Of a DNA stretch of 64,000 nucleotides, positions 1 through 64,000 are shown one piece after another. The stretch comes from a virus. The notes beneath the pieces are model-generated. The model saw nothing but the letters and a program-made list of their open reading frames with translations, was not told where the DNA came from and made no database searches. Where the stretch lies: positions 6,346-70,345 of the IMG/VR virus record IMGVR_UViG_3300021368_000007; one strand, written 5' to 3'. A program made the position numbers and the translations under genes. Each line of letters begins with the position of its first letter. Positions within the stretch are counted from its first letter, which is position 1.

Positions 1-93
1 AATGCGAGTGCTTGAGAATCGTGTCGTGATTGACCCCACATACAATCAATGAGGAATTGAATTTCATCGATTGATAGTTCAACACTCACAGGT

Positions 94-237
94 TCAGAAT
101 TCTTCGAGGAGATCTTGGGGGAGGACTTCATAGATTTCATTTGAGGGCATGTAATACTCTGCCATATGTAGAGTCTTCATACGCTCATCATACTCCAAGA
201 TGTCTTCGTAGTCAACGTTCAGGACAGAGTTGTTCAT
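94..237 (-). CDS. small acidic hypothetical protein (47 aa)
   Basis: Translated by hand: MNNSVLNVDYEDILEYDERMKTLHMAEYYMPSNEIYEVLPQDLLEEF. Its ATG overlaps the methyltransferase stop (ATGA). Confidence 0.5.
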   Translation of the reverse strand: MNNSVLNVDYEDILEYDERMKTLHMAEYYMPSNEIYEVLPQDLLEEF

Positions 238-1127
238 CGTTTGATAATAAGGATTTCGTGTGATTCTTTGGTGTTGTCGGTTTGATTGGCAATACGATTC
301 TCACCGATGCGAGTCTCACCTAGTTGGTAAGAGTAGTGCCACTCAGGATAGTGTAACTCAAAGTCGCTGTACCACTCACGGATTGTTTCACAATTGTTGT
401 AAGAGAGAATGAATGTGCCCTTGTGTGAGTGGAGCAGGTCTCTCAGTTTAGCATGATCGAACCCAGTATGGTGGACATCGATGTTACAGTTTGGATACAT
501 GCCCTTGAGCATCTTGTTATCCTTATCTTTCTTGAGATAATAAGGGGGATCAAGATACAGGCATGAATCACGATCATTGTATGCAGGGATAACGTCTTCA
601 AACGAATCCTCATACACTTTGAGACCAGGATTACGATAGTTTCTGATCTTCTTGATCATGTTGTCCCACTTCTTCTGATCTTGGTAGATCTTACTCATCC
701 ATCCCAGGTACATAGGACCATAGGACAGATTGTGGTTGAAGTAATAGTACGCCGCGGCCGTCAGATTGTCAAGAACGAGAGGATCGCGCTTGTAATAGTC
801 TGTCTGCCAATCTTTGAGCATGTCCTGAGTATAATCCCATTGAACTAGTTGCTCTTTGATCTCAGCATACTTCTCCTTGGTTGGTTCTAACTCTTGGAGT
901 TTATCTGCTAGTGCATCTGGTTGCTCTAGCAGCACGTTCCAGAAGTTTGTGAGAGCATGGAAAATGTCGAAACCAATAACATCGACACCTAATTCTCCTG
1001 CCCAGCGTGACTCTAGTGAACCACCACCAATGAATGGTGACACAATACGATCTGTCTTAGGCAGATGATGTGTGATGATCTTGTATGCTTTACTTTTACC
1101 GCCAGCATAGCGAATAGGTGTCTTCAT
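234..1127 (-). CDS. dam: DNA adenine methyltransferase (Dam/D12 class)
   Basis: Motifs YAGGKS, SPFIGGGS (motif I) and YLDPPY (motif IV). Start moved to MKTPIRY, which overlaps the upstream stop (TAATG). Confidence 0.9.
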   Translation of the reverse strand: MKTPIRYAGGKSKAYKIITHHLPKTDRIVSPFIGGGSLESRWAGELGVDVIGFDIFHALTNFWNVLLEQPDALADKLQELEPTKEKYAEIKEQLVQWDYTQDMLKDWQTDYYKRDPLVLDNLTAAAYYYFNHNLSYGPMYLGWMSKIYQDQKKWDNMIKKIRNYRNPGLKVYEDSFEDVIPAYNDRDSCLYLDPPYYLKKDKDNKMLKGMYPNCNIDVHHTGFDHAKLRDLLHSHKGTFILSYNNCETIREWYSDFELHYPEWHYSYQLGETRIGENRIANQTDNTKESHEILIIKR

Positions 1128-1657
1128 TAGTTCTTGATTAGTTCCAGTCTTCCTTCTTGAATGTATTGAGGCCATGCTTTGTTTGCCTCTTTGAAGTTCC
1201 ACTCGGGGAACTTCTCCTCAATCATAACATAATCATTGAGGCATTTGCGCTCCATCTCCTTGAATGCACTGATCTTTTGGGTTTCTTTATTGAACAGACC
1301 AGTAACCTGTGCCTCCACCTGTTCAGATTGGATCAGATACACTTCAACTTTCTTGCCGAGAGCAAGTTGCTCTTGAATAAGAACATTGATTCCGTAAGTA
1401 CGATCAGATGGACGACCAGAGTTGCCGCTACAATATGAACTCCAGGTGCCACGAATGCCTCCACCTGCTTGACTACCACCGATCTTGTATACAATGTCAT
1501 CAACAGCGATGATATACACACGACCAGCAGGATCTTTGAGCATTGACTTAGGAACACTGCTATCCCACAGCATCTTGAGTGATACTTTAGTGCTAGGATC
1601 AGTGTTGAGTACAACCTCAGCAACCCTGGTAGCAGTGCCGATGTGAGATGCGTTCAT
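1127..1657 (-). CDS. GIY-YIG family endonuclease (Hpy188I / T4 DenA-like)
   Basis: GRVYIIAVDDIVYKIGGS...SY...KVEVY...E...PEWN pattern of GIY-YIG restriction-type nucleases. Start set at MNASHIG, just downstream of a promoter. Confidence 0.7.
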   Translation of the reverse strand: MNASHIGTATRVAEVVLNTDPSTKVSLKMLWDSSVPKSMLKDPAGRVYIIAVDDIVYKIGGSQAGGGIRGTWSSYCSGNSGRPSDRTYGINVLIQEQLALGKKVEVYLIQSEQVEAQVTGLFNKETQKISAFKEMERKCLNDYVMIEEKFPEWNFKEANKAWPQYIQEGRLELIKN

Positions 1658-1678
1658 GATGTGTGTCTCAATACAAGT

Positions 1679-1733
1679 AGTATGGCACAAAAAAGGGGTG
1701 CTGTCAAGCACCCCAACCAGTTCATCAAGTGTC
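1679..1733 (-). promoter_or_regulatory. sigma70-type early promoter overlapping an intrinsic terminator
   Basis: TTGACA-17-CATACT. The -35 box lies in the hairpin GGGGTGCT-TGAC-AGCACCCC-TTTTTT, with CACTT-N4-AACTG upstream. Confidence 0.75.
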
Positions 1734-1883
1734 CCCAAAGATCGGGATGATGTCAGTTTTCACATGTAATGTTCTGTTGATGTGCTGTTCCCACTGACTG
1801 GCGTCGTCTAAATTGTAGAAGATTGCTTCTTGGCGTGTCTTCTTGTTTTTCTTCTGCTTCATGTAGACAACAGCGTATTTCAT
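1725..1883 (-). CDS. small hypothetical protein
   Basis: MKYAVVYMKQKKNKKTRQEAIFYNLDDASQWEQHI... resembles small cyanophage early proteins. Overlaps the next ORF. Confidence 0.5.
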   Translation of the reverse strand: MKYAVVYMKQKKNKKTRQEAIFYNLDDASQWEQHINRTLHVKTDIIPIFGDT

Positions 1884-2055
1884 GTTGATACTCAGGATAG
1901 ACAATGATGTTAGCATAGTGACGACCCCAGCGTGAGTTTGCTGAATCAGGCAGAGGAACGTCCTTAAAGCAAATACTAATGTAGTATTCACTTACAAATG
2001 AAATGTAACCACGAGTGCCGTGGTATTCTACTGGTTGGAGTAATTCAAACGTCAT
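1753..2055 (-). CDS. hypothetical protein
   Basis: ORF starting MTFELLQPVEYHGTRGYISFVSEYYISICF, with protein-like composition. Confidence 0.55.
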   Translation of the reverse strand: MTFELLQPVEYHGTRGYISFVSEYYISICFKDVPLPDSANSRWGRHYANIIVYPEYQHEIRCCLHEAEEKQEDTPRSNLLQFRRRQSVGTAHQQNITCEN

Positions 2056-2218
2056 ACTCTTTGTTTTCCATGTCATCGATCTCACGACGGAGTTCTTTGA
2101 TGTAATCAGACAAGGATTCTACTTTCTTTTCGAGGTGAATGTTGCGATCTTGAAGATCTTTAACAAGATCTTTTACCTCTTCGGTCAGGGCATCAGCTGC
2201 CTCTTGATTGTGTGCCAT
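2045..2218 (-). CDS. small coiled-coil protein (57 aa)
   Basis: Translated by hand: MAHNQEAADALTEEVKDLVKDLQDRNIHLEKKVESLSDYIKELRREIDDMENKEYDV. Fills the gap between neighbouring genes. Confidence 0.6.
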   Translation of the reverse strand: MAHNQEAADALTEEVKDLVKDLQDRNIHLEKKVESLSDYIKELRREIDDMENKEYDV

Positions 2219-2232
2219 AGTAAAACACTGTG

Positions 2233-2484
2233 TTAGAATGCTGCTTTATCTAGTTGATTAAGAGTTTCAACTGCTTCGTCGGCGTTAGTTTGTAATGCTT
2301 GTTGTGTGAGATCGATGACAGGAGCGCCACCATTCCCAAAACCATCACCTCTAGTCATGTCATGTTTGATCTTATAAAGATCACGCAAACGACGCTTGAG
2401 TCGTCTCAACTCTTCATCATTATACAGGTAATCCTGCTTGAGAGCTTCTTTTACGTATTTAATTTCTTTTTGAGGTGACCACAT
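2233..2484 (-). CDS. cyanophage-type hypothetical protein
   Basis: MWSPQKEIKYVKEALKQDYLYNDEEL...GFG. Starts 1 nt after the upstream stop. Confidence 0.65.
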   Translation of the reverse strand: MWSPQKEIKYVKEALKQDYLYNDEELRRLKRRLRDLYKIKHDMTRGDGFGNGGAPVIDLTQQALQTNADEAVETLNQLDKAAF

Positions 2485-2485
2485 T

Positions 2486-2806
2486 TTAGTAACGTTCAGG
2501 GAGATCATTGTACTTGGTTTCACATGCTTTCTTCTCAACCAAAAACTCTTGACGACCAAGATCAGGGTTGATATCATTGATACATTGTTGCATGTCCATT
2601 TTATCAATGAGACGATGACCTTGCATCAATGACTTGAGATCTTGTGCTTTCTCCATGTGACTTTTGTGGTAGTCAATCCACTCATCAATGACAGATAGCA
2701 TCTCTTCGTAACAACGACGAGCATCTATTTCCTCATCATTGAGATAATCGGCAATTGCATCGTCCATTCGGAGTCTGCGTTGTTCTGAATAAGATGGTAG
2801 TTCCAT
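2486..2806 (-). CDS. hypothetical protein
   Basis: 106-aa helical ORF directly downstream of a promoter. Confidence 0.65.
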   Translation of the reverse strand: MELPSYSEQRRLRMDDAIADYLNDEEIDARRCYEEMLSVIDEWIDYHKSHMEKAQDLKSLMQGHRLIDKMDMQQCINDINPDLGRQEFLVEKKACETKYNDLPERY

Positions 2807-2850
2807 AGGAGTGCGTGAGAGGGGTCTAGAAGGCGCTGCAACCGCCCTCT

Positions 2851-2879
2851 AGTATATATTAGGTGGTCTGGGTTGTCAA
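2851..2879 (-). promoter_or_regulatory. sigma70-type promoter
   Basis: TTGACA-17-TATACT. The -35 box overlaps the helicase stop codon. Confidence 0.75.
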
Positions 2880-4117
2880 GCAACCACAGAGGTGGCAGGG
2901 AGACCTTCTACGAAGATGGTGTCCACGATGCGCTGGAGACGCTTGATAGTCTGAGCACCATAGTTCTTGAACACAGGTACTGTAACATAACCAGTGGACT
3001 TGCGGTAGAGTCCAACAGCACCCGCAGGAATCTTACCAGCAGCAATGTCAGCAGCATCATCGCGATGCATACGAATCACGCGACCGATAGTCTGTGCCAT
3101 CTCGATGATGTCAAGATTGCGGAGCATGATAGTATGGGTTAGACCATGCACGTTGATACCTTCAGACAGAATGCTGTAGTGGAAGATGATGAACTTCTTA
3201 GAAGGATCTTTACCATAAGCATCGAAGGTGTTGAAGAACTGCTCACGATTGACCTTCTGGTCATTCACATAAGCACCATACTTGCTGGTGATGTGGAGCA
3301 CTTCATAACCACGCTGCTTCAGGTCATGCAGGATACTGGTCTTGAACAGCATAGCACCCATGATCTTGCTAGCAGGAGACGCCACAAGGACCTTGGATGC
3401 CTTGTCAGCAGGCAGAGAGTCTACGATGTCCAGCAGCATGACACGATCGTTCACGGCAGCAGCAGCACCCTTCTCACGCACAAGGTCACGCTCGTAAGGT
3501 TGGATGGTGACGGGCAAGATGCTACCACCAGCGATCAATTCAGGTGCTGGCACATTGCAGAGCACAGAACCATAGATCTCGCTATTGTTCATGCCACGAT
3601 TGGTCTTGCGAGTGTGCTTAGGTGTGGCAGTGAAGAAATAAGATGCCTTGCTGCTCAGACTGGCAGCAGCGACACCAACAAAATGATGACGCTGCACAGC
3701 ATTATGCGCTTCATCAAAATAACAGCAATCGAGGTCGATACCAGCATCGATGATACGAGGCAGGGAATGATAAGTGGTGAAGATGATCACATGCTCACGA
3801 ACATGATGACACATGCGGACGAACAGATTGATACGATCAGACTTAGTAGTGCTGAAGTGTGTTGTCTCGCCGCTGTGAACATGCAGGACGTTAGCATTAG
3901 TGATATGCTCAAGGTATTCCGCACTGAGTTGCGTGGCAAGCATGATGCGAGGCGCAACAACAACGATTGTTTGCGGAGACTCTGCGGATTCGAGTCGCCG
4001 CACGGCATCCTTGATAGCAACCAGCGTCTTGCCACCACCAGTGGGCACCAGGATCTGACCCTTGTCAGCAGTCAGCATAGCATCGAGAGCACGCTGCTGG
4101 TGGGGACGGAGTTGCAT
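2876..4117 (-). CDS. SF2 DEAD/DEAH-box helicase (ResIII-like)
   Basis: Q motif LRPHQ, Walker A PTGGGKT, FDEAH, TATP, motif VI QTIGRVIR. Confidence 0.9.
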   Translation of the reverse strand: MQLRPHQQRALDAMLTADKGQILVPTGGGKTLVAIKDAVRRLESAESPQTIVVVAPRIMLATQLSAEYLEHITNANVLHVHSGETTHFSTTKSDRINLFVRMCHHVREHVIIFTTYHSLPRIIDAGIDLDCCYFDEAHNAVQRHHFVGVAAASLSSKASYFFTATPKHTRKTNRGMNNSEIYGSVLCNVPAPELIAGGSILPVTIQPYERDLVREKGAAAAVNDRVMLLDIVDSLPADKASKVLVASPASKIMGAMLFKTSILHDLKQRGYEVLHITSKYGAYVNDQKVNREQFFNTFDAYGKDPSKKFIIFHYSILSEGINVHGLTHTIMLRNLDIIEMAQTIGRVIRMHRDDAADIAAGKIPAGAVGLYRKSTGYVTVPVFKNYGAQTIKRLQRIVDTIFVEGLPATSVVA

Positions 4118-4145
4118 GATGTAGGTCTGTCGCGTTGATGCACAT

Positions 4146-4200
4146 AGTATAAGGCATCAGACCGCGCTGGTCAAGGGAGTGTGTCAGTTCTCAGACTGGT
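4146..4200 (-). promoter_or_regulatory. early promoter with upstream inverted repeat
   Basis: TTGACC-17-TATACT, preceded by CCAGTC-N4-AACTGACACA. Confidence 0.7.
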
Positions 4201-5084
4201 CAGGGGCGACTGACTTTGAAGTCTTTAACTTCTCGCTTGTACACTAGTACATCACGAAGAGTTTTGTCTCCATTGAATTCAAACTCGAAGTCAATCTCTT
4301 GATCCTCATGATCAATGAGTGAGCGAATCCACGTAGCATCATCCTCACTAATCATCTTCCATTTATCTTTGACTACATCAATGTAAATGTTTCTTCTTTC
4401 TGTTATAGTTTTTTCCTTCTTCTTCCAATTCATACCAGTAAGTTTCTTGGTATCGATGGTGGTAAGACCAGGAAAACTATAGTAACGAACATCATATTTG
4501 TGAAGGACTCTTAATGATACACCAGTGTCACCTTTTGTGTGCTTAACAAATACCTCATTGTGTGACCAGAATTTCTTAAACTCATTAATAAATTGTCCAA
4601 ATGGTGTATCATCCCACTTAGGATCATGTGGTCTTGGAGTAGTAACCAATCCAGTGGTCATTCCATCACTATCAATAATAACAGAGAAAATCTTTGCAGA
4701 TGCTGGTCTATCTTGATCGTGCCAATCAACAAACTTCTCTTTAATGTCATCAATAATATCAAGCGTACTAACAGCTTTTAGCATCTCTGCAGGTTCTTTC
4801 AATGCTGCCAGTTCAATGTCACTTGTTACTTCAATCGATTCGATACTATCATTATAGCAGATGCCAACACTTCTCTCCAGAGATAGAGAGCATTCAACAT
4901 AAGGACTAGCATAATCGTACTCTAAAATATCCTTCACCTTCTGCTTTGCTGCAGCAGTAAAGATGTCAGGATATTCATCCGATGTTGCACATGTACAATT
5001 TGCCCACATAGAAGAATGTGTATGCATCAGTGATCGTGTGCTCAGACGATATACTTTAGAGACATTGAATTCTTCTGTGAACAT
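4200..5084 (-). CDS. hypothetical protein
   Basis: 294-aa ORF with TAATG coupling to the upstream gene. No motif recognised. Confidence 0.7.
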   Translation of the reverse strand: MFTEEFNVSKVYRLSTRSLMHTHSSMWANCTCATSDEYPDIFTAAAKQKVKDILEYDYASPYVECSLSLERSVGICYNDSIESIEVTSDIELAALKEPAEMLKAVSTLDIIDDIKEKFVDWHDQDRPASAKIFSVIIDSDGMTTGLVTTPRPHDPKWDDTPFGQFINEFKKFWSHNEVFVKHTKGDTGVSLRVLHKYDVRYYSFPGLTTIDTKKLTGMNWKKKEKTITERRNIYIDVVKDKWKMISEDDATWIRSLIDHEDQEIDFEFEFNGDKTLRDVLVYKREVKDFKVSRP

Positions 5085-5437
5085 TAGTTGTTATCCGAAA
5101 GTAGTTGTCCATTGGGACCATAGATTGCATAGAAGATATAATCTTCTGGTCTTGCACATGCTGCTTGTGATTCTGGAAATACATCTTCACAGAAATCAAA
5201 TGCTTCCTCTGTATTGTCACAAGCAATGAAAACATACTCAGACTGATTTAGGTCAGTCCAGATATCTAGAGAAATGCGAGTCTTGTACAACTCACGAGAT
5301 GCATTGATAGCATCAACATCAGTGCTATTGTTCCAACCAGTGGAACGCAGGAAAATAATAGTTTTCTCCTGTCTCTTTGCGGACTCACCAATAAAGTCCT
5401 GCAAGTAATTAATAGTGTAGTTTGCGTGTAGCTCCAT
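5084..5437 (-). CDS. hypothetical protein
   Basis: 117-aa ORF within the operon. Confidence 0.7.
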   Translation of the reverse strand: MELHANYTINYLQDFIGESAKRQEKTIIFLRSTGWNNSTDVDAINASRELYKTRISLDIWTDLNQSEYVFIACDNTEEAFDFCEDVFPESQAACARPEDYIFYAIYGPNGQLLSDNN

Positions 5438-5924
5438 TTAACTTCCAGGCAATTGTAACTCTTAGTGAATTATATATTCTAGAGACTTCTTCTGCATGAT
5501 GTGTTCTCATAGCAGGAAAGAATACACCTCTATTTGGTTTTGGTTCAACATATGACCAAGTGTCATCATCATTTAGAAAAGCAGTTTTGCCTCCCCATAG
5601 ACTATTCCACTCATCATTAGCATAAAGCAAAAATGTTCTGCAATCATCATAATGTCCATCTACATGAGGCATTGCCTTATCACCAAACACATGTCCATTT
5701 GCATAGACACGTTCTAGTTGTAGATCAGGTTCATTGACTGCATCCCTAATGATATTTAGTAAATAATCAGAAAAGAACTCATCATCAGACAATTCCATCA
5801 TCCAAAATGGCAATACATTCTTTCCTTGATTAGATCCATGACCATATTGCCACTTTGGTTGAGAAACTCTGTGTAGTATTTCACCGAAGTCTATGCCAGT
5901 GAAAATGTCATCATAGATTTCCAT
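5409..5924 (-). CDS. 2OG-Fe(II) oxygenase (prolyl-4-hydroxylase-like)
   Basis: HVD...WGGKT...PKPNRGVFFP...HHA...R. Confidence 0.85.
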   Translation of the reverse strand: MEIYDDIFTGIDFGEILHRVSQPKWQYGHGSNQGKNVLPFWMMELSDDEFFSDYLLNIIRDAVNEPDLQLERVYANGHVFGDKAMPHVDGHYDDCRTFLLYANDEWNSLWGGKTAFLNDDDTWSYVEPKPNRGVFFPAMRTHHAEEVSRIYNSLRVTIAWKLNGATRKLHY

Positions 5925-6594
5925 ACTCTCTTATAAAATTAGCTCTAATTTGTTCGAGTGGTAGAATTGCTGGTGATGCCTTATCTCTTCCACCAGGATA
6001 TGTTAATGCTGCATTTCTAATTGCCTTAGACATATCAAGCAATTGATATCTCATGAATGAATCATCAATTATACTTGTGCCCCACAAAATAGCAACTCTT
6101 CTTCTACCAGATGTCACAGGAAGAACTTGATGTCTCAATCCTGTTGGATAAATTAGACATGTTCCTGCTGCTGGTTTATATCCATACTCTTGATCACCAA
6201 GAGTAATTGCTAGTTGTCCTCCCTCATACTCATCAGGTTCACTGAGAAAAATACTCATACTATGATGTGTCAGGAGACCACCAATAGACACATCATCAAT
6301 ATGTGTTTTATAAAATCCTCCCTCACGATACTCAGAAAAAATAGGAGGAGTCATCTCTTTCAAGAGATACACCTGATTAAAATCTTCTGATTTTCGCAGT
6401 CCTTGTTGAACTAATTCAATACTCTTACGATATTGCGATGAAGTGTTCTCCATCGCATAACTATCCTTAGTGCTGGTGTCTACATCATTTTTGCCAGCAT
6501 ATTGCACTTTTCCTGGTTTTAATGTAGCAGTATCAAAGTAATGATTTATTTTGTTTACCTGTTCTTTGGTAAGCACTTCACTTTCATAGATCAT
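5911..6594 (-). CDS. PKHD-type Fe(II)/2OG hydroxylase
   Basis: YKTHIDD...SIFLSEPDEYEGGQL...YPTGLRHQVLPVTSGRR. Confidence 0.9.
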   Translation of the reverse strand: MIYESEVLTKEQVNKINHYFDTATLKPGKVQYAGKNDVDTSTKDSYAMENTSSQYRKSIELVQQGLRKSEDFNQVYLLKEMTPPIFSEYREGGFYKTHIDDVSIGGLLTHHSMSIFLSEPDEYEGGQLAITLGDQEYGYKPAAGTCLIYPTGLRHQVLPVTSGRRRVAILWGTSIIDDSFMRYQLLDMSKAIRNAALTYPGGRDKASPAILPLEQIRANFIREYGNL

Positions 6595-6595
6595 A

Positions 6596-7531
6596 TCAGG
6601 TGTCCTCTTCTTCTTCGTCCTCTACTTTAAACATTTCAATATCAAAATCTGGGAAGATATCTTCAATCCTCATATCTTTAATAATCTGTCTAACGTCTTT
6701 TCTGACAGCTCTTGGTGAAACAACACGTTGTCTAGCATAGATCAGTTTGTTGATCATTCTGCTATTGAGGAAGTCAGATGATGCGTCATCATCATAAGTA
6801 GTCCATTGATCAGCATCATCGGGATCCATGAATGCAGGTGGATTCTCTACATCTTCATATAGTTTTCTATAGTTCTTAGGATCGATTGGGAATGTATTCT
6901 CGTAAATAGTTTTCATAAAGTCCAGAGGAGTATCAAATACATCTGGATTAGGAATATCAATTGATCTGATTTTTGCTCTCCATGCAATCCATTGATCCTT
7001 TTCTCCCTCATAGCTGTCACTTACATCAGGAAGAACTCGCCAGTCACATGCACTAAGCATTCTTCTCTTTTCAGCAATTCTTTTCAACCACTTTGCCTCA
7101 AAGAATGAGTGTTGTTCTTCGAGAGTGTCAAGTTTCTTCTTAGTAAGAGTTGCCTTTTGAACAGTTTCAATCGCAAAAATAGCACAGGCTACGTCATATA
7201 CTACCTTAGCTTGTTCTGCTGTGCCACCTTTAAATGTATAATCATTCCAATAAAGAGATTCAGAAGCAAAATCATACTTCTGTCTCTTTCTCTGTGCATA
7301 CCAAGTTCCATCACTAAAGTAACAGAACAACTCTAGTTGATCTTCTTCAGTATGCCAGAATGCATCAATAGTTTCATAGAACTTCGCTTTCAACTCGTCG
7401 CTGAAACTAATTTTTGCCAGCGATTCCTTTGCCTCAAGACTTGCTTGATTAGCAGGTGCCATGAGTCCATTATTGTTAACCAGATCTATTTGCAAGATCG
7501 GTTTACGTGTTGGTGGTGGAGTTGTTGTCAT
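6596..7531 (-). CDS. tail-fibre assembly chaperone-like protein
   Basis: RRMLSACDWRVLPDV...WIAWRAKIRSI resembles phage tail assembly chaperone domains. Lies downstream of the fibre genes. Confidence 0.6.
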   Translation of the reverse strand: MTTTPPPTRKPILQIDLVNNNGLMAPANQASLEAKESLAKISFSDELKAKFYETIDAFWHTEEDQLELFCYFSDGTWYAQRKRQKYDFASESLYWNDYTFKGGTAEQAKVVYDVACAIFAIETVQKATLTKKKLDTLEEQHSFFEAKWLKRIAEKRRMLSACDWRVLPDVSDSYEGEKDQWIAWRAKIRSIDIPNPDVFDTPLDFMKTIYENTFPIDPKNYRKLYEDVENPPAFMDPDDADQWTTYDDDASSDFLNSRMINKLIYARQRVVSPRAVRKDVRQIIKDMRIEDIFPDFDIEMFKVEDEEEEDT

Positions 7532-8253
7532 AATAGGTGCGTCTTAACATACCATCCCGTCAAAATATATTTATGACCATTAAGAAGGGTATTTCCTTTG
7601 TGTACATGTGTCATCCCTGCAGGGAAGAAAACTACAGTACCAGCAGTCGGATTGATTCTTCTACGCTGATACATAAACTCAGTTTCACCACCATCTTCGG
7701 GTGGAATATCATTAAGATAGATCATCCAAGTAACTTCTCTCTGTGAATGTGATGCAGCAGAGTTTTCATAGTGCCACTGATGATATCCACCCATAGGTCC
7801 TGTCTTCTGCATTTTAACATCAGAAGACATCATAGGTACATTTTTGAGTTGTCCAAACTCAGTGACATAATGCAAAAGGCAGGACTTCAGAAATTGATTT
7901 ACTTGATAAGTCAATCCATCATTGCAATAGTTGGTCAGAACAGACTGGTCTCTTCTATTCAGGTTGTTTTTATATTGAATATGACCTTCTGATTTGTATT
8001 GTTCAAATCCCGTCATATTTGTGGGACCAAACTCATCTTCAATTTTAGAAAAATCTTCTGCGTGATCATCAGGAGCAAACTCACCACCCTGATCATATAG
8101 ATGGTCAAACCATCGCATAGCATTTTCACAGAAATGCCTTGGGACGAAATCTTGCCAAACACCAATAAAGTCTGTACATTCAAACTTTGTGACCTTTGGA
8201 TCTCTCATCAATTCAAGGGGACGCCACTCTTGGACTTTTTTTGATGTAGACAT
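7528..8253 (-). CDS. 2OG-Fe(II) oxygenase
   Basis: GGYHQWHYE...WMIYLND...GGETEF...FFPAGMTHVHKG...KYILTGW. Confidence 0.9.
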   Translation of the reverse strand: MSTSKKVQEWRPLELMRDPKVTKFECTDFIGVWQDFVPRHFCENAMRWFDHLYDQGGEFAPDDHAEDFSKIEDEFGPTNMTGFEQYKSEGHIQYKNNLNRRDQSVLTNYCNDGLTYQVNQFLKSCLLHYVTEFGQLKNVPMMSSDVKMQKTGPMGGYHQWHYENSAASHSQREVTWMIYLNDIPPEDGGETEFMYQRRRINPTAGTVVFFPAGMTHVHKGNTLLNGHKYILTGWYVKTHLL

Positions 8254-8263
8254 GCTTTAAAAC

Positions 8264-11200
8264 TCAGTATGCTTTAATTATATATTTCATTTTGTGGAAG
8301 GGGGTTACGATAGGAACTTTTCTTTGTGGATCCATCTTTGCCTGAGGTACAGGTTTAGTAGAATTATTCCAAGAGAACGTTGCAGGATTCAATTCAAGTT
8401 GAACATCTGATTGGTTGAATGTTATCTGACATGTATTGCCAAAAGTTGCCAATCCATTTCTATATGCAGATCCTTGGGCATTAACATTACCATAAGAGAA
8501 ATCCTGGTTTGGATCAAGAACTGGATCGAGACCTAGCAAGTGAGAGTGTGTCTTGAGTGTACCAGGGTTTTCATAGTTTGTAATTCTACCTCTGCCCTCT
8601 TCCGAATCAATAACACCTGCATCAGTTTCATTCTGAAGTCCAGGTTGGAAATGATCTGCTTTATTACCCTCAAGTAGTGAATCAAGTGCAGAAGTAGGAG
8701 AACCCCAATAGTTTCCAAATGATTGTGTAACATTACCACTATTAGGCAAGAAATCTCCAGCGTCAGTGAATCCACCAGTTCTACTAACTTGCTGGTCAAA
8801 ATCAGTATAGCTCCATCCAACTCCCATTGAGATGTTTTCCCAGTATCCATCATCAAATGCATCTGATTTATCGTCATCTTGGTTGTTAGCACTTCCCGAT
8901 CCCGAAACTGCACCCTGACGACCAGTTTTATAGTATGCAGGAACACCCCATGGAATGACTGGATCACCATCAGGATCTGCAGTTTCAGATGTAACGAAAG
9001 CGTGTTCGTGTGGTGGTACACGAACAGGAACAGACGAAAGATCGTTCATAGTGGCGACAACCGCACCAGTGATGTTAAAGTCAACATCAGCAGTTAGCTG
9101 ATCAGTTCCTGTTGTTCTAGGAGTTCCAAGAGTGAAATACTCAGAATCTACACCTGTAGTTTGTCCAGCAGGAGCAATAACTTGCTCTAGTGGATTAGCA
9201 CCAGCAACATCAACATCATCAACATACCACCATCCACCAGTAGAACCAGGAAGTTCATAAGATCCACCAGCACTAGTTACAGGAACAAACGCCGAGGATC
9301 CTCTGTTAGCATCAACGATACCTCTACCAACCATTCTAACACCACGATAGTCTGGAAGATTAAAGTTTCCTGAATATGTTTTGGTTGCTGTAACATATGT
9401 CGCAGTACCACCATATTGGGTGCCGATTGCATCAAACAACCAAGGATAATCTGCTGCTGCTACTGATTGACCCTTACATTCCAGGAATCCAGGATATCTA
9501 TCTTCTAAAGTGCCATATCCATAGTTACCATCGTCTACAACAGTTTCTTTTGGAACAGGGATAACTGTACCAATTGAATAACCATCAAACTTAGGTTGTC
9601 TATAGTAATCTTTAGCATCATTTGGATCTTCTCCTGCTGCTGTCCAACCTGCCTCATCGAAGGAAGCATTCTTCTCAGTATACCACACTCCAAGATATGC
9701 TGGGGGAATTGGTTTCACAGCATAATTAACAGATCTTAAGTTAAAAGGGGTTGCATCACCAAATGTAATAGTAGTTCTGGTTTGATGAGACAATCCAATA
9801 ACAGGTTCTACATCAGCATTTCCAGGTTGTTGTAGAATAATTGTAATAAGAACTGGATCTCCAGTATAATCTGGTTGAACTGTAACGCCACCAGTTTGAG
9901 TTGCAGATACAGCAGGTGCTCCATTGATAGAGAATAAAACATCTCCTACATTTTCTCCTGTAGCAAATCCAAACTCATTATATGCTAGTGGTGCAGTAGC
10001 ACTAATTGTAATCGGTTGATTAAAATCTGTCAATCCAATAGGTCCGACAAGACTAGATCCGCCAGGAGTTCTATTCAATACTTCATTAATAGGTGTAAAT
10101 GATGGAGTAGTGTCAGGTGCTGCCCAGTTAGTAATTGTCCATGGAAAAATGTCTCTATCGCCAACACTAATTGCCATTTTTACTTCACCATTAAATCCAT
10201 TAATTGGATCATTAATAGTAGTAGCTCCATCCATAACCAGGCGAATTCTATCACCATTTTGTACAGTTACATTACCAAACTGACCAGGAGAACCATCGTT
10301 TTTAATAATTCTAGGATTAGTAGCAGTTGTTTCTGAAGTTCTCAGGTTTACAGGAACTGAAATGCCATCAGTAAGACCAGCAATCAATGCATCTTGGTTA
10401 CTATTAGCAGCAGAACCTGATTGAACTGTAGATACGTAGTTTGTTCCTCCTGGTTGTTGCTCAATCAAATCTTGGAACGTAAAAACATCTGGTAGTTCAT
10501 CAATATCATCACCAGTAATTACTCTCCAAGATCCATTATTGGCATTATCTCCAATTGTAATACCATAGTCTTCTGTAAGGTTTCCAACACCACCTGTCTC
10601 TGCTCTCAACTGAACATACTGACCATTATTTACCTGAAGATTATCTCCCCATCCACTAAGGATATTATTAAATACAGCATCACCCTGAGAATTAGTGAAT
10701 GTAGTATTGAAATTAGAAACAGCAGCTTCTACATTAGTAGGAACACTAATGGTAGCAGTAGTATTCAAACCATTAATTTGAACAATATCACTATACACAT
10801 ATTGGAAATTCAATGGTGCATCATTATACGTACCAAAGTTGGGATCGGGAAATGGTGTGTTAACTGGAACTGCACCAGTTTTTACCACCCATTCAGCACT
10901 GCCACTACCAATAACTACATCAATTCTATGACTAGTGACTGCTACAGTAGGAGATTTTAACCTTAACTGAATCTGATCATTATTTGATACTGTTAAATTG
11001 CTGCTATTAGTAAGCCAAGAACCCCAAGCATTGTAACCAGATCCATTATAAACTCTAAGTCTAAATCCCCAAGCAGCACTAGTCTGATCAAGAGTATTAG
11101 ATGAAACTAGTAGTGGTGCTTGAGTAGTACTGTCTAGACCAGTAATAGTTACAACTTGCTCTCCTGCTCTTAGTGCAGGGGGATCACCTTGTTCCCCTGT

Positions 11201-11461
11201 ATATGCAACACCATTATCAGGATCTGCAGTTGCTGCAAATGTATACAATTCATCTAGATCTGCAGGATCTACATTCTGAAAACCAAATGGATCGGGAGCA
11301 AAGTCTTCTAACTTCGTCTCAATAATCCAGAAGACAGTAAGTTCACCAATATCAATACGTACCTGTTCAATGGTATCAAATCCAGGAGGTGCTTCATACC
11401 TAAACTGGACTGATTGACCATCAGCAACATATAACGGATTGGCACTATACGAATAGGTCAT
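8264..11461 (-). CDS. tail fibre with tail-collar domain
   Basis: IGTVIPV...GFLECKGQSV...YPWLFDAIGTQYGG...FNLPDYRG collar motif, HxH metal-binding motifs and a YIIKAY C-terminus. Confidence 0.8.
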   Translation of the reverse strand: MTYSYSANPLYVADGQSVQFRYEAPPGFDTIEQVRIDIGELTVFWIIETKLEDFAPDPFGFQNVDPADLDELYTFAATADPDNGVAYTGEQGDPPALRAGEQVVTITGLDSTTQAPLLVSSNTLDQTSAAWGFRLRVYNGSGYNAWGSWLTNSSNLTVSNNDQIQLRLKSPTVAVTSHRIDVVIGSGSAEWVVKTGAVPVNTPFPDPNFGTYNDAPLNFQYVYSDIVQINGLNTTATISVPTNVEAAVSNFNTTFTNSQGDAVFNNILSGWGDNLQVNNGQYVQLRAETGGVGNLTEDYGITIGDNANNGSWRVITGDDIDELPDVFTFQDLIEQQPGGTNYVSTVQSGSAANSNQDALIAGLTDGISVPVNLRTSETTATNPRIIKNDGSPGQFGNVTVQNGDRIRLVMDGATTINDPINGFNGEVKMAISVGDRDIFPWTITNWAAPDTTPSFTPINEVLNRTPGGSSLVGPIGLTDFNQPITISATAPLAYNEFGFATGENVGDVLFSINGAPAVSATQTGGVTVQPDYTGDPVLITIILQQPGNADVEPVIGLSHQTRTTITFGDATPFNLRSVNYAVKPIPPAYLGVWYTEKNASFDEAGWTAAGEDPNDAKDYYRQPKFDGYSIGTVIPVPKETVVDDGNYGYGTLEDRYPGFLECKGQSVAAADYPWLFDAIGTQYGGTATYVTATKTYSGNFNLPDYRGVRMVGRGIVDANRGSSAFVPVTSAGGSYELPGSTGGWWYVDDVDVAGANPLEQVIAPAGQTTGVDSEYFTLGTPRTTGTDQLTADVDFNITGAVVATMNDLSSVPVRVPPHEHAFVTSETADPDGDPVIPWGVPAYYKTGRQGAVSGSGSANNQDDDKSDAFDDGYWENISMGVGWSYTDFDQQVSRTGGFTDAGDFLPNSGNVTQSFGNYWGSPTSALDSLLEGNKADHFQPGLQNETDAGVIDSEEGRGRITNYENPGTLKTHSHLLGLDPVLDPNQDFSYGNVNAQGSAYRNGLATFGNTCQITFNQSDVQLELNPATFSWNNSTKPVPQAKMDPQRKVPIVTPFHKMKYIIKAY

Positions 11462-11489
11462 CTAAATCTGATACTTTGTCCCGTACTGG

Positions 11490-11497
11490 TATTTATT
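11490..11497 (-). promoter_or_regulatory. T4-type late promoter
   Basis: AATAAATA about 29 nt upstream of the fibre gene ATG. Confidence 0.65.
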
Positions 11498-13259
11498 ATA
11501 TTTGTCTGAGGTTCTTCCAATTAGACTCGATGTCTGGATCGGCATTATCAAAACGAACTTTAATAGGTCTGTTTGATTTGATTTCAGCAGCAACATCGAT
11601 ATCTTCAATGGTAATAGGATCACTCAAAACATCATCAGTGTCTGGTGCCACAACTTGATCTTCGGGCACTACTCCTCTACTATCTTCAATAGCAATATTA
11701 TCAGGCAATTCATCAACATTGACATCAATAGTCGCAGCTTGTGAAGTGTTTCCACCTCCACCTTGAGCAGAAAGAGTCATATTAATTTCAAATGGTCCAT
11801 GTAGTCCCCATGGAATGTTTGCTGTCACATTATTTGTAATAGAACCACCACTCGAATCAGAATTAGTTCCAGGTAAAGAAACACTTTGAGAAACAGTCGT
11901 TGGATTGCCATTAGAAGGATTTCTCATCGTGTAAACAATAGTTCCGATTACACCACTTGTAGCATATCGATATGTAACTGGAATGACAAGATTAGATTCC
12001 CAATTGATAGTGCTGGGAGCAGTATAACTTATCTGTGGTATTTGATTGACAACAATAGTTACTGAGTCACTATCATTACCACCAAGACCACTAGCATTTA
12101 TAGTATATGTTGTGGTGGTAGATGGAGATACATTTTTACTGGAAGCTAGCAAAACAGCACCAATACCTTGATTGATTGATGCTGATGATGCATCGCCAGT
12201 TGTACTCCAGGTTAATGTTGCATTGGCACCTGCAGTGACAGGATTAGGATTTGCAGAGATAGTTACATTTACTGGTTGATATACAGTAACAGTTACACTT
12301 TCTGAGTCATTACCTGCTAGTCCTTGTGCGGTTAAAGTATATGATTTAGTTGAAGTTGGAGCGACAGTTGTAGAACCACTCGCAGAAACAGAACCGACAC
12401 CCTGGTTAATAGATCGCGATGTCGAATCAACTACAGTCCAACTCAAAGTAACACTTTGATTTCCGTTGTTAATAACAGTTGTTGGATTTGCACTGAAATT
12501 AGTAATTTCTGCTACTGATAAACTATAACTAAGTACCGCTTCGCCCTGTCCATTATTAGTACCTTGACTTGACAGACTCATTTTGTTTCCATTATAGCGA
12601 GAACTGCCGCCTCCGCCGCCACCTCCGCCGTTGTTACAATCAGTGCCAGAACCGCCACCACCACCTCCAGAGTGACCGCCACCACCACCTCCACCGCCGC
12701 CGCCGTCTCCGCCGCCTTTGTTGGATCCAGCATCACCATTATCAGCATTAATGCTAGAATTGTTAGTCCAACCTCCACCATTGCCTCCATTACCACCAGG
12801 GCGTTGAGCACCACCACAAGAGAAGGATCCTCCTCCGCCGCCTCCGCCGCCTCCTGCAATAGCAACTAGGTTACCGCCCAAGTAAAATGTAGATGCGGCA
12901 CCACCACCAGCGCCACACCCAGACCATCCACTAGCGCCATCATCACCACCTTTACCACCATCACCATTTCCATTAACACTTCCACCATTACCACCAATAG
13001 CAGCACCAGATCCACCAGGACCATTGGCACCTTGAGTTCCTGCTCTTAATGAGTAACTTCTATCACTATTTGAACCATTAATAGAAAATTGTCCTCTTCT
13101 GCCACTACCAGCAGATCCTCCAGGTCCGCCAGAGTCAAATCCTCCAGCTCCTCCTTTAGCACCTTTAAGTGTTAAAACAATATTTGTAGCGCCGCCAGGG
13201 ATAGTGCCGTTTTTGACACCACCCAAAGGAGAAGAGACAGATACGTTTGAAGTTGCCAT
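11496..13259 (-). CDS. glycine-rich virion/tail-associated protein, paralogue 1
   Basis: Gly-rich N-terminal domain, Ig/PKD-like repeats (TTTYTINASG) and a C-terminal PD..IPDS...DPI...EIKSNRPI.VRFD...W.NLRQI domain. Confidence 0.75.
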   Translation of the reverse strand: MATSNVSVSSPLGGVKNGTIPGGATNIVLTLKGAKGGAGGFDSGGPGGSAGSGRRGQFSINGSNSDRSYSLRAGTQGANGPGGSGAAIGGNGGSVNGNGDGGKGGDDGASGWSGCGAGGGAASTFYLGGNLVAIAGGGGGGGGGSFSCGGAQRPGGNGGNGGGWTNNSSINADNGDAGSNKGGGDGGGGGGGGGGHSGGGGGGSGTDCNNGGGGGGGGSSRYNGNKMSLSSQGTNNGQGEAVLSYSLSVAEITNFSANPTTVINNGNQSVTLSWTVVDSTSRSINQGVGSVSASGSTTVAPTSTKSYTLTAQGLAGNDSESVTVTVYQPVNVTISANPNPVTAGANATLTWSTTGDASSASINQGIGAVLLASSKNVSPSTTTTYTINASGLGGNDSDSVTIVVNQIPQISYTAPSTINWESNLVIPVTYRYATSGVIGTIVYTMRNPSNGNPTTVSQSVSLPGTNSDSSGGSITNNVTANIPWGLHGPFEINMTLSAQGGGGNTSQAATIDVNVDELPDNIAIEDSRGVVPEDQVVAPDTDDVLSDPITIEDIDVAAEIKSNRPIKVRFDNADPDIESNWKNLRQI

Positions 13260-15166
13260 TAGATTTGCCTTATGTTTTTCCAGCTTGATGCTTGATCAGG
13301 GGGATCATCATCAAAACGAATTTGAATAGGTCGATTTGCTTTGATCTCTACAGGAATATCTATACCAGTAACTTCAATAGGATCACTTAGTACATCCTCT
13401 TCATCTGGCGATTCAACCTGATCTTCAGGTATTGCTCCCCTACTATCTGGAATATTCATGGTATCTGGCATTGTGTCGATGATAACAGGAATCGTCCCGA
13501 CCTGATTTACATTACCACCAGAACCATTTGCTGCAACAACAACATCAATCTCATATGGTCCGAAATCACCCCAAGGAATATCTGTTGTTAAATCTTGTGT
13601 TATCTGCCCTGATTGATCTGCTGTAGCATTTGTAGATCCATTAACAACCAGAGTGTCTGTTGAACCATCAAGATATCTTGCCGTGTAAGTAGCACTTACT
13701 AGAGTATTTGCATAATCAGTTGTGGTGTCTAAAGTAAAAGTATCCCCATAGTCAATTTGTGTAGGAATCTCAACACTTAATGTTGGTATTTGATAAACTT
13801 GAACTATAACATTGTCAGTATCACTACCACCAGGACCACTAGCAGATAGTGTATAAGTTGTAGTAGTGCTAGGACTTACCGACTGAGTATCTGTAAGAGA
13901 GACAGAACCAATTCCTTGATTGATTGATGCTGTATTAGCACTTCCACTAACTTGCCAATCTAAATTTACACTTTGACCAATAATAATAGCTGTGGTATCT
14001 GGTTGACCACCTGCACTCAATGCAGCTACAACAGGTGCGTAAACATCTACATTAATTGATGATGTATCTGTTGCTGATCCAGCATATGCAGTGAGAGTAA
14101 TTGGTGCATCAATCTGCTCACCAGAAGAAGCACTAGGAGTCCAAGTATATGATAGTGTATCACCAGGAGAAAATGTCACACTAGCAGAAGCACCATTTGT
14201 TCCAAAAGGACCACCCAATGTAGCACTAACAAAATCAATTATATTAAATGTAAATGTAAATGATGCTGGATTGCCACCAATAATTAGTGATGGGCTACTA
14301 CTAGAGAAAGAAGTAATTTCTGGTTGTAGAGCAGTCCATTGTACATTAACATATCCATTACCACTAGTACCATTACTAGCAGTAAGACCATAGTTAGTTA
14401 CTAAAGTAACAATACTATTATTATATCTAGAAATAGAAGATTGATTATACGCTTTTGAAGTACCAAGGGCAGATCCACCGCCGCCACCAGTACCACCATT
14501 TGATCCACGACTGACGCCACTTAATCCACCAGATAATGAACTAATCGCACCTGTTTGAAACTGACTAGTATTAGCTCCATTACCATCACCAGGAGCGCCG
14601 CCTCCGCCTCCACCGCCGCCAGAGACAACAGCTATGCTCCCACTTACATAAACTACAGTAGCAGCACCACCGCCGCCTCCAGCGCCAGCATTTTTGTTCC
14701 TATAACATGTTCGTGGACAAAACCAACGATATCCACCTTCTGCACATCCATTATTAGGTGCGTTGGTGTATCCACCAGAACATGGTGGACTATCTGTACA
14801 ACTATATCCTGGAGCAACAGGACATGTACATATATTAGCAGTATATGTACAGTTATAAGCTTCTACCCAGACTCCACTTGCTCCACTGCCACCATCACCA
14901 TTTCCATTAACACTTCCACCTCCTCCAAAAGAAGCTCCACTACCACCATTACCTCCCTTTGTTCCAGGTCTAAGATTTAATGATCTTTGTACAAAATTTC
15001 CACCAATTAGAAATTTTCCTCTACGAGAAAGACCACGAGATCCACCACCATTTCCACCTACACCACCTCTACCACCTATAAGATCAATATAGATATCCCT
15101 GGCATTATCAGGAATAGTTAGGTTCTGGCTTGATGAGTATGTTTGATTGTAAGCGGTTGTAGACAT
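13259..15166 (-). CDS. glycine-rich virion/tail-associated protein, paralogue 2
   Basis: Gly-rich N-terminal domain with a Cys-rich insert, Ig-like repeats and the same C-terminal domain. Confidence 0.75.
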   Translation of the reverse strand: MSTTAYNQTYSSSQNLTIPDNARDIYIDLIGGRGGVGGNGGGSRGLSRRGKFLIGGNFVQRSLNLRPGTKGGNGGSGASFGGGGSVNGNGDGGSGASGVWVEAYNCTYTANICTCPVAPGYSCTDSPPCSGGYTNAPNNGCAEGGYRWFCPRTCYRNKNAGAGGGGGAATVVYVSGSIAVVSGGGGGGGGAPGDGNGANTSQFQTGAISSLSGGLSGVSRGSNGGTGGGGGSALGTSKAYNQSSISRYNNSIVTLVTNYGLTASNGTSGNGYVNVQWTALQPEITSFSSSSPSLIIGGNPASFTFTFNIIDFVSATLGGPFGTNGASASVTFSPGDTLSYTWTPSASSGEQIDAPITLTAYAGSATDTSSINVDVYAPVVAALSAGGQPDTTAIIIGQSVNLDWQVSGSANTASINQGIGSVSLTDTQSVSPSTTTTYTLSASGPGGSDTDNVIVQVYQIPTLSVEIPTQIDYGDTFTLDTTTDYANTLVSATYTARYLDGSTDTLVVNGSTNATADQSGQITQDLTTDIPWGDFGPYEIDVVVAANGSGGNVNQVGTIPVIIDTMPDTMNIPDSRGAIPEDQVESPDEEDVLSDPIEVTGIDIPVEIKANRPIQIRFDDDPPDQASSWKNIRQI

Positions 15167-15169
15167 GAA

Positions 15170-15505
15170 TTATTTTCCTAACTCATCCATTGCTTGATTC
15201 ATAATTTCTTTTTGAAGAACAATATCTTCTTGTACCAAAAGACCCAAAAGATCCCACAAGATAGTGGTTTCATCTCTATCCATTCTTATCAAAATACTTT
15301 TAAGTTCTTCTTGGATAAAATTTTTAACCTTTTCTGCATCCTCGGTTTGAAAAGTATTACACATCATTTCCCAAGTGTTACTAGTCAAATGATAGACTCT
15401 TCTTTGAAGCATTTCATATTCACCTTCCACGAGAGGACCAGTACCAATAGGATGTGCCTCTCGGTATTCTTTGATTAGTTCGTCAATATTCATGTTAATT
15501 ACCAT
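15170..15505 (-). CDS. hypothetical protein
   Basis: 111-aa AT-rich ORF between the paralogues. Confidence 0.6.
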   Translation of the reverse strand: MVINMNIDELIKEYREAHPIGTGPLVEGEYEMLQRRVYHLTSNTWEMMCNTFQTEDAEKVKNFIQEELKSILIRMDRDETTILWDLLGLLVQEDIVLQKEIMNQAMDELGK

Positions 15506-15684
15506 TTAGGAGGATCAGCAGGACATTTCATAAAAGGTACTAAAACCTTTGCAGGCATAAAACACCCACACAATTTACATTGTTTAGTTGCTTGATTAAA
15601 ATTTTCACATTGAATACAAATTTTCATTTTATTAACAGCTTCCTGCTTCATGCGAGTAAACCTGTTTTCCATAAAACTTATCAC
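15499..15684 (-). CDS. small Cys-rich putative Zn-binding protein
   Basis: CxxC...CxxCGC...CP...KW pattern. Preceded by a late promoter ATAAATA (15696-15702). Confidence 0.65.
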   Translation of the reverse strand: MISFMENRFTRMKQEAVNKMKICIQCENFNQATKQCKLCGCFMPAKVLVPFMKCPADPPKW

Positions 15685-15698
15685 ATAATTTTAAATAT

Positions 15699-17552
15699 TT
15701 ATGTTATCTGCCTTAAATTATTCCAATTAGACTCGATGTCTGGATCGGCATTATCAAAGCGAACTTGAATAGGTCGATTTGACTTGATTTCAACTGGTAT
15801 ATCTATGTCTTCGATAACAATAGGATCACTCAATACTGTATCAGTATCTGGTGCTTCAACCTGATCTTCAGGTACTACATTTCTACTATCTGGGATATTA
15901 ATTGCATCTGGAGTTTGGTCAATGTCTACTTCGACTATCACCCCTTCAGTATTAACATTTCCTCCGCAACCTGCTGCTGACAATGTATATTCAATAGTCT
16001 CTGGACCAAAATTATTCCAAGGAATATTCAAATCTACAGTTGCTGTAGTTTCAACATTGTTCTTATCACTTGCAGATGGTGTTAACTGAATAGTACCAGT
16101 TGTAACAACACCATTAGTTCCAGTGTAGACAGCATTTATTTGTGCAACAGTAGTAGCATTTCTATATGAAACATTTACACTAGGAGTGTCTCCATAATCA
16201 AGTGTTGATGGAAAAGTTGCACTAATTTGAGGTATTTGACATACCTGAACTAACACTTCAGCAGTGTCATTACCACCAAGACCACTAGCAGTTAGTGTAT
16301 ACGTTGTACTTACAGAAGGAGAAACTGATGCTGATGATGATAACAACACCTGTCCATTATTTGTTATATTTGGACTAATACTAGCAGTAGAAGCGTCACC
16401 AGTAACACTCCATGTTAAATTTGTGCTTTGACCTGCAGTAATAGGATTAGGATTTGCAAATATATTAGCAACAACTGGTTGATATACATCAACTGTTACA
16501 GCTTCGGTAGTTACAGATCCCTGAGCACCACCGAAATTTTTTGCAGTTATCGTATATGTTGTACTATCAGTAGGATTGACTACTATAGATCCTGTCAATC
16601 CAGGACTATTGAGGACATTATAGGTAGATTCATCTCCACCACTACCAACAATTTGCAAGAAATCAACAGAAATACCACTTACATCCCAAGACAATGTACT
16701 AGATCCAGGATTAATAAATGACGTTGGAGACGCACTAAATGTAACTGTTGGTGGAGGTGGTGGCAAGACTGTTACTGTAACAAGTCTCTGCTGAGATCCT
16801 ACTGGTCCAGTAACAGTTAATTGATATTGAGTTGTTGCTGCTGGATTTACAGTAATTGTACCAGAAGGATCATTTACCGCACCGACTCCTGCATTAATTA
16901 CTGCACTGGTAACATCACCAAAAACAACCCAAGACAAAGTAGCACTACCACCATAGGGAATAGTTACACCCTCTACTACATTGAAGTTGTTCAGAAAGTT
17001 TGGATCAGCAGAAAATGAAGCAGATGGAGGAAAGTCAACAGTTTGATCTACCGACCATCTCTCACCCTGATCACTAACATTAAGAACAACATTAATTCCT
17101 GCAGCAGCACATCTTACAAAGAAATAGTCATAAGATGCTCTAACTGTGCTCAGTCTCATAGAACCAGAGACATCCAACCACAGCGATACATATGATCCTG
17201 GCGGTTGTGTATCTAAACCACAAATAGCAAACCAATCAGATCTATTAGATGTAGATCCATTGTCTCTAGCAACTGTTCTAGTTCTTGTAAGAGAATCATT
17301 AATAAAATTATTTGGTCTTAATAGGTCAGAAAATTGTCGTCCTGGTTGCAACAACCAAAACTCTCTACCATTTCCATTATTGTTGGGATATTCTGATCTA
17401 AATCTATTCCAGTCATTTTGAAGCGCCTGTGCGCTACTACTTACACTTTGTGGCCAAGGTGAAGGTGGTGGATTTTGGTTGTAATTATTTCTTGCCTGGT
17501 TACCTAGAGATTCGTCAATAACTGAGATACATTGCGTTCTTGGGACTACCAT
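15699..17552 (-). CDS. virion/tail-associated protein, paralogue 3 (vWA-like N-terminus)
   Basis: LWLDVSGSM (MIDAS-like DxSxS motif), Ig-like repeats and the same C-terminal domain. Confidence 0.75.
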   Translation of the reverse strand: MVVPRTQCISVIDESLGNQARNNYNQNPPPSPWPQSVSSSAQALQNDWNRFRSEYPNNNGNGREFWLLQPGRQFSDLLRPNNFINDSLTRTRTVARDNGSTSNRSDWFAICGLDTQPPGSYVSLWLDVSGSMRLSTVRASYDYFFVRCAAAGINVVLNVSDQGERWSVDQTVDFPPSASFSADPNFLNNFNVVEGVTIPYGGSATLSWVVFGDVTSAVINAGVGAVNDPSGTITVNPAATTQYQLTVTGPVGSQQRLVTVTVLPPPPPTVTFSASPTSFINPGSSTLSWDVSGISVDFLQIVGSGGDESTYNVLNSPGLTGSIVVNPTDSTTYTITAKNFGGAQGSVTTEAVTVDVYQPVVANIFANPNPITAGQSTNLTWSVTGDASTASISPNITNNGQVLLSSSASVSPSVSTTYTLTASGLGGNDTAEVLVQVCQIPQISATFPSTLDYGDTPSVNVSYRNATTVAQINAVYTGTNGVVTTGTIQLTPSASDKNNVETTATVDLNIPWNNFGPETIEYTLSAAGCGGNVNTEGVIVEVDIDQTPDAINIPDSRNVVPEDQVEAPDTDTVLSDPIVIEDIDIPVEIKSNRPIQVRFDNADPDIESNWNNLRQIT

Positions 17553-17561
17553 ATCTCAACC

Positions 17562-18452
17562 TCACATTTTGATAATGTACGAGACGACAATAAAAGGTGT
17601 TACGACATTATCTAATTTTGTGATATCGTCAACACCAACGTTCAATGTTGTTGATACATTATCTGCAGGAATCTGGAATGGTTCAAATGAATATGCAAAG
17701 TTGTGATTATAAGTGTTTGGTTTTCCTAGTTTGTGAACATGAGACGTGCTCTCATTAGTATTCAATTCAGTAGTTTCTACAACGTTATAGGCACCAGAGT
17801 TTCCACTATCTGCTCCACTTTCTTTACCATCTCCACTTACTTGGTGGTTTGCACTAAAGTTGATGTAAGTTGCAGATGATTTATGTACGTGACCCTGAAA
17901 ATTTTCAATGTCTAGGAATTCTTCAGATGTTAGTGCTGGAAATTGGTACTTTACATTTGCTTGAAAATCGTAATCGTTGTCAACTACTTTTCTTCTTCCT
18001 TCAAAGTTGCCCAAGAAATCACATGTTAACTGAGTTCCTTCATTACATACAACCTCAACTTCAGGACCAACTCTAGAAAGATTAGAATCACCAACGAAAT
18101 CGTTTGTATAGTCTCCAACAGATCTAGATGCAACAATAACTTTAGATCCTAGATCGGGAAGTTGAAATTGTCCCAAGTCACCAGTTTCCTCATCAGGTTC
18201 TCTAAGAGTTACATTATCTTTTCTAAATTTTGATTCACTTCCTACACCCAGAACTTGTGACAACGCAAGGTACTCACTTGCATTTTTGATACTACCATCA
18301 CAAAGCAAAAATCCTGCAGGCGCATGAAGTTTAAAAGGAGTAGTAGAAGAATCATTAACTCCTGTTAGATATGGTGTAGCATGAGTTTGGATAGAACCAA
18401 TGTATCCACCATATTTTGCTTTTGTTTGTGCGTAGTTATTTGTATTTGCCAT
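17562..18452 (-). CDS. tail-collar domain protein (baseplate/short fibre)
   Basis: PAGFLLCDGS...YLALSQVLG...FQLPDLGSK, HxH motifs and a YIIKM C-terminus. Confidence 0.75.
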   Translation of the reverse strand: MANTNNYAQTKAKYGGYIGSIQTHATPYLTGVNDSSTTPFKLHAPAGFLLCDGSIKNASEYLALSQVLGVGSESKFRKDNVTLREPDEETGDLGQFQLPDLGSKVIVASRSVGDYTNDFVGDSNLSRVGPEVEVVCNEGTQLTCDFLGNFEGRRKVVDNDYDFQANVKYQFPALTSEEFLDIENFQGHVHKSSATYINFSANHQVSGDGKESGADSGNSGAYNVVETTELNTNESTSHVHKLGKPNTYNHNFAYSFEPFQIPADNVSTTLNVGVDDITKLDNVVTPFIVVSYIIKM

Positions 18453-20200
18453 TAGTATGCTCTGATGCAGTAGATACAGGTCATCTGTGGTTGAGAAGTA
18501 TTGAAATTGATTTGGAAAACACCAACGTTTCTTGCATTATCTAAATCAATACCGATCAAAGATCCAGAAGTTGTAGATGGATTAGGTGCGGTAACGTCAA
18601 TCTCAATTCTATTTAATGGTCTTAGACCAGCACGATCAAACTCAATATCAACTTCATCATGAGTATGTGGTCGGATCATATCAATTCTACCAGTTGTGTT
18701 AGCAGTTCTATTGAAATCCCAACCAGCGTTACTATTCATTGTGTGAGTAACATTAACATTGAAATTCTCAAAAGTGTCTTTATTAGATAGTGGATTGTTA
18801 GTTGCATCACCATCATATTGAAGAAGATCTGGATACCAGTTTGTTTCTCCAGATGGGAGATTTAATTCATTTCCACTAATACCATATTTAACTGTTTGTG
18901 CAGAACCATCACCCTTATTGAAACCAGCAATACCACCTTCACCTGCCAACATACCTTTCAAACTACCAACACCTTCATTAAAGTTTCTGTGGTTGTGTGG
19001 TTGCGTCAATTCAGATTTAATTGGAGACCAAACAACATTTTTTGGAGTCCAGTTAACAGGTGGACTTTCTGCGTGGACATAAGCTACAAGTCTTCCATCA
19101 AGTCCTCCACCAAATCCACTTCTACCTCTATCATATTGACTCATACTCCATGATAGATCAAATGAGTTATCATCAGTAATGAAGACATCTCCATCACCCG
19201 TTTCAACTTGAGCTTCAAATGTAAAAGTGAGACTAGACCAAGGAATAACACCTTCGCCTGGTTGTGATGAAGGATCTCTTCTAACTGTATCAAATCTCCC
19301 AGAATGGCGATGACTCTTTAAATGCTCTCTACCCAATTTTCTGGGTCCAAAATACATAATCTTTGCAGCTTCACCAGAACCAGAAACAAGTGTGTTGCCT
19401 GATAGAGTTCCACTATAGTAGAATCCAAGTTCTCCGCCACCTGCAGGAAACGAAGTTCTTTCATTCAACTCAAAGACCACATCAGTAGTAACATCATTAA
19501 AGGTTTGAGGAACACCAGTATCAGTATTTGCTCCGATATAAGGAACAACCTCTGCAATTGTTACAGGGTCATGAAACGCTGGCATATTTGCTGCTGGTAA
19601 GACAGAACCACTACCAAAATAATTTGTCTCTAGGTCAACAATTGGTTTATTAAGCAAAGAAGGCAGAACAATCTCACCAGCATAGTTGGGGAATTCTCCG
19701 CCAAATGTAGAGACGGATCCAGTTTCTACTGAACTAACTGTGACAATAATATCTGTACCACCACCAGTTTGCCCTGAAACAAGTGTTAGATTATCACCTA
19801 CTTCATAGTTAATACCTTGAGTAAGTCTAGTAACAGTTACAGGACCACCAACTCCGTTAGGTGCTCCGCCAGAATTTGTTCCAGCATCGGCAACAACAAT
19901 TGCAAAAGTAGCACCTCCGCCACTCCCATCTAGGGGAGAATAAACGTAAGTTCCTGGTGCTCTACCTGTCTCTGTTGTAGCATTGGTAGTAAAGAGATTG
20001 ATTAGTCCTTGAGTGACTGCAGTAGACAGATTATAGGTATCACCAATTGCTCTTGCTAACAAAGGGAAATCAGAAGCATTGACACGAGATCCATCACATG
20101 GAATCCATCCATCGGGGATATCTGAGATATTCCCCGTGAATGGCATGATTGTGCCAATAGCAGCTGCTTTGGCGGTTTTAAGTTCCTGATAAAAAGACAT
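18452..20200 (-). CDS. short tail fibre / tail-collar protein
   Basis: IGTIMPFTG...PDGWIPCDGS...FPLLARAIGDTY collar motif. Confidence 0.8.
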   Translation of the reverse strand: MSFYQELKTAKAAAIGTIMPFTGNISDIPDGWIPCDGSRVNASDFPLLARAIGDTYNLSTAVTQGLINLFTTNATTETGRAPGTYVYSPLDGSGGGATFAIVVADAGTNSGGAPNGVGGPVTVTRLTQGINYEVGDNLTLVSGQTGGGTDIIVTVSSVETGSVSTFGGEFPNYAGEIVLPSLLNKPIVDLETNYFGSGSVLPAANMPAFHDPVTIAEVVPYIGANTDTGVPQTFNDVTTDVVFELNERTSFPAGGGELGFYYSGTLSGNTLVSGSGEAAKIMYFGPRKLGREHLKSHRHSGRFDTVRRDPSSQPGEGVIPWSSLTFTFEAQVETGDGDVFITDDNSFDLSWSMSQYDRGRSGFGGGLDGRLVAYVHAESPPVNWTPKNVVWSPIKSELTQPHNHRNFNEGVGSLKGMLAGEGGIAGFNKGDGSAQTVKYGISGNELNLPSGETNWYPDLLQYDGDATNNPLSNKDTFENFNVNVTHTMNSNAGWDFNRTANTTGRIDMIRPHTHDEVDIEFDRAGLRPLNRIEIDVTAPNPSTTSGSLIGIDLDNARNVGVFQINFNTSQPQMTCIYCIRAY

Positions 20201-20203
20201 CCG

Positions 20204-23200
20204 TTATACGTCCATTAGATACCAACCTGCGCGGTTTGGATTGACTCCGCCACCACCATCAGAATCGACTGTTCCAGCATATACAAGACCAAATGCAGCA
20301 TTTGGTGTCTGAACAACTAGTTCACCGCCGTCATGTTGAGAAAGGTTGCCAGATGCTAGAGAACCGAGAATTGTCGATCCTGTATTGCTTAGAGAACCTT
20401 GAATTCTCTGTAGACTTGCCGCTCTAATAACGAGCGAGATATTATATGACAGGTTACCACTAATATCTATAATGCGAATCATATCGCCCATTTGAGGGTT
20501 CGTTGGTAGTCTGATTAGAGACGTACCAGATACATCAACGAAGTAACTGATGTTAGATGTAGCAGTAAAGACGCTGGTGTTAATAACCTGCCACTTCGTT
20601 GCTCCAGATGGAGAGAAGTAGTTGGTAATTCCACCCATGTTGATAGAACCATCGTCATCAATCGCGAAGATTTCATCTCCTGCTTGATTAACAACTAGAT
20701 CACCGCCGTTAACTGTTAGATCTCCCGCCATCGTAACAGGACCACCGAAGGAAGATAGTCCAGTTCCAAGTGCAGAGAACGCACCATAAGTAGTGAAGTC
20801 TCCAGAGGAGTTGTTGAATGTTAGGCGAGGTGTAGTTCCATCAGTTCCAAAGATGTTGATGTTGCCACCATTCATCGTGAGATTACCATTCGCAGTATCA
20901 ACTTGGAAGGTAGTTCTCAGTGGGACAGCAACTGTTACACCATCATTCTCGTAAGAAGGACCACCATTAGTGATGGTAAAGTATTCAGTTGCAGCAATGG
21001 TAGAACCATTCAGTGTGAGAGTATTCTCAATGGTTGTGGTTCCAGCAATGTTAGTGTTACCAGTTGCACCAGCAACTGTAAACTTAGTGTATCCTTGTCC
21101 TGTACCAAGATCACCAGAAAGAACTGTGTTACCAGTTGTAGATTCTACCTTAAACTTAGTAACTGCGGGGTCACCACCATCAGTAACAATCAAGGATTGA
21201 ACATCAGTGCTGATAACATCAGCGATGCCACAAATCTCTGCCTGATCAATTCTGATAAGATCGTTTGTGGTTAGAATACCACCAAACTCAGCAAGACCGA
21301 TTCTTACGTTACCACTGGTTCCATCGATACCAGCTCTTGGTTCATCCAGGATACCATCAGGAGTGGTAGGTGAACCATTGACTGTGCCAACGTCCTTACC
21401 TGTCAAGTAAGATGCCGAAGCATTCTTATCTAGTTTAGCGATGACACAACCATCAGGGTGGTTTGTACCCTCTTGAGTGCCTTCCTGCGCCCTCACAACA
21501 GAGATTCTGAAACCATCAGTATCATTTGCGTTGGTAACGTTATCGAGACCAACAATACGCATGATCTCCGATTGTGCTTGGTTACGAAGACCAGTAACAG
21601 CAGTGCCCCCTAGAGGAGAATACTCATCAGGAGATGCAGCATTGCCGCGATCCAAGAGGATCAGATCACCGATATCAAAGTCATTTACAGAAGGTGTTGT
21701 GATTGGCAGGATGTAAACATCACTGGAATCTGTAACACCATTAATATCCAGAGTAATGTCAGGAGCGCCGCCTCCACCAACTTGAGAGTCAGCAATGGTT
21801 AGAGTCTGGTTGTCAGCATATCCAGTACCAGTTGATTGGATTTCAATAGTAACTGTACCATCGAAAGCAACGTTAACATCAAATGCTGCACCTTGTCCAG
21901 ATCCACCAGTTGCAAATCTGAATGCATAACTACCAGCAACACGGAGGTTGCTAGGATCAGGTGATTGTACATTGTCAAAGTCACTGATTCTACCGCCGCC
22001 TGCTAGATCCTGACTTCCACCCCATAGTCTGTTACCTTCAGTATCGATAACTCTACCAGTTGAATTGTACTTGTAGAAGTCAATGTTTGGAGTGTCAAGA
22101 GATCCAAGATTATGGAGACTAATAGGAGTAGAGAATCTACCTCTTACAATCTCGATAATACCAGCAGTTGTACCACCAGATAGAACAATGTTAGAATCGA
22201 CTGTTGCCGATGCTTGAACCTTCAGGGAGTTTCTAATGGTTGTTGTACCACCAAGAGAAGCAAAAGTTAGGTTGTTGGACTTAGTAAATGCCTCAACCTG
22301 TGTGTTTTGGTCATTATCAAAGAGTCTTACTCTTCTGACTTGAGAGAAGAGTCTTGCTTCTCCAGTTCCAGCAGCAACTTTACTACCAATTTCAAGGTTA
22401 CCAGCAATAAGTGCCTGAGCAGATCCTAAAGTGACTTTAGAGTCTGCGTTTGCCCATGCGCCACCGATATAAACCTCGGACTGGTTGTTTGCGTCATCTT
22501 GTACTGTAGCAATGTCAACGAATGCATTTGTCGATAGTGGGTGAACACTAAAGATAGTTCTAGCAGAGTTCTGACCAATTCTAATTGTCTGGAAATCGGC
22601 ATTACTACCAATGGTCAGTGTTTGATCATTAGTGGTATTGCTAAATGCATCGAACAATTGTGCCTGGCTAGCAAAGTTGACGATGTTAGCATTCTGATTA
22701 ATCAGGTTAAACGTGCTAGCAGTGGTGTTAATGTCACCGCCATCAACACTGATGTCATCCTGAATCAAGAAGTTACCAGTGATTCTACCATCACCATCAA
22801 CAACTAGGTTGCGATCTAGATCACTCTCTGCTGTTAGTCCCAGAGTTGTGTTAATACCAACTCTACCACCAGTTTGATAGGTAGCACCACGAGTTCCAGA
22901 AGGTTCGTCTGATGTTGTAACACGGAGAGTTGCACGCTCGTCTAGGTCATTGCTATCACCACCGACCAAGAATGCATTATCTTGAGGAATAAATCCTTGA
23001 TTTGCTAGGTCTGCTCCTGTTAGAGCTTCACGTTGATCGCTATTAAGATTATTATCTTCCCAGCGGTTGGTGATATCACCTGTACCAGAATCGACAGAGG
23101 TTAGAGTCTTACCAGAGACGAATGCTGTACCAACAACGTCAAGCGTTGCTCTTGGTTCAGTAAACTCATCAACATTACCAGTAAGAACTGCATTATGTCC

Positions 23201-26200
23201 TGCTCTTGCAATGGTGTTAACACCAAGTTTGTAATCACCACGCTCTTCAGTATATGTTCTGAGAGTCTCGGCACCGATGACACCAGTCTCTTTCCATTGC
23301 TTAGAAGAAACAAGGATGTCACCACCAGACCAGTCAGCATCTGTGTAAATTGTTCCAGAAGTAACTGTATCGTCAATAGCAATCTGGAATGTTACACCTG
23401 CGTCTGTTCTTGTAGAATCAATAACTTCCCAAGTGCCAATTAGAGCAGTATTACTGAAGTTAGTAATTCTGATCTGAGAGTCATCAAATACATTAGAGTT
23501 GCCGTTGTTGAATGTAGCAGCATACTCAAATGTGAGTGTGGTTGTACCATCAGCAGTAATTCTAAAGATTCTATTTTCGATAGAAGTAAAGCTATTAGCA
23601 AGAATCCATCCAAGTGATCCCGAGTTACCTACAGAAGAACCCTTAAAGACAATATCGCCACCTTCTGGAGCATTTCCAGATCCAAAGTCGATATTCTGTG
23701 CTGGATAGAAGACTGTATTTGGATCGTTCCATGGAACGATGTTAGAGGGTTCGCCACCAGCAATATGTGTTCTGAAGGAATAAGACTGACCATACTGAGC
23801 AAGAGGTTTTGGACGTGCATTCAAGATGAATACCGCCGACTTAATCTTGTTACCAGAAATCTTAATATTACCTTCTGCCTGATCTCTCCAGGAACCACTG
23901 AATAGTGTCTGATCTTCGTTAGCAGCGATATTAGAGAATACTGTTAGAGCATCACCTTCGCTTGCTTCAACGTTGATTTCTACTGGTCCGTTCAAAGAAG
24001 ACTTACCAGCAACTGTAATTGTGCTGTTGAACGTTACAGGAGAATCGAACGTTGTAACGAGGGTTCCGATATCCTCATCATCATCCTCAGAATCTAGAAG
24101 TGCTGCACTTTCTAGGAATGTCTCCTCACCAGTAATAGCGTTGACTTTCTTGTTACCAATGTATAGGTCACCATTGGAGTTCAGACCCGTGTAGAAGACG
24201 ATACCGCCGTCCTCACGCTTCGCTTGAGCATAGAAGTCCTGTTTGTCAGTTAAGACGACTTCCTGGCGCAGTGGGAAACCAGTGGAGTAGTTACCAGGAC
24301 CGAATCCAAGGTATTCAAACGTATGGTTACCAGATCTTGCGATAGATGGTCTTCTAAGTTCAACGTAGAGCTTGCGCTCTGTTGGGAACTCGGAGTCGCC
24401 AGAGATAGGAATCAGTCTATCTTCAGAACCAGAGGTTGCGTTACCTTCTTGTGCTTGGATGACATTATCACCAGTATATGTGTAACGATTCAAGAAACCA
24501 TTTCTGATCATGTCACTGACCATTTCTCTGGTCTCACTACCCTTAGCATCGTTAACTGTTACGAGACCATGGACATAGTTGTCTGCTGCAGAAGATGTAG
24601 CAGGAACGTCAAGAATAGAGGTATCTCTTACACCAGTTGTGCCATCAACTTGGAACCACAATGGGTCATTCTTATAGTTGATAGGATAGAGTTGGGAGAT
24701 AGGTTGAGAGAACTTGAAGTTTCTGAAGTTCTCGCCAACACCAGATCCAGTTGGGAATGGAGAGATGTTACCACGTAGGCAAGTCAGGTAGTAGATACCA
24801 TCTTGCTGGTTGGGAATACGCTCTTGTAGTGTATCAATGTCGAAGATGTAGAAGCAATCATCGAAGTTGCCTTGGTCTTCAATTGTAGCAACATAGTAAG
24901 AGTTGAGTCCAGTGTCGTCAGTGATAACGTCACCAGGAGCAATCGTATAAACGTTAGAACCTTCTACTCTGTAGAGATAGTTCTCACGCTTAGACTTGTC
25001 AAGGTACTCAAGTTGATCACCGAAGGAGTTAGGAACTTCAATCAGTTCAATCTGAACATCGCCCTGCTTAAACAAGACTTGCTTGGATGGATCGAATGCC
25101 AGTTCTCCAACTGCACCCTTCAGAACTAGAACTGCTTGAGCAGTTTCCAGATCATTGATGTATGCTTGTAGATATGCCTCACCTTGGATGTTACCACCAC
25201 CAACTGTTTCCCAGGTGATCTTATTGCTATCGTTGCTTTGTGTAGCGTTAGCAGTGAAGAATCCACCTTGTAGGAAGTTACAACGTACAACTGTAAAGAT
25301 CTCGTTCTTAACAGACTGGTTGACAATCGTGTGGTCAAACAGAGTTACTTCCAGGAATGTATCAGTTGTGCCAGCAGGAGTGAACTTTCTAGCAGACTGA
25401 ATAGTTGCAGCAATCTTAGAGTCAAACTCAATTACTTTTGGTGCTAGGTATGGATCATACAGGTTCTGCTGCTCAGGTAGCAGATCAACAACAGATGGAT
25501 CGATTGTTCTGATCTGATCAGCAATCAGTTCAGACTTGTTCAAACCAATTTGTTCACCAGCATTTGCAGGGTTATAGAACGATGCAACTTGATTAGGGTT
25601 GCCAGGAATTGGTTTGAGTAGAACTCTCTGTGGAACTAGACGACGCTTGTCATCAGTTCTAGTCTTGATGACGAAACCATTGAGAGGATCACGAACTGTT
25701 TCCAGATAATTTGGAACAACATAACGCAGTCTGTAAACTCTATCTTCCTTCTCTCTTTCGTCCTCAACACGCAGATAGCGACTATCTAGTGTAGGATCAG
25801 TCTTAGTCTGGAAGTCATTTGCTAGTTCAACACCACCATGGAATCTGGATAGGATGCTGTAACGATTATATGCAGCACCGCCAGTATTGGACTCATCCTT
25901 AACGTTGAGATACCAAAGACCAGTATTGTTACCAGTTGCAGAATACTCAGCGTCAAAGCGTAGTGGAGACTCACGCTTGTTAGCATACAAGTAGAAGTTA
26001 ACACCAGTTCCAGAAACAAATGTCAGTGCTCTATCACCAGACTCTGCATCAGCAGCAGAGGTGTGAAGTGTGACACGCTTATTAGAGACGTAACGTACAA
26101 AGTATTCGGTCTGTGTAGAGATAGCAGAAGCAGATCCACTCAGCTGTGGTAGAGTAGAACCAGCGATGTCAGTTGCGAGTCTAACAAATACTTTCTGTGG

Positions 26201-29200
26201 AGTTGTGTTAGCAGAAGGAACGTCGAAGATATGAGCAACTGATGTTTCAATCTCAGAAGCACCAACGACGTTCGACTTGTACTTGTGTAGGTCATATCTA
26301 CCATCTAGTACGTATTGTTCGATAGAGATCTCAACGTCAGGATCAACCGAATCGGTTTCTGGCGAATACATGTAAATACCCGCTGCTGCATTCTCAGGAG
26401 AAGTAGCAAGCATCAACTTGTTAACTTCAGTGCCATCAAATACACCAGGATATTCTGCTTGAGATGTTGCAGTGATTTCAATCTCGATATCAGGAGCACC
26501 TGTACCACCTAGTTGACCATCGGTGATAACAACAATGTCACCATTTTGATATCTAGAACCACCATTAGCAATTGCATCTAGGTTTGCTGAAGTATCTCCA
26601 AGGGTTAGAGAACCATCAGCATTGACTCTAATGTTAAAGCGTAGTCCAGTACCAGATGCTAGTGCAGTTCCATCAGTGTCAACTTTAGGTTGTGCAACTA
26701 GAGAACGATAGAGTCCTGCTGCAGTTGCTCTTGTAGCATTTGCAGTTGCAAAGTTAGTTCCTGCTGCCTCTGTAACTGTGATAGCAGCAGCAGACTGAGC
26801 AAAGTTTTCTGGATAGAGATTTCTACCAGGAGCAATGACATAATACTTAGTATTTGTCTTGAATCCATCAGGTAGTCTGATAACACGCTTATCGGGATCA
26901 GTACCAGGGCGAGCGCGAGGAACCAGTCTGACAGCAGTTCCTGTCTCCAGGTCATGTGGATTGGGGTTGCCAGCAAAGCTGCCTGTGGCAAGCGTGAAGA
27001 GGGTTGCTCTTGCAGATAGACCTTCCAGGTTGCTATTGGGTTCAACACGGGTTACAGAAGCAAACGTAGGCATCGTGATGGCACCCAGTGGTTGGTTCTG
27101 AATACCAGAAGTGATCAATGCTGTTAGAGTCGTGATGGTTTGAGCAACATCAGCGCAAGGAGGTGTTACAAGGTTTCCATTTGCATCATACTCAGGAATA
27201 ACTTGAGAATCAATAACCTGAGTTAGACCATGATCACCTTGAACTGTGATTGTTTCCTGGCGCATTGCTTGAATTGCCAGGTCTCTTGCCATATTGAATG
27301 CTGCAGCAGATTCTGCTTCTTCACCAGCAACAGATGCACTGGAGATATAGAGTTCTGCAGCTGCATATACTCTATTATTACCACCATATCTGACGTTGTA
27401 AGCAATTTCTTTGAGTACATTCTCAACGTCATCTACACAAGCATCTTGAATAGTTTCACCAGTCGATGCTAGCAGACCTTGACCAAGACTTGTTCCAGCG
27501 TATGCAGGATCATTAGCGATTCTGTAAACTGCTTCTGCAGCGATGAAACGTGCATTGTCAGTGATTGCATTAGAAGCATCAACTTCAGTGCCACCCAGTA
27601 CACTATAACCAGAGTTAAGTACCAGGAAGATTTGCTCGAAGTATCCTTCAATAGTAGTTGCAATGTTAGAGCACTCAGGTAGTGGATCGCCGTTACCATC
27701 AACTCTATTATCTTGAGTGATAGTGTCGTCACTAGTTGGAGTAATGCTGCTCCATGCACCATTCTCTAGATCAAAGTGCAGATATGCAGAAGTCGTTCCT
27801 GTACCGATAGCAGGTCTGGTTGCACCAGTGGTCAGTTTAGCACCAGGGATACCCATTTCAATCTGAGTATCACTGATGATTCTCTTAATGAATGTATTGA
27901 CAGGAATGTTGGTTGTGATTGCAGTTGCACCAGCGTTTAGTCTGCCATTTGTAAAGTCAGAAGGAGCATATTCTTCTACTCTCATACCAATGACGAGACC
28001 AGAGGTGTCACCGACGTTGACAATAGCAGATCCAGGAGTGATTGAACAATCTCTAATCAGATAATCCCAGTTACGCATTGCTGCGATCATCAGGTTCTTG
28101 ACATAATCAAATGTATCCAGAGTTTCATTCAACTCATTAGGGATGTAAGAGAGTTGCCCTTGGATGTAGTAACCTTCTGCTGCTTGAATAGAGTTGATGT
28201 TGCCACCAAGTCTCAAGTCATTAACAACAGCATCAACGAAATATCCGATATCTCTTTCACACTTACCAATAACAATGTTGGTGTTGTTTAGGAGTTCAGG
28301 ATACTTAGCAATGATGTACTGATAACCTTCGTTCTGAATCAGTGCCTTGTTATCTTCAATTCTGTTAGCAGCATCTTGTGCATAGTTGTCAACCGATGCA
28401 CTGCTAGGAGTTAGCGTCTCGATGCCAACTGTCCATGCTTTAAATCCAGATGGTTCTAGTTTCGACTTGAATTCAATTGGACCAGCTGGTTCAGATGGAT
28501 AACGAGCAAGATCAACTGCAATCTCTTCACCAGACTTAGCACCAAGTCTGTATCCATTGATAGAAGATGCTGGACGATCATCAGGATTCTCAATGCCATC
28601 ACCAGCAAGATATAGTCTAGTATGATTAGCTCTATCCTTGGATGCAGGAACATTAAATGTATACCACTGGTTAATAATAGTGGTGCTTGGATTGATTATT
28701 CCAGGTGGAATAATGTCGGTAACGTATCCACCCTTATCCTGGTTAAAGGAGAATCCTTTGAAACCAACAGAGTGAAGTGATGTATTTCCGAAGTTGGAGT
28801 TAGAGTTGGTGATAGACATGTCACCACCTGACTCCATCAGGAAGTGATCGAAGAAACCAACAGCGAAGACCGAAACACACTGAATAAAGGAGTCATCAGA
28901 AGCACGAATGTGGAAGTTTCTCCAGTCATCTTTCCAGTATGCATCACCCTTGGTGTGGTAAGGGATTGTAGCGAATGCATCAGTGAGTGATGCTTGGTTC
29001 CAAGTGTTTGTAAGTCTGTCGTAACGGATGAACGCACGATCGTCTTTCTGCAACGATACGCCCGTATATTGAGCCACGACCATCGACTTGAATCCAGTCG
29101 CCTTAGATCCATCCGCCCACATGCCGCACTGACCCCAAGTAGAGCGGATCGAGCAGTTGAAAACGTAAGGAGATGCGGACTCAACAGAGTCAATTTCCGC

Positions 29201-32200
29201 AAGAACTACCGCGTTTGTGCTGACTCCGCCGACTTCACCAGAGAAATAGGTTTGACCAGAGACAAGTCCGAGGGATGCTGCGGTATTATTGTATACTTCA
29301 TACTCAAATACCTTAGGATTAACCTGATCAATCTTGGTAACCTTCCAGGTTCCGTTGATTTCATCAGATAGACCAGAGTTAATGATCGCAACATACTGAC
29401 CTTCAAAGTAACCATGGTCAATCTTGGTGGTTACTGTGATGTTAGTGTAACCAAATTGCGCGGTAAACGCAACTGCACCACTACCACTGATTGCTTGGTT
29501 CAGTGTTACTGTGTTACCAGAGATCGATTCGATTCTAGTATTAGGATTAACAACAATTCCTGAGGCACTGCTTTGAATTTCTGCACCAATATTGAGTTTG
29601 CTGGTGTCAGAAACGTTTGTAAGAGTATCAGTGCTGTTAGCAGTTGCGGTAAATGTTGTCTGATCCTCAATCTTGATACTCTCGATAGTTCTACTATCAG
29701 ACAGAGGACCAACGATTCTGTTTTCTTGAACCAGTGCTTCCAGTCCACCATCATCAATAGTTGGTTGGAACTGCTGGAATGCCTTACCTACCTTTTCATA
29801 GTAGTTGTCAAGATCAGATCTATCTGCATACGTCATGATGCAGATCTTATGGTGAGAATACTCAGGAATTGCTAGTTGAGTAGATCCCTTCTTATTGTAG
29901 ACTTTACCAACACCTGCGGTTGCATCATACAGAGGAGATTGTGCAGAGAGGTCACCATCCTTGATAGTGAACTGCCACAGATAGCAACCACCAGTCAGGT
30001 TAAAGATAGAAGTTCTTTCCTGTGTTGTATCAGCAGGATCAGGAACATACAGAGGACGAACGACTGTACGACGGAGGTCATAACCAATCAGTGAACAACC
30101 TCTAGGAACGATACAACCACCAGTTGCAGCGTTGAACTTATAGAGAACGTTGTCAGGGTTTGCTAGGTCAACAATAGAGTTGTCCTGCCACTCTTCCAGT
30201 GCTCTGTTGTAGTTAAAGGAAGGAAGAACACCTGTGACTTTGATATCTGCTATGTCATCTAGGTTACCAACTTCAATAACAGAGGTAAGAATATTGATTA
30301 GAGTATCAATAGTTTGCTGGACATCCTGACATGTTTCGATATTACCAGATCCAGTGTAAGGAATAACTGGAGTGTTGGCACCAGCAACTGCAGGACCAGG
30401 AGAAATAGTCAGGTCCTTAGCAAATAGTCTGTTAGTTACTGCTCTCTTTGCCCAATATGCAATACCATTGAATGCAGTGATGGATTCTGCTTCTTCACCT
30501 AGGACACCATTAGCAATAGGATTGCCGAAGCGATCAAAGTATGCTTTAGCGTTGGTGATTGTGTTTGCGTTGCCATCAGTTGCGAGGTCATCGATCAGAC
30601 CATCAACAATGAAACCAGAGTCACGCTTACACTTAGCATGTCCTGCAGATACCAGAGTAGAAGTGGTTTCGTCAGGAAGTTGACTTAGGTTCTCATCTGT
30701 TACAGATGTAATAATAATTGCACCCAGAGTATCGATAGCAGACTGAACGTCAGCACATGCTGCAGGGTTACCAGACTGAAGATTCTCCTGTGGGTTGTTG
30801 CTATTGCCGTAAATAGCATCACCAGGGGTGATTGTAATATCTTTGAAGTATAGTTGATTAGTAACTGCCTTCTTCATCTCTGCAATCGCAAAGTTAAATG
30901 CAGTTAGAGATTCAGCAGTTTCACCTTGAAGACCATTTGCAACCCAGTTGTTGCCAGTGTCATCAAAGTAGTTCTGTGCTAGTTTTCTGGTGTATACATT
31001 ACCACCCGCTTCATGAACGTCAAGGGAGATTGCATCGATGAATTGTCCGATGTCACGCTTACACTTAATTTCACCAGCAGGTAGGATAGTTGAAGTTGTC
31101 TCAGCAGGAAGGACGTTACTAAGTAGGAATGTTCCATTGTTTGCTGCTAGGTCAGAATTATCAAAAATACTATCGACAATAGCATATAGCGTGTCGATCA
31201 TATTTTGGATGTCAGTACATGCAGTAGGATCAGTATTACTTACTGTACCATTGCCATCACCATAAACTGCTTCACCAGGAGTTACAGTATTATCTGTGTA
31301 CTCGCTACCAGGAGAAGATGTAGAAGCAAAGTTGTTGGTGATCGCCAACTTCATCAACTCAACTGCTTTGGAGAATGCAGTTAGAGAAGAAGTTTCTTCA
31401 CCACGAAGACCCGTGGTTCCATCATGAATAACACTATTGTCAAGTGCGCTTACAAATGCATGAGTTGTTTGTGGTTCATGCTTGATTGCCTGTGCAGTTG
31501 CACCGATGAAGTAGTGAGTAGAAGTATCAGAAGAGGTGCCCACATTAATAGTGAAAGTGCCATCTTGACGCTCAACACCATTAGCAGTCGCACTGACGAA
31601 GGTGTGGGCACCAGTGTACTCAGAAGGACCTACATTAATTTCAAACGTGTTGGTAGTTACGTTTTGAATTTCCATCCAACGTCCAGATGGATAATCAACG
31701 CCTGGGCGAGGATAAGACTTGGTTTCAGTGTCACCATCTAGGACACAGGTGTAAGACAGAGAATTATCTGCAACCTTAATGTAATCACCATTGCTAAATC
31801 CGTGGTTTGCAATGGTAAGTGTTACAACACCAGATGCTGCATCATAAGGAGCATCGGTTACTGTGTGGGAAGTAGAACCAACTGCAGCGATTGCAATAGA
31901 CTGACCTGCATATGGGTCAACTCCAGGACGTGGATAGGTGTGCTGAGTTGCACGATTATCGAGGTCACATTCAAAAGTGAAGGAGTTGTCTTCTAGAACA
32001 ACGCCGCGGCCAACACCTAGACCATGTTGACCAACAGTGACAACCATGTCACCTGTTGATGGATTGTAATCTACAGCAGATGGTTGGAAATACTTGTTAG
32101 GACCAGATGGACCAGCGTTAAAAGTAATAGTGTTAGCAGTAGTTGCAGTTACACTGAATCCTTTTACAGCACCAGGATCAACACCAACGCGAGGATATGC

Positions 32201-33154
32201 CTTGACTGCCTGATCACCATCCATGTCACAAGTGAACGACAGAGCACCTTCATTAAGGAAGACTCTATCATTAACAGCGATGCTATGTGGATTTGCAAAT
32301 GTAATTGTGGTCAGACCATTTGCAGGATCATATGTTGCATCAGTTGGGGTATAAGGAGTTCTAGTTCCTACCCAATCAGTGCCAGCATCATTGAAATAGT
32401 TGCTAATATACTTTCTAGTGTACTTGTTACCACCACCTTGCTTAACGTCAAGAGAAAGTGCATCAATCAAGAAAGTGATGTCACGAACACAACTACCACT
32501 ATTATATCCAGGTGGTAGAGGTGAAGGAGGATTGACCGCATCCATGTGGTCAAACGCATCCTGAGCAATCAGACTCTTGTTTCTTTGAATCAGATTGTAA
32601 CCATCATTAAATCTAGACCAAGGACCAGTTGCAGCATCACCAGGATAAACAAAGTCAGGATGTTGTACAGAGATTTCAGCAGCAGACCTATCAATAATCT
32701 CGTCTCTATTCTTCTGGATCAGACGATATGCGTCCTTATAGCGAGACCATGCCCCTGTTTGTGGGTCTCCAGGATAGTAGAAATCAGGATGTTCGACGGA
32801 TACTTGTGCTACAGCACGATCAATAACCTCTTGGCGGTTAGCACGTAGGAGGTTAGATGCATCATAATAACGTGCTTCTACAGCAGTTTCTGTTACCAGA
32901 CCAGGGCGGTTATCAATATAGTGATTACCAGGCATCAGCATGATGCTGAACTGGTCAAACCTGTCATTATTTGCTCCAGGTAGATAAGAATACCTAGAAA
33001 CCTCAATAAATGCCCTTTGAATTGTCTTAAAAGGACGTAAAGGCGAGTTACCTCTATTGTTTAGTTCATCACTCGCATTAAAGTCGTCTGGTGATACATA
33101 GAGGTATTTTCCAGTCTTACTTGAATACAGGTTATCAAGTCTTGTTAAAGGCAT
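20204..33154 (-). CDS. giant virion structural protein (4316 aa), tail-fibre-like
   Basis: N-terminus YLYVSP...GNSPLRPFKTIQRA typical of cyanomyovirus giant structural proteins, internal C-x-RD helical repeats, and a late promoter upstream. Confidence 0.85.
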   Translation of the reverse strand: MPLTRLDNLYSSKTGKYLYVSPDDFNASDELNNRGNSPLRPFKTIQRAFIEVSRYSYLPGANNDRFDQFSIMLMPGNHYIDNRPGLVTETAVEARYYDASNLLRANRQEVIDRAVAQVSVEHPDFYYPGDPQTGAWSRYKDAYRLIQKNRDEIIDRSAAEISVQHPDFVYPGDAATGPWSRFNDGYNLIQRNKSLIAQDAFDHMDAVNPPSPLPPGYNSGSCVRDITFLIDALSLDVKQGGGNKYTRKYISNYFNDAGTDWVGTRTPYTPTDATYDPANGLTTITFANPHSIAVNDRVFLNEGALSFTCDMDGDQAVKAYPRVGVDPGAVKGFSVTATTANTITFNAGPSGPNKYFQPSAVDYNPSTGDMVVTVGQHGLGVGRGVVLEDNSFTFECDLDNRATQHTYPRPGVDPYAGQSIAIAAVGSTSHTVTDAPYDAASGVVTLTIANHGFSNGDYIKVADNSLSYTCVLDGDTETKSYPRPGVDYPSGRWMEIQNVTTNTFEINVGPSEYTGAHTFVSATANGVERQDGTFTINVGTSSDTSTHYFIGATAQAIKHEPQTTHAFVSALDNSVIHDGTTGLRGEETSSLTAFSKAVELMKLAITNNFASTSSPGSEYTDNTVTPGEAVYGDGNGTVSNTDPTACTDIQNMIDTLYAIVDSIFDNSDLAANNGTFLLSNVLPAETTSTILPAGEIKCKRDIGQFIDAISLDVHEAGGNVYTRKLAQNYFDDTGNNWVANGLQGETAESLTAFNFAIAEMKKAVTNQLYFKDITITPGDAIYGNSNNPQENLQSGNPAACADVQSAIDTLGAIIITSVTDENLSQLPDETTSTLVSAGHAKCKRDSGFIVDGLIDDLATDGNANTITNAKAYFDRFGNPIANGVLGEEAESITAFNGIAYWAKRAVTNRLFAKDLTISPGPAVAGANTPVIPYTGSGNIETCQDVQQTIDTLINILTSVIEVGNLDDIADIKVTGVLPSFNYNRALEEWQDNSIVDLANPDNVLYKFNAATGGCIVPRGCSLIGYDLRRTVVRPLYVPDPADTTQERTSIFNLTGGCYLWQFTIKDGDLSAQSPLYDATAGVGKVYNKKGSTQLAIPEYSHHKICIMTYADRSDLDNYYEKVGKAFQQFQPTIDDGGLEALVQENRIVGPLSDSRTIESIKIEDQTTFTATANSTDTLTNVSDTSKLNIGAEIQSSASGIVVNPNTRIESISGNTVTLNQAISGSGAVAFTAQFGYTNITVTTKIDHGYFEGQYVAIINSGLSDEINGTWKVTKIDQVNPKVFEYEVYNNTAASLGLVSGQTYFSGEVGGVSTNAVVLAEIDSVESASPYVFNCSIRSTWGQCGMWADGSKATGFKSMVVAQYTGVSLQKDDRAFIRYDRLTNTWNQASLTDAFATIPYHTKGDAYWKDDWRNFHIRASDDSFIQCVSVFAVGFFDHFLMESGGDMSITNSNSNFGNTSLHSVGFKGFSFNQDKGGYVTDIIPPGIINPSTTIINQWYTFNVPASKDRANHTRLYLAGDGIENPDDRPASSINGYRLGAKSGEEIAVDLARYPSEPAGPIEFKSKLEPSGFKAWTVGIETLTPSSASVDNYAQDAANRIEDNKALIQNEGYQYIIAKYPELLNNTNIVIGKCERDIGYFVDAVVNDLRLGGNINSIQAAEGYYIQGQLSYIPNELNETLDTFDYVKNLMIAAMRNWDYLIRDCSITPGSAIVNVGDTSGLVIGMRVEEYAPSDFTNGRLNAGATAITTNIPVNTFIKRIISDTQIEMGIPGAKLTTGATRPAIGTGTTSAYLHFDLENGAWSSITPTSDDTITQDNRVDGNGDPLPECSNIATTIEGYFEQIFLVLNSGYSVLGGTEVDASNAITDNARFIAAEAVYRIANDPAYAGTSLGQGLLASTGETIQDACVDDVENVLKEIAYNVRYGGNNRVYAAAELYISSASVAGEEAESAAAFNMARDLAIQAMRQETITVQGDHGLTQVIDSQVIPEYDANGNLVTPPCADVAQTITTLTALITSGIQNQPLGAITMPTFASVTRVEPNSNLEGLSARATLFTLATGSFAGNPNPHDLETGTAVRLVPRARPGTDPDKRVIRLPDGFKTNTKYYVIAPGRNLYPENFAQSAAAITVTEAAGTNFATANATRATAAGLYRSLVAQPKVDTDGTALASGTGLRFNIRVNADGSLTLGDTSANLDAIANGGSRYQNGDIVVITDGQLGGTGAPDIEIEITATSQAEYPGVFDGTEVNKLMLATSPENAAAGIYMYSPETDSVDPDVEISIEQYVLDGRYDLHKYKSNVVGASEIETSVAHIFDVPSANTTPQKVFVRLATDIAGSTLPQLSGSASAISTQTEYFVRYVSNKRVTLHTSAADAESGDRALTFVSGTGVNFYLYANKRESPLRFDAEYSATGNNTGLWYLNVKDESNTGGAAYNRYSILSRFHGGVELANDFQTKTDPTLDSRYLRVEDEREKEDRVYRLRYVVPNYLETVRDPLNGFVIKTRTDDKRRLVPQRVLLKPIPGNPNQVASFYNPANAGEQIGLNKSELIADQIRTIDPSVVDLLPEQQNLYDPYLAPKVIEFDSKIAATIQSARKFTPAGTTDTFLEVTLFDHTIVNQSVKNEIFTVVRCNFLQGGFFTANATQSNDSNKITWETVGGGNIQGEAYLQAYINDLETAQAVLVLKGAVGELAFDPSKQVLFKQGDVQIELIEVPNSFGDQLEYLDKSKRENYLYRVEGSNVYTIAPGDVITDDTGLNSYYVATIEDQGNFDDCFYIFDIDTLQERIPNQQDGIYYLTCLRGNISPFPTGSGVGENFRNFKFSQPISQLYPINYKNDPLWFQVDGTTGVRDTSILDVPATSSAADNYVHGLVTVNDAKGSETREMVSDMIRNGFLNRYTYTGDNVIQAQEGNATSGSEDRLIPISGDSEFPTERKLYVELRRPSIARSGNHTFEYLGFGPGNYSTGFPLRQEVVLTDKQDFYAQAKREDGGIVFYTGLNSNGDLYIGNKKVNAITGEETFLESAALLDSEDDDEDIGTLVTTFDSPVTFNSTITVAGKSSLNGPVEINVEASEGDALTVFSNIAANEDQTLFSGSWRDQAEGNIKISGNKIKSAVFILNARPKPLAQYGQSYSFRTHIAGGEPSNIVPWNDPNTVFYPAQNIDFGSGNAPEGGDIVFKGSSVGNSGSLGWILANSFTSIENRIFRITADGTTTLTFEYAATFNNGNSNVFDDSQIRITNFSNTALIGTWEVIDSTRTDAGVTFQIAIDDTVTSGTIYTDADWSGGDILVSSKQWKETGVIGAETLRTYTEERGDYKLGVNTIARAGHNAVLTGNVDEFTEPRATLDVVGTAFVSGKTLTSVDSGTGDITNRWEDNNLNSDQREALTGADLANQGFIPQDNAFLVGGDSNDLDERATLRVTTSDEPSGTRGATYQTGGRVGINTTLGLTAESDLDRNLVVDGDGRITGNFLIQDDISVDGGDINTTASTFNLINQNANIVNFASQAQLFDAFSNTTNDQTLTIGSNADFQTIRIGQNSARTIFSVHPLSTNAFVDIATVQDDANNQSEVYIGGAWANADSKVTLGSAQALIAGNLEIGSKVAAGTGEARLFSQVRRVRLFDNDQNTQVEAFTKSNNLTFASLGGTTTIRNSLKVQASATVDSNIVLSGGTTAGIIEIVRGRFSTPISLHNLGSLDTPNIDFYKYNSTGRVIDTEGNRLWGGSQDLAGGGRISDFDNVQSPDPSNLRVAGSYAFRFATGGSGQGAAFDVNVAFDGTVTIEIQSTGTGYADNQTLTIADSQVGGGGAPDITLDINGVTDSSDVYILPITTPSVNDFDIGDLILLDRGNAASPDEYSPLGGTAVTGLRNQAQSEIMRIVGLDNVTNANDTDGFRISVVRAQEGTQEGTNHPDGCVIAKLDKNASASYLTGKDVGTVNGSPTTPDGILDEPRAGIDGTSGNVRIGLAEFGGILTTNDLIRIDQAEICGIADVISTDVQSLIVTDGGDPAVTKFKVESTTGNTVLSGDLGTGQGYTKFTVAGATGNTNIAGTTTIENTLTLNGSTIAATEYFTITNGGPSYENDGVTVAVPLRTTFQVDTANGNLTMNGGNINIFGTDGTTPRLTFNNSSGDFTTYGAFSALGTGLSSFGGPVTMAGDLTVNGGDLVVNQAGDEIFAIDDDGSINMGGITNYFSPSGATKWQVINTSVFTATSNISYFVDVSGTSLIRLPTNPQMGDMIRIIDISGNLSYNISLVIRAASLQRIQGSLSNTGSTILGSLASGNLSQHDGGELVVQTPNAAFGLVYAGTVDSDGGGGVNPNRAGWYLMDV

Positions 33155-33188
33155 AACTACCCGAGTCCGTCTGTGCTTTTCCTGAGTT

Positions 33189-33196
33189 TATTTATA
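33189..33196 (-). promoter_or_regulatory. T4-type late promoter
   Basis: Perfect TATAAATA about 35 nt upstream of the giant gene. Confidence 0.8.
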
Positions 33197-33203
33197 CTCC
33201 GAA

Positions 33204-33285
33204 TGTCGGTAAGAGGACTTGAACCTCCACGTCATAAGACACTGGAACCTAAACCCAGCGCGTCTACCAATTCCGCCATACCGAC
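33204..33285 (-). tRNA. trnL: tRNA-Leu (TAG)
   Basis: GTCGGTATGGCGGAATTGGTAGACGCG-CTGGG-TT TAG GT-TCCAG, long variable arm, GGTTCAAGTCC T-arm. Confidence 0.95.
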
Positions 33286-33288
33286 ATA

Positions 33289-33360
33289 CTCCCAAGGCAG
33301 GATTTGAACCTGCGACCGAGTGATTAACAGTCACCAGCTCTGCCACTGAGCTACTTGGGA
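33289..33360 (-). tRNA. trnN: tRNA-Asn (GTT)
   Basis: TCCCAAGTAGCTCAGTGGCAGAGC-GGTGA-CT GTT AA-TCACT...GGTTCAAATCC cloverleaf. Confidence 0.95.
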
Positions 33361-33361
33361 A

Positions 33362-33479
33362 TGGAGGAGGTTCTTAGGATGCTAGTAAACCAGAAGAGTA
33401 GCTACTCTCCCCAAACGCCCAACCAAGCAGGTTGCAAGCAATTTGCTCGGGGTATTACTAATAACTTCATTGAACCTCC
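33362..33479 (-). ncRNA. putative structured ncRNA with acceptor-like stem and encoded 3' CCA
   Basis: 5' GGAGGTTC pairs with GAACCTCC-T-CCA at the 3' end, and there are several internal stems. It sits between tRNA genes. Confidence 0.55.
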
Positions 33480-33562
33480 TTTTCACTACTCCCTGCTATA
33501 AGAGGGATTCTAGTGTTGGGGCGCTTCCGCGTAAGGGAAGATCTTTTGTTTGTACTCCCCAA

Positions 33563-33635
33563 TGGAGAATAGGAGACTCGAACTCCTGACAGCCTGCTTG
33601 CAAAGCAGGTGCTCTACCAACTGAGCTAATTCCCC
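33563..33635 (-). tRNA. trnA: tRNA-Ala (TGC)
   Basis: GGGGAATTAGCTCAGTTGGTAGAGCA-CCTGC-TT TGC AA-GCAGG...GTTCGAGTC, with the G3:U70 pair. Confidence 0.95.
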
Positions 33636-33637
33636 AG

Positions 33638-33709
33638 AGCCCCTGACAAGATTTGAACTTGCGACCTGAGCTTTACAAAAGCCCTGCTCTACCACTGAGC
33701 TACGGGGGC
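33638..33709 (-). tRNA. trnT: tRNA-Thr (TGT)
   Basis: GCCCCCGTAGCTCAGTGGTAGAGCA-GGGCT-TT TGT AA-AGCTC...GTTCAAATC, with one C6:A67 acceptor-stem mismatch. Confidence 0.9.
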
Positions 33710-34254
33710 GGGGTTTCAAAAGAGTAATTGCAAGAAAGAGTTTTTCTTGTTTTATCACTCTTATGAACGTTAACTCCATGTAGAATTGTGCTAGGGAAGA
33801 AGATAATATCTCCAGGACTTACATTGGGAACCCAAGTAGACTTGAAGTTAAAGTTGTTTCTCCATCCAGGTTTCAAGGAGTTGTTATATCGATCAAAGAA
33901 AAAGAATTCACCAAAGTCTTCTTCAACATGTGGGAAGAAAACTGACGCAAAGTCAACTTCTATATGATCGTGAACTTCTTGATACGAACCTTTCTCGTAG
34001 CAATTAATCCATGGATCATGGAATTTGTAACCAAAAGACTTTCCAAGTTCTTCTCCAAACTGACAAACAGATGGTTCTATTAACTTAAAAGTCTCTTGCC
34101 ACGGACAATGGATTGTTTTTACCTGACATCCTCTTGCCCAATCAAACTGAGTATAATCCTCAGTTTTATTCAGAACATACTCAGTAAGTTCTTTAGCATT
34201 AGGAGCAGGAAAAACAGAACACCATTGATTGTAAGGAAACAGATCAGTGATCAT
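33700..34254 (-). CDS. 2OG-Fe(II) oxygenase (TIGR02466-like)
   Basis: WINCYEKGSYQEVHDH...PGDIIFFPSTILHGV...RKTLSCN. Confidence 0.85.
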   Translation of the reverse strand: MITDLFPYNQWCSVFPAPNAKELTEYVLNKTEDYTQFDWARGCQVKTIHCPWQETFKLIEPSVCQFGEELGKSFGYKFHDPWINCYEKGSYQEVHDHIEVDFASVFFPHVEEDFGEFFFFDRYNNSLKPGWRNNFNFKSTWVPNVSPGDIIFFPSTILHGVNVHKSDKTRKTLSCNYSFETPPP

Positions 34255-34772
34255 ACTTTTTTAAATAAGAAACACCCATGCTGTGAACCCCACAATTGTT
34301 GTTTGGACTCGGGGTGGAACCCTTTGTCCTCTACATTATACCACCCATCGCCCAAGAACGCAAGGTTTTCAAGATAGGTTTCTTGAGTTCCCTGCATGAC
34401 GATGCAGTTGCATCCTGGTTCGATGCGACCAGCGTAGTGCCCATCCTTGGACTCAAATATTGTATCGCATCCGACGTTGTGTGTCAAGGGTTTTTTCAGA
34501 AGAAGATCTAAGTTCTGAAACCCTAGGTGAGCAGTCTTATCAGCGATGTAATAACTGCTCACGCGAATCTTACCATCTTCTTCTTTGATGTTAAGAAGAA
34601 ACTGACGATAAGGTTTCTTTAGTTTATTAAAGTATGCTTGCTCACCATAAAACCATCCATCCTCCACCTTGCGGTGTTGAACTACGATATAAGCATAACG
34701 AGAGGGATAAGTGAATGCTTGAATTTTGTTATTAAACGTTCCTTCAAACCAATCACTAAATTGATCAATCAT
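34251..34772 (-). CDS. cpeT: phycobiliprotein lyase CpeT/CpcT family
   Basis: FEGTFNNKIQA...FYGEQAY...PYRQ...DKGF...QLWGS motifs. Confidence 0.9.
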   Translation of the reverse strand: MIDQFSDWFEGTFNNKIQAFTYPSRYAYIVVQHRKVEDGWFYGEQAYFNKLKKPYRQFLLNIKEEDGKIRVSSYYIADKTAHLGFQNLDLLLKKPLTHNVGCDTIFESKDGHYAGRIEPGCNCIVMQGTQETYLENLAFLGDGWYNVEDKGFHPESKQQLWGSQHGCFLFKKV

Positions 34773-35034
34773 CTTGTGGTAACAAAGCAATATCGTTTAC
34801 TTTAATATCGAACATGAGAGGATGAAGTTCCTCTTCTATCAAATAAGAAGACCAGCGGTACATTTCATCCATATCCCAATCCTTACCTTGTAATGCTTCA
34901 GTCTGGATTTGGGGGTGATCCTGAATAATCTGAGGAAGTTCATCAAACGTATAAGGAACACCTTGGATGAAATACATTCTCACAACATTACCTTCAAGAA
35001 ATTGATAAAGTTGTGAGAGTCTGTACGCTTTCAT
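34765..35034 (-). CDS. cyanophage-type hypothetical protein
   Basis: RMYFIQGVPYTFDELP. A late-promoter-like ATAAATA lies at 35053-35059. Confidence 0.7.
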   Translation of the reverse strand: MKAYRLSQLYQFLEGNVVRMYFIQGVPYTFDELPQIIQDHPQIQTEALQGKDWDMDEMYRWSSYLIEEELHPLMFDIKVNDIALLPQDD

Positions 35035-35055
35035 CGCTCAATTGTCTCCTACTAT

Positions 35056-35706
35056 TTATGTGGGTTTTGACACATGAGGGTGAATACTAGTGTTTACAGT
35101 AGAGTCATGTCTACCCCACGTACCAATTGGAAAGAAATTTGCTGAAATAGAATATCTCAACGTAGGATTTAGATTCTGAGCAACAGAGTGATCTAGATAA
35201 CTCGGAAAAAGAAGACATCCTCCTTTTGAAGGATTTACACTTAACTGATTTACATTAAACTCTGTTTTTTCACTTATGTCAAAGTCCATTCCTCGGGGAG
35301 TGCCTTTATAGAATTTAATTGGAGTGATATTTTCTTGCAAGTACATCACTGCCGAAAAATAAGAATTGGCATGTGAATGAACTCTTGAATATCCTCCAGG
35401 AATCGTGCATGTAACCCAAGAACTACATACGGCAAATTCTAAAGATTCTTCATTTCCAATGTCTTTAGAAATTTTTGTAAATTCTTTTTCTAGACGATCT
35501 TGCAACCATGGTTGATGTTTACGAAGATAGTCGTTGTCGTTGGTAGAATATGTGGTTGTTTTATACTTTTGTGTGTATGCATCAAAAGGTCGATAATATT
35601 CAAGCGTCGCAACTTCATCTAAAAGAGAATTACATTCTTCATCCGTCAAAAAATTATTAATCTGAATCAAAGGAATTGGAAAAATGGGAATAATATCAGT
35701 TTTCAT
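35056..35706 (-). CDS. 2OG-Fe(II) oxygenase (TIGR02466-like)
   Basis: HSHANSYFSAVMY...LLFPSYLDHSV...RYSISANF. Confidence 0.85.
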   Translation of the reverse strand: MKTDIIPIFPIPLIQINNFLTDEECNSLLDEVATLEYYRPFDAYTQKYKTTTYSTNDNDYLRKHQPWLQDRLEKEFTKISKDIGNEESLEFAVCSSWVTCTIPGGYSRVHSHANSYFSAVMYLQENITPIKFYKGTPRGMDFDISEKTEFNVNQLSVNPSKGGCLLFPSYLDHSVAQNLNPTLRYSISANFFPIGTWGRHDSTVNTSIHPHVSKPT

Positions 35707-36263
35707 TAGTGTCTTCCTACTCCTCCAAGTATGATACGTTTAAATCCAGACTTAAGTATAGCACCCTTGTGTATGTTTTGCAAATCTGACGTATAACAGA
35801 TAATACTACCTTTACGTGGTTTTACCCTGATACGTTGATTCATAAACAGAGTGTCACCACCCTCAAAATCATCGTTTAGGTACAATACGTAAGAGATTAG
35901 TTGTTCAAAATTTGGAGGAAAGTCAACATGCCAGTCATATGAGTCTCCAGGTTTGTAAAATCTGTAGATATAATGAGGTCTTAATCTGTGGTTATATTTC
36001 AGTATGTCACCAAAATGTTTCACTAATTTATTATCACTAATATAACTCTCATGCACCTTTAGAAAGTATTTGTCAATAATACCTGCTACCTCTGGTGTGA
36101 GGAATATTGAATCGTTGTCTTGTGCTTTTGCACGCTTGTTTGGAAAAATTCCACTTTTATACAGAGGTGTAGACTCCATTTTACCAATAATAGAGTCACA
36201 CACCTCGGGTGGTATCACATCATTATAGTAATAAATGTAATCATGCAGACGCTGTAGTTCCAT
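35706..36263 (-). CDS. 2OG-Fe(II) oxygenase
   Basis: YDWHVD...LYLNDDFEGGDTLF...HKG. Confidence 0.85.
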   Translation of the reverse strand: MELQRLHDYIYYYNDVIPPEVCDSIIGKMESTPLYKSGIFPNKRAKAQDNDSIFLTPEVAGIIDKYFLKVHESYISDNKLVKHFGDILKYNHRLRPHYIYRFYKPGDSYDWHVDFPPNFEQLISYVLYLNDDFEGGDTLFMNQRIRVKPRKGSIICYTSDLQNIHKGAILKSGFKRIILGGVGRH

Positions 36264-36273
36264 TCAGTATTAA

Positions 36274-36516
36274 TTAATGAACATAATTATTTTGTTTTAG
36301 ATACTGCAATGTATCTTTGAGAGAACCAATATGCTTGTAACCAATGTTGATTTGAGGGTATTCTGCTCCTTTGCCGAATTCTTCTTCAAACCCTCTTTGT
36401 GAAAAATGCTGATTGAGGCGATATTCTAGGAATTGCCCTCCTAGTGAACGCAAGAGAGATGCCATTCTCTCACACTCTTGTGATCCGTTAGTGTAGATAA
36501 CTGCTGTCTCGTTCAT
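36274..36516 (-). CDS. glutaredoxin-like protein
   Basis: AVIYTNGSQECERM...FG..AEYPQINIGYKHIG, a glutaredoxin fold with a single Cys. Confidence 0.7.
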   Translation of the reverse strand: MNETAVIYTNGSQECERMASLLRSLGGQFLEYRLNQHFSQRGFEEEFGKGAEYPQINIGYKHIGSLKDTLQYLKQNNYVH

Positions 36517-36896
36517 TTGCTTTTGTGGTTGAATTCGATGACAATTTTTTGGTGATACGTAGTACGGTCAGAACACTCAAAATAGTGTGCTTTGCCGTCC
36601 AACAATTCTTCGATTTTCTCAACTAAATTTTCAGCAATAACCTTATTGGTCGCTATACGCCATTTCTCTTCATTCTCCTCTCGTGGATCAGTCATTGGTT
36701 CACACTTACTATGGGGCCAAGGATCACTACCATCCGTGATCATAGGTTTTTGTGGTTTGAATGTAGTTGGAAGTTTAACTCCAATAGAATTATCAATTTG
36801 CTCCTGAGTAGGAACAATAATACTGATGGGAGTTCCTTCTTCCTCAAACTCTTCATTCATTTTTATATATGTTTCTGGAGTAATCTTTTCAGTCAC
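36513..36896 (-). CDS. hypothetical protein
   Basis: ORF within the operon. GTG start chosen near the upstream stop; start uncertain. Confidence 0.6.
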   Translation of the reverse strand: MTEKITPETYIKMNEEFEEEGTPISIIVPTQEQIDNSIGVKLPTTFKPQKPMITDGSDPWPHSKCEPMTDPREENEEKWRIATNKVIAENLVEKIEELLDGKAHYFECSDRTTYHQKIVIEFNHKSK

Positions 36897-37203
36897 GTTG
36901 CCTCCAATCATCAGGTTTGTCCTGTTTGAACCAATCTACAATTTCATCAGCACTATCGAATCCCGTTTTATAATTAGATGGGTCGGGATCGCCTAATCCC
37001 ATCTTATTCATAAAATCATCCATGCTGCCCTCCTGAATGTCTTGGGCAGCATGACGACGTGCTTTGCGTAACCATTCTCTAGCAGTTGTATGACTCTTGG
37101 CAAGTTTCTCTGCCCAAATCATATCATCTAGTTGTACTTCCTCTTTGTTTGCAATCTTTTTACAGATAAACTCCAACCTGAGTCTGTATTTGGTAGATAG
37201 CAT
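36889..37203 (-). CDS. cyanophage-type hypothetical protein
   Basis: MLSTKYRLRLEFIC...DDMIWAEKLAK...DDWRQRD. Confidence 0.75.
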   Translation of the reverse strand: MLSTKYRLRLEFICKKIANKEEVQLDDMIWAEKLAKSHTTAREWLRKARRHAAQDIQEGSMDDFMNKMGLGDPDPSNYKTGFDSADEIVDWFKQDKPDDWRQRD

Positions 37204-37207
37204 ATGT

Positions 37208-37411
37208 CTAGTCCTTTGCCTTAGTAATCCAATTTTCTAGTTCATTCACTTTAGTAAAATCAGAATATGATGATTCTGAACGATCATGAAGAATATCTAG
37301 GATATCATCAATAATTTCATTGTTCTCAACGTAATCGTCAAGATACTTGTCCAATGCTTCTTTTAAATATCTGTATCTGTGCCACTCTGGACTATATGGT
37401 TTGTAGTGCAT
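37208..37411 (-). CDS. cyanophage-type hypothetical protein
   Basis: MHYKPYSPEWHRYRYLKEAL, downstream of tandem promoters. Confidence 0.7.
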   Translation of the reverse strand: MHYKPYSPEWHRYRYLKEALDKYLDDYVENNEIIDDILDILHDRSESSYSDFTKVNELENWITKAKD

Positions 37412-37432
37412 AATGAAGCTTCACTCAATAGT

Positions 37433-37501
37433 TATTTAGAGTCACAGTGACCCTTGAACCCTTTACAGAGTTATCCTACTCGGTTTCTGGGGATTTGTCA
37501 A
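37433..37501 (-). promoter_or_regulatory. sigma70-type promoter plus late promoter
   Basis: TTGACA(37501-37496)-17-TAGGAT(37478-37473), then CTAAATA at 37439-37433. Confidence 0.65.
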
Positions 37502-37502
37502 G

Positions 37503-37558
37503 CTCGACTTTTTTGCCCATTTTTGGGCGGAGAAATTTTTTCGGAATTCTCGTAATCA
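37503..37558. repeat. 56-bp dispersed intergenic element, copy 1
   Basis: CTCGACTTTTTT-N11-GGCGGAGAAATTTTTT...GTAATCA, 46/56 identical to copy 2 without gaps. Confidence 0.85.
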
Positions 37559-38629
37559 GTTTAGGAAAATCGATTTGCCCGTCATGGTGATCGCTGCCTT
37601 ACCTACCAGATTGATGTTGGTGCTTGAGAAGACCGAAGCACCCACGAACTTAGCATTAAGGAACGATGAACCACTGATGTCCAACGATCCTGCAGCAGAT
37701 GATCCTAGTTTGATTGCCATTGCTGCTGGAGGATCATCCATAGCGAGTGCCTTACCAAGCACAGTTAGACTTGACAAACCACGAACTGTCTTGGAATCAT
37801 CTCCGTTAAGAACTGTCGCTGCTCCACCTTTTACTGCTTTCTGCAGAATGTGAGAGAAATCAGATTGTAACTGAATATTTCCTGTTGCTCGTAGTGAATA
37901 ATCACCCTTGATAACTTGGTTGATTGTACCAAGAGTATTGATAGCAACTTGAGCGCCAGGTTTTAGTTTCTGGTTTACACTAAACTCCCCACTACCATCA
38001 ATATAGAATCCACCGCTAGTAGTGAAACGAGCAAAAGATGAGTCAACGTTAAAGTCTGTTGCAACAACATTGACCTTACCTTGACCCTCTGCAGGTTCTA
38101 GGTTGATAGATTCTCCTGAACGAAGTGTAAGGTTGTTGAGTGCATTGAGAGTGATGTTATCTCCCTTCATTCCAATGTCACCACCTTGCGCTTCAATAGC
38201 AACGTCACCCTCTACGTAGATAGAATATGGTGCTGACCCTGTGGTGCTTCCATCTTCTTCTTTTGTCTGTGAGTCATCATTGCCACGTACATGTAGAGCA
38301 TATGTGTCAGTCTTTTCGTGGTGATCCTTAGCATGAATAACAACTTTACCACCGCAACCTGATTGCCCAGGTTTACCAGTTGCCATAACAATGTTACCAT
38401 TTACATCAAAGTGGAACATTGACTGACCATTAGTCATGATGAATCCAGTGGTTCCATCTTCATTTTGATAGGAACCCATAGTCCAACCATGTTTTGTTGC
38501 TATGACATTAAATTCACCATTAGTAAATTGACCCTCATCAGGATTTTCTGATCCTGCTGGTCTAGCAACACCCTTCTCTTTTAATTTTGCCTGTTCAGGA
38601 CTTGCTTTTTGTGTGTTTGTAATAGCCAT
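37556..38629 (-). CDS. baseplate hub/spike-associated protein (gp5 C-terminal-like)
   Basis: Beta-helix-like repeats with a GKSIFLN end. TAATG-coupled to gp5. Confidence 0.6.
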   Translation of the reverse strand: MAITNTQKASPEQAKLKEKGVARPAGSENPDEGQFTNGEFNVIATKHGWTMGSYQNEDGTTGFIMTNGQSMFHFDVNGNIVMATGKPGQSGCGGKVVIHAKDHHEKTDTYALHVRGNDDSQTKEEDGSTTGSAPYSIYVEGDVAIEAQGGDIGMKGDNITLNALNNLTLRSGESINLEPAEGQGKVNVVATDFNVDSSFARFTTSGGFYIDGSGEFSVNQKLKPGAQVAINTLGTINQVIKGDYSLRATGNIQLQSDFSHILQKAVKGGAATVLNGDDSKTVRGLSSLTVLGKALAMDDPPAAMAIKLGSSAAGSLDISGSSFLNAKFVGASVFSSTNINLVGKAAITMTGKSIFLN

Positions 38630-41541
38630 TATGGACAATCAACGTAAGAACCAGTTCCAATCTTGGCGTAACCCTTACGCTCAAGTTCAATATTATCTAG
38701 ACATGCCATGTTAGGCAAGAATCTAGCACCCGCTCCATTTCCACCGACAATACTGACGGCAGGCATAGATGTATATCTTCTATTACGATCTAGTGTTCGG
38801 ACACTAACAACATATCCCTGAGTATCAATGACTGCTTCAGCAATTCCTTCTTCTCCATTGATGAGAACTTTTGGAACCTCAGTGTATCCAAGACCAGGAG
38901 AAAGAATAGTAAAGGAATCAATGATACATTGTAGATTATTTTCATCTGGTGTGTTGGGTTTGTAGTTTACACCTTGTCTTGTGACACGAACTTCACTGAC
39001 AAGTCCTTTGTCATCGATTAGAGCAACAGCACCGCCGCCATAACCAGGACCACTAATTATAACTTGTGGTGGAGTTTGATATGGTCCACCAGGATACACA
39101 ATAGGAATATAAATGATTCCACCATTGTCATCGGTGATTGGATCACCAGCGACTGGTTTGGTGATCTGGAAGTCGCTTTCTTCTGGTGGTGTTGTTGGAT
39201 CCTCATTGTCACCGCCAGCACCAGCAGATTCAACGATGTTGAAGTCTGTACTTACACCTTTACTTTGTAGTATAATAGTAGCAGTCTCAATACCTTCTAC
39301 AACTGTATCATCTTCGATACCAAGGACAAATACTGCTGCATTATTCTGAATGACTAGAGTATCAGATAGAGTGTCAGATACAAAATCAGATGAAGTAATA
39401 CCCTTACCAATCATAAAGTAGGTAACTTCTGTACCATCAGGGACATTCTCTGTGGTAACTGTTACTAGAACATCCTCACCCTCTTCATAACTTGGTTTAT
39501 CTGTAGTGATATTCCAAACTTGTACTTGAGTTGGGTTTGGTGCTACTGGATCAACCGATGTGACATCAATCACCACATCAGTCTGAGCATCTGGATTGTA
39601 ACTAACACCATCAACAACAATAGCAGTGTTAATCACACCAACCATTCTCAGTAGTTCAGGAGAATCTTCAGCTACACCATCCTCTGCAATTTGAACAGGA
39701 ACTACTGCTGTGTTGCTATTCATGATCACATCACCCGAAAGGTTTCCAACAATATCTGTATCATTAATTTGTGGACCACTTAACTGCCAGCTGATGGTAG
39801 TGTTGTCAGGAATATTGACACCAGTGAAAGTGAAGGTAGCAGTGTTACCCTCTTGATATACTGTAGCGTTCGCAGAAAGGGTGAGGAATGGTTCACTTCC
39901 TTCAGGTAGAGGTGTTGTTGGATCGGGATCGGGATCTTCTACAGTAGGATCTTCTATGTCATCTTCTTCGATGGGATCATCGTCGAATGGTGGTTCATCT
40001 GCAACACTAGGAGGTACGTAGTCAATAGTTTTCTCGGGTCCAGGTGGTTGGTTTGGTGGTGATGGAGTTGGATCATTGGGAACACCACCAATAAAACTGA
40101 TTGTTGTATCTGCAACTGGTGGAACTACTTTAGATTCATTACAAACAAATGCAGATTGATCACCGATGCCAGACTCAAGATCTTTCAATAGTTTGTCTAG
40201 ATCATCAGACTCATCTGAAGAACAATCAGTACACTTTTGCTTGATTGGTTCACACTGCTGTCCAGGTCCAGTGCAACTGATACCCAACAGTTTCATGAAG
40301 TCATTGATGATGCCACCAATGAAGTTCAGTGGTGCAGCAATTGCTTCTAGGATTGCTTGAATAGGTGCAAGGATTGTGTTGACTAGTTCCTCAAACTTTG
40401 ATAGAATCTCGTTAAGAATACCATTTACTAGAGTATCAATAAAACATGCTGCATTGTTGAATACATCTTGAATGTATCCCATCAGCAGATCAGTAATAAA
40501 ACTTGCAATAGTATCAGTAATGTCAGCAATACTACAACCAAGTGCTTGGAAGATTTCGTCAAAGATTTCTTTGATCTTCTTAAATCTATTTCCTTTCTCT
40601 TTGATAGGTTTGAATGCTTTCTCTGGATCTGCGAGTGGTCCAGTATTACCAACAATAACTTCTTCTGTTAGCAGAGCATTATTAAGGAAGTCAATAGCAC
40701 CACGTAGTGCCTTCGTGATCTCTGTCTTTCCCCTAGCAATAAAACTCTTGACTAGTCTAACAACACGACTGATATGGAATCGAGCAATATCAATCTTGTC
40801 ATACATCAAACCATTGACTTTACTGACATAGTAATCACCAAGTTGTCCACCTGATGCTTGGTTGGCAGCGAGCATATCACCAATGAGTCTAGTCATTCCA
40901 GACTTTAGATCATTTTCTTGACCACAATTAGGATTGCCAATGACTACACAACTTTGTCCGCCAGTAGGATTAGTTTCTGAGTGCTTACCATATGCTGCCA
41001 ATAGAATAGGTGGCGCTCCGTTCTTTTCATCTGCTCTATCAGCATCAAGAACACCTTTATCGGTGTTAGCACCATCATCATTCTTACCACTCTGGGTTTC
41101 TATAGATCTATTCTGCTGTGGATTTACTTTAGGATCTACGAATGGAGTGAAGTTTAATGGACCAGAACCAGGATCAACATTACTTACTTTAGTTGCTCCC
41201 TTGACGCCACCAACAGAACCCATGATGATAGGTTTCTGCTTGTCATTATCTAGATAGAAACCAACTACAAAGCAACCACGTTGCAGACCAGGAGATGCAC
41301 CACCAGTACCACCCTCAATGAATGGTGTGGTGACGGGCATCATCAAGTGTGCCCATGGTAGATCCTCTGTTGGCGTAGCATTCTCACCTGTTTTCAGGTG
41401 TTGTCCGATGATACGCACACGAAAACGACCAGACCTTTTAGGGTCATCCTTTTTATTGGTCTCTACCTGACCGATCCACCAAGAGAATCCGTCAGAACCA
41501 ATCTGATGTATAGGATATAGCGATGATAAAGACTGATCCAT
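38629..41541 (-). CDS. gp5: baseplate hub subunit gp5
   Basis: GFSWWIGQVE...RFRVRIIGQH...DLPWA...VVGFYLD...PIIMG, the gp5 OB-fold. Confidence 0.85.
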   Translation of the reverse strand: MDQSLSSLYPIHQIGSDGFSWWIGQVETNKKDDPKRSGRFRVRIIGQHLKTGENATPTEDLPWAHLMMPVTTPFIEGGTGGASPGLQRGCFVVGFYLDNDKQKPIIMGSVGGVKGATKVSNVDPGSGPLNFTPFVDPKVNPQQNRSIETQSGKNDDGANTDKGVLDADRADEKNGAPPILLAAYGKHSETNPTGGQSCVVIGNPNCGQENDLKSGMTRLIGDMLAANQASGGQLGDYYVSKVNGLMYDKIDIARFHISRVVRLVKSFIARGKTEITKALRGAIDFLNNALLTEEVIVGNTGPLADPEKAFKPIKEKGNRFKKIKEIFDEIFQALGCSIADITDTIASFITDLLMGYIQDVFNNAACFIDTLVNGILNEILSKFEELVNTILAPIQAILEAIAAPLNFIGGIINDFMKLLGISCTGPGQQCEPIKQKCTDCSSDESDDLDKLLKDLESGIGDQSAFVCNESKVVPPVADTTISFIGGVPNDPTPSPPNQPPGPEKTIDYVPPSVADEPPFDDDPIEEDDIEDPTVEDPDPDPTTPLPEGSEPFLTLSANATVYQEGNTATFTFTGVNIPDNTTISWQLSGPQINDTDIVGNLSGDVIMNSNTAVVPVQIAEDGVAEDSPELLRMVGVINTAIVVDGVSYNPDAQTDVVIDVTSVDPVAPNPTQVQVWNITTDKPSYEEGEDVLVTVTTENVPDGTEVTYFMIGKGITSSDFVSDTLSDTLVIQNNAAVFVLGIEDDTVVEGIETATIILQSKGVSTDFNIVESAGAGGDNEDPTTPPEESDFQITKPVAGDPITDDNGGIIYIPIVYPGGPYQTPPQVIISGPGYGGGAVALIDDKGLVSEVRVTRQGVNYKPNTPDENNLQCIIDSFTILSPGLGYTEVPKVLINGEEGIAEAVIDTQGYVVSVRTLDRNRRYTSMPAVSIVGGNGAGARFLPNMACLDNIELERKGYAKIGTGSYVDCP

Positions 41542-41560
41542 ATTTAATTAATCCCCCCTA

Positions 41561-42952
41561 TTATTTAACACCCGAATCATACTCTTTGATTCCATACGTA
41601 TCACGAATTAGATTTAATACTGTAGTGAACTCTGGTTCGCCACTCTCTTTGACAAGTTGATAGTTGTGAGACAATTGAGCGATGAGATATGTACCGCTGT
41701 TCTCTTCATCCCATTGCTGACCCTCTTTAATTTCTTCGGCAGCAACGTTTGGAATGTATATCTTTACCTTGTCTCCTACTCTCAGACTTGAATTACCAGG
41801 GATGACAACCTCTACCTTCTGATTTTCCATCAGATATCGTCTTCCAATTGACTGCGCTGTGTAATACTTTGCATAGTCAGGAAACTCTGCGTCACCATCT
41901 TCTTCTGGGTTAGCAATACCATCTCCGTCATACCATAGTTCAGGATCCAATAGAACTGTCATGATTCTACTGGGTTTAGCACTCAAATCTTTCTGATACT
42001 TTGGAACACTAGTTTGACTACCAAGGTGTGACATGTTATTAAAGGTAGTCTTCATGTCATAGTTGTACTCTTCATACTTTTGCGATGAGAGATCAAAGTA
42101 ACACATGTGTGTAGAGTAGATGCCATTGTTTAACTTATCAATGATGTCAATCTCATCTGTGAACTTGTAACTCTCAATGGTATTGAATGCAGACTCAGAA
42201 GATTGTCCAGCAGCAGGACGAGAATAGTATTCTGCCACAGGTGCAGACCCACCGAAAGTATCACTGCCATCAGAACATAGCAGGTCCATAGATTTGAATA
42301 CAAATCCATCTGCATTCTGGAAGAACAGATATCCTGCAGTACCAGATGCTTTAGTTGCATTAGTACCCAGTTCTCCTCCAGGTTGTGCATCTTCTACACC
42401 ACCACCCTTCTTAAACTTAGAAGACTTTGGTACAGTTCTTGCCATCAGTGATTGAATGATCGCATGTGGTTTCCTACCATTGGGAAACATGCTCATCTTA
42501 AACTTAGATGTTTCAGCAAAGATTTTGTCTTGTGGCACACCTAGATTTGTTGTGAGAACATCAGAAACAATTTGTTCTGGATGTGCTTTCATCTTCTTTG
42601 TAACTCTGGCAGCTTCATTTGTCATTGCTTCTTTAGATAGCAATGCAAGGTTATACATCTGTCTGTTCTTGTCTACAACTCTGTTGTATACCTTGTAAAC
42701 ATATAGTTCATACTCTACAACTTCTCCTTTAACATTATCAAGAGTAAAGATAACTCTCTCGCCGCCTTGGATAGGTAGATTACCAATCAAGTTTTGTCCA
42801 CTATCAATAACAACCATGTTAGCACTGACAAATGGTGTAAAGATATCCTCATAGTATGAGAACGCACCAACAGTTGATGTCATAACAAATTGAGTACCAT
42901 CAACACTAGTGATGACCACAGATTTCGGATTAAAGAATTTAGAATTAGACAT
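41561..42952 (-). CDS. baseplate hub protein (gp27-like)
   Basis: YYEDIFTP...LPIQGGERV...YLFFQN...IPGNSSLRVGD...SGTYLI...HNY. Confidence 0.6.
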   Translation of the reverse strand: MSNSKFFNPKSVVITSVDGTQFVMTSTVGAFSYYEDIFTPFVSANMVVIDSGQNLIGNLPIQGGERVIFTLDNVKGEVVEYELYVYKVYNRVVDKNRQMYNLALLSKEAMTNEAARVTKKMKAHPEQIVSDVLTTNLGVPQDKIFAETSKFKMSMFPNGRKPHAIIQSLMARTVPKSSKFKKGGGVEDAQPGGELGTNATKASGTAGYLFFQNADGFVFKSMDLLCSDGSDTFGGSAPVAEYYSRPAAGQSSESAFNTIESYKFTDEIDIIDKLNNGIYSTHMCYFDLSSQKYEEYNYDMKTTFNNMSHLGSQTSVPKYQKDLSAKPSRIMTVLLDPELWYDGDGIANPEEDGDAEFPDYAKYYTAQSIGRRYLMENQKVEVVIPGNSSLRVGDKVKIYIPNVAAEEIKEGQQWDEENSGTYLIAQLSHNYQLVKESGEPEFTTVLNLIRDTYGIKEYDSGVK

Positions 42953-45048
42953 TAGAATTGATGTTGCATGTATGGATTCTCACCATTGATTGCTGCCCAA
43001 GGTGAAGTGAGGGGAGCACTCTGTTGCATTTGTGCTGGTGCTGGTGTTGGTGTAGCTGGCAAAACAATTGGTGGCAGTGCAGTCATGCCTGCTTTACCAG
43101 GATCAATCACTGCTCCTGCTCCTGTTGTTGGTGGAGTTGCACCAGGAGATACTACAGGAGGTGGTGTAGTAAATGCCTCAACATTTCCGCCGACAGTAAA
43201 TACTGATGATGCAAATGGAGATCCATCAACTGGTCCTCCACTTCTAGTTGGATAGTATTCAAAGTGTAGGTGTGGACCAGTGGTAGGACCAGCACCAGGA
43301 GTTCCAGGTTGTCCACCAGTCTCACCAATGAGTGTTCCAGGAACAACAGCAGCTCCAGGACTCACTGCAACCTTACTCATGTGTAGATATCTAGATCGAG
43401 ATCCATCATCATGTTGAATGTATACCTCACCATTGTTACCAATAGCAGGAACAGTAGTGTCAATAACTTTTCCTGGTTTTTTAACTGCTAGTGGTGTACC
43501 TTGTGGAATGCCATAGTCAACACCCATGTGATTTGTTGAACCAACACCACCAGGAGATCGACGATAACCAAAACCAGATGTGATTTGATAACCATCAACA
43601 GATCCACCACCTGATACCATACCAGGCGACATAAATCCCATGGCACCACCACCAACCGCTGCTTCTGCACCACCAGCAGCACCCTTTCGCTGTTTCTTTC
43701 CTCTTCTTCCCCCACCTTTAAGTTCAACACCCCCTGCTTTTGATTCCTCTCCACCAAAAAATGCAGTGACTAAATTTTCTGGGATGCCAAACGCTGCAGC
43801 AGCAGGTGTGAACATTTTCTGAATGACTGGTCTGAATATCTGACCAATACCACCCATCTTATTAACAACATTACTAGCAGTGCTCATCAACACAGCACCA
43901 GCAGCAATCGTAGGTAGTTGCAGTGCCTTAGCAAATGGATCTGCTTTCTTTACATTGTCTTGGTTCTGTTTGACTGCTGTTTCTAGAGTATTCTTAGGAA
44001 CAACTGCCTGGTCTCCACCACCTCCAAGTGGTGTTGGGTTGTCAAGTACACCACCAGACGCTAGTTTTCTGCGTCCAGGTAGCACTCTGGATGCCATGCG
44101 AGGAGCGAATCCATTGATGCCAGCACCACCTCTTGCTCTCGCCCATGGTGTGCTGGATCCCATCCTTTGTGGTCCGATAGGATTAGTGTACATCCTACCC
44201 TTAGACATGCGTGGCATTCTATTTCTGCCACGACCACCACGACGACCTAGTAAGTTAAGACCAAAGTTGACGATGTTTCCTAGCAGTCCTCCACCACCAC
44301 CTGCTTTATCTCTCTCATTATCAAATGCAACACCACCTGCCATGCGGTTGCGTGCTCCAGCAGCGGCAGCAGTTCGTGCAACCTCAGCATCATCCTCTGC
44401 TTTTATCTGTTGAGCAAGACTCTCTTCTGATGCTTTGACCTGTTGTTCTTCTAGACTATTATTCTTGGAGAAGAATGTTCCTATGCCACGGACATTCTCT
44501 GCCATTCTCACGACCAGAGATGGTGTCTTGTCACCATCTTCTTTTTGTCTTAGTGCATCTACCTTAGCACCAAGAATAGAAAACTTCTCTGCGATGCTAG
44601 CAGATAGTTTACCAAGAGCACCTTGCTCTTTATATCCTGCACCTTCTAGGTCTAGTTCACCCTGCTTAACTCTCTGCACTTCTGCAGGTTGTGCTGCTAC
44701 AAGTGCATCAAATCTTTTTTGCTTATCTAATGATGGATCGTTCTGTGCTTCTGGATCTCTTTGGAAGAATCCTGTGGTTCTTCTACGTAAATCTCCACCG
44801 AACTCAGTGCCCAGTGCCTTCTTCATGAAGAACCCTTTGCCCTGCTCGTCTTTCTGTGCTAGGAGATCGGTAAGTCTTTGTTGTTCTTCTGGTGTTTTTT
44901 CTGACTTGTTTTGTAGTTCTTCAATCTCATTCTGTTGTCTGCGTCTAGCACCAGCTGCCATCTGAATGGCACTACCAAGTTTCTCGCCCAATGCACCAGC
45001 GAGGTTGCCATACTCAGGTTTTTGGTAACTTACTGTGCCTGCTGCCAT
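42952..45048 (-). CDS. tail-associated protein with M23 peptidase domain
   Basis: ITSGFGYR...HMGVDY...YLHM...GPHLHFE M23 motifs after a long helical region. Confidence 0.85.
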   Translation of the reverse strand: MAAGTVSYQKPEYGNLAGALGEKLGSAIQMAAGARRRQQNEIEELQNKSEKTPEEQQRLTDLLAQKDEQGKGFFMKKALGTEFGGDLRRRTTGFFQRDPEAQNDPSLDKQKRFDALVAAQPAEVQRVKQGELDLEGAGYKEQGALGKLSASIAEKFSILGAKVDALRQKEDGDKTPSLVVRMAENVRGIGTFFSKNNSLEEQQVKASEESLAQQIKAEDDAEVARTAAAAGARNRMAGGVAFDNERDKAGGGGGLLGNIVNFGLNLLGRRGGRGRNRMPRMSKGRMYTNPIGPQRMGSSTPWARARGGAGINGFAPRMASRVLPGRRKLASGGVLDNPTPLGGGGDQAVVPKNTLETAVKQNQDNVKKADPFAKALQLPTIAAGAVLMSTASNVVNKMGGIGQIFRPVIQKMFTPAAAAFGIPENLVTAFFGGEESKAGGVELKGGGRRGKKQRKGAAGGAEAAVGGGAMGFMSPGMVSGGGSVDGYQITSGFGYRRSPGGVGSTNHMGVDYGIPQGTPLAVKKPGKVIDTTVPAIGNNGEVYIQHDDGSRSRYLHMSKVAVSPGAAVVPGTLIGETGGQPGTPGAGPTTGPHLHFEYYPTRSGGPVDGSPFASSVFTVGGNVEAFTTPPPVVSPGATPPTTGAGAVIDPGKAGMTALPPIVLPATPTPAPAQMQQSAPLTSPWAAINGENPYMQHQF

Positions 45049-45049
45049 G

Positions 45050-45105
45050 CTCGACTTTTTTCCTAAAATTTTGGCGGAGAATTTTTTTCAGAATTCAGGT
45101 AATCA
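45050..45105. repeat. 56-bp dispersed intergenic element, copy 2
   Basis: CTCGACTTTTTT-N11-GGCGGAGAATTTTTTT...GTAATCA. Confidence 0.85.
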
Positions 45106-45136
45106 AAAGGTGAATTTGGTATCACCTATGTATTTA

Positions 45137-47764
45137 TCAGTTGACTTGTAACCTGGCACGCTTGAGTGCATCCAATGTAGTTCTGTTTCCTTGCCTATCA
45201 TAATAGAAATGAGCAACGCCTGCATCCTCTCCCATGTCATGGTTCTTTCTGTAACCTACTGGAGTTGATGAACCTTGAATAATAATAGGTTGGAATGTCA
45301 TCGAACCAAATTGATCATTCTCCTGCATCTTCTGTAAGTTCTTAGGCAATGGCACCATCTGCTCAGGTGATGGAGGTGTCATCACTTCTTGATTCTGTTG
45401 ATCAGGTGCCTCTGGTGGTTGTGTTCCCACTGGTCCAGGAGTCTCTGCTGTGTGACCACCATTATCATCTGCAGCGGCAGCAGGTTGCCCTGGCGGAGAA
45501 CCAGGAGGTGGTGCCATGTCAGGCATGTCTGCACTCAGACCCATCTTATTAATCATTCCCTCATAAACAGAGGGAGTATACTTTGCTTGAATACTAGCAG
45601 CAGGGATCTCCCAATACTTCATCCACCAGTGAGCAGCTTCTCCAGGACTACTGAATTGTGTCTGCAAATACTCTGGTCCACGATGCTCCTGCAAAGCATA
45701 ATCAATCTGACCCTTCCAGTTTGATTGCCAATTAGGAACCGCTGCCATCATAGGTCCACCACGACCTGCTGCCATGTTCCATTGGAACAATCCAAACGAT
45801 CCACCGATTCCACGATCACCATGAGCACCAATCTTAAATCCAGACTCGCGCATGATGTTAACGACGAGACCTTTGGCATGAACCTCAGGGATTCCTTTCG
45901 ATAGTAGGTATTTGTAAACAGCACCAGCAGATGTCTTACCTTCACCACCACCCATATTAATGTCAGGGATAGGACCACCAGGACCCATCGCTTGCTGACC
46001 ATTCATAGTTTCTTGTGGGTCTACTCCACCTTTTTTCAATTGTTGATCAGCAACGGCAGCTTCAGATTGAATTCCTTCTGCTCCATCTCCAACCACACCT
46101 TGGACATTGAAGTTTGAAATGCCAAACAATCTTTCGAGAGGTCCGATCTCTTGCTTGATAAATGGTTTGACTTTCTCTCCACCAACCTGTTCGATAATTT
46201 TTTTGGTGATGCCAAGGATGAATGGAATAGCACTCAATCCTCCAGTGCTTACCTGTGACACCTGCTTAACTACTTTTCTGCCAGTAGTAGATGACAAACT
46301 GAACACTGCCTCTGGTCCTGCTTCACCAGCAAGGAATCCACCCGACGCTAGTTTCTCTGGTGGTGGATTGCCCATCTGTGCTGACAAATCTAATGCTTTC
46401 TGCTGCATTTCAGTTGGGTTGTCTGGATCGAAATCATTTCCAGCAACTTGCTGTGTGACCTTTGGTTCTGCTGCAGGAGCACTGCCGCCACCACCTGTGA
46501 GTGCATCATACAAGAATCCACCGACCATATCACCAAGAATACCACCAGCAACTGTACCAACAAATGGGATAGGAATCAGTGTGCCCAACGCACCACCCAA
46601 TGTAGCACCAACTGCTTTCGCTGCTGCTCTACCTACTGGTTCACCCAGCATTAATGAAACAGCAAAGTCAATTAGACCACCAAAGATAGGAATGCGTTTT
46701 ATAATTGGACGCATGAGACCTAGTGCTGCTTTCTTAATGAATGACTGAGTTACTTTAACTGCAGCAGTCTTAGCAAGTTTCTTGCCACCTAATCTTAACG
46801 CTGTTCGGGTGAGAGCTCTGCCCGCACCTCTTCTGCCGACTCTACCTGCTGCTTTACCACCCTGTCGCAGAAAGTCATCCCCTGACAGAAAATCAAGAGC
46901 AGTATCCAGTAAACCTGGCTTCTCCTGATCATCTTCTGTAGTTTCGTCTTCATCTCTTTCGTTATCGTACTTTAGTAACGAAGTATTGTCTACAACCTCT
47001 TCACTAGGAGATTCAATTGCCTCCACTTGCTGTTGATCTTTTTGCGCTGCGTTGAATCTAAAGAATTTCTTCTGAATTTCAACTGCTTTCTTCTTAATTG
47101 TATTGCTTTCTTTGATATGAGACTTGACATCTTCTGTGGTCTCTTGCTCTACATCAAAGGCAAGTTCTAATTGTTCTTCTTTATTTTGTTTCGATCTAAT
47201 TAGATCATCAAACTTCCCAGTAAGAATGGAGAACGCCTTGCCGATTCCACCATCATTCTCACTCTCAGGTGCAGGTAGAGGACCCTGCTGCATCTCAAAG
47301 TATGGATTAACTTGTGCCGAGAACCTACCTGACCTACCCAACGCTGGGTCTTGGACATCAGTAGGATCTGACGAGAATGTTCCTTTGGTTCTGTTGATTA
47401 AGTCACCACCAAACTGGAACTTAGCTGCCTGGTATAGATAAAACCCAGGATCTTTTTTAATTTTGTTAGGGTCAGCAGCACGAGCTGCTGATGCCATGGA
47501 GAATGTCTCTCCGATTTTACCACCAAGAAATCCAGCAAAAGATTCTCCCTGTTGAGTAGGAGAAACCTTGATTACTTTAAACTTTACTTTCTTGGGTTTG
47601 ACTTTGCTCTCACTTGGAAGAGGTAAGGGATCTGGTTCCCCTTTCTCATCCTCTTTGTAGATAGATTCCAAAAGAGGATCCAGCATGTTCTCATCGAAGC
47701 CCCTTTCCATGCGGTCAAGGACTTCTTGTAGACTCTTCTTCCTCTTAGGATCTACCTCAGGCAT
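45137..47764 (-). CDS. tape-measure-like protein with phage tail lysozyme domain
   Basis: Gly/Ala-rich hydrophobic segment followed by GLVVNIMRESG...GLFQW...QIDY...WEIP. Confidence 0.75.
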   Translation of the reverse strand: MPEVDPKRKKSLQEVLDRMERGFDENMLDPLLESIYKEDEKGEPDPLPLPSESKVKPKKVKFKVIKVSPTQQGESFAGFLGGKIGETFSMASAARAADPNKIKKDPGFYLYQAAKFQFGGDLINRTKGTFSSDPTDVQDPALGRSGRFSAQVNPYFEMQQGPLPAPESENDGGIGKAFSILTGKFDDLIRSKQNKEEQLELAFDVEQETTEDVKSHIKESNTIKKKAVEIQKKFFRFNAAQKDQQQVEAIESPSEEVVDNTSLLKYDNERDEDETTEDDQEKPGLLDTALDFLSGDDFLRQGGKAAGRVGRRGAGRALTRTALRLGGKKLAKTAAVKVTQSFIKKAALGLMRPIIKRIPIFGGLIDFAVSLMLGEPVGRAAAKAVGATLGGALGTLIPIPFVGTVAGGILGDMVGGFLYDALTGGGGSAPAAEPKVTQQVAGNDFDPDNPTEMQQKALDLSAQMGNPPPEKLASGGFLAGEAGPEAVFSLSSTTGRKVVKQVSQVSTGGLSAIPFILGITKKIIEQVGGEKVKPFIKQEIGPLERLFGISNFNVQGVVGDGAEGIQSEAAVADQQLKKGGVDPQETMNGQQAMGPGGPIPDINMGGGEGKTSAGAVYKYLLSKGIPEVHAKGLVVNIMRESGFKIGAHGDRGIGGSFGLFQWNMAAGRGGPMMAAVPNWQSNWKGQIDYALQEHRGPEYLQTQFSSPGEAAHWWMKYWEIPAASIQAKYTPSVYEGMINKMGLSADMPDMAPPPGSPPGQPAAAADDNGGHTAETPGPVGTQPPEAPDQQNQEVMTPPSPEQMVPLPKNLQKMQENDQFGSMTFQPIIIQGSSTPVGYRKNHDMGEDAGVAHFYYDRQGNRTTLDALKRARLQVN

Positions 47765-47930
47765 TTTGTTTTTGCTTGTCTTCTAGTTCTTTAAGGTATT
47801 GATTAAGCAAAGACACGTATACCGTGCGTTCCCACGGCATCATATTTTCAATCTCAGTCAAGCTATATTTATGGTGCTGCATGAGAGCAAAGTTTGTTCT
47901 ATAATAATTTTCCAGAGTATTATAGAACAT
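47757..47930 (-). CDS. gp51: baseplate hub assembly catalyst gp51
   Basis: Translated by hand: MFYNTLENYYRTNFALMQHHKYSLTEIENMMPWERTVYVSLLNQYLKELEDKQKQNA. Confidence 0.85.
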   Translation of the reverse strand: MFYNTLENYYRTNFALMQHHKYSLTEIENMMPWERTVYVSLLNQYLKELEDKQKQNA

Positions 47931-47932
47931 GC

Positions 47933-48649
47933 TTATCCGAAAAAAGACTGCAAACCCTCCAACGTGTAGGACGATTCAACACCAGTGTTCGGATTGGTTA
48001 CCTTAAACTCATGACGTAGAGTTGGCATCGTGTTAAAGAATGCTTGAACAGATTCAAACTGCTTCTGTGTAAGACCCTCAACAAACTGAACCTTCTCTTT
48101 CATTGTAGTTGTAGAGTCATCATATACTTCATCACCTTCATAGATCTGATCAATACACTTAGCAATGACTCCAAAGATTTCATCAGGATCATCAGGATTC
48201 TGACCCATCATAGTATAGTTAACAAACTCTTTCATGCCAGGATAACGCATGATCATACCAACATTGTCAGTAAGTTCAATCTTATTGCTATGATCTTTAG
48301 GGAATGTCACCTGAACTTCAGTAAGATCAACTGTATAATCAACCTTAGTTGTGCCATCATCATCACAAGTAATCTTCATGGCAACTTCCTCACCAACAGA
48401 TTGAGCACGAATGTTGAGGAACAAATACTCAAGATCAAATGAAGTTAGATCATCAATCTTGATTCTTGATAGGACACAAGACTTTACGATAGTCTTTACA
48501 GCTTCTTCTACATCCTTTGCGTCTTCACTTTGCGTGGCAAGCAGAAGAATCTTCTCCTCTTTTACAAGGAAAGGACGATATTTAATTTTCTTTTTCGATG
48601 ATGGCAGACTCAACTCATAAGTTGGTGTAGCAATAGATGGCAATGCCAT
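47933..48649 (-). CDS. gp26: baseplate hub subunit gp26
   Basis: MALPSIATPTYELSLPS...KYRPFLVKEEKILL...FDLEYLFLNIRAQSVGE. Confidence 0.9.
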   Translation of the reverse strand: MALPSIATPTYELSLPSSKKKIKYRPFLVKEEKILLLATQSEDAKDVEEAVKTIVKSCVLSRIKIDDLTSFDLEYLFLNIRAQSVGEEVAMKITCDDDGTTKVDYTVDLTEVQVTFPKDHSNKIELTDNVGMIMRYPGMKEFVNYTMMGQNPDDPDEIFGVIAKCIDQIYEGDEVYDDSTTTMKEKVQFVEGLTQKQFESVQAFFNTMPTLRHEFKVTNPNTGVESSYTLEGLQSFFG

Positions 48650-48654
48650 AATAA

Positions 48655-49416
48655 TTATCCTCTAAAGTTCGATATATCGTTGTAAGTAACAGTATGTTTG
48701 GAATAATAAAAACTTGCTGTCACTTTAGTTGCTTGAGATGTACCTGCTGACAGAGGCACAGCGTCAATAGAATAAGGATAGCAATCAAGCATAGTATATG
48801 TCATTGATGCTCTAGAGTTAGAAGCATTTACTCCCTTCTCTGCCTTGGTAATTAAACACTTACCCAAGTATTGTTCTGGATAGTTTAGTCTAATAGATCT
48901 CTTCTCTTGAATAGCGTTACCACCACCTGCTTCATTCTTAAGAGCAGCTAAATTATCCCCATCCAAATTGTTGTTGGTAACTAACTCAGACTTGTTCTCC
49001 AAATACTCTCCGAAGATAGTATTGTACCACACATTCAGGAATTTTAGTGGAGTCATGTCAGCATCACAAATCCATCCTAGTTGGAAGTCAGTGAACACCC
49101 TAGTATGTGGGTAACTAACCTGACCTTCACCCATTAAAACACCACTCGTCTGCCCTGTTTGTGCAGAGATGTTAGGAAGTTGTGCCTCGTCACAGAATAA
49201 CTTGACAACATCACCCCTATATCCAGCAAGTGTTCCACCACCTGCTACTGCTACAGAACCTCCAAGAGTTGATAGAATACCAACCTCCTTGAGATTCTTT
49301 ACCAATAACGATTCTCCATTACTAACAGTTGGAAAAATCCATTCAATATCATAGGTGTTACTATAAGAGAGACCTCCACTCTTCGTGATAAGGTCCATGA
49401 AGTTCTTTACTGACAC
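48655..49416 (-). CDS. tail tube-like / baseplate tail-tube initiator (gp19/gp54 fold)
   Basis: LFCDEAQLP...YPYSI..VPLS...KVTASFYY. GTG start placed downstream of ATAAATA late promoters. Confidence 0.65.
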   Translation of the reverse strand: MSVKNFMDLITKSGGLSYSNTYDIEWIFPTVSNGESLLVKNLKEVGILSTLGGSVAVAGGGTLAGYRGDVVKLFCDEAQLPNISAQTGQTSGVLMGEGQVSYPHTRVFTDFQLGWICDADMTPLKFLNVWYNTIFGEYLENKSELVTNNNLDGDNLAALKNEAGGGNAIQEKRSIRLNYPEQYLGKCLITKAEKGVNASNSRASMTYTMLDCYPYSIDAVPLSAGTSQATKVTASFYYSKHTVTYNDISNFRG

Positions 49417-49417
49417 G

Positions 49418-49449
49418 CTAAATAATTGTGGTGGTATATTTATATTTAT
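49418..49449. promoter_or_regulatory. divergent late promoters
   Basis: CTAAATA on the plus strand (for gp4) and tandem ATAAATA on the minus strand within a gap of about 30 bp. Confidence 0.6.
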
Positions 49450-49885
49450 GGCGTATTCAGGGATATATAAACCCAAGCACCCACAGAAGTATAAGGGTAA
49501 CCCTACCCGTATCATTTATAGAAGTCTGTGGGAACGTAAGTTTATGTATTTCTGTGACATGAACACCTCCATAGTTGAGTGGGGTAGCGAGGAAGTAATC
49601 ATTCCTTATCGTTGTCCAACGGACGGACGAGTCCACCGCTACTATCCTGACTTCTATATTAAAGTCGCGTCTAAGTCAGGCATGGTCAGTAAATATCTGA
49701 TCGAAGTTAAACCCAAGAAACAAACACAAGCACCGAATGAGAATCCAAAACGTAAGACTGCCTCTTGGAAGAGGGAAGTCCTAACTTACGCTAAGAACCG
49801 CGCTAAGTGGTCCGCAGCGGAGGACTTCTGTGAGGACAGGCAGATGAAATTTTTAATCCTCACCGAAGAACACTTAGGAGTCTAA
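49448..49885 (+). CDS. gp4: head completion nuclease gp4
   Basis: MAYSGIYKPKHPQKYKG...YRSLWE...HRYYPDF...LIEVKP...KW.AA. Confidence 0.9.
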   Translation: MAYSGIYKPKHPQKYKGNPTRIIYRSLWERKFMYFCDMNTSIVEWGSEEVIIPYRCPTDGRVHRYYPDFYIKVASKSGMVSKYLIEVKPKKQTQAPNENPKRKTASWKREVLTYAKNRAKWSAAEDFCEDRQMKFLILTEEHLGV

Positions 49886-49887
49886 CA

Positions 49888-50520
49888 ATGGCACAAGGAT
49901 TTAAGTCTATCCAGCGCACAAAGACTTATAAAAAGTCAACTACATTGTTTGAAAAGGTTAGCAACATGACAGAAGGAGAGAAGAAGTCTCTCTCATGGTA
50001 TAGATCTGCTGTCAAACAAGTTGCATCAGGTTACAAAAAAGATCTAAGCAAGTTCGTTAGAGACGAAAGACAAACAAATGAAGATGAGAATACTCTCCGC
50101 CGATACTCAAAGGAGGGTCACTTGTATATGTTTGAGTACAAAGCGAAGATGAAATACCTACCATACTATGATAGGAATCCTCTCGTCTATGTAATAAAGG
50201 CATCGCCATCAGAATTCTTTGGAGCAAACCTACACTACATGAATCCAAAGAAAAGAATTATGGCAGTGAAGAGATTGATGGAAGGACGAATAGATATACC
50301 TAAGAAGTGCTTCCATAAATACCTACAGAATCATGTAGATGGTCTACTACTTGACCTATCAATAGATGAGTGGGACACCGCCATCTTACTACCAACTGAA
50401 GACTTCGTTAAAAACATTGGGTCAACTGCATTCCCTTACGACAAAGAGCTTGTGTGGGAAGAGACTAGTGAATCTTACTATGACAAAATCAAAGGACGCC
50501 GCGTCGTTAAGAGTTACTAA
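49888..50520 (+). CDS. gp2: DNA end protector protein gp2
   Basis: LYMFEYKAK...LPYYDRNPLV...GANLHYM...HKYL...LPTEDF. Confidence 0.85.
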   Translation: MAQGFKSIQRTKTYKKSTTLFEKVSNMTEGEKKSLSWYRSAVKQVASGYKKDLSKFVRDERQTNEDENTLRRYSKEGHLYMFEYKAKMKYLPYYDRNPLVYVIKASPSEFFGANLHYMNPKKRIMAVKRLMEGRIDIPKKCFHKYLQNHVDGLLLDLSIDEWDTAILLPTEDFVKNIGSTAFPYDKELVWEETSESYYDKIKGRRVVKSY

Positions 50521-51536
50521 TGGCAGAAGATAAAGTATCATATAGTTTTGTTGGGAAGAGGAATCAAGACCCTACTAATAAACAGCGTCTTGAATATCCT
50601 CAAGGGAGGCTGTATGACAATCACACAGACTATGTGAGATTCAATTTTGTAAAGTACAAACCTCCCTTTGCTTCTCTAAAAGGCAATCAATACATTGCTG
50701 ATGATGGCAAACCCAAAGATGGTGCTAAAGCGATAAACATCTACAACAATAGCATCGGAGAGTTCCAGCCTGCTGGACTCCCTAAAGTCTTCATGTATAT
50801 GCCTGAAGATCTGGGTGCTGAATATGGTGCAGAGTGGGGCGGCAAAGGTTTCACCAACACTGGTGCTGATATCATGCGTGTTGCAGGTGCTGCTGTTAAT
50901 GCTCAAGGTGTTGGTGCTGCAGTTGGTACTATCGGACAAGCGTTCGGAAACTTCATGGATAGGGGACCAGCACTAGTTGCTAGTGGAATTACAGAAGCAT
51001 TGAGTAAACTACCAGGCAAAGTTGGTGGTGACATTGGTATTAATGATGTTCTAGGTGGTATCGGTGGTGTAATTCTCAACCCCAATACAGAATTATTGTT
51101 TAGTGCTTTTAACCTAAGAACATTTGGTCTCAACTTTAAGATGTCTCCCAAGAATCAAAAAGAAGCAAAGCATATTCGTGACATCTGCACCACATTTAAA
51201 CGTGCAGCACTCCCCAGACTTGGTGCATCTCCTGCTAATAGTTTGAACAACGTGTTCGGAGGTGAAGCAGGTGCAGAAGAGAACAACAATAGAAACTTTA
51301 TTGGTGTTCCTAACCTGTGTATTGTGGAGTTTATGAAGGGTCCAGATGTTCATCCATATCTTACCCAGTTTAAACCATGTGCTATCACAAATGTATCGGT
51401 ATCCTATACACCTGATGGCAACTACGCTACGTTTGAAGATGGATCTCCTGTTGCTACTCAACTAACGTTGCAGTTCACAGAGTCCAAACTTGTATACAGC
51501 AACGAAATTTCATACGGAGATCAAGGTTCATACTAA
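50520..51536 (+). CDS. gp48: baseplate tail tube cap gp48
   Basis: MYMPED...NPNTELLF...RTF..NFKMSPKNQKEA...VSYTPDG...LQFTE. Confidence 0.85.
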   Translation: MAEDKVSYSFVGKRNQDPTNKQRLEYPQGRLYDNHTDYVRFNFVKYKPPFASLKGNQYIADDGKPKDGAKAINIYNNSIGEFQPAGLPKVFMYMPEDLGAEYGAEWGGKGFTNTGADIMRVAGAAVNAQGVGAAVGTIGQAFGNFMDRGPALVASGITEALSKLPGKVGGDIGINDVLGGIGGVILNPNTELLFSAFNLRTFGLNFKMSPKNQKEAKHIRDICTTFKRAALPRLGASPANSLNNVFGGEAGAEENNNRNFIGVPNLCIVEFMKGPDVHPYLTQFKPCAITNVSVSYTPDGNYATFEDGSPVATQLTLQFTESKLVYSNEISYGDQGSY

Positions 51537-52195
51537 TGCCATACTTTAACTACCTGCCAGACATTAAATATGATACTAAACCTATCAGTTATCCGTTCTC
51601 GGAATCTGAATTTGTTGTAGCGAAAAATTTCTTTCGTAGATTTAAAATCACTGACGAGTTCCAGCAGTATGCTGTCTTCTTTAAGCAGTATACTATCAGT
51701 GACTTTGAAAAACCCTGGCAGGTAGCAAACGCAGCATACGATGATCCCACAAAAGATTGGGTGATCCTACTGACAAATAATGTATTCAACCCATTGTTTG
51801 ATTGGCCTCTAGATTCATACACCTTTAGAAAGTTCATCGAAGGAAAGTATGATGATCCATATGGAACTATCAAACACTACAAAACATATGAAGTCAAAGA
51901 TGGCAATGGTGTTGTAGTACAAAAGGCAGGGATCATTGTTGATGAAGCATTCTTTACTGGATCGCACAAATACTATGACACATTGACTGGTCAAGTTGCT
52001 GTAAGACAGGGCAATGTAATGTGTGGTCCTGTTACTATCTTTGAGCACGAAGAAGAAATAAATGATTCCAAGAAGAACATCTATCTTCTGAAACCAAAGT
52101 ATCTAGATCCATTCATCGATCAGTTCCGTCAGGCAAATAGATACAAGGACTCTACTGATACCATCAGCAGCAGACTGAAGAAGACTGGAGTCTGA
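51536..52195 (+). CDS. gp53: baseplate wedge subunit gp53
   Basis: MPYFNYLPDIKY...KNFFRR...YDDP..DWVILLTN...DWPL. Confidence 0.9.
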   Translation: MPYFNYLPDIKYDTKPISYPFSESEFVVAKNFFRRFKITDEFQQYAVFFKQYTISDFEKPWQVANAAYDDPTKDWVILLTNNVFNPLFDWPLDSYTFRKFIEGKYDDPYGTIKHYKTYEVKDGNGVVVQKAGIIVDEAFFTGSHKYYDTLTGQVAVRQGNVMCGPVTIFEHEEEINDSKKNIYLLKPKYLDPFIDQFRQANRYKDSTDTISSRLKKTGV

Positions 52196-52250
52196 TCGAC
52201 TTTTTTGCATAAAAAATGGCGGGGAAAATTTTTCCCCCGCCATGAAATCA
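52195..52250. repeat. 56-bp element copy 3, doubling as a putative bidirectional terminator
   Basis: ATCGACTTTTTT-N11-GGCGGGGAAAATTTTT-CCCCCGCCATGAAATCA. Contains the hairpin ATGGCGGGG/CCCCGCCAT between the convergent gp53 and pstS genes. Confidence 0.75.
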
Positions 52251-52261
52251 GTTATTCAATT

Positions 52262-53239
52262 TCACTTTAGTGTCTCAGTAGCAGCGAGTGCTTTCTGACG
52301 AAGTGCCTCAGGAAGAGGAACATAACCAAGGGAGTCTGCCTTCTGTTGCTGAGTAGGTGTCAGCATCCAGCGAAGCATCTCCTTTACCTCACCATTCTTC
52401 TCATACTCAGGATAAGCAAGGATCCAAGTCAGGGAGACGATAGGATAAGCATTTTCACCTGCGGGGTTAGCGTCAGCACCACGCAACTGATCATCAAGAA
52501 TGATCTTGTCAAGACCAGCAGCAGAAGTCTGAGCATTAGCGGTGACATAATTACCTGCTTTATTCTGTAGTGCTACCTGTTGGAACTGACCACCAGTTAC
52601 ATAACCATAGTTCAGGTAACCAAGAGCACCATCAAGTTGTTTGATACCAGCAGCAACACCGCTGTTACCTTTACCACCAATACCAACAGGCCACATAACA
52701 GACTTGCCAGTACCTACCTTTTCTTTCCACTCGGGAGAGAATGCTGACAGGGAGTTAGTGAAACCTTTGGTGGTTCCGCTACCATCAGAACGATAAACAG
52801 TTGTGATCTTTTTATCAGCACAACCAAAGGCAGACCAGTTAGTGATCTTACCAAGGAAGACATCAGCCAGTTCAGTCTGTGTCATCTTGGCATCACATCC
52901 AGGATTATTATAAGCGGGGACGATCGCACCGCCCGTCATAGGGATGTGAACCATACCTTCAGCAGGTTGCTTAGCATCACTCACAGCACCATCGCTGGCA
53001 CCAAAGTCAACGGTCTTTGATTTGAACTGACGGACGCCAGCTCCACTACCAACTGCTTGATAGTTTACCTTATTACCTGTTGCTTTGTTGAAATCAACTA
53101 GAACAGAGTTGTAATAGGGGGCAGGGAAGGTAGCACCTGCTCCATTAAGACTCCAAGGTTCGTTTGCTTGGTCGGTGGAACCACATGCCACCACTAGGGG
53201 TGCTGCCATGACGGCAGCAGCGATTGCTTTGAGTTTCAT
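52262..53239 (-). CDS. pstS: phosphate ABC transporter substrate-binding lipoprotein
   Basis: Lipobox VVAC, GAGATFP, VNYQAVGSGAG, DFGASD, RSDGSGTT, YPI. Confidence 0.97.
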   Translation of the reverse strand: MKLKAIAAAVMAAPLVVACGSTDQANEPWSLNGAGATFPAPYYNSVLVDFNKATGNKVNYQAVGSGAGVRQFKSKTVDFGASDGAVSDAKQPAEGMVHIPMTGGAIVPAYNNPGCDAKMTQTELADVFLGKITNWSAFGCADKKITTVYRSDGSGTTKGFTNSLSAFSPEWKEKVGTGKSVMWPVGIGGKGNSGVAAGIKQLDGALGYLNYGYVTGGQFQQVALQNKAGNYVTANAQTSAAGLDKIILDDQLRGADANPAGENAYPIVSLTWILAYPEYEKNGEVKEMLRWMLTPTQQQKADSLGYVPLPEALRQKALAATETLK

Positions 53240-53250
53240 CAGTCAGTGCC

Positions 53251-53619
53251 TCAGAATTTGTACTTGGTGCCGACTTCAACCTTCCAGTCACGGGTGTCAT
53301 CACTATCTTGGAAGATGTTTTCCCACTTACCATAAGCAGAGAACTCATCAGTGATCTTCACTTTAGTTCCAACTTCCAGTGCTTTGAATGTATCATTGTC
53401 ACCACCATCAGGAACGGAAACACCTAGACCTGCCTCAACGTAAGGGGAGAAGCGACCAGTTTTCCATTCGTAACCGACACGTCCTTGATGAACAGCCTTG
53501 CTGTATTCATCATCGGTGCCTTTGAATTCGTGTTTGGACTCAACGTAGGGTCCTGCAAGGGCAGGAGTCGCCAGTGCAGTTGCCGAAACTGCCAGTGCGG
53601 CTAGAGCGATTGCTTTCAT
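53251..53619 (-). CDS. secreted outer-membrane beta-barrel-like protein (DUF680-like)
   Basis: Signal peptide ending PALA|GPYV, amphipathic strands and a terminal KYKF. Adjacent to pstS. Confidence 0.7.
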   Translation of the reverse strand: MKAIALAALAVSATALATPALAGPYVESKHEFKGTDDEYSKAVHQGRVGYEWKTGRFSPYVEAGLGVSVPDGGDNDTFKALEVGTKVKITDEFSAYGKWENIFQDSDDTRDWKVEVGTKYKF

Positions 53620-53666
53620 TTGTAATTCCTTTGTAAAAATAGATCAACGACTTTTGATCTGTGTAT

Positions 53667-53720
53667 ATTTTAACATGCTTAAGGTTATCTTGGGTTAACC
53701 TTAGTTAAAATTTTAACTAA
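53667..53720 (-). promoter_or_regulatory. Pho-box-like promoter of the beta-barrel/pstS operon
   Basis: Direct repeats TTTAACTA / GTTAACCC / GATAACCT at a 10-nt period, upstream of an extended -10 (TGtTAAAAT). Confidence 0.6.
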
Positions 53721-53728
53721 TGCTCAGT

Positions 53729-53754
53729 AAAAAGGGTCTCGGTTAGGAGACCCT
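53729..53754 (-). terminator. intrinsic terminator after gp32
   Basis: AGGGTCTC-CTAACC-GAGACCCT-TTTT. Confidence 0.85.
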
Positions 53755-53778
53755 GGTAAAGTTATTTGAATATCAGAT

Positions 53779-54657
53779 TCAATCTTCTGCTGCGAGAGAA
53801 GCAAAGTAAGACAGAGCATCATCATCGCCAGCAGAGGGAGTGATGTCTGCATCGTTGAACCCACCCGTGCTAGGGGTCACGGGAGCAGGATCTTCTTCAA
53901 ACGATTCGTCCATGCGAGGAGCAGGAGATGCGTTGCCAAGAACCATGTTCAGGCGATTCTCCATTTCTTCGTAGGACTTGAACTGATCACTAGCAGTGAA
54001 TGATTCAAGCGAGTATGCTTGCTGCCAGAGTGCTTCCATCTCATCATCGTCAGCACTCAATGCTTGAGGTGCTGCGAATTCAGATGCATCGTAGTTCCAG
54101 TAACCACCGATGGTGCGGATCTTCAGTTTAAAGTTAGCACCTTCCCAGAAGTCAAAGACGTTGACAGGAGTCTCGTCTTGGAACTCAGGTTGCATGGCAG
54201 CAAGGATCTTGTCATGGATCTTCTTGCCGTACTTGTAGAGAAATACTTTTCCTTCGTTGTCAGGATTGGCAGTGTCCTTGACAACATAGATGTTGCTGTA
54301 GTAAGAGAGTTTGCGCTTGCGTTGACGTGCAATCTCTTTGTCGGATTCTACTCCGCTGTTCCAGAGTTTGTTGTTGGCAGCACAGACAGGGCACTGGTCA
54401 CCATTGGTGGTCAGGCAGTTGTCAATCAACCACCCACCAGGACCTTGGAAGGCGTGAGAATAAACCTTTGCCCAGGGAAGGGACTCGCCCTCGGGAGCAG
54501 GGAGGAAGCGGATCACAGCGTAACCATTGCCAGTCTTATCAAGTGCTGGTTTCCACAGGCGCTCATCAGCACCACCTTCCTTGGTGGATTTGGTGAGTTC
54601 CTTTTGAAGGAAGTCAAAGTTAGCTTGAGACTTGCGCTTCAGATCTGCAAAAGACAT
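53779..54657 (-). CDS. gp32: single-stranded DNA-binding protein gp32
   Basis: MSFADLK...DERLWKP...GYAVIRFLPAP...HAFQGPGGW...CPVC, with an acidic tail. Confidence 0.95.
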   Translation of the reverse strand: MSFADLKRKSQANFDFLQKELTKSTKEGGADERLWKPALDKTGNGYAVIRFLPAPEGESLPWAKVYSHAFQGPGGWLIDNCLTTNGDQCPVCAANNKLWNSGVESDKEIARQRKRKLSYYSNIYVVKDTANPDNEGKVFLYKYGKKIHDKILAAMQPEFQDETPVNVFDFWEGANFKLKIRTIGGYWNYDASEFAAPQALSADDDEMEALWQQAYSLESFTASDQFKSYEEMENRLNMVLGNASPAPRMDESFEEDPAPVTPSTGGFNDADITPSAGDDDALSYFASLAAED

Positions 54658-54711
54658 GTGAGATACCTCGGATTTGTTAGATATGGTTGTATGACTCCCA
54701 ACCACTTAGAC

Positions 54712-54767
54712 ATAATAACATGGCACAGGGCGGGGAGTCAAGTCCCTGTGCCAATTTCCTAACTGGC
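54712..54767 (-). promoter_or_regulatory. early-type promoter of gp32
   Basis: CCAGTT-N4-AATTGGCACA, then TTGACT-18-TATTAT. The -35 box is inside the inverted repeat TGGCACAGGG...CCCTGTGCCA. Confidence 0.65.
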
Positions 54768-55100
54768 GCGGCGGTGCGCTTCTTCCTTGAGTTGTCCTAC
54801 TTTATCAAGAAGTTCATCGAACATCTCCAGGAGATTGTCCGTGGGTTCTGCACCCAGGAGAACAATACTATCCTTCATTGCTTCAATAAATTCTTTTGCC
54901 TCGGGATCATCCGAAAGACTAAGACGCATGTAGAATACCTTTTGCTTTTCGATTAGTGTCTCCAAGACATCAAAGTATTCTATTTGCTTTTCTATAGAGA
55001 GAACTGGGAATGACATCATGGAACGCACACAGAACTGCTGCAGTTCTGCCATCTCCTGAATGTCACCACGGACCATTTCCGATTGAAAGAATTTACTCAT
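54759..55100 (-). CDS. DUF1825-like cyanophage protein
   Basis: FFQSEMV...LIEKQKVFYMRLSLSDDPEA. Confidence 0.7.
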   Translation of the reverse strand: MSKFFQSEMVRGDIQEMAELQQFCVRSMMSFPVLSIEKQIEYFDVLETLIEKQKVFYMRLSLSDDPEAKEFIEAMKDSIVLLGAEPTDNLLEMFDELLDKVGQLKEEAHRRAS

Positions 55101-55345
55101 ACTAGCATCAACTTAGCTCGACTTGTTTTTTTAATGAAGTTTAACTTCTGTGCATCATACTTAAGTTTTTCCTTAAGTGGTTTGCTAATCAGTTTAGAAC
55201 ATGATTCAATTTCAATCTCGTTCATTTCGCAGTAGTGAATGACTGCATCAATGTAATTCATGTCAGAATTATTTAACACTAGTTTTTCCACATCCTGCGA
55301 GAATCTCGCAGCAGTCATAAAGTTATCCTCCAGATTTTTTGCCAT
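55097..55345 (-). CDS. gp33: late promoter transcription accessory protein gp33
   Basis: FSQDVEKLV...NYIDAVIHYCE...KLISKPLKEKLKYDAQKLNF. Confidence 0.9.
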   Translation of the reverse strand: MAKNLEDNFMTAARFSQDVEKLVLNNSDMNYIDAVIHYCEMNEIEIESCSKLISKPLKEKLKYDAQKLNFIKKTSRAKLMLV

Positions 55346-56012
55346 ATTTCTCTTGGTATTCGGTGATGTACTCTTGAAGTCTCAAGAAGTATTCCTTCTT
55401 GGGAGTCACTACTGAAACTTGAACATCACTATTCTCACAAGCAACAATTGTTACTAGCTTCTTCACTGAAATGCCATACAATTCTTGCAAGCAACATGCA
55501 TAAGCAGTCTCTTGCACGTAGTAATCATATAACCACGCTTCTTTCTTTTGTTCAGCAGATGTTTTGAAATCAATAATTGCGAGTTCTCCGTCATACTCTG
55601 CTATGCAGTCCACTCGTCCTGCAACCTTAAGGAAGTCAGAATATAACGCCGCTTCTTGTAGATATATTTTATTTATCTTATTAAGAATATGCTTGCTGGA
55701 GTTAAACATAATCCAGGGAAGAGGCATGTCCTTATACTTCTTGGTGTCCAACTCATTGTTGATGTAGTCTTCTACCAATTTGTGATAACGAGTACCTCTT
55801 CCAGCAGCGCGGGTTGAAGTTGCTTGTGCTTTTTCTTTTCCAACTCTTGCTCTCCATTTAGCAAGTGACTTCTGCTTCTTGGAGTTGTTACTGATCACTG
55901 TTGTGATAGACGGATACTGATTCCCACTAGGAGTGAGATAGTATCTTTTCCCATCAATCATTTCAGCATTCATTTCAATGGGGTCCAACCCAACATGATC
56001 AAAGATGTGCAT
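55323..56012 (-). CDS. PD-(D/E)XK exonuclease
   Basis: YPSITTV...RGT.YH...AGRVDCIAEYDG..AIIDFKTS...Q..AY. Confidence 0.9.
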   Translation of the reverse strand: MHIFDHVGLDPIEMNAEMIDGKRYYLTPSGNQYPSITTVISNNSKKQKSLAKWRARVGKEKAQATSTRAAGRGTRYHKLVEDYINNELDTKKYKDMPLPWIMFNSSKHILNKINKIYLQEAALYSDFLKVAGRVDCIAEYDGELAIIDFKTSAEQKKEAWLYDYYVQETAYACCLQELYGISVKKLVTIVACENSDVQVSVVTPKKEYFLRLQEYITEYQEKYGKKSGG

Positions 56013-56767
56013 TAGAATCCCAAGTTTAGTTTAGCAATTAGATAGTTCTTGACCAGACCAGAACGAACGATGTCTTCAATGCCATACTCAATCATGGCAA
56101 AGTCATCAGTCATACTAGCAATGATCTTTTGGAAGTCCAGGATGCCTGTCTTCTCATTGATCTTCTGAAGGTCAGACTGGTTGGAGTCACCACAGAACAT
56201 GATCTTTGTGTCTTGACCACAACGAGTCATGATCGAATCAAGTTCATGGAAGTTCAGGTTCTGACACTCATCGATGATAACGATAGAGTTGTCTAGTGTA
56301 GTACCACGAAGGAAGGATGTGGACCAGAAGGATATAGTTTCCTGTGCCTTTAGATTTTCATACAACATTTCATACGATGCATCATCAGGCATCTCAAACA
56401 TGGATTGAACCATGTTCTTGTATGGAATCTGATACAGAGATGCTTTATCTTCATGGGTTCCAGGTAAGAAACCAATCTCTCTCGTAGCAACCAGTGAACG
56501 AACGATGTAAACCTTTTCGTATGGTGTGTATTCATCTAGCACATCTCTCAATGCTAGGAAAAGAGCTACGAAAGTCTTACCTGTTCCTGCACAACCTGAT
56601 GCATAAATGTTTTTACCCTCACCATACTGCTCAAACATCAGTCGCTGATTGTCTGTCAGTGGTTCAATGTTCAGAAGGTAGTCAGAATTAATTGGTTTCT
56701 TTCTACGCATCTGTTTGGCAGTCATGCCATTGATATCAGGTTGCGTTTTCTTTCTAGCTCTTGGCAT
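56012..56767 (-). CDS. phoH: PhoH family ATPase
   Basis: GCAGTGKT, GFLPG, LRGTTL, IIDECQN, FCGD..QSDL, DIVRSGLVK. Confidence 0.95.
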   Translation of the reverse strand: MPRARKKTQPDINGMTAKQMRRKKPINSDYLLNIEPLTDNQRLMFEQYGEGKNIYASGCAGTGKTFVALFLALRDVLDEYTPYEKVYIVRSLVATREIGFLPGTHEDKASLYQIPYKNMVQSMFEMPDDASYEMLYENLKAQETISFWSTSFLRGTTLDNSIVIIDECQNLNFHELDSIMTRCGQDTKIMFCGDSNQSDLQKINEKTGILDFQKIIASMTDDFAMIEYGIEDIVRSGLVKNYLIAKLNLGF

Positions 56768-56770
56768 TAA

Positions 56771-57010
56771 TCACCACTCCACTTGCGATCCAGGCATCTT
56801 CGCCATTTTGTTCATGTGTTCAGACCATCCAGGATGAGTCTTGTTCATCTTGTTACGCCAGTCTCCGACTTCTCCGACACCAGCGCAACCTTTAGACCAA
56901 TCTTTATCCCAGTCAGGATTCTTAAGTCTCCACTGATCATACTCTCGCATGGTCATGTGGAGTTCGTCTGTCTCTCCTGTTTTCTTATTTATTACGGGGT
57001 AGGTAGGCAT
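56771..57010 (-). CDS. cyanophage-type hypothetical protein
   Basis: MPTYPVINKKTGE...NPDWDKDWS.G.AGVGEVGDW. Confidence 0.75.
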   Translation of the reverse strand: MPTYPVINKKTGETDELHMTMREYDQWRLKNPDWDKDWSKGCAGVGEVGDWRNKMNKTHPGWSEHMNKMAKMPGSQVEW

Positions 57011-57643
57011 TTATAGACTCCATGCTTCGGTGATAATTGGGAACTGCTCTGCAAAAATGCGTTTGCATTCCAGGGCAATGTCCATGTGTTCTTTCTGTGT
57101 ACCATTTGCAGATCGCAGATCTATATAGTGCATCCAACTGCGAAGATTGCCTGTCATAAAGAGACGAGTAGGAACAGCAAGAGGAAGCACAAAACGGGCA
57201 CACTCTTTAGCAATCCCTTGGCGAAGAAGCTCGTTATAGAGATCAAGGCTCTCAGTAAAATGTCTCTGAATCTGCCCCTGTAGTACAGACTTCTTTTCGG
57301 GGCTGATATCATCCACTGAATTTTGTCTATTCTTGTGATCCTGAGATCGAAGATCTGGGATAGGAATCTCTTGGGAGAGAAGGTTTGTGTCTGCATAGCG
57401 TTGCGAAAACTCTTGGAAAGTAAAGCTACGATGACGGAGGATTTGAGCCGCGATGCCGCGTGTTGTATTAATTTCGAGAGTCATATGTGCTTGCTCGAAC
57501 ACCGACCAGTGTCCATGTTTGATGCAATATGACAGAAGCTTTGCGTAGTTAGGGTTCTCCTGGTTTGCTGGGTTGCTTACGCGAGCGATGTAAGCAATGG
57601 TTTTCTCAGCATCAGGAGTAACAGAAATCAGATTGATGTTCAT
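57011..57643 (-). CDS. thyX: FAD-dependent thymidylate synthase
   Basis: ARVSNP, HWSVFE, QILRHRSFTFQEFSQRY, ARFVLP. Confidence 0.97.
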   Translation of the reverse strand: MNINLISVTPDAEKTIAYIARVSNPANQENPNYAKLLSYCIKHGHWSVFEQAHMTLEINTTRGIAAQILRHRSFTFQEFSQRYADTNLLSQEIPIPDLRSQDHKNRQNSVDDISPEKKSVLQGQIQRHFTESLDLYNELLRQGIAKECARFVLPLAVPTRLFMTGNLRSWMHYIDLRSANGTQKEHMDIALECKRIFAEQFPIITEAWSL

Positions 57644-57831
57644 TAACAGGGATCACACTCTTGGTTTTTATATGCTTTGCGAACTTTCTTCAGGTCTTTC
57701 AGTTCGTCTTTGATTTGTTGATAGGCATCTTCTGGGGAGATTCTTCTAGACATCTCCATAGCAGTGATGACTTCAACTCTGGTGCCAAAATGTTTTAGTG
57801 CTTCTTCAAAGCAGTTTAGTTCTTCGTACAT
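57643..57831 (-). CDS. cyanophage-type hypothetical protein
   Basis: MYEELNCFEEALKHFGTRVE. Confidence 0.7.
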   Translation of the reverse strand: MYEELNCFEEALKHFGTRVEVITAMEMSRRISPEDAYQQIKDELKDLKKVRKAYKNQECDPC

Positions 57832-57992
57832 CAGTCGGGGTCTCCATCGTCATCATATTGTTCTCCATATTTATATTTCTCATCAACAGAATGGTCTAGA
57901 TACGATTGAGTGTCGGCATAAACCTCAGTCTTTAAGGACTCTACAAGCAGTTCAAGGTTTTTTACAATGAGCTTCAGTCTATTCTTCTCCAT
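57831..57992 (-). CDS. cyanophage-type hypothetical protein
   Basis: MEKNRLKLIVKNLELLVESLKTEVYAD...YDDDGDPD. Start placed downstream of the promoter. Confidence 0.7.
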   Translation of the reverse strand: MEKNRLKLIVKNLELLVESLKTEVYADTQSYLDHSVDEKYKYGEQYDDDGDPD

Positions 57993-58014
57993 AGATTCAC
58001 AGAATAATATGGTC

Positions 58015-58050
58015 ATTATAAGATAAAAAAAGGGGCATGTCAAGTGCCCC
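58015..58050 (-). promoter_or_regulatory. consensus sigma70 promoter fused to an intrinsic terminator
   Basis: GGGGCA-CTTGACA-TGCCCC-TTTTTTT hairpin, which also reads TTGACA-17-TATAAT. Confidence 0.85.
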
Positions 58051-58207
58051 TATCATTCACATTCCAGAAAGAAAGTCCAAGTGACTTGAGATTAACCCAC
58101 TTGGCGTAGTGTACACCACGATACGTTAGGAACGCAAAAGTTCTTTCTGGATCGTGTTTATCAGGGTCATATTCTGGAAGATCATACTCAATTCTGATCT
58201 TCAGCAT
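58040..58207 (-). CDS. DUF4278-like small protein (55 aa)
   Basis: Translated by hand: MLKIRIEYDLPEYDPDKHDPERTFAFLTYRGVHYAKWVNLKSLGLSFWNVNDRGT, with the LTYRGVxY motif. Confidence 0.7.
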   Translation of the reverse strand: MLKIRIEYDLPEYDPDKHDPERTFAFLTYRGVHYAKWVNLKSLGLSFWNVNDRGT

Positions 58208-58209
58208 AA

Positions 58210-58305
58210 TTACCCCTTCTTCAGTAGAAGAAGTTCACTATAGATCATGCCAATGAAAGCAACACATGCTAGGGATGTGAATCCAACTACTTGTAGTGTT
58301 TGCAT
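58210..58305 (-). CDS. 31-aa hydrophobic (membrane) peptide
   Basis: Translated by hand: MQTLQVVGFTSLACVAFIGMIYSELLLLKKG. Fits exactly between two ORFs. Confidence 0.55.
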   Translation of the reverse strand: MQTLQVVGFTSLACVAFIGMIYSELLLLKKG

Positions 58306-58310
58306 GGCGA

Positions 58311-58478
58311 TCACTTAGCGTAAGATGTGCCACGATAGCAGAAGACACCACGGGTATCTTTTGCTTCCACGCACTTAGTATCATACTTCACACCACGATA
58401 GGTAGTGTGAGTGATCTGAGCATCGTGAAGGGCAGCAGCTTTGTTGATCTGCTTGCGAATGAGATTGAGTGTGTTCAT
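58311..58478 (-). CDS. DUF4278 'downstream peptide' (55 aa)
   Basis: Translated by hand: MNTLNLIRKQINKAAALHDAQITHTTYRGVKYDTKCVEAKDTRGVFCYRGTSYAK. Two YRGxxY motifs and an AGGAG RBS. Confidence 0.8.
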   Translation of the reverse strand: MNTLNLIRKQINKAAALHDAQITHTTYRGVKYDTKCVEAKDTRGVFCYRGTSYAK

Positions 58479-58519
58479 TGTAGGTCTCCTAAAGGATGAG
58501 GTTTTTAATCCCCGTTCCT

Positions 58520-58690
58520 TCAGTCGTTTGCGTCCCAGTAGAACTCACACTCGGGTGCCGATTCCCTTACGGTCTCTACCAATTCAATAACTACATGTGG
58601 AGGTAGTTCTGACTGGTTCTTAGAGATTCTTAGCATTAAAGCATCAGCATCTCTGCAACTGAGTGTTGTATACAATAAGAGTTCTACCAT
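58520..58690 (-). CDS. 56-aa protein nested in riboswitch unit 2
   Basis: Translated by hand: MVELLLYTTLSCRDADALMLRISKNQSELPPHVVIELVETVRESAPECEFYWDAND. GGAG upstream; Cys12 and Cys48. Confidence 0.7.
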   Translation of the reverse strand: MVELLLYTTLSCRDADALMLRISKNQSELPPHVVIELVETVRESAPECEFYWDAND

Positions 58691-58725
58691 GGGATGAACG
58701 CTCCGTTCCGCGACTTACTTGCGTC

Positions 58726-58926
58726 TTATACTAGGGTCTGTTCACATTGACCTTCTACTTTCGATCTAAAATAACCTAGTAGATTATATTTAGAACGTCG
58801 ATCCAAATTGTCATCCATAAGGATTTCAATTCGTTTCTGTAAGAACCTTTCACACGACATGTGCCACCCATAAGGTGAGTCGTCGGCATGATGGGCAAGG
58901 GTCAATGCCAGCAGAACGCTGAGCAT
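58726..58926 (-). CDS. 66-aa protein nested in riboswitch unit 1
   Basis: In the ORF track. Hydrophobic signal-like N-terminus; Cys25 and Cys61. Confidence 0.7.
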   Translation of the reverse strand: MLSVLLALTLAHHADDSPYGWHMSCERFLQKRIEILMDDNLDRRSKYNLLGYFRSKVEGQCEQTLV

Positions 58927-58946
58927 AAGATGAACGACTGGTATAC

Positions 58947-58992
58947 ATTATACCATAGTATGTATGAGATGTCTATTGTATCATGTGATACA
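58947..58992 (-). promoter_or_regulatory. NtcA box adjacent to a sigma70 promoter
   Basis: TGTATCA-CA-TGATACA (GTA-N8-TAC, 58977-58992) immediately upstream of TAGACA-17-TATAAT. Confidence 0.8.
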
Positions 58993-58997
58993 ATTTA

Positions 58998-59327
58998 TTA
59001 TCTCTTAATGTGTTGAATGTCGTGCTCAAGTGCTGACAACTGACATCTAATGATATCACATGCCAACTTTGCATTACGGAAATCACCACAGGTATAAACA
59101 TCACACGCTGCTTTACCTTCTTCTGGCCAAGTGTGGATACTGATGTGACTCTCTGCCAACATCAAAATACACGTTACTCCTTGTGGAGAAAACTTGTGGG
59201 ATGCGACATTCAACACAGTCATTTTAGCACAATACGCTGCGCTGTCAAGCAACTCTCTTATAAAATCTTCGTCGTCTAACTTCTGTTCATCACAACCATA
59301 AAGGTTTAACAAATAGTGGTCGCCCAT
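58998..59327 (-). CDS. speD: S-adenosylmethionine decarboxylase proenzyme
   Basis: HKFSPQGVT...LAESHISIHTWPE...DVYTCG, including the E|S self-cleavage site. Confidence 0.95.
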   Translation of the reverse strand: MGDHYLLNLYGCDEQKLDDEDFIRELLDSAAYCAKMTVLNVASHKFSPQGVTCILMLAESHISIHTWPEEGKAACDVYTCGDFRNAKLACDIIRCQLSALEHDIQHIKR

Positions 59328-59590
59328 TACATCAACCAGAACGAATCGTTTCTACCTAAATTACACTTTCTAATTTTAATATCATATCCATTTTCTTGGA
59401 ACCACTTAGCATCAGGGAATGCCTTCTTCAGATTAGAATAAAAATATACTTCCGAGTAATACTTGGCAGATACCACAACACCATTGGTATTAATGCGTCG
59501 CATTACTTTTGGATTGGCAGCATCTCCATGCTTCCAATACTGAATACAAAAAGTATTTTGTGTACTACTTGGTTGACCTGTTGTGCTCAT
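59327..59590 (-). CDS. hypothetical protein
   Basis: ORF coupled to both neighbours (TAATG / ATGA). Confidence 0.6.
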   Translation of the reverse strand: MSTTGQPSSTQNTFCIQYWKHGDAANPKVMRRINTNGVVVSAKYYSEVYFYSNLKKAFPDAKWFQENGYDIKIRKCNLGRNDSFWLM

Positions 59591-59835
59591 TTTTTCGGTG
59601 GGTTCCAAAGTTTAGGATTAACACGACCTTCAGTTTGTGTCATCTTAATGAGGTCATGTCGATATTTATCCCAATAATCATCAAAAATATCTACTTGCTT
59701 TGCGGCTGTAACAATGTCAAAATGTGTCATGCCGTCCTGCAAATACTCTACCATGTAAGCAGTATATGGCAGAGATTTATCTTGTGCAAGAGACGGATCG
59801 CAGTCGGAGTGAAGAAGTTTACAACCTTTCCCCAT
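59587..59835 (-). CDS. cyanophage-type hypothetical protein
   Basis: DCDPSLAQDKSLPYTAYMVEY...DIFDDYWDKY...GRVNPKLW. Confidence 0.75.
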   Translation of the reverse strand: MGKGCKLLHSDCDPSLAQDKSLPYTAYMVEYLQDGMTHFDIVTAAKQVDIFDDYWDKYRHDLIKMTQTEGRVNPKLWNPPKK

Positions 59836-60269
59836 CAGGAACGACCTCCCCACTTGATCTGAGGAAATGCTTCCTCTACACAAGCACGGGTAATCTTGTA
59901 TTTCTTTTGTAGTGCCTTGTCCTTAACCAAAACTAGAAGGTTTGCTTCCTCCTCACACAGACCCTCTAGCATTTGAATGAAGAGGTTCTCACGCTGTGCC
60001 TGCTTCAGTCCGTTGTTGCCACCCTTGAAGAACAAGTACAGGCGACGGAACTCTTTCTCCAGAACGCTGTGGTCGGTGCCCTTAGGAGCATCGTTAGGGG
60101 TGAAGGGAACATCACCCTCAGGAATCATAGAGACAACACTCTCATCGTAATTAGCGATCAAGATAGAGCGAAGAGCAGGAGTGTTGTGCTGCTGCAGCAG
60201 TTTAATTTTCTGTGCCTTTGTCTTCGCATTGCTCACTTTTTGGAGCACTTCAGAAATAAGGAGTTTCAT
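59835..60269 (-). CDS. T4-like phage hypothetical protein
   Basis: LLISEVLQKVSNAKTK...PEGDVPF...RENLFIQMLEGL...VKDK. Confidence 0.8.
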   Translation of the reverse strand: MKLLISEVLQKVSNAKTKAQKIKLLQQHNTPALRSILIANYDESVVSMIPEGDVPFTPNDAPKGTDHSVLEKEFRRLYLFFKGGNNGLKQAQRENLFIQMLEGLCEEEANLLVLVKDKALQKKYKITRACVEEAFPQIKWGGRS

Positions 60270-61129
60270 TTTTTAAAAGGTGTTGAATTGCGGAAGAAGT
60301 ATTCTTGCATCAAATCATTTAACTGATGCTCTTGGAAGTATTCCAAAGGGATTTGTTTCCCTGTAATATTTATCGAGTTAAATTCATCAAGGATTTGCTG
60401 CTCGATTTCTTCAGGAACATAATCAAAGTCAATCAGTTTACGATTACGATGAAAGTTTGCTAGTTGAGCTTCGTTGATACAGAACTTAGATGGTTCTTGA
60501 TCAACCCACTTAGCAAGATTCTTCTGACTGATTGGTTTCTGTCTTACACCAGCAACAAAACAATCATCTGGTGATAAGAAATTAGGAATGCCATCTGACT
60601 TATCACCCTTGATTACATGTTCTTTGATGTATGCTCGGGGATTGTCGTAGGCAATATACTTCTTAGTCACAGGATTGTACTGGTAAATACCAGGATACTT
60701 CTGTAGTTGAATGAAGTCTTTGTCGCCTGATAGAATTAGTATTAGTTCTTTCGGACCTTTGTTTTTACACAGGGTAGAGATAACATCGTCTGCCTCTGCG
60801 CCAAGAACTTCTACTACTTTGTATGGAAAATAAGTTTTGATCTCATCTCGAATCTTATTCAGGAGATCAAAGATAGCAGACCAGTCATGACCTGACTTCT
60901 CTCTATCTTTCTTTCTATTCTGTTTGTAGTACGGGAAGTATTGCTTTCTCCAGTATTGTTTGGAGTCATAGGCGAGAACCATCTCGCCATATTTCTCCCC
61001 GTACTTTTGTTCATATGATCTAAGTGAAGAGAGAACCATGTGTCTAACAAGTTTCTCATTCAACTTATCATTTTTCAACTGCGCCATCAGATTACTAATC
61101 ATAATCTGATTCATGTCAATGATAATCAT
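60266..61129 (-). CDS. rnh: T4-type RNase H (5'-3' exonuclease)
   Basis: IIDMNQ...YWRK..FPYYK..RK...EADDVI...SGDKDFIQL...GDKSDGIPN. Confidence 0.95.
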   Translation of the reverse strand: MIIIDMNQIMISNLMAQLKNDKLNEKLVRHMVLSSLRSYEQKYGEKYGEMVLAYDSKQYWRKQYFPYYKQNRKKDREKSGHDWSAIFDLLNKIRDEIKTYFPYKVVEVLGAEADDVISTLCKNKGPKELILILSGDKDFIQLQKYPGIYQYNPVTKKYIAYDNPRAYIKEHVIKGDKSDGIPNFLSPDDCFVAGVRQKPISQKNLAKWVDQEPSKFCINEAQLANFHRNRKLIDFDYVPEEIEQQILDEFNSINITGKQIPLEYFQEHQLNDLMQEYFFRNSTPFKK

Positions 61130-61340
61130 CCTCCTCCTCGTCTACAAAACGTACTGATAATAGTTCTTCGTTAATCCACACTCCATCGGAGTCATACATC
61201 TCGGGATGTCCTCCTTGTTCTTCTCCTTTAGAAACTAACTGATATACTATATCATTAATGTGCCAACCTGCAATGATTCCAACAACCATTGATAAAAAAA
61301 CAAAGACACCTGAGAAAAAAAGAATGACTGATGTTTGCAT
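61116..61340 (-). CDS. small membrane protein
   Basis: N-terminal TM helix followed by HPEMYDSDG...LLSVRF. Confidence 0.7.
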   Translation of the reverse strand: MQTSVILFFSGVFVFLSMVVGIIAGWHINDIVYQLVSKGEEQGGHPEMYDSDGVWINEELLSVRFVDEEEDDYH

Positions 61341-61343
61341 AAC

Positions 61344-61526
61344 CTACTCCTTGGGTTTCTTCTCCCAAGAGAGTTCCAATTTGAAATGGAATGTTCTGCT
61401 CAGGAGAGTTATCTTTTGACTAATTGAAACACCACTTGTTTTTGGCGTCGTTAATCTATCTCTCCTGAGCATGAGCTCTGTGCCTTTATTTATCTGTAAA
61501 CCATCATTATTTTCTGGATGAGACAA
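61344..61526 (-). CDS. hypothetical protein
   Basis: INKGTELMLRR...FHFKLELS. Start uncertain. Confidence 0.55.
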   Translation of the reverse strand: MSHPENNDGLQINKGTELMLRRDRLTTPKTSGVSISQKITLLSRTFHFKLELSWEKKPKE

Positions 61527-61755
61527 GACCTTTTACCACAAACATTTTAGCAGTCTCGACCAGACCACCAATAACTTCTCCATCAATTACAACATAAGGA
61601 AACGTAGTTGCCTCAGGATACTTAGATGAAAATTCTTCTTTAAGTTCTACAGAATTAATCAGAACTTCTTCATACTCTTGGTCTGCACGTACCATCAGCT
61701 CTTTAAGTTGAGTGCAATACTTACAACCAGGCATGGTGTAGATAGTAATGTCCAT
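61507..61755 (-). CDS. nrdC: glutaredoxin
   Basis: IYTMPGCKYC...TFPYVVIDGEVIGG. Confidence 0.9.
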   Translation of the reverse strand: MDITIYTMPGCKYCTQLKELMVRADQEYEEVLINSVELKEEFSSKYPEATTFPYVVIDGEVIGGLVETAKMFVVKGLVSSRK

Positions 61756-62312
61756 TAGAAATTGTTGTAGATGTATCCAGTCATAATTGTCAAGTCGTTA
61801 CTCTTAGGAGTATTGACACGATAAGGGAAAAGATAATTACATGGGAACATAAGAACCTTTCCCTTCTCTGGTTTAACTTTGAGTCCAGAATATTCAAACT
61901 CAAACTCGCCGCCTTCTTCCACGTCATTGAGGAAGAGGACCCATGCGACCATTCTATTATAGGTCTCTTTTGTATCTGTGTCAATATGGGTATAGGTATA
62001 ATCTTCATCCTTAGTATACTGCTTCCAGATATAGTCTCTAGAAACTAGATTGTCATACTGCCATGGCATTGACTTGGTTTCAATCATGAAGAAATTAATG
62101 CTATCACTAATCATGTCGAACGTCTTGGTTGCGAGATCATGATCCTTAGGAATAGGACACTCTTCTGGATCAGTTGCTACTGGACCCTTCATCCATCCAG
62201 GTTGACTGGTAGCAAACTTACTAAGGTCAGACATGTATGGTTCAACGAAATTATATTCGTCTTCATCAACCATATTCTTTTGCCAAACAAATTCACTAAG
62301 ATGCATATTCAT
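61755..62312 (-). CDS. 2OG-Fe(II) oxygenase-like protein
   Basis: HID...LFLNDVEEGGEFEF...PEKGKVLMFP. The distal His position reads Tyr (FPYRV). Confidence 0.75.
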   Translation of the reverse strand: MNMHLSEFVWQKNMVDEDEYNFVEPYMSDLSKFATSQPGWMKGPVATDPEECPIPKDHDLATKTFDMISDSINFFMIETKSMPWQYDNLVSRDYIWKQYTKDEDYTYTHIDTDTKETYNRMVAWVLFLNDVEEGGEFEFEYSGLKVKPEKGKVLMFPCNYLFPYRVNTPKSNDLTIMTGYIYNNF

Positions 62313-62583
62313 TAAAAACTCTACGAATGTTTTGAGTAATCTTCATACCACCAATGTACTCATCGACTTTCTCTTCAAAGTCATTAGTGATTACAAGAAC
62401 AGGGGTTGCAGTGACTTTATATTGTTTTGCCAATGCAAGATTTTCTTCTGGAATGGGCACGTCACTGAAGTCATCAAGGTCAACCTTGACAATTTGTTCA
62501 GCACGAGGATCTTTAATTGCTTTGATATATTTTTCTACTAGTCCACAAGGACCACATGATTCTTTCGTGAAAAGATAAATCAT
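62296..62583 (-). CDS. thioredoxin/glutaredoxin-like protein
   Basis: LFTKESCGPC active site and VTATPVLV cis-Pro motif. Confidence 0.85.
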   Translation of the reverse strand: MIYLFTKESCGPCGLVEKYIKAIKDPRAEQIVKVDLDDFSDVPIPEENLALAKQYKVTATPVLVITNDFEEKVDEYIGGMKITQNIRRVFNEYAS

Positions 62584-63152
62584 ACTGGTTTAGGGCGAAG
62601 TTCGTTATTGGTGTCGTCCTTTTTACCAGGACGATTGAATGATACATTACCTGCAACGACAATACGATTGCCGTCAACTTGTGCTTTCTCTACACCATGC
62701 AGTGCCCAAGAAGGAAAGCAAAAGATATCACCTGTTTCTTGTTTGGGATATAGTTTCTGCCCACGCGAGTTGATGAAGAAGAAACTACGAGGTTGGTCTG
62801 GTAGTGCCTTGATCACATGAACCCATGAGATGAATGCTCCTTGTCCATGATGATCGTGGATGCGATGGGAATCTGTATCTTTGTTATTCATTTGAACCCA
62901 GATACTATTAGGTTCTACCTTGTAGTTAAGATACCCATGAACACCAACGTTCTTCATCATCTCTTTAGTCTGTTTCATGTAGAACGAACGGATATATTTT
63001 CCTAGTTCTTCATCTAAAGAGTTACCAAAACAATCCTTATCGTTATATGTAGTAAAGAAAAATCTATCGTCCTGGTGGTTCTTCAAGATACTTTCTTCGA
63101 GACGTTGTACAAAATCCTCGCTATGCTGAATGTTTTCTGTCCAAAGGATCAT
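62580..63152 (-). CDS. 2OG-Fe(II) oxygenase (TIGR02466-like)
   Basis: HRIHDH...ISWVH...GDIFCFPSWALHGV...RIVVAGN. Confidence 0.8.
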   Translation of the reverse strand: MILWTENIQHSEDFVQRLEESILKNHQDDRFFFTTYNDKDCFGNSLDEELGKYIRSFYMKQTKEMMKNVGVHGYLNYKVEPNSIWVQMNNKDTDSHRIHDHHGQGAFISWVHVIKALPDQPRSFFFINSRGQKLYPKQETGDIFCFPSWALHGVEKAQVDGNRIVVAGNVSFNRPGKKDDTNNELRPKPV

Positions 63153-63176
63153 AAAAAAGAGGGTCCGAAGACCCTC
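63153..63176 (-). terminator. intrinsic terminator after psbD
   Basis: GAGGGTC-TTCG-GACCCTC-TTTTTT, with a cUUCGg tetraloop. Confidence 0.9.
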
Positions 63177-63182
63177 AGTATA

Positions 63183-64000
63183 TCACAGAGCGTTGCCTCT
63201 TGGCAAGACTTCTTCAGGGAATACAAATGATTCATGTGGTTGATCCACTGGTGCCATCCAGGCACGTAGACCTTCATTCAATAGAATGTTTTTCGTGTAG
63301 AAGGTCTCGAACTCTGGATCTTCTGCTGCTCTTAGTTCTTGTGAAACAAAATCATAAGCACGAAGATTGAGAGCAAGACCAATAATACCGATGGAAGCTG
63401 TCCAAAGACCCATAACAGGAACAAAGAGCATAAAGAAATGGAGCCAACGCTTATTACTAAACGCGATACCAAAGATCTGAGACCAGAAACGGTTGGCAGT
63501 GACCATAGAATAGGTCTCTTCTTCTTGTGTGGGTTCAAATCCTTTGAACGTGTTTGCTCCATCACCATCTTGATACAAAGTGTTCTCTACAGTCACTCCA
63601 TGAATAGCAGACAGGAGTGCTCCTCCCAGTATACCAGCAACTCCCATCATATGGAAGGGATTCAAGGTCCAGTTGTGGAAACCTTGGAGGAAGAGGAGGA
63701 ATCGGAAGATTGCTGCGACCCCAAAAGATGGAGCGAAAAACCAACTCGATTGACCCAGAGGGTAGATGAGAAAGACACTAACAAAAACAGCGATAGGACC
63801 AGAGAACGCAATAGCATTGTAGGGACGGATGCCAACTAGACGACTAATCTCAAACTGCCTCAGCATGAACCCAATCAGGGCGAAGGCACCGTGGAGCGCC
63901 ACAAAATTCCAGAGTCCCCCAAGTTGGATCCAGCGTTGGAAATCCCCCTGAGACTCAGGACCCCAAAGTAGAAGAAGAGAATGACCCATAGCGTCAGCAG
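63183..64000 (-). CDS. psbD: photosystem II D2 protein (5' end outside the window)
   Basis: [11 protein letters not shown]...[16 protein letters not shown]...[10 protein letters not shown]. Confidence 0.98.

Follow-up and report, generated by a model that had tools for sequence, protein, structure and literature searches.

The window analysed here, a 64,000-nt stretch of an IMG/VR record that totals 70,345 bases, is part of a T4-like cyanomyovirus whose nearest named relatives are the Synechococcus phages Sf-CH11 and Sf-CH1a (95% identity across the tRNA region). Its minus strand carries a tRNA cluster with the transcription order Thr, Ala, a 200-nt non-tRNA stretch, Asn and Leu (Table 1). 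Upstream of the cluster, Pfam identified a CpeT gene and three 2OG-Fe(II) oxygenase-like genes, the nearest of which adjoins the cluster; downstream lies the gene for a 4316-aa tail protein, with its start at 33154. None of the four window tRNAs has an encoded CCA tail, as read from the sequence and in agreement with an earlier note on this DNA; for tRNA-Ala the discriminator A is 33563 and the CCA is likewise not encoded.

Two observations concern the flanks of the cluster. The 184-aa protein encoded upstream at 33700-34254 on the minus strand matched 2OG-FeII_Oxy_5 (PF13759, E 8e-10), and its counterpart in Sf-CH11 carries the annotation 'DNA endonuclease V', which is probably a misannotation. 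The sequence TATAAATA, which we take to be a T4-type late-promoter motif, is present on the minus strand at 33189-33196, just past tRNA-Leu and before the tail protein gene. A promoter and terminator scan of 32900-34400 gave no signal above chance on the tRNA strand.

Table 1. Features of the tRNA cluster in the window and of RNA modules and a small ORF found within tRNA clusters at related loci (L numbers, with positions in each locus).
Feature	Source	Position	Strand	Basis
tRNA-Thr (UGU), first in cluster	window	33637..33709	-	ARAGORN; Rfam RF00005, 64.6 bits
tRNA-Ala (UGC)	window	33563..33636 (33636-33562 by ARAGORN)	-	ARAGORN; Rfam, 71.6 bits
Hairpin H1: outer UUGGGG/CCCCAA, inner CUUCC/GGAAG, conserved internal loop	window	33516..33562	-	sequence, fold
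Hairpin H2: CACUA...UAGUG, inner CCCU/AGGG	window	33484..33515	-	sequence, fold
Element E, stem-closed structured RNA, 118 nt + A at 33480	window	33362..33480	-	fold, covariance model R1
Clamp 5' strand, 9 bp, AGGAGGUUC	window	33472..33480	-	fold, pair counts
Interior of element E, 80-nt three-way junction: stem P2, then three hairpins	window	33382..33461 (element positions 19-98)	-	MFE
Clamp 3' strand, 9 bp, GAACCUCCU	window	33365..33373	-	fold, pair counts
Encoded CCA, followed by U 33361 and tRNA-Asn	window	33362..33364	-	sequence; also in Sf-CH11
tRNA-Asn (GUU)	window	33288..33361 (Rfam limits 33289-33360)	-	ARAGORN, Rfam
tRNA-Leu (UAG), last in cluster	window	33203..33286	-	ARAGORN, Rfam
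H1 homologues	related loci	L003 1994-2039; L005 3694-3742; L009 2328-2372; L019 1698-1742; L029 1698-1744; L032 1087-1135; L007 about 2214-2252		
Multi-hairpin module	related loci	L001 3475-3601; L005 3816-3943; L011 1506-1634; L012 1604-1730; L046 1054-1182; L053 1528-1653; L066 1373-1497		
cyano_tmRNA (RF01851)	related loci	L055 1346-1720; L065 1809-2099; L078 1360-1735; L081 1788-2079		Rfam, 119-155 bits
manA RNA (RF01745)	related loci	L065 2178-2376; L081 2158-2354		Rfam, 124-135 bits
abiF RNA (RF03085)	related loci	L030 1374-1410; L031 1944-1980; L048 1665-1701		Rfam, 51-56 bits
Conserved ORF of about 50 codons	related loci	L023 1474-1716; L031 2068-2311; L033 2065-2309; L034 1908-2148; L051 2074-2311; L052 2028-2209		

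The 200-nt spacer between tRNA-Ala and tRNA-Asn folds as three separate units, namely the hairpins H1 and H2 and a larger structured RNA referred to here as element E. On the minus strand, 33479-33362 reads 5'-GGAGGUUC ... GAACCUCC-U-CCA-3', and a single U separates the CCA from tRNA-Asn, which begins at 33360 according to its Rfam limits. This bears out the earlier description of an 8-nt 5' run that pairs perfectly near the 3' end, is followed by U-CCA and ends 1 nt before tRNA-Asn. The same description called the stem acceptor-like. The perfect helix and the CCA are indeed present, but U 33365, which would be the discriminator, is base-paired to the A at 33480, so that the terminal helix is a clamp of 9 bp and the CCA alone is unpaired. 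All the interior stems listed earlier could be recovered, except that the minimum free energy (MFE) structure prefers a hairpin at element positions 31-36/40-45 over the proposed CCGAGC/GUUUGG pairing. We also agree that the element contains neither a D-arm nor a T-loop.

The MFE of element E was -40.2 kcal/mol, compared with -30.4 +/- 3.3 for shuffled sequences (z -2.98), and only 2 of 200 shuffles folded equally well; the energy of the model structure was -39.5 kcal/mol. A covariance model of the element, R1, scored 148.5 bits in the window and 147.5 bits in Sf-CH11. Element E is a real RNA-level element. The contigs of RNA run X15 contained tRNA parts only and did not cover 33370-33545, and contigs cannot show the ends of an RNA.

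The combination of a stem and a CCA proves nothing by itself, because perfect stems of at least 8 bp that enclose 40-140 nt and are followed by (N)CCA occurred 16 times in the window on both strands together, and block shuffles of the sequence yielded 6.5 +/- 2.7 such matches. From these counts, about 0.01 would be expected per 200-nt spacer. Related loci supplied 67 other distinct gaps between tRNA genes; in none of these did (N)CCA follow a perfect stem of 8 or more bp, and one had a 7-bp stem in this arrangement. It is the position of the motif, rather than the motif itself, that is unusual.

Element E was compared with known RNA families using ARAGORN and Rfam 15, and no match was obtained under strict or relaxed settings, which supports the earlier view of a non-tRNA RNA of no catalogued family inside the tRNA cluster. 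ARAGORN at its default settings called no tRNA or tmRNA on the element, nor did it call anything there at thresholds of 70-80%, with introns allowed or in mitochondrial mode. At 60% with introns, its sole call was a tRNA-Ser, interrupted by an intron of 111 nt, on the strand opposite to element E. Rfam at gathering scores gave nothing, and at E values up to 10 there was no tRNA-clan match on 33362-33479. Thus, neither ARAGORN nor the Rfam tRNA model (RF00005) found a cloverleaf, intact or degenerate, in the element. The tmRNA families (the RF00023 clan, RF01851 and RF04321) were rejected on the same grounds, with no match in the tmRNA mode of ARAGORN or in Rfam; these tools do detect cyano_tmRNA at related loci. 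Two further candidates, GHRLOS (E 9.2) and EBER1 (E 0.5, mostly over tRNA-Asn and tRNA-Leu), were at chance level.

A Y-RNA-like identity, as proposed in the earlier note, was not supported. The sole match to YrlA (RF02553) had an E value of 0.076 and was located on tRNA-Thr and tRNA-Ala, and Pfam detected no Ro/TROVE domain in ten stretches, nine of them ORFs in the neighbourhood and the tenth the N-terminal 500 aa of the tail protein. An acceptor-like terminal helix is common to element E, the YrlA and Y RNA-like molecules and the tRNA-like structures. Unlike these, element E has no Rfam match and no T-loop module; the unpaired discriminator and the conserved 3' CCA that characterise tRNA-like structures are also lacking, the former being paired and the latter varying among relatives.

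Searching 50,697 phage records with element E by blastn returned two real matches, Sf-CH11 and Sf-CH1a, and one chance match of 29 nt. In both phages the element is unannotated and 95.8% identical to that of the window. The carriers of this long form are therefore the window, these two phages and contigs of three metagenome runs (X6, X10 and X11). For the examination of more distant relatives, 79 related loci were gathered via the conserved N-terminus of the tail protein, and a shorter positional homologue of element E was found in three of them (L007, L008 and L010). Its order is H1, H2, a 63-nt unit and AACAA, followed by a tRNA-Asn allele of the window type. Thus AACAA replaces the CCA in the short form (L007 and L142), and the CCA is kept in Sf-CH11.

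The two forms share a common frame, which consists of a 9-bp clamp (AGGAGG plus 3 nt on the 5' side, 3 nt plus CCUCCU on the 3' side) and the loop strands RAUNAAG (5') and YCCUAA (3'). The six AGGAGG/CCUCCU pairs of the clamp are conserved between them. Their interiors differ: the long form has the 80-nt three-way junction, and the short form, which also folds better than shuffles (z -2.9 and -3.1), has a hairpin of about 26 nt.

Across four distinct sequences, all 36 of the 36 clamp cells were paired, with two compensatory pairs (U-A to A-U and C-G to U-A) and two one-sided changes to G-U; this covariation rests on essentially one divergence, because the sequences represent effectively two lineages. 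When the partner strand was slid by 1-3 columns, pairing fell to 38-64%, and 13 of 500 shuffle trials reached the observed score. Of the BLASTN search and the covariation analysis suggested in the earlier note, the former thus found the long form in two phage records and the latter showed that the clamp covaries with the short form.

Further searches did not enlarge the group. Blastn of the short form against the 50,697 phage records gave matches to hairpin H1 and two chance matches only, and an exact 18-mer of element E had no match in IMG/VR. Patterns of the clamp frame with gaps of 30-60, 60-80, 80-110 and 110-140 returned 27, 21, 31 and 24 stretches in IMG/VR, of which only two L007-type contigs were left when an extended stem and a tRNA close by were required; one filtering round, with 25 matches, covered newly fetched loci only. 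A pattern combining H2 with the clamp found three stretches in IMG/VR, every one of the short form, and seven in metagenome contigs, of which three were of the short form and four were due to chance. Covariance model R1, applied to 74 sources (447 kb), matched only the window and L001, the locus of Sf-CH11. We conclude that element E represents a new small family of non-tRNA structured RNAs in the tRNA operons of T4-like phages.

The natural variation within the long form could be followed in Sf-CH11 and in the contigs of runs X6, X10 and X11, which come from three studies and each span the element. Together they display eight variant sites. Four of these lie in helices of the model structure and all four keep the pairing (U19.G98 to C-G, G71.U86 to A-U, G73-C84 to G.U and G4-C111 to G.U), while the remaining four, which include all three transversions, are unpaired. 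Keeping the pairing in four of four cases by chance has a probability of about 0.09 if transitions only are considered and 0.001 if any change is allowed, and these substitutions appear to give modest support to the fold. The interior of the long form is supported by such pair-preserving single changes, not by covariation. The large internal loop was treated as unpaired because the weak pairs that the MFE structure places there are disrupted by variants at positions 12, 16 and 101. The G-U wobbles and the changes from G-C to G-U fit the tRNA-sense strand alone.

The content of the Ala-Asn spacer varies by phage: some have nothing there, and others have only H1, a module of 127-129 nt, manA RNA or a protein-coding gene. 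In L005, where the neighbouring gene is 85% and the N-terminus of the tail protein 96% identical to those of the window, the spacer has only 49 nt and consists of H1. Likewise, in one X10 contig a 40-nt spacer of the H1 type joins tRNA-Asn to tRNA-Ala. Since near relatives vary in having or missing it, element E together with H2 is an accessory unit.

The tRNA-Asn gene next to the element is itself variable. By eye, without an alignment, element E adjoins different alleles in the window (33288-33361) and in Sf-CH11 (L001 3401-3473); the window allele resembles that of the short-form contigs, and the Sf-CH11 allele resembles that of L005, which has no element. As two alleles abut the same element, a recombination joint can be placed at its 3' edge, and the pattern implies that the cluster is a mosaic with joints at module edges.

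Hairpin H1 is a separate module, as it is found without element E in related phages. Its homologues with covarying stems are present in L003, L005, L007, L009, L017, L019, L022, L029 and L032. The internal loop of H1 is nearly invariant (AGUACAAAAGAUC ... GCG) and both stems covary. The hairpin recurs after tRNA-Thr or tRNA-Ala, with a loose regular expression detecting it in 9 of 79 loci; it has no Rfam match, and on the opposite strand its inner hairpin with a T-run scores as terminator-like. Hairpin H2 occurs only alongside element E, and its inner stem covaries in L007 and L142 (CUCU/AGAG).

Several other modules were seen in the related clusters. A multi-hairpin module of 125-129 nt with covarying stems was detected by regular expression in 7 of 79 loci, in Asn-Leu, Thr-Ala and Ala-Asn spacers, and gave no Rfam match at gathering scores in L001, L005 and L011. 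The Rfam scan at gathering scores, which covered 20 related cyanophage loci, found cyano_tmRNA in four, abiF RNA in three and manA RNA in two of the clusters. The cyano_tmRNA lies inside the tRNA clusters in a permuted two-piece form (regular expression, 15 of 79 loci), and in L055-type loci a tRNA-Tyr gene (1431-1513) is placed between its acceptor piece and its coding piece. The manA RNA of L065 and L081 occupies the Ala-Asn spacer with tRNA genes on both sides, which is not a 5' UTR location, and the abiF RNA is likewise found between tRNAs. In several cyanophages, the spacer preceding tRNA-Asn contains a conserved small ORF of about 50 codons with a hairpin before it.

Element E has the features of the RNA cassettes found between the tRNA genes of cyanophages, that is, a fold on the tRNA strand, gain or loss as a whole and variation that preserves the structure. 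Its position, strand, fold, clamp covariation and presence/absence polymorphism, as well as the lack of a match to a known family, are observations. On this basis, we consider it somewhat better than an even chance that element E is a self-folding cassette co-transcribed with the tRNAs, cut free by tRNA maturation and protected by its clamp. The element would be part of the minus-strand tRNA transcript and would fold independently, with the 9-bp clamp AGGAGGNNN/NNNCCUCCU closing around the internal loop and the three-way junction.

The enzymes that trim the adjoining tRNAs could then release it by a cut after tRNA-Ala and by RNase P cleavage where tRNA-Asn begins, the latter leaving ...CCUCCUCCA(U) on the element; cyanobacteria use RNase Z with tRNA genes that lack CCA. 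The product would measure about 120 nt, or about 200 nt if H1 and H2 stayed attached. As 3' exonucleases stall at clamped ends with a short overhang, element E, with its clamp and an overhang of 3-4 nt, is expected to withstand them and to remain as a small stable RNA. The encoded CCA is probably an incidental quirk of the window and Sf-CH11 lineage. The released RNA may act in trans, as an accessory and dispensable factor such as a protein-binding decoy. We consider action in trans most likely given that other cassettes in such spacers, tmRNA and abiF RNA among them, are independent RNA genes.

The serious rival to this reading, although we regard it as clearly the less probable, is that element E works solely in cis as a spacer, or is neutral filler; it would only prevent misfolding of the tRNA precursors or space the processing sites, and the excised RNA would have no function and might decay. 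It stays serious because close relatives manage without the element; their existence shows that the element is dispensable, and neutral filler would fit this too. The wholesale exchange of the interior across lineages, with only the clamp and loop frame persisting, and the widely differing contents of the Ala-Asn spacer among phages are in keeping with it. So is the search for a trans target, in which the complement of the single-stranded 9-mer, with at most one mismatch, had 5 matches in the window compared with 4.9 expected. However, a three-way junction of 80 nt exceeds the needs of an insulator, and the substitutions in the element respect its fold. The element is also 95.8% identical in Sf-CH11 while the adjoining tRNA-Asn alleles differ (by eye), and spacers of this kind otherwise hold cassettes that are genuine RNA genes.

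It is improbable that element E mimics the acceptor end of a tRNA with a functional CCA, serving as a decoy for a tRNA-handling factor such as RNase P, the CCA-adding enzyme, a synthetase or a host toxin directed against the 3' ends of tRNAs. A mimic or decoy was proposed in the earlier note, and the perfect terminal helix of 8-9 bp followed by CCA and lying flush with a tRNA gene, the retention of the CCA in Sf-CH11 and the absence of such an end from the 67 other gaps, with so few expected per spacer, speak for it. Nevertheless, the short homologue keeps the clamp with AACAA in place of the CCA, and Sf-CH11, at 4% divergence, is too close for a test of CCA conservation. The would-be discriminator is base-paired, the third pair of the helix is A-U rather than G3:U70, and there is no D-arm or T-loop. 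The failure of ARAGORN to call a tRNA on the strand of the element down to 60%, the lack of a tRNA-clan match in Rfam and the 16 occurrences of the stem-(N)CCA motif in the window also argue against a mimic. Moreover, a 3'-CCA is described in a passage of PMC4264200 as detrimental to cyanobacterial RNase P, the activity of which it lowers.

Slightly less probable again is a cassette at the DNA level, in which the 9-bp inverted ends are the terminal repeats of a small insert that is mobile or prone to recombination, and the folding of the RNA is incidental. The inverted repeats at its ends, the presence/absence polymorphism among close relatives and the coincidence of module boundaries with recombination joints, as at the two tRNA-Asn alleles, would suit such an insert. 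Against it, the element is present in a single copy in the 70,345-base record, the scans of IMG/VR and metagenome contigs gave no further copies, and no target-site duplication was seen in the sequence at its boundaries. No copy was found in 401 genomes of a picocyanobacterial host family, where BLAST of the spacer with element E gave only chance-level matches of 19-33 nt in five; in genome contigs searched for a host origin of the element, a 19-mer had five chance matches, one of them in a Prochlorococcus contig with unrelated flanks. The G-U pairs and the changes from G-C to G-U point to selection on the RNA of one strand.

A more speculative reading, to which we assign a little less weight still, regards the cyanophage tRNA array as a counter-defence RNA island and element E as a CCA-tailed minihelix that would act as a decoy for a host enzyme or toxin directed at tRNA 3' ends. 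It draws on the spare tRNAs and on the tmRNA and the antitoxin-like abiF RNA of the relatives; candidate toxins are those of the nucleotidyltransferase type or those that cleave the acceptor stem. If this were true, the presence or absence of element E among close relatives would track the defence repertoires of their hosts.

Finally, it is very improbable that the element encodes a 22-residue peptide (33470-33402, minus strand) whose translation is gated by the fold: the Shine-Dalgarno-like AAGGAGGU in the clamp is followed after 4 nt by ATG and a 22-codon frame, and T4 is reported, in a passage of PMC3014915, to sequester ribosome-binding sites in helices. However, the ATG is changed to ATA in a natural X10 variant (33468 C>T, plus strand), and in the short form a start codon at a suitable spacing and a shared frame are both missing. 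Of the three changes that Sf-CH11 has within the frame, two alter the residue, and AGGAGG, which seldom precedes real genes in the window, is not the usual ribosome-binding site there.

Returning to the RNA cassette that we favour, its closest parallels in setting are RNA C and RNA D of phage T4 (species 1 and 2), which their annotation describes as stable processed species. Like element E (118 nt), rnaC (139 nt) and rnaD (119 nt) lie among the tRNA genes of a T4-like phage without being tRNAs; they have the same orientation as these genes and come within a few nucleotides of one of them. There is no homology, however, as model R1 had no match in the T4 region (L150) at E values up to 10. In addition, rnaC has a tRNA-like T-arm sequence, which element E has not, rnaD, unlike element E, folds no better than shuffles (z -0.83), and the folds of the T4 RNAs differ from that of element E. 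The T4 RNAs thus resemble element E in context only. Their roles were still unexplained according to the relevant passage of a 2010 review (PMC3014915).

The cyano_tmRNA, abiF RNA and manA RNA share with element E the niche of the tRNA clusters of T4-like cyanophages, and they behave as self-contained cassettes that are gained, lost and shuffled among relatives. Element E differs from them in having no match to their models at gathering scores or at E values up to 10, and it has a far narrower distribution.

Taken alone, element E is a narrow, lineage-specific case among the RNAs of cyanophage tRNA arrays. It is nevertheless carried by a cultured phage with a cultured host, Sf-CH11, which has close relatives without it. 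The tRNA arrays of cyanophages hold uncatalogued folded RNAs beside tmRNA, abiF RNA and manA RNA, and each new cassette with defined boundaries and presence/absence variants offers a further case for testing what such RNAs do.

Follow-up and report, generated by a model that had tools for sequence, protein, structure and literature searches.

Protein genes in the loops of structured, functional RNAs are familiar from group I and II introns, in which open reading frames (ORFs) occupy peripheral loops and the closing helix must still form. Tandem aptamers are exemplified by the glycine riboswitch, in which two ligand-type cores stand ahead of one expression platform. The glnA RNAs are also reported to 'occur in tandem' (Weinberg et al. 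2010, PMC2864571). The Glutamine-I riboswitch (RF01739), as described for the gifB leader by Klahn et al. 2018 (PMC6212724), is built from a P1 helix (CGUUC/GAACG), a hairpin after an A and an E-loop (AAGUA/GAA) flanking P3. For the Synechocystis gifB (IF17) leader, an ON switch has been proposed, with a tail able to pair with the ribosome-binding site (PMC6212724). Glutamine-II (RF01704; Huang et al. 2019, PMC6698751) occurs in marine picocyanobacteria upstream of DUF4278 peptides, and its aptamer can be built from two separate RNA pieces. The main texts of the literature on glutamine riboswitches, cyanophages, Syn9 and DUF4278 yielded no account of genes inside an aptamer or of a nested double core; phage hits may be listed in supplements, namely the Klahn 2018 motif tables and the S-CREM1 article's Table S7.

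In the window (the whole 64,000-nucleotide stretch of viral DNA analysed here), a predicted two-core glutamine-sensor RNA on the minus strand heads a small nitrogen-related cyanophage operon, one core being folded inside the other. The composite RNA spans about 425 nt (58512-58936), and the operon runs in the order promoter, RNA, DUF4278 peptide, short hydrophobic ORF, second DUF4278-like peptide and terminator. Its parts, as read from the letters and the predicted fold, are as follows.

58947..58975, minus strand: sigma-70-type promoter-like site (TAGACA, 17-nt spacer, TATAAT, TG ahead of the -10; 11 of 12 matches)
58931..58936, minus strand: core 1 CGUUCA, in which CGUUC is the outer P1 5' strand
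58922..58930, minus strand: P2 5' arm UCUUAUGCU with the ORF1 start codon inside (from sequence reading, fold and covariation)
58726..58926, minus strand: ORF1, 66 aa, phrog_6471, nested in the P2 loop
58724..58732, minus strand: P2 3' arm AGUAUAAGA with the ORF1 stop codon inside
58716..58723, minus strand: CGC (ligand-contact and long-range-pair equivalent) and AAGUA (E-loop strand)
58711..58715, minus strand: P3 5' strand AGUCG, pairing with CGACU of the core-2 tail
58701..58709, minus strand: core-1 GGAACG (inner-helix 5' strand) and GAG loop, with a Shine-Dalgarno-like GGAG spelled across them
58695..58700, minus strand: core 2 CGUUCA, in which CGUUC is the inner-helix 3' strand
58679..58694, minus strand: inner-hairpin 5' arm (UCCCA, UG bulge, GUAGAACUC) with the ORF2 start codon inside
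58520..58690, minus strand: ORF2, 56 aa, phrog_504, nested in the inner hairpin
58533..58546, minus strand: inner-hairpin 3' arm, GAGUUCUAC then UGGGA
58527..58532, minus strand: core 2 CGC-AAA (CGC in 185/187)
58522..58526, minus strand: P3 3' strand CGACU, pairing with AGUCG of the core-1 tail
58512..58521, minus strand: GAA (E-loop strand), GGAACG (outer P1 3' strand) and G (long-range-pair partner)
58486..58496, minus strand: UCCUUUAGGAG, complementary to the tail CUGAAGGA and overlapping the DUF4278 Shine-Dalgarno site; taken to be the expression platform
58311..58478, minus strand: DUF4278 (IF17-like) peptide gene, 55 aa, read as the regulated gene
58031..58051, minus strand: terminator-like hairpin with a T run, where the second DUF4278-like gene (58040-58207) ends

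In the best-supported fold, the RNA would form one type-I three-way-junction aptamer whose P3 is capped by a second, permuted core. Core-1 CGUUC and core-2 GAACG make up the outer P1, P2 houses ORF1 and the inner hairpin houses ORF2. The junction segment CGC-AAGUA is predicted to lead to P3 (AGUCG/CGACU), which has the two halves of the E-loop (AAGUA and GAA) on either side and encloses about 185 nt here. At the P3 tip, GAACG of core 1 would pair with CGUUC of core 2 across the GAG loop, followed by the ORF2 hairpin and then CGC-AAA. The core-1 tail reads CGCAAGUAAGUCGC-GGAACG and reaches 58704. CGUUCA of core 1 is invariant in 279/279 readable occurrences and aligns to the P1 of RF01739 in ORF-less relatives; in relatives, the CGC-AAGUA segment aligns with CGGAAGUA of the same family, and the E-loop letters align to its model; the G after GGAACG is kept in 187/187. 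Equivalents of the glutamine contacts (C1, G2, CGC after the hairpin, and the C-G-G ending GGAACGG) are found in both cores by sequence comparison, with residue roles for ligand contacts and the long-range pair taken from PMC6698751. Both cores thus appear to have retained the glutamine-contacting nucleotides seen in the solved structures of types I and II.

The phage RNA shares with Glutamine-I its P1, the hairpin after A, the E-loop flanking P3, the ligand-contact nucleotides and the position ahead of a putative DUF4278 gene, and its tail, like that of the gifB leader, can pair with the ribosome-binding site. Unlike Glutamine-I, its P2 holds a 66-codon gene, its P3 holds a second permuted core together with a 56-codon gene, and its long-range pair is C:G. 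The element is phage-borne, whereas the main text of Klahn et al. 2018 (PMC6212724) does not mention phage. The C:G pair and the CGUUCA-hairpin-CGC...GGAACGG letters are those of Glutamine-II, and the two-piece assembly of that aptamer fits the phage halves lying far apart (PMC6698751). However, no type-II P2 helix was found directly flanking GGAACGG in the phage RNA, its scores on the type-II model are mostly under the cut-off, and its best-supported fold is nested rather than a pseudoknot. As in tandem riboswitches, two ligand-type cores share one leader and one expression platform; unlike them, the phage cores are interlocked, one inside the P3 of the other, and each carries a gene. Such tandem forms may be described in work by Ames and Breaker from 2011. 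A protein gene placed in a loop of a functional, folded RNA recalls the intron ORFs. The phage RNA differs from introns in being a predicted metabolite sensor and not a ribozyme, in carrying genes that are neither endonucleases nor maturases, and in that the start and stop codons of the nested genes belong to the closing helices.

The initial annotation had proposed a relative of the glutamine riboswitch upstream of a DUF4278 gene, hidden from covariance searches by its inserts, and both proposals agree with the Rfam searches (gathering cut-offs of 35 bits for RF01739, named Glutamine, and 33 bits for RF01704). The window matched no glutamine family at gathering or permissive thresholds, and a scan of its own genome gave nothing for RF01739 and just a 4.7-bit fragment for RF01704. 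Whole-genome scans of Syn9, S-CAM1 and S-TIM5 likewise gave no glutamine-riboswitch match at this locus; S-CAM1 gave just two matches below the cut-off (13-14 bits), both at other places in the genome. Natural relatives that lack the ORFs, and so stand in for the removal of the loop inserts, match RF01739 at 38.4-42.9 bits in 5/7 loci, above the cut-off. The failure of the window to reach the RF01739 cut-off is thus attributed to its gene inserts.

The architecture is widespread and goes beyond chance. The same two motif pairs occur in the same layout in all 17 fetched phage-record loci and in 52/55 IMG/VR loci found via ORF2, the remaining three being cut by contig ends, and 415 phage records match the region. 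A census of 120 loci found via a 20-nt core motif revealed all four combinations of ORF1 and ORF2 presence and absence, with unchanged RNA core letters. The first and second hairpins were short/long in 80 loci, long/long in 26, short/short in nine and long/short in one, four loci being cut by contig ends; ORF2 is carried by 106/116 complete loci of this motif-based sample and is thus the majority form. In L047 and L052, a further downstream pair, CGTTCG...GGAACG, would be the third, but it falls within a coding region and was rejected as a chance match.

The helices that close around the genes were analysed in the window and across relatives. The P2 arms UCUUAUGCU (58930-58922) and AGUAUAAGA (58732-58724) form 8 Watson-Crick pairs and one G-U pair, giving a 9-bp stem that has the 201-nt gene as its loop, the ORF1 ATG being part of the 5' arm and the TAA part of the 3' arm. 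The inner-hairpin stem combines UCCCA (58694-58690)/UGGGA (58537-58533) with GUAGAACUC (58687-58679)/GAGUUCUAC (58546-58538) to give 14 bp. Both closing stems are present in the unconstrained minimum-free-energy folds, with unit 1 folding at −75.3 kcal/mol (z −4.54; as good in 0/200 shuffles) and unit 2 at −55.7 kcal/mol (z −2.85; as good in 1/200).

Around ORF1, 86.2% of cells are paired in P2 as compared to 27-53% with the partner slid, and the covariation score is 0.218 vs 0.142 in shuffles (reached by 0/500). The pair of columns 13/264 is an example, being CG in 41, UA in 26, UG in three and other in one (n=71), the pair counts being made on a structure named by the analyst. Some P2 pairs are frequently unpaired (31/70, 19/71 and 28/71 cells). 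Cognate P2 arms bind at −10.27 kcal/mol and non-cognate arms at −6.40 kcal/mol, with 0/5000 permutations as good. De novo RNAalifold on the unit-1 alignment recovered P1 and not P2, which is attributed to small indels in the arms. The stop codon of ORF1 itself covaries with the leader (UCUU with UAA in 16, UCUC with UGA in eight, and UCC-type leaders with UAG in most of the rest). At the inner-hairpin base, compensatory changes are seen at 5/5 pairs (reached by 0/500 shuffles), and the arms are complementary in 160/162 unique arm pairs. Covariation is only weak in the long extension of this ORF2 stem (−12.17 vs −11.52 kcal/mol; 29/5000 permutations as good).

The nested frames behave as genes. 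ORF1 (phrog_6471, E 7e-38) has a hydrophobic N-terminus and two invariant Cys, is intact in 83/83 long first hairpins with a pN/pS of 0.29, and its relatives are nested in 79/79 complete loci. ORF2 (phrog_504, E 3.6e-23) is intact in 177/177 long second hairpins with a pN/pS of 0.42-0.49. Profile comparison links the two at 95% probability (E 3.5e-8), and both are genuine genes under purifying selection that encode paralogous two-cysteine small proteins. In the Atlas, ORF1 falls in viral hypothetical clusters only. For the ORF2 protein, structure prediction gives a small model of three helices (pLDDT 81.6) with no match among PDB folds (best E 5.8), and ORF2 has no family in Pfam. Its final codons (W-D-A-N-D-stop) are read through the core CGC-AAA-CGACU-GA, upstream of GGAACG (58518-58513), and the core letters are invariant even at the synonymous sites of these codons; the E-loop strand GAA overlaps the stop codon UGA. 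The GGAG stands 10 nt ahead of the ORF2 ATG. These results uphold what had been noticed at the outset: both CGUUCA...GGAACG units with their 9-bp and 14-bp stems are present and conserved across cyanomyoviruses, normally short hairpins enclose whole, intact ORFs, and pairing has been kept across the genes by compensatory change in P2 and the inner-hairpin base.

Downstream, the DUF4278 gene product scores 23.7 bits against PF14105 (E 6.3e-5; cut-off 25.3), matches phrog_545 (E 3.8e-32) and shows YRG motifs in its translation. In the anti-Shine-Dalgarno pairing between the tail and its complement ahead of the DUF4278 gene, a tail with A always faces U (40/40), and a tail with G faces C in 35 and U in 30. 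A simple anti-Shine-Dalgarno motif is unmatched in 53/159 downstream regions, where duplex folding finds longer complements. Contigs of RNA libraries from three studies cover 58100-58940, which proves neither transcription nor translation. The RNA-library contig of one relative ends at 58940, running into sequencing adapter, 7 nt past the -10 (which itself sits within a palindrome at about 58940-58954) and 4 nt before CGUUCA; this end gives a weak hint of the transcript 5' end. RNA-library joints that skip ORF2 were considered as processing and rejected, since their other loop letters are read as short-hairpin alleles of other phages. Stretches at 57950-58047 and, in three runs, at 58979-59400 are without RNA cover, which is no evidence of silence.

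Taken together, the element is probably one composite glutamine riboswitch that starts a phage operon, with a nested-core architecture shown by comparison of relatives and a mechanism that we infer. In the ligand-free state, the last tail CUGAAGGA would block the DUF4278 gene by pairing with the Shine-Dalgarno region of that gene. Glutamine would stabilise the outer P1 and the E-loop, freeing the Shine-Dalgarno site and turning on the IF17-like peptide, as proposed for the gifB leader. Three initiation signals would be buried in this same folded state: the start codon of ORF1 within P2, the GGAG of ORF2 in the inner-helix loop and the start codon of ORF2 in the inner-hairpin base. High glutamine should hence damp the nested genes. 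Conversely, ribosomes on these genes would have to open P2, the inner hairpin, P3 and the E-loop, thereby resetting the sensor. Because a complete small gene is enclosed by each of the two hairpins, this single RNA should be subject to competition between sensing and translation. Only tentatively can such a Russian-doll aptamer pair be proposed to act as a reciprocal, glutamine-gated switch of translation, in which nested start signals are closed, the IF17-like ribosome-binding site is opened and ribosomes erase the fold.

The genes may instead be passengers in tolerant loops, like the ORFs of group I introns, the riboswitch controlling the DUF4278 gene alone and the stems being kept for aptamer assembly; we regard this as unlikely. 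ORF presence and absence switches often, as evident from at least 22 changes of ORF1 state on a 150-sequence tree vs about 50 with shuffled labels (22 being a rough figure from a FastTree phylogeny of about 400 columns). The flanks of both hairpins are identical, which would permit cassette exchange by recombination, and in Sf-CH5 a homing-endonuclease gene stands between the cores. However, the linker begins with GAG in 152/157 loci having ORF2 and in 0/8 lacking it, so that the linker GGAG appears only with ORF2; start codons lie within the stems in most relatives, and translation of ORF2 has to pass through P3 and the E-loop. These features make physical interference hard to avoid, whether or not it serves regulation.

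The nested arrangement itself departs from the tandem of independent units first proposed, a part of the initial annotation that did not hold. Two side-by-side minimal glutamine aptamers, each with its own P1 and sensing separately or cooperatively, would be suggested by the presence of CGUUCA, hairpin, CGC and GGAACGG in each unit alone. Taken singly, short units obtain 22-34 bits with the two Rfam models (RF01739 and RF01704): short first cores alone reach up to 34.3 bits on RF01739 and about 27 bits on RF01704, and short relatives give 21.5-34.0 bits on RF01704, where one short second core (34.0) exceeds the cut-off. Core-1 GAACG is also transcribed before core-2 CGUUC, and within-unit pairing could form transiently. 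Yet every above-cut-off RF01739 match of the ORF-less relatives covers both cores, and AAGUA occurs in tail 1 only and GAA in tail 2 only, so that the E-loop is complete only across both units. P3 links the two tails, with 1038/1040 cells paired, three compensatory types and 0/5000 permutations as good, and in a side-by-side fold this covarying helix would be a double pseudoknot.

A natural double change, GCAACG/CGUUGA, occurs in 2/296 occurrences with the two outer strands unchanged; it restores the pairing of core-1 GAACG with core-2 CGUUC in the inner helix, whereas it would make two mismatches in side-by-side units. For the 425 nt of the window, the nested fold has the minimum free energy (−136.2 vs −133.4 kcal/mol side-by-side), as it does in 5/7 ORF-less relatives, the other two folding differently, and the side-by-side form is 2.6-4.9 kcal/mol less stable. 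Both strands of the outer P1 are present and paired in the minimum-free-energy fold; the helix has no direct covariation because its strands are invariant, and its indirect support is the inner-helix double change. Apart from that change, the P1-type strands do not vary, and so the preference for the nested over the side-by-side fold rests on one evolutionary event, P3 and 2.8 kcal/mol; on these the side-by-side form appears improbable. It is more improbable still that the ORF-bearing form is a relic aptamer whose half-motifs are kept because they serve a gene cassette as signals for recombination, processing or translation initiation, as the missing Rfam match of the window might suggest, given the invariance of core letters at synonymous ORF2 sites, compensatory change in four separate helices and the majority status of ORF-bearing forms.

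Riboswitch aptamers are treated as compact non-coding domains, and here a predicted metabolite sensor of about 425 nt holds two genes in its own helices, by which the competition between ribosomes and aptamer folding becomes directly testable. The locus also marks a blind spot of standard annotation, being missed in Syn9, S-CAM1 and S-TIM5 despite 415 matching phage records. A predicted glutamine-responsive module precedes a putative glutamine-synthetase-inhibitor homologue in abundant marine cyanophages, which is relevant to how phages sense and direct the nitrogen metabolism of their hosts. If the reciprocal switch is true, one RNA would pick between two sets of small proteins according to host nitrogen status during infection.

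The element is encoded on the minus strand, and its parts are listed below.

58975-58947, minus strand: sigma-70-like promoter, TAGACA-17 nt-TATAAT
58936-58931, minus strand: CGUUCA of core 1, directly before a 9-bp stem
58926-58726, minus strand: ORF1, 66 codons, with ATG and TAA inside the two arms of the 9-bp stem
ending 58704, minus strand: first tail, CGC-AAGUA-AGUCG-C-GGAACG, 3' of the ORF1 stem
58700-58695, minus strand: CGUUCA of core 2, preceded by a GAG linker
58690-58520, minus strand: ORF2, 56 codons, enclosed by a 14-bp stem
ending 58512, minus strand: last tail, CGC-AAA-CGACU-GAA-GGAACG-G
starting 58478, minus strand: DUF4278 gene, 55 aa, 34 nt beyond the end of the last tail

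The motif pairs, stems and ORFs are thus as the initial annotation had described them, and both closing stems appear in the unconstrained minimum-free-energy folds (z −4.54 for unit 1, −2.85 for unit 2). The region is matched by blastn in 415 phage records, all of Synechococcus/Prochlorococcus phages or cyanophages. The same two motif pairs are present in 17/17 phage records fetched and in the IMG/VR loci retrieved via ORF2 (55 loci, 3 of them cut), while both flanks occur in 79/79 complete loci retrieved via ORF1 (the best 80 of 317 relatives), including two with a variant motif.

No glutamine-family Rfam hit was obtained on the window, and of five phage genomes scanned as complete records none (0/5) had a hit above cut-off. 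In relatives, either hairpin may be a short stem-loop instead of an ORF-bearing one. Among 120 loci retrieved by a 20-nt core motif, blind to ORFs, the first and second hairpins were short/long in 80, long/long in 26, short/short in 9 and long/short in 1; contig ends truncated the other 4. Short first cores scored up to 34.3 bits with RF01739 (Glutamine-I, glnA; cut-off 35) and about 27 bits with RF01704 (Glutamine-II). Hits were confined to sources with a short core (3/9 in one set, 8/20 in another), and those with ORF-bearing cores gave no glutamine-riboswitch hit in the same two sets. Loci with a short second core reached 38.4-42.9 bits with RF01739 in 5/7 cases, and the core letters of the short-hairpin forms are those of the window. 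The feature is therefore a relative of the glutamine riboswitch, as initially proposed, with natural loop-less versions.

The two units had been described as tandem; the above-cut-off RF01739 alignments (5 of the 7 short-second-core loci) indicate that they are instead one nested, interlocked structure, with a second, permuted core at the tip of P3. These alignments cover both cores: core 1 supplies CGUUCA, the hairpin and CGCAAGUA, core 2 supplies GAAGGAACG, and a P3 stem joins them. A single aptamer across both cores accounts for the restriction of AAGUA to the first tail and of GAA to the second. Four observations are in support. First, the P3 helix AGUCG/CGACU linking the tails is paired in 1038/1040 cells (208 distinct contexts), with three compensatory types (AGUCA/UGACU, AAUCG/CGAUU, AGACU/AGUCU), and this pairing was matched by 0/5000 permutations. 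Second, among 296 occurrences the P1-type strands deviate only by a double change, to GCAACG in core 1 and to CGUUGA in core 2. It counts as one evolutionary event and is seen in two contigs from two samples with the outer strands as usual; it keeps the inner helix, whereas both helices of a side-by-side fold would break. Third, minimum-free-energy folding gives the nested form for the 425-nt element in the window (−136.2 vs −133.4 kcal/mol) and for 5/7 ORF-less relatives. Fourth, with solved structures as a guide, the glutamine-contact residues C1, G2, the G and C of CGC, and C-G-G of GGAACGG are retained in both cores.

Three relatives' loci (L203, L201, L204) carry a variant first tail, AAGUA-AGCCGACUC-GGAACG, incompatible with P3 pairing, and their second tail repeats AGCCGACU. 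In locus L009 (Sf-CH5, 656-1228), and also in L049, L050 and L060 (591-nt gap), a homing-endonuclease gene (record annotation) lies between the cores, a position within the P3 loop in the nested model.

Pairing around the genes is maintained, as had been suggested. In the ORF1 stem, 86.2% of cells are paired vs 27-53% with the partner slid, and 96 cells are changed on both sides vs 46.5 in shuffles (reached by 0/500). Arm binding is −10.27 kcal/mol for cognate vs −6.40 kcal/mol for non-cognate arms, and the stop codon used covaries with the leader upstream of the ATG; some pairs are frequently open, and P2 was not recovered de novo by RNAalifold. The ORF2 stem UCCCA/UGGGA shows compensatory changes at all five base pairs, 160/162 distinct arm pairs remain complementary, and its longer extension covaries only slightly. 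Judged by these substitution patterns, the ORF-closing stems are under selection.

Every long hairpin encloses an intact ORF (83/83 first, 177/177 second), third codon positions vary most, and pN/pS is 0.29-0.49; on this evidence the nested ORFs are genes, in agreement with the earlier reading. Each matches a PHROG family of unknown function. Comparison of the two profiles (95% probability, E 3.5e-8) aligns both cysteines, so ORF1 and ORF2 are paralogues. The ORF2 product is a predicted small three-helix protein whose predicted structure matched no known fold, and in 167/177 copies its stop is a UGA or UAA belonging to the core tail. In an approximate tree built from 150 sequences, ORF1 presence/absence requires at least 22 changes vs about 50 for shuffled labels; the identical flanks of both hairpins would permit cassette exchange by recombination.

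Contigs of four RNA libraries from three studies cover 58100-58940, although such contigs are no proof of transcription or translation. A 451-nt contig from a relative covers the element in full; its end, at 58940, is 7 nt past the −10 box and leads straight into adapter. The −10 box TATAAT is centred in a minus-strand palindrome, GGTATA..TATACC (58940-58954), retained in relatives with other arm letters (GGTCT/AGACC, TGGTA/TACCA, GGAGT/ACTCT, for example). If the RNA starts near 58940, the palindrome would be a DNA-level feature, possibly a regulator site. The NtcA box consensus is GTA-N8-TAC; the palindrome reads GTA-N7-TAC, one base short. Neighbouring and other features of the window are as follows.

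58998-59327, minus strand: S-adenosylmethionine decarboxylase (PF02675, 125 bits)
58210-58314, minus strand: hydrophobic ORF, 34 aa, GTG start, flanked by the two DUF4278-type genes; may encode a membrane peptide within the same operon
58040-58207, minus strand: second YRG-type peptide, 55 aa, phrog_6192, weak DUF4278 match (E 0.2)
58051-58031, minus strand: terminator-like hairpin at the end of the second YRG-type peptide gene
58043-58015: perfect TTGACA-17-TATAAT match overlapping that hairpin
57011-57643, minus strand: putative ThyX-like ORF, judged by its translation
33204-33709, minus strand: cluster of four tRNA genes

The regulatory anatomy suggested by the sequence is as follows. Around its Shine-Dalgarno site, the DUF4278 gene carries a complement of the last tail: tail A faces U in 40/40 cases, tail G faces C (35) or U (30), and the remaining 53 tails have longer complements by duplex folding. 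This complementarity is consistent with the ON switch that PMC6212724 proposes for gifB. In some relatives (L002, L012, L019, L026 and others), an extra GC-rich hairpin of ~25-30 nt lies just 3' of the second GGAACG and separates the aptamer from the anti-SD/SD region. The linker opens with GAG in 152/157 loci with ORF2 and 0/8 without, which yields a GGAG located 10 nt upstream of the ORF2 ATG. The initiation signals lie within the fold, the ORF1 ATG in P2, the ORF2 GGAG in the inner-helix loop and the ORF2 ATG at the inner-hairpin base. Translation of ORF2 would pass through P3 and the E-loop, and folding and translation should therefore be mutually exclusive. A glutamine-linked mechanism is plausible but unproven.

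Published passages on glutamine riboswitches and cyanophages mention glnA hits in cyanophages; those examined contained no mention of genes inside an aptamer or of a nested second core. Of the initial interpretation, the identification as a riboswitch and the presence of nested genes stand, with an interlocked topology in place of the tandem one. Relative to known glutamine riboswitches, the element is a variant that carries genes within the aptamer and a nested second core.
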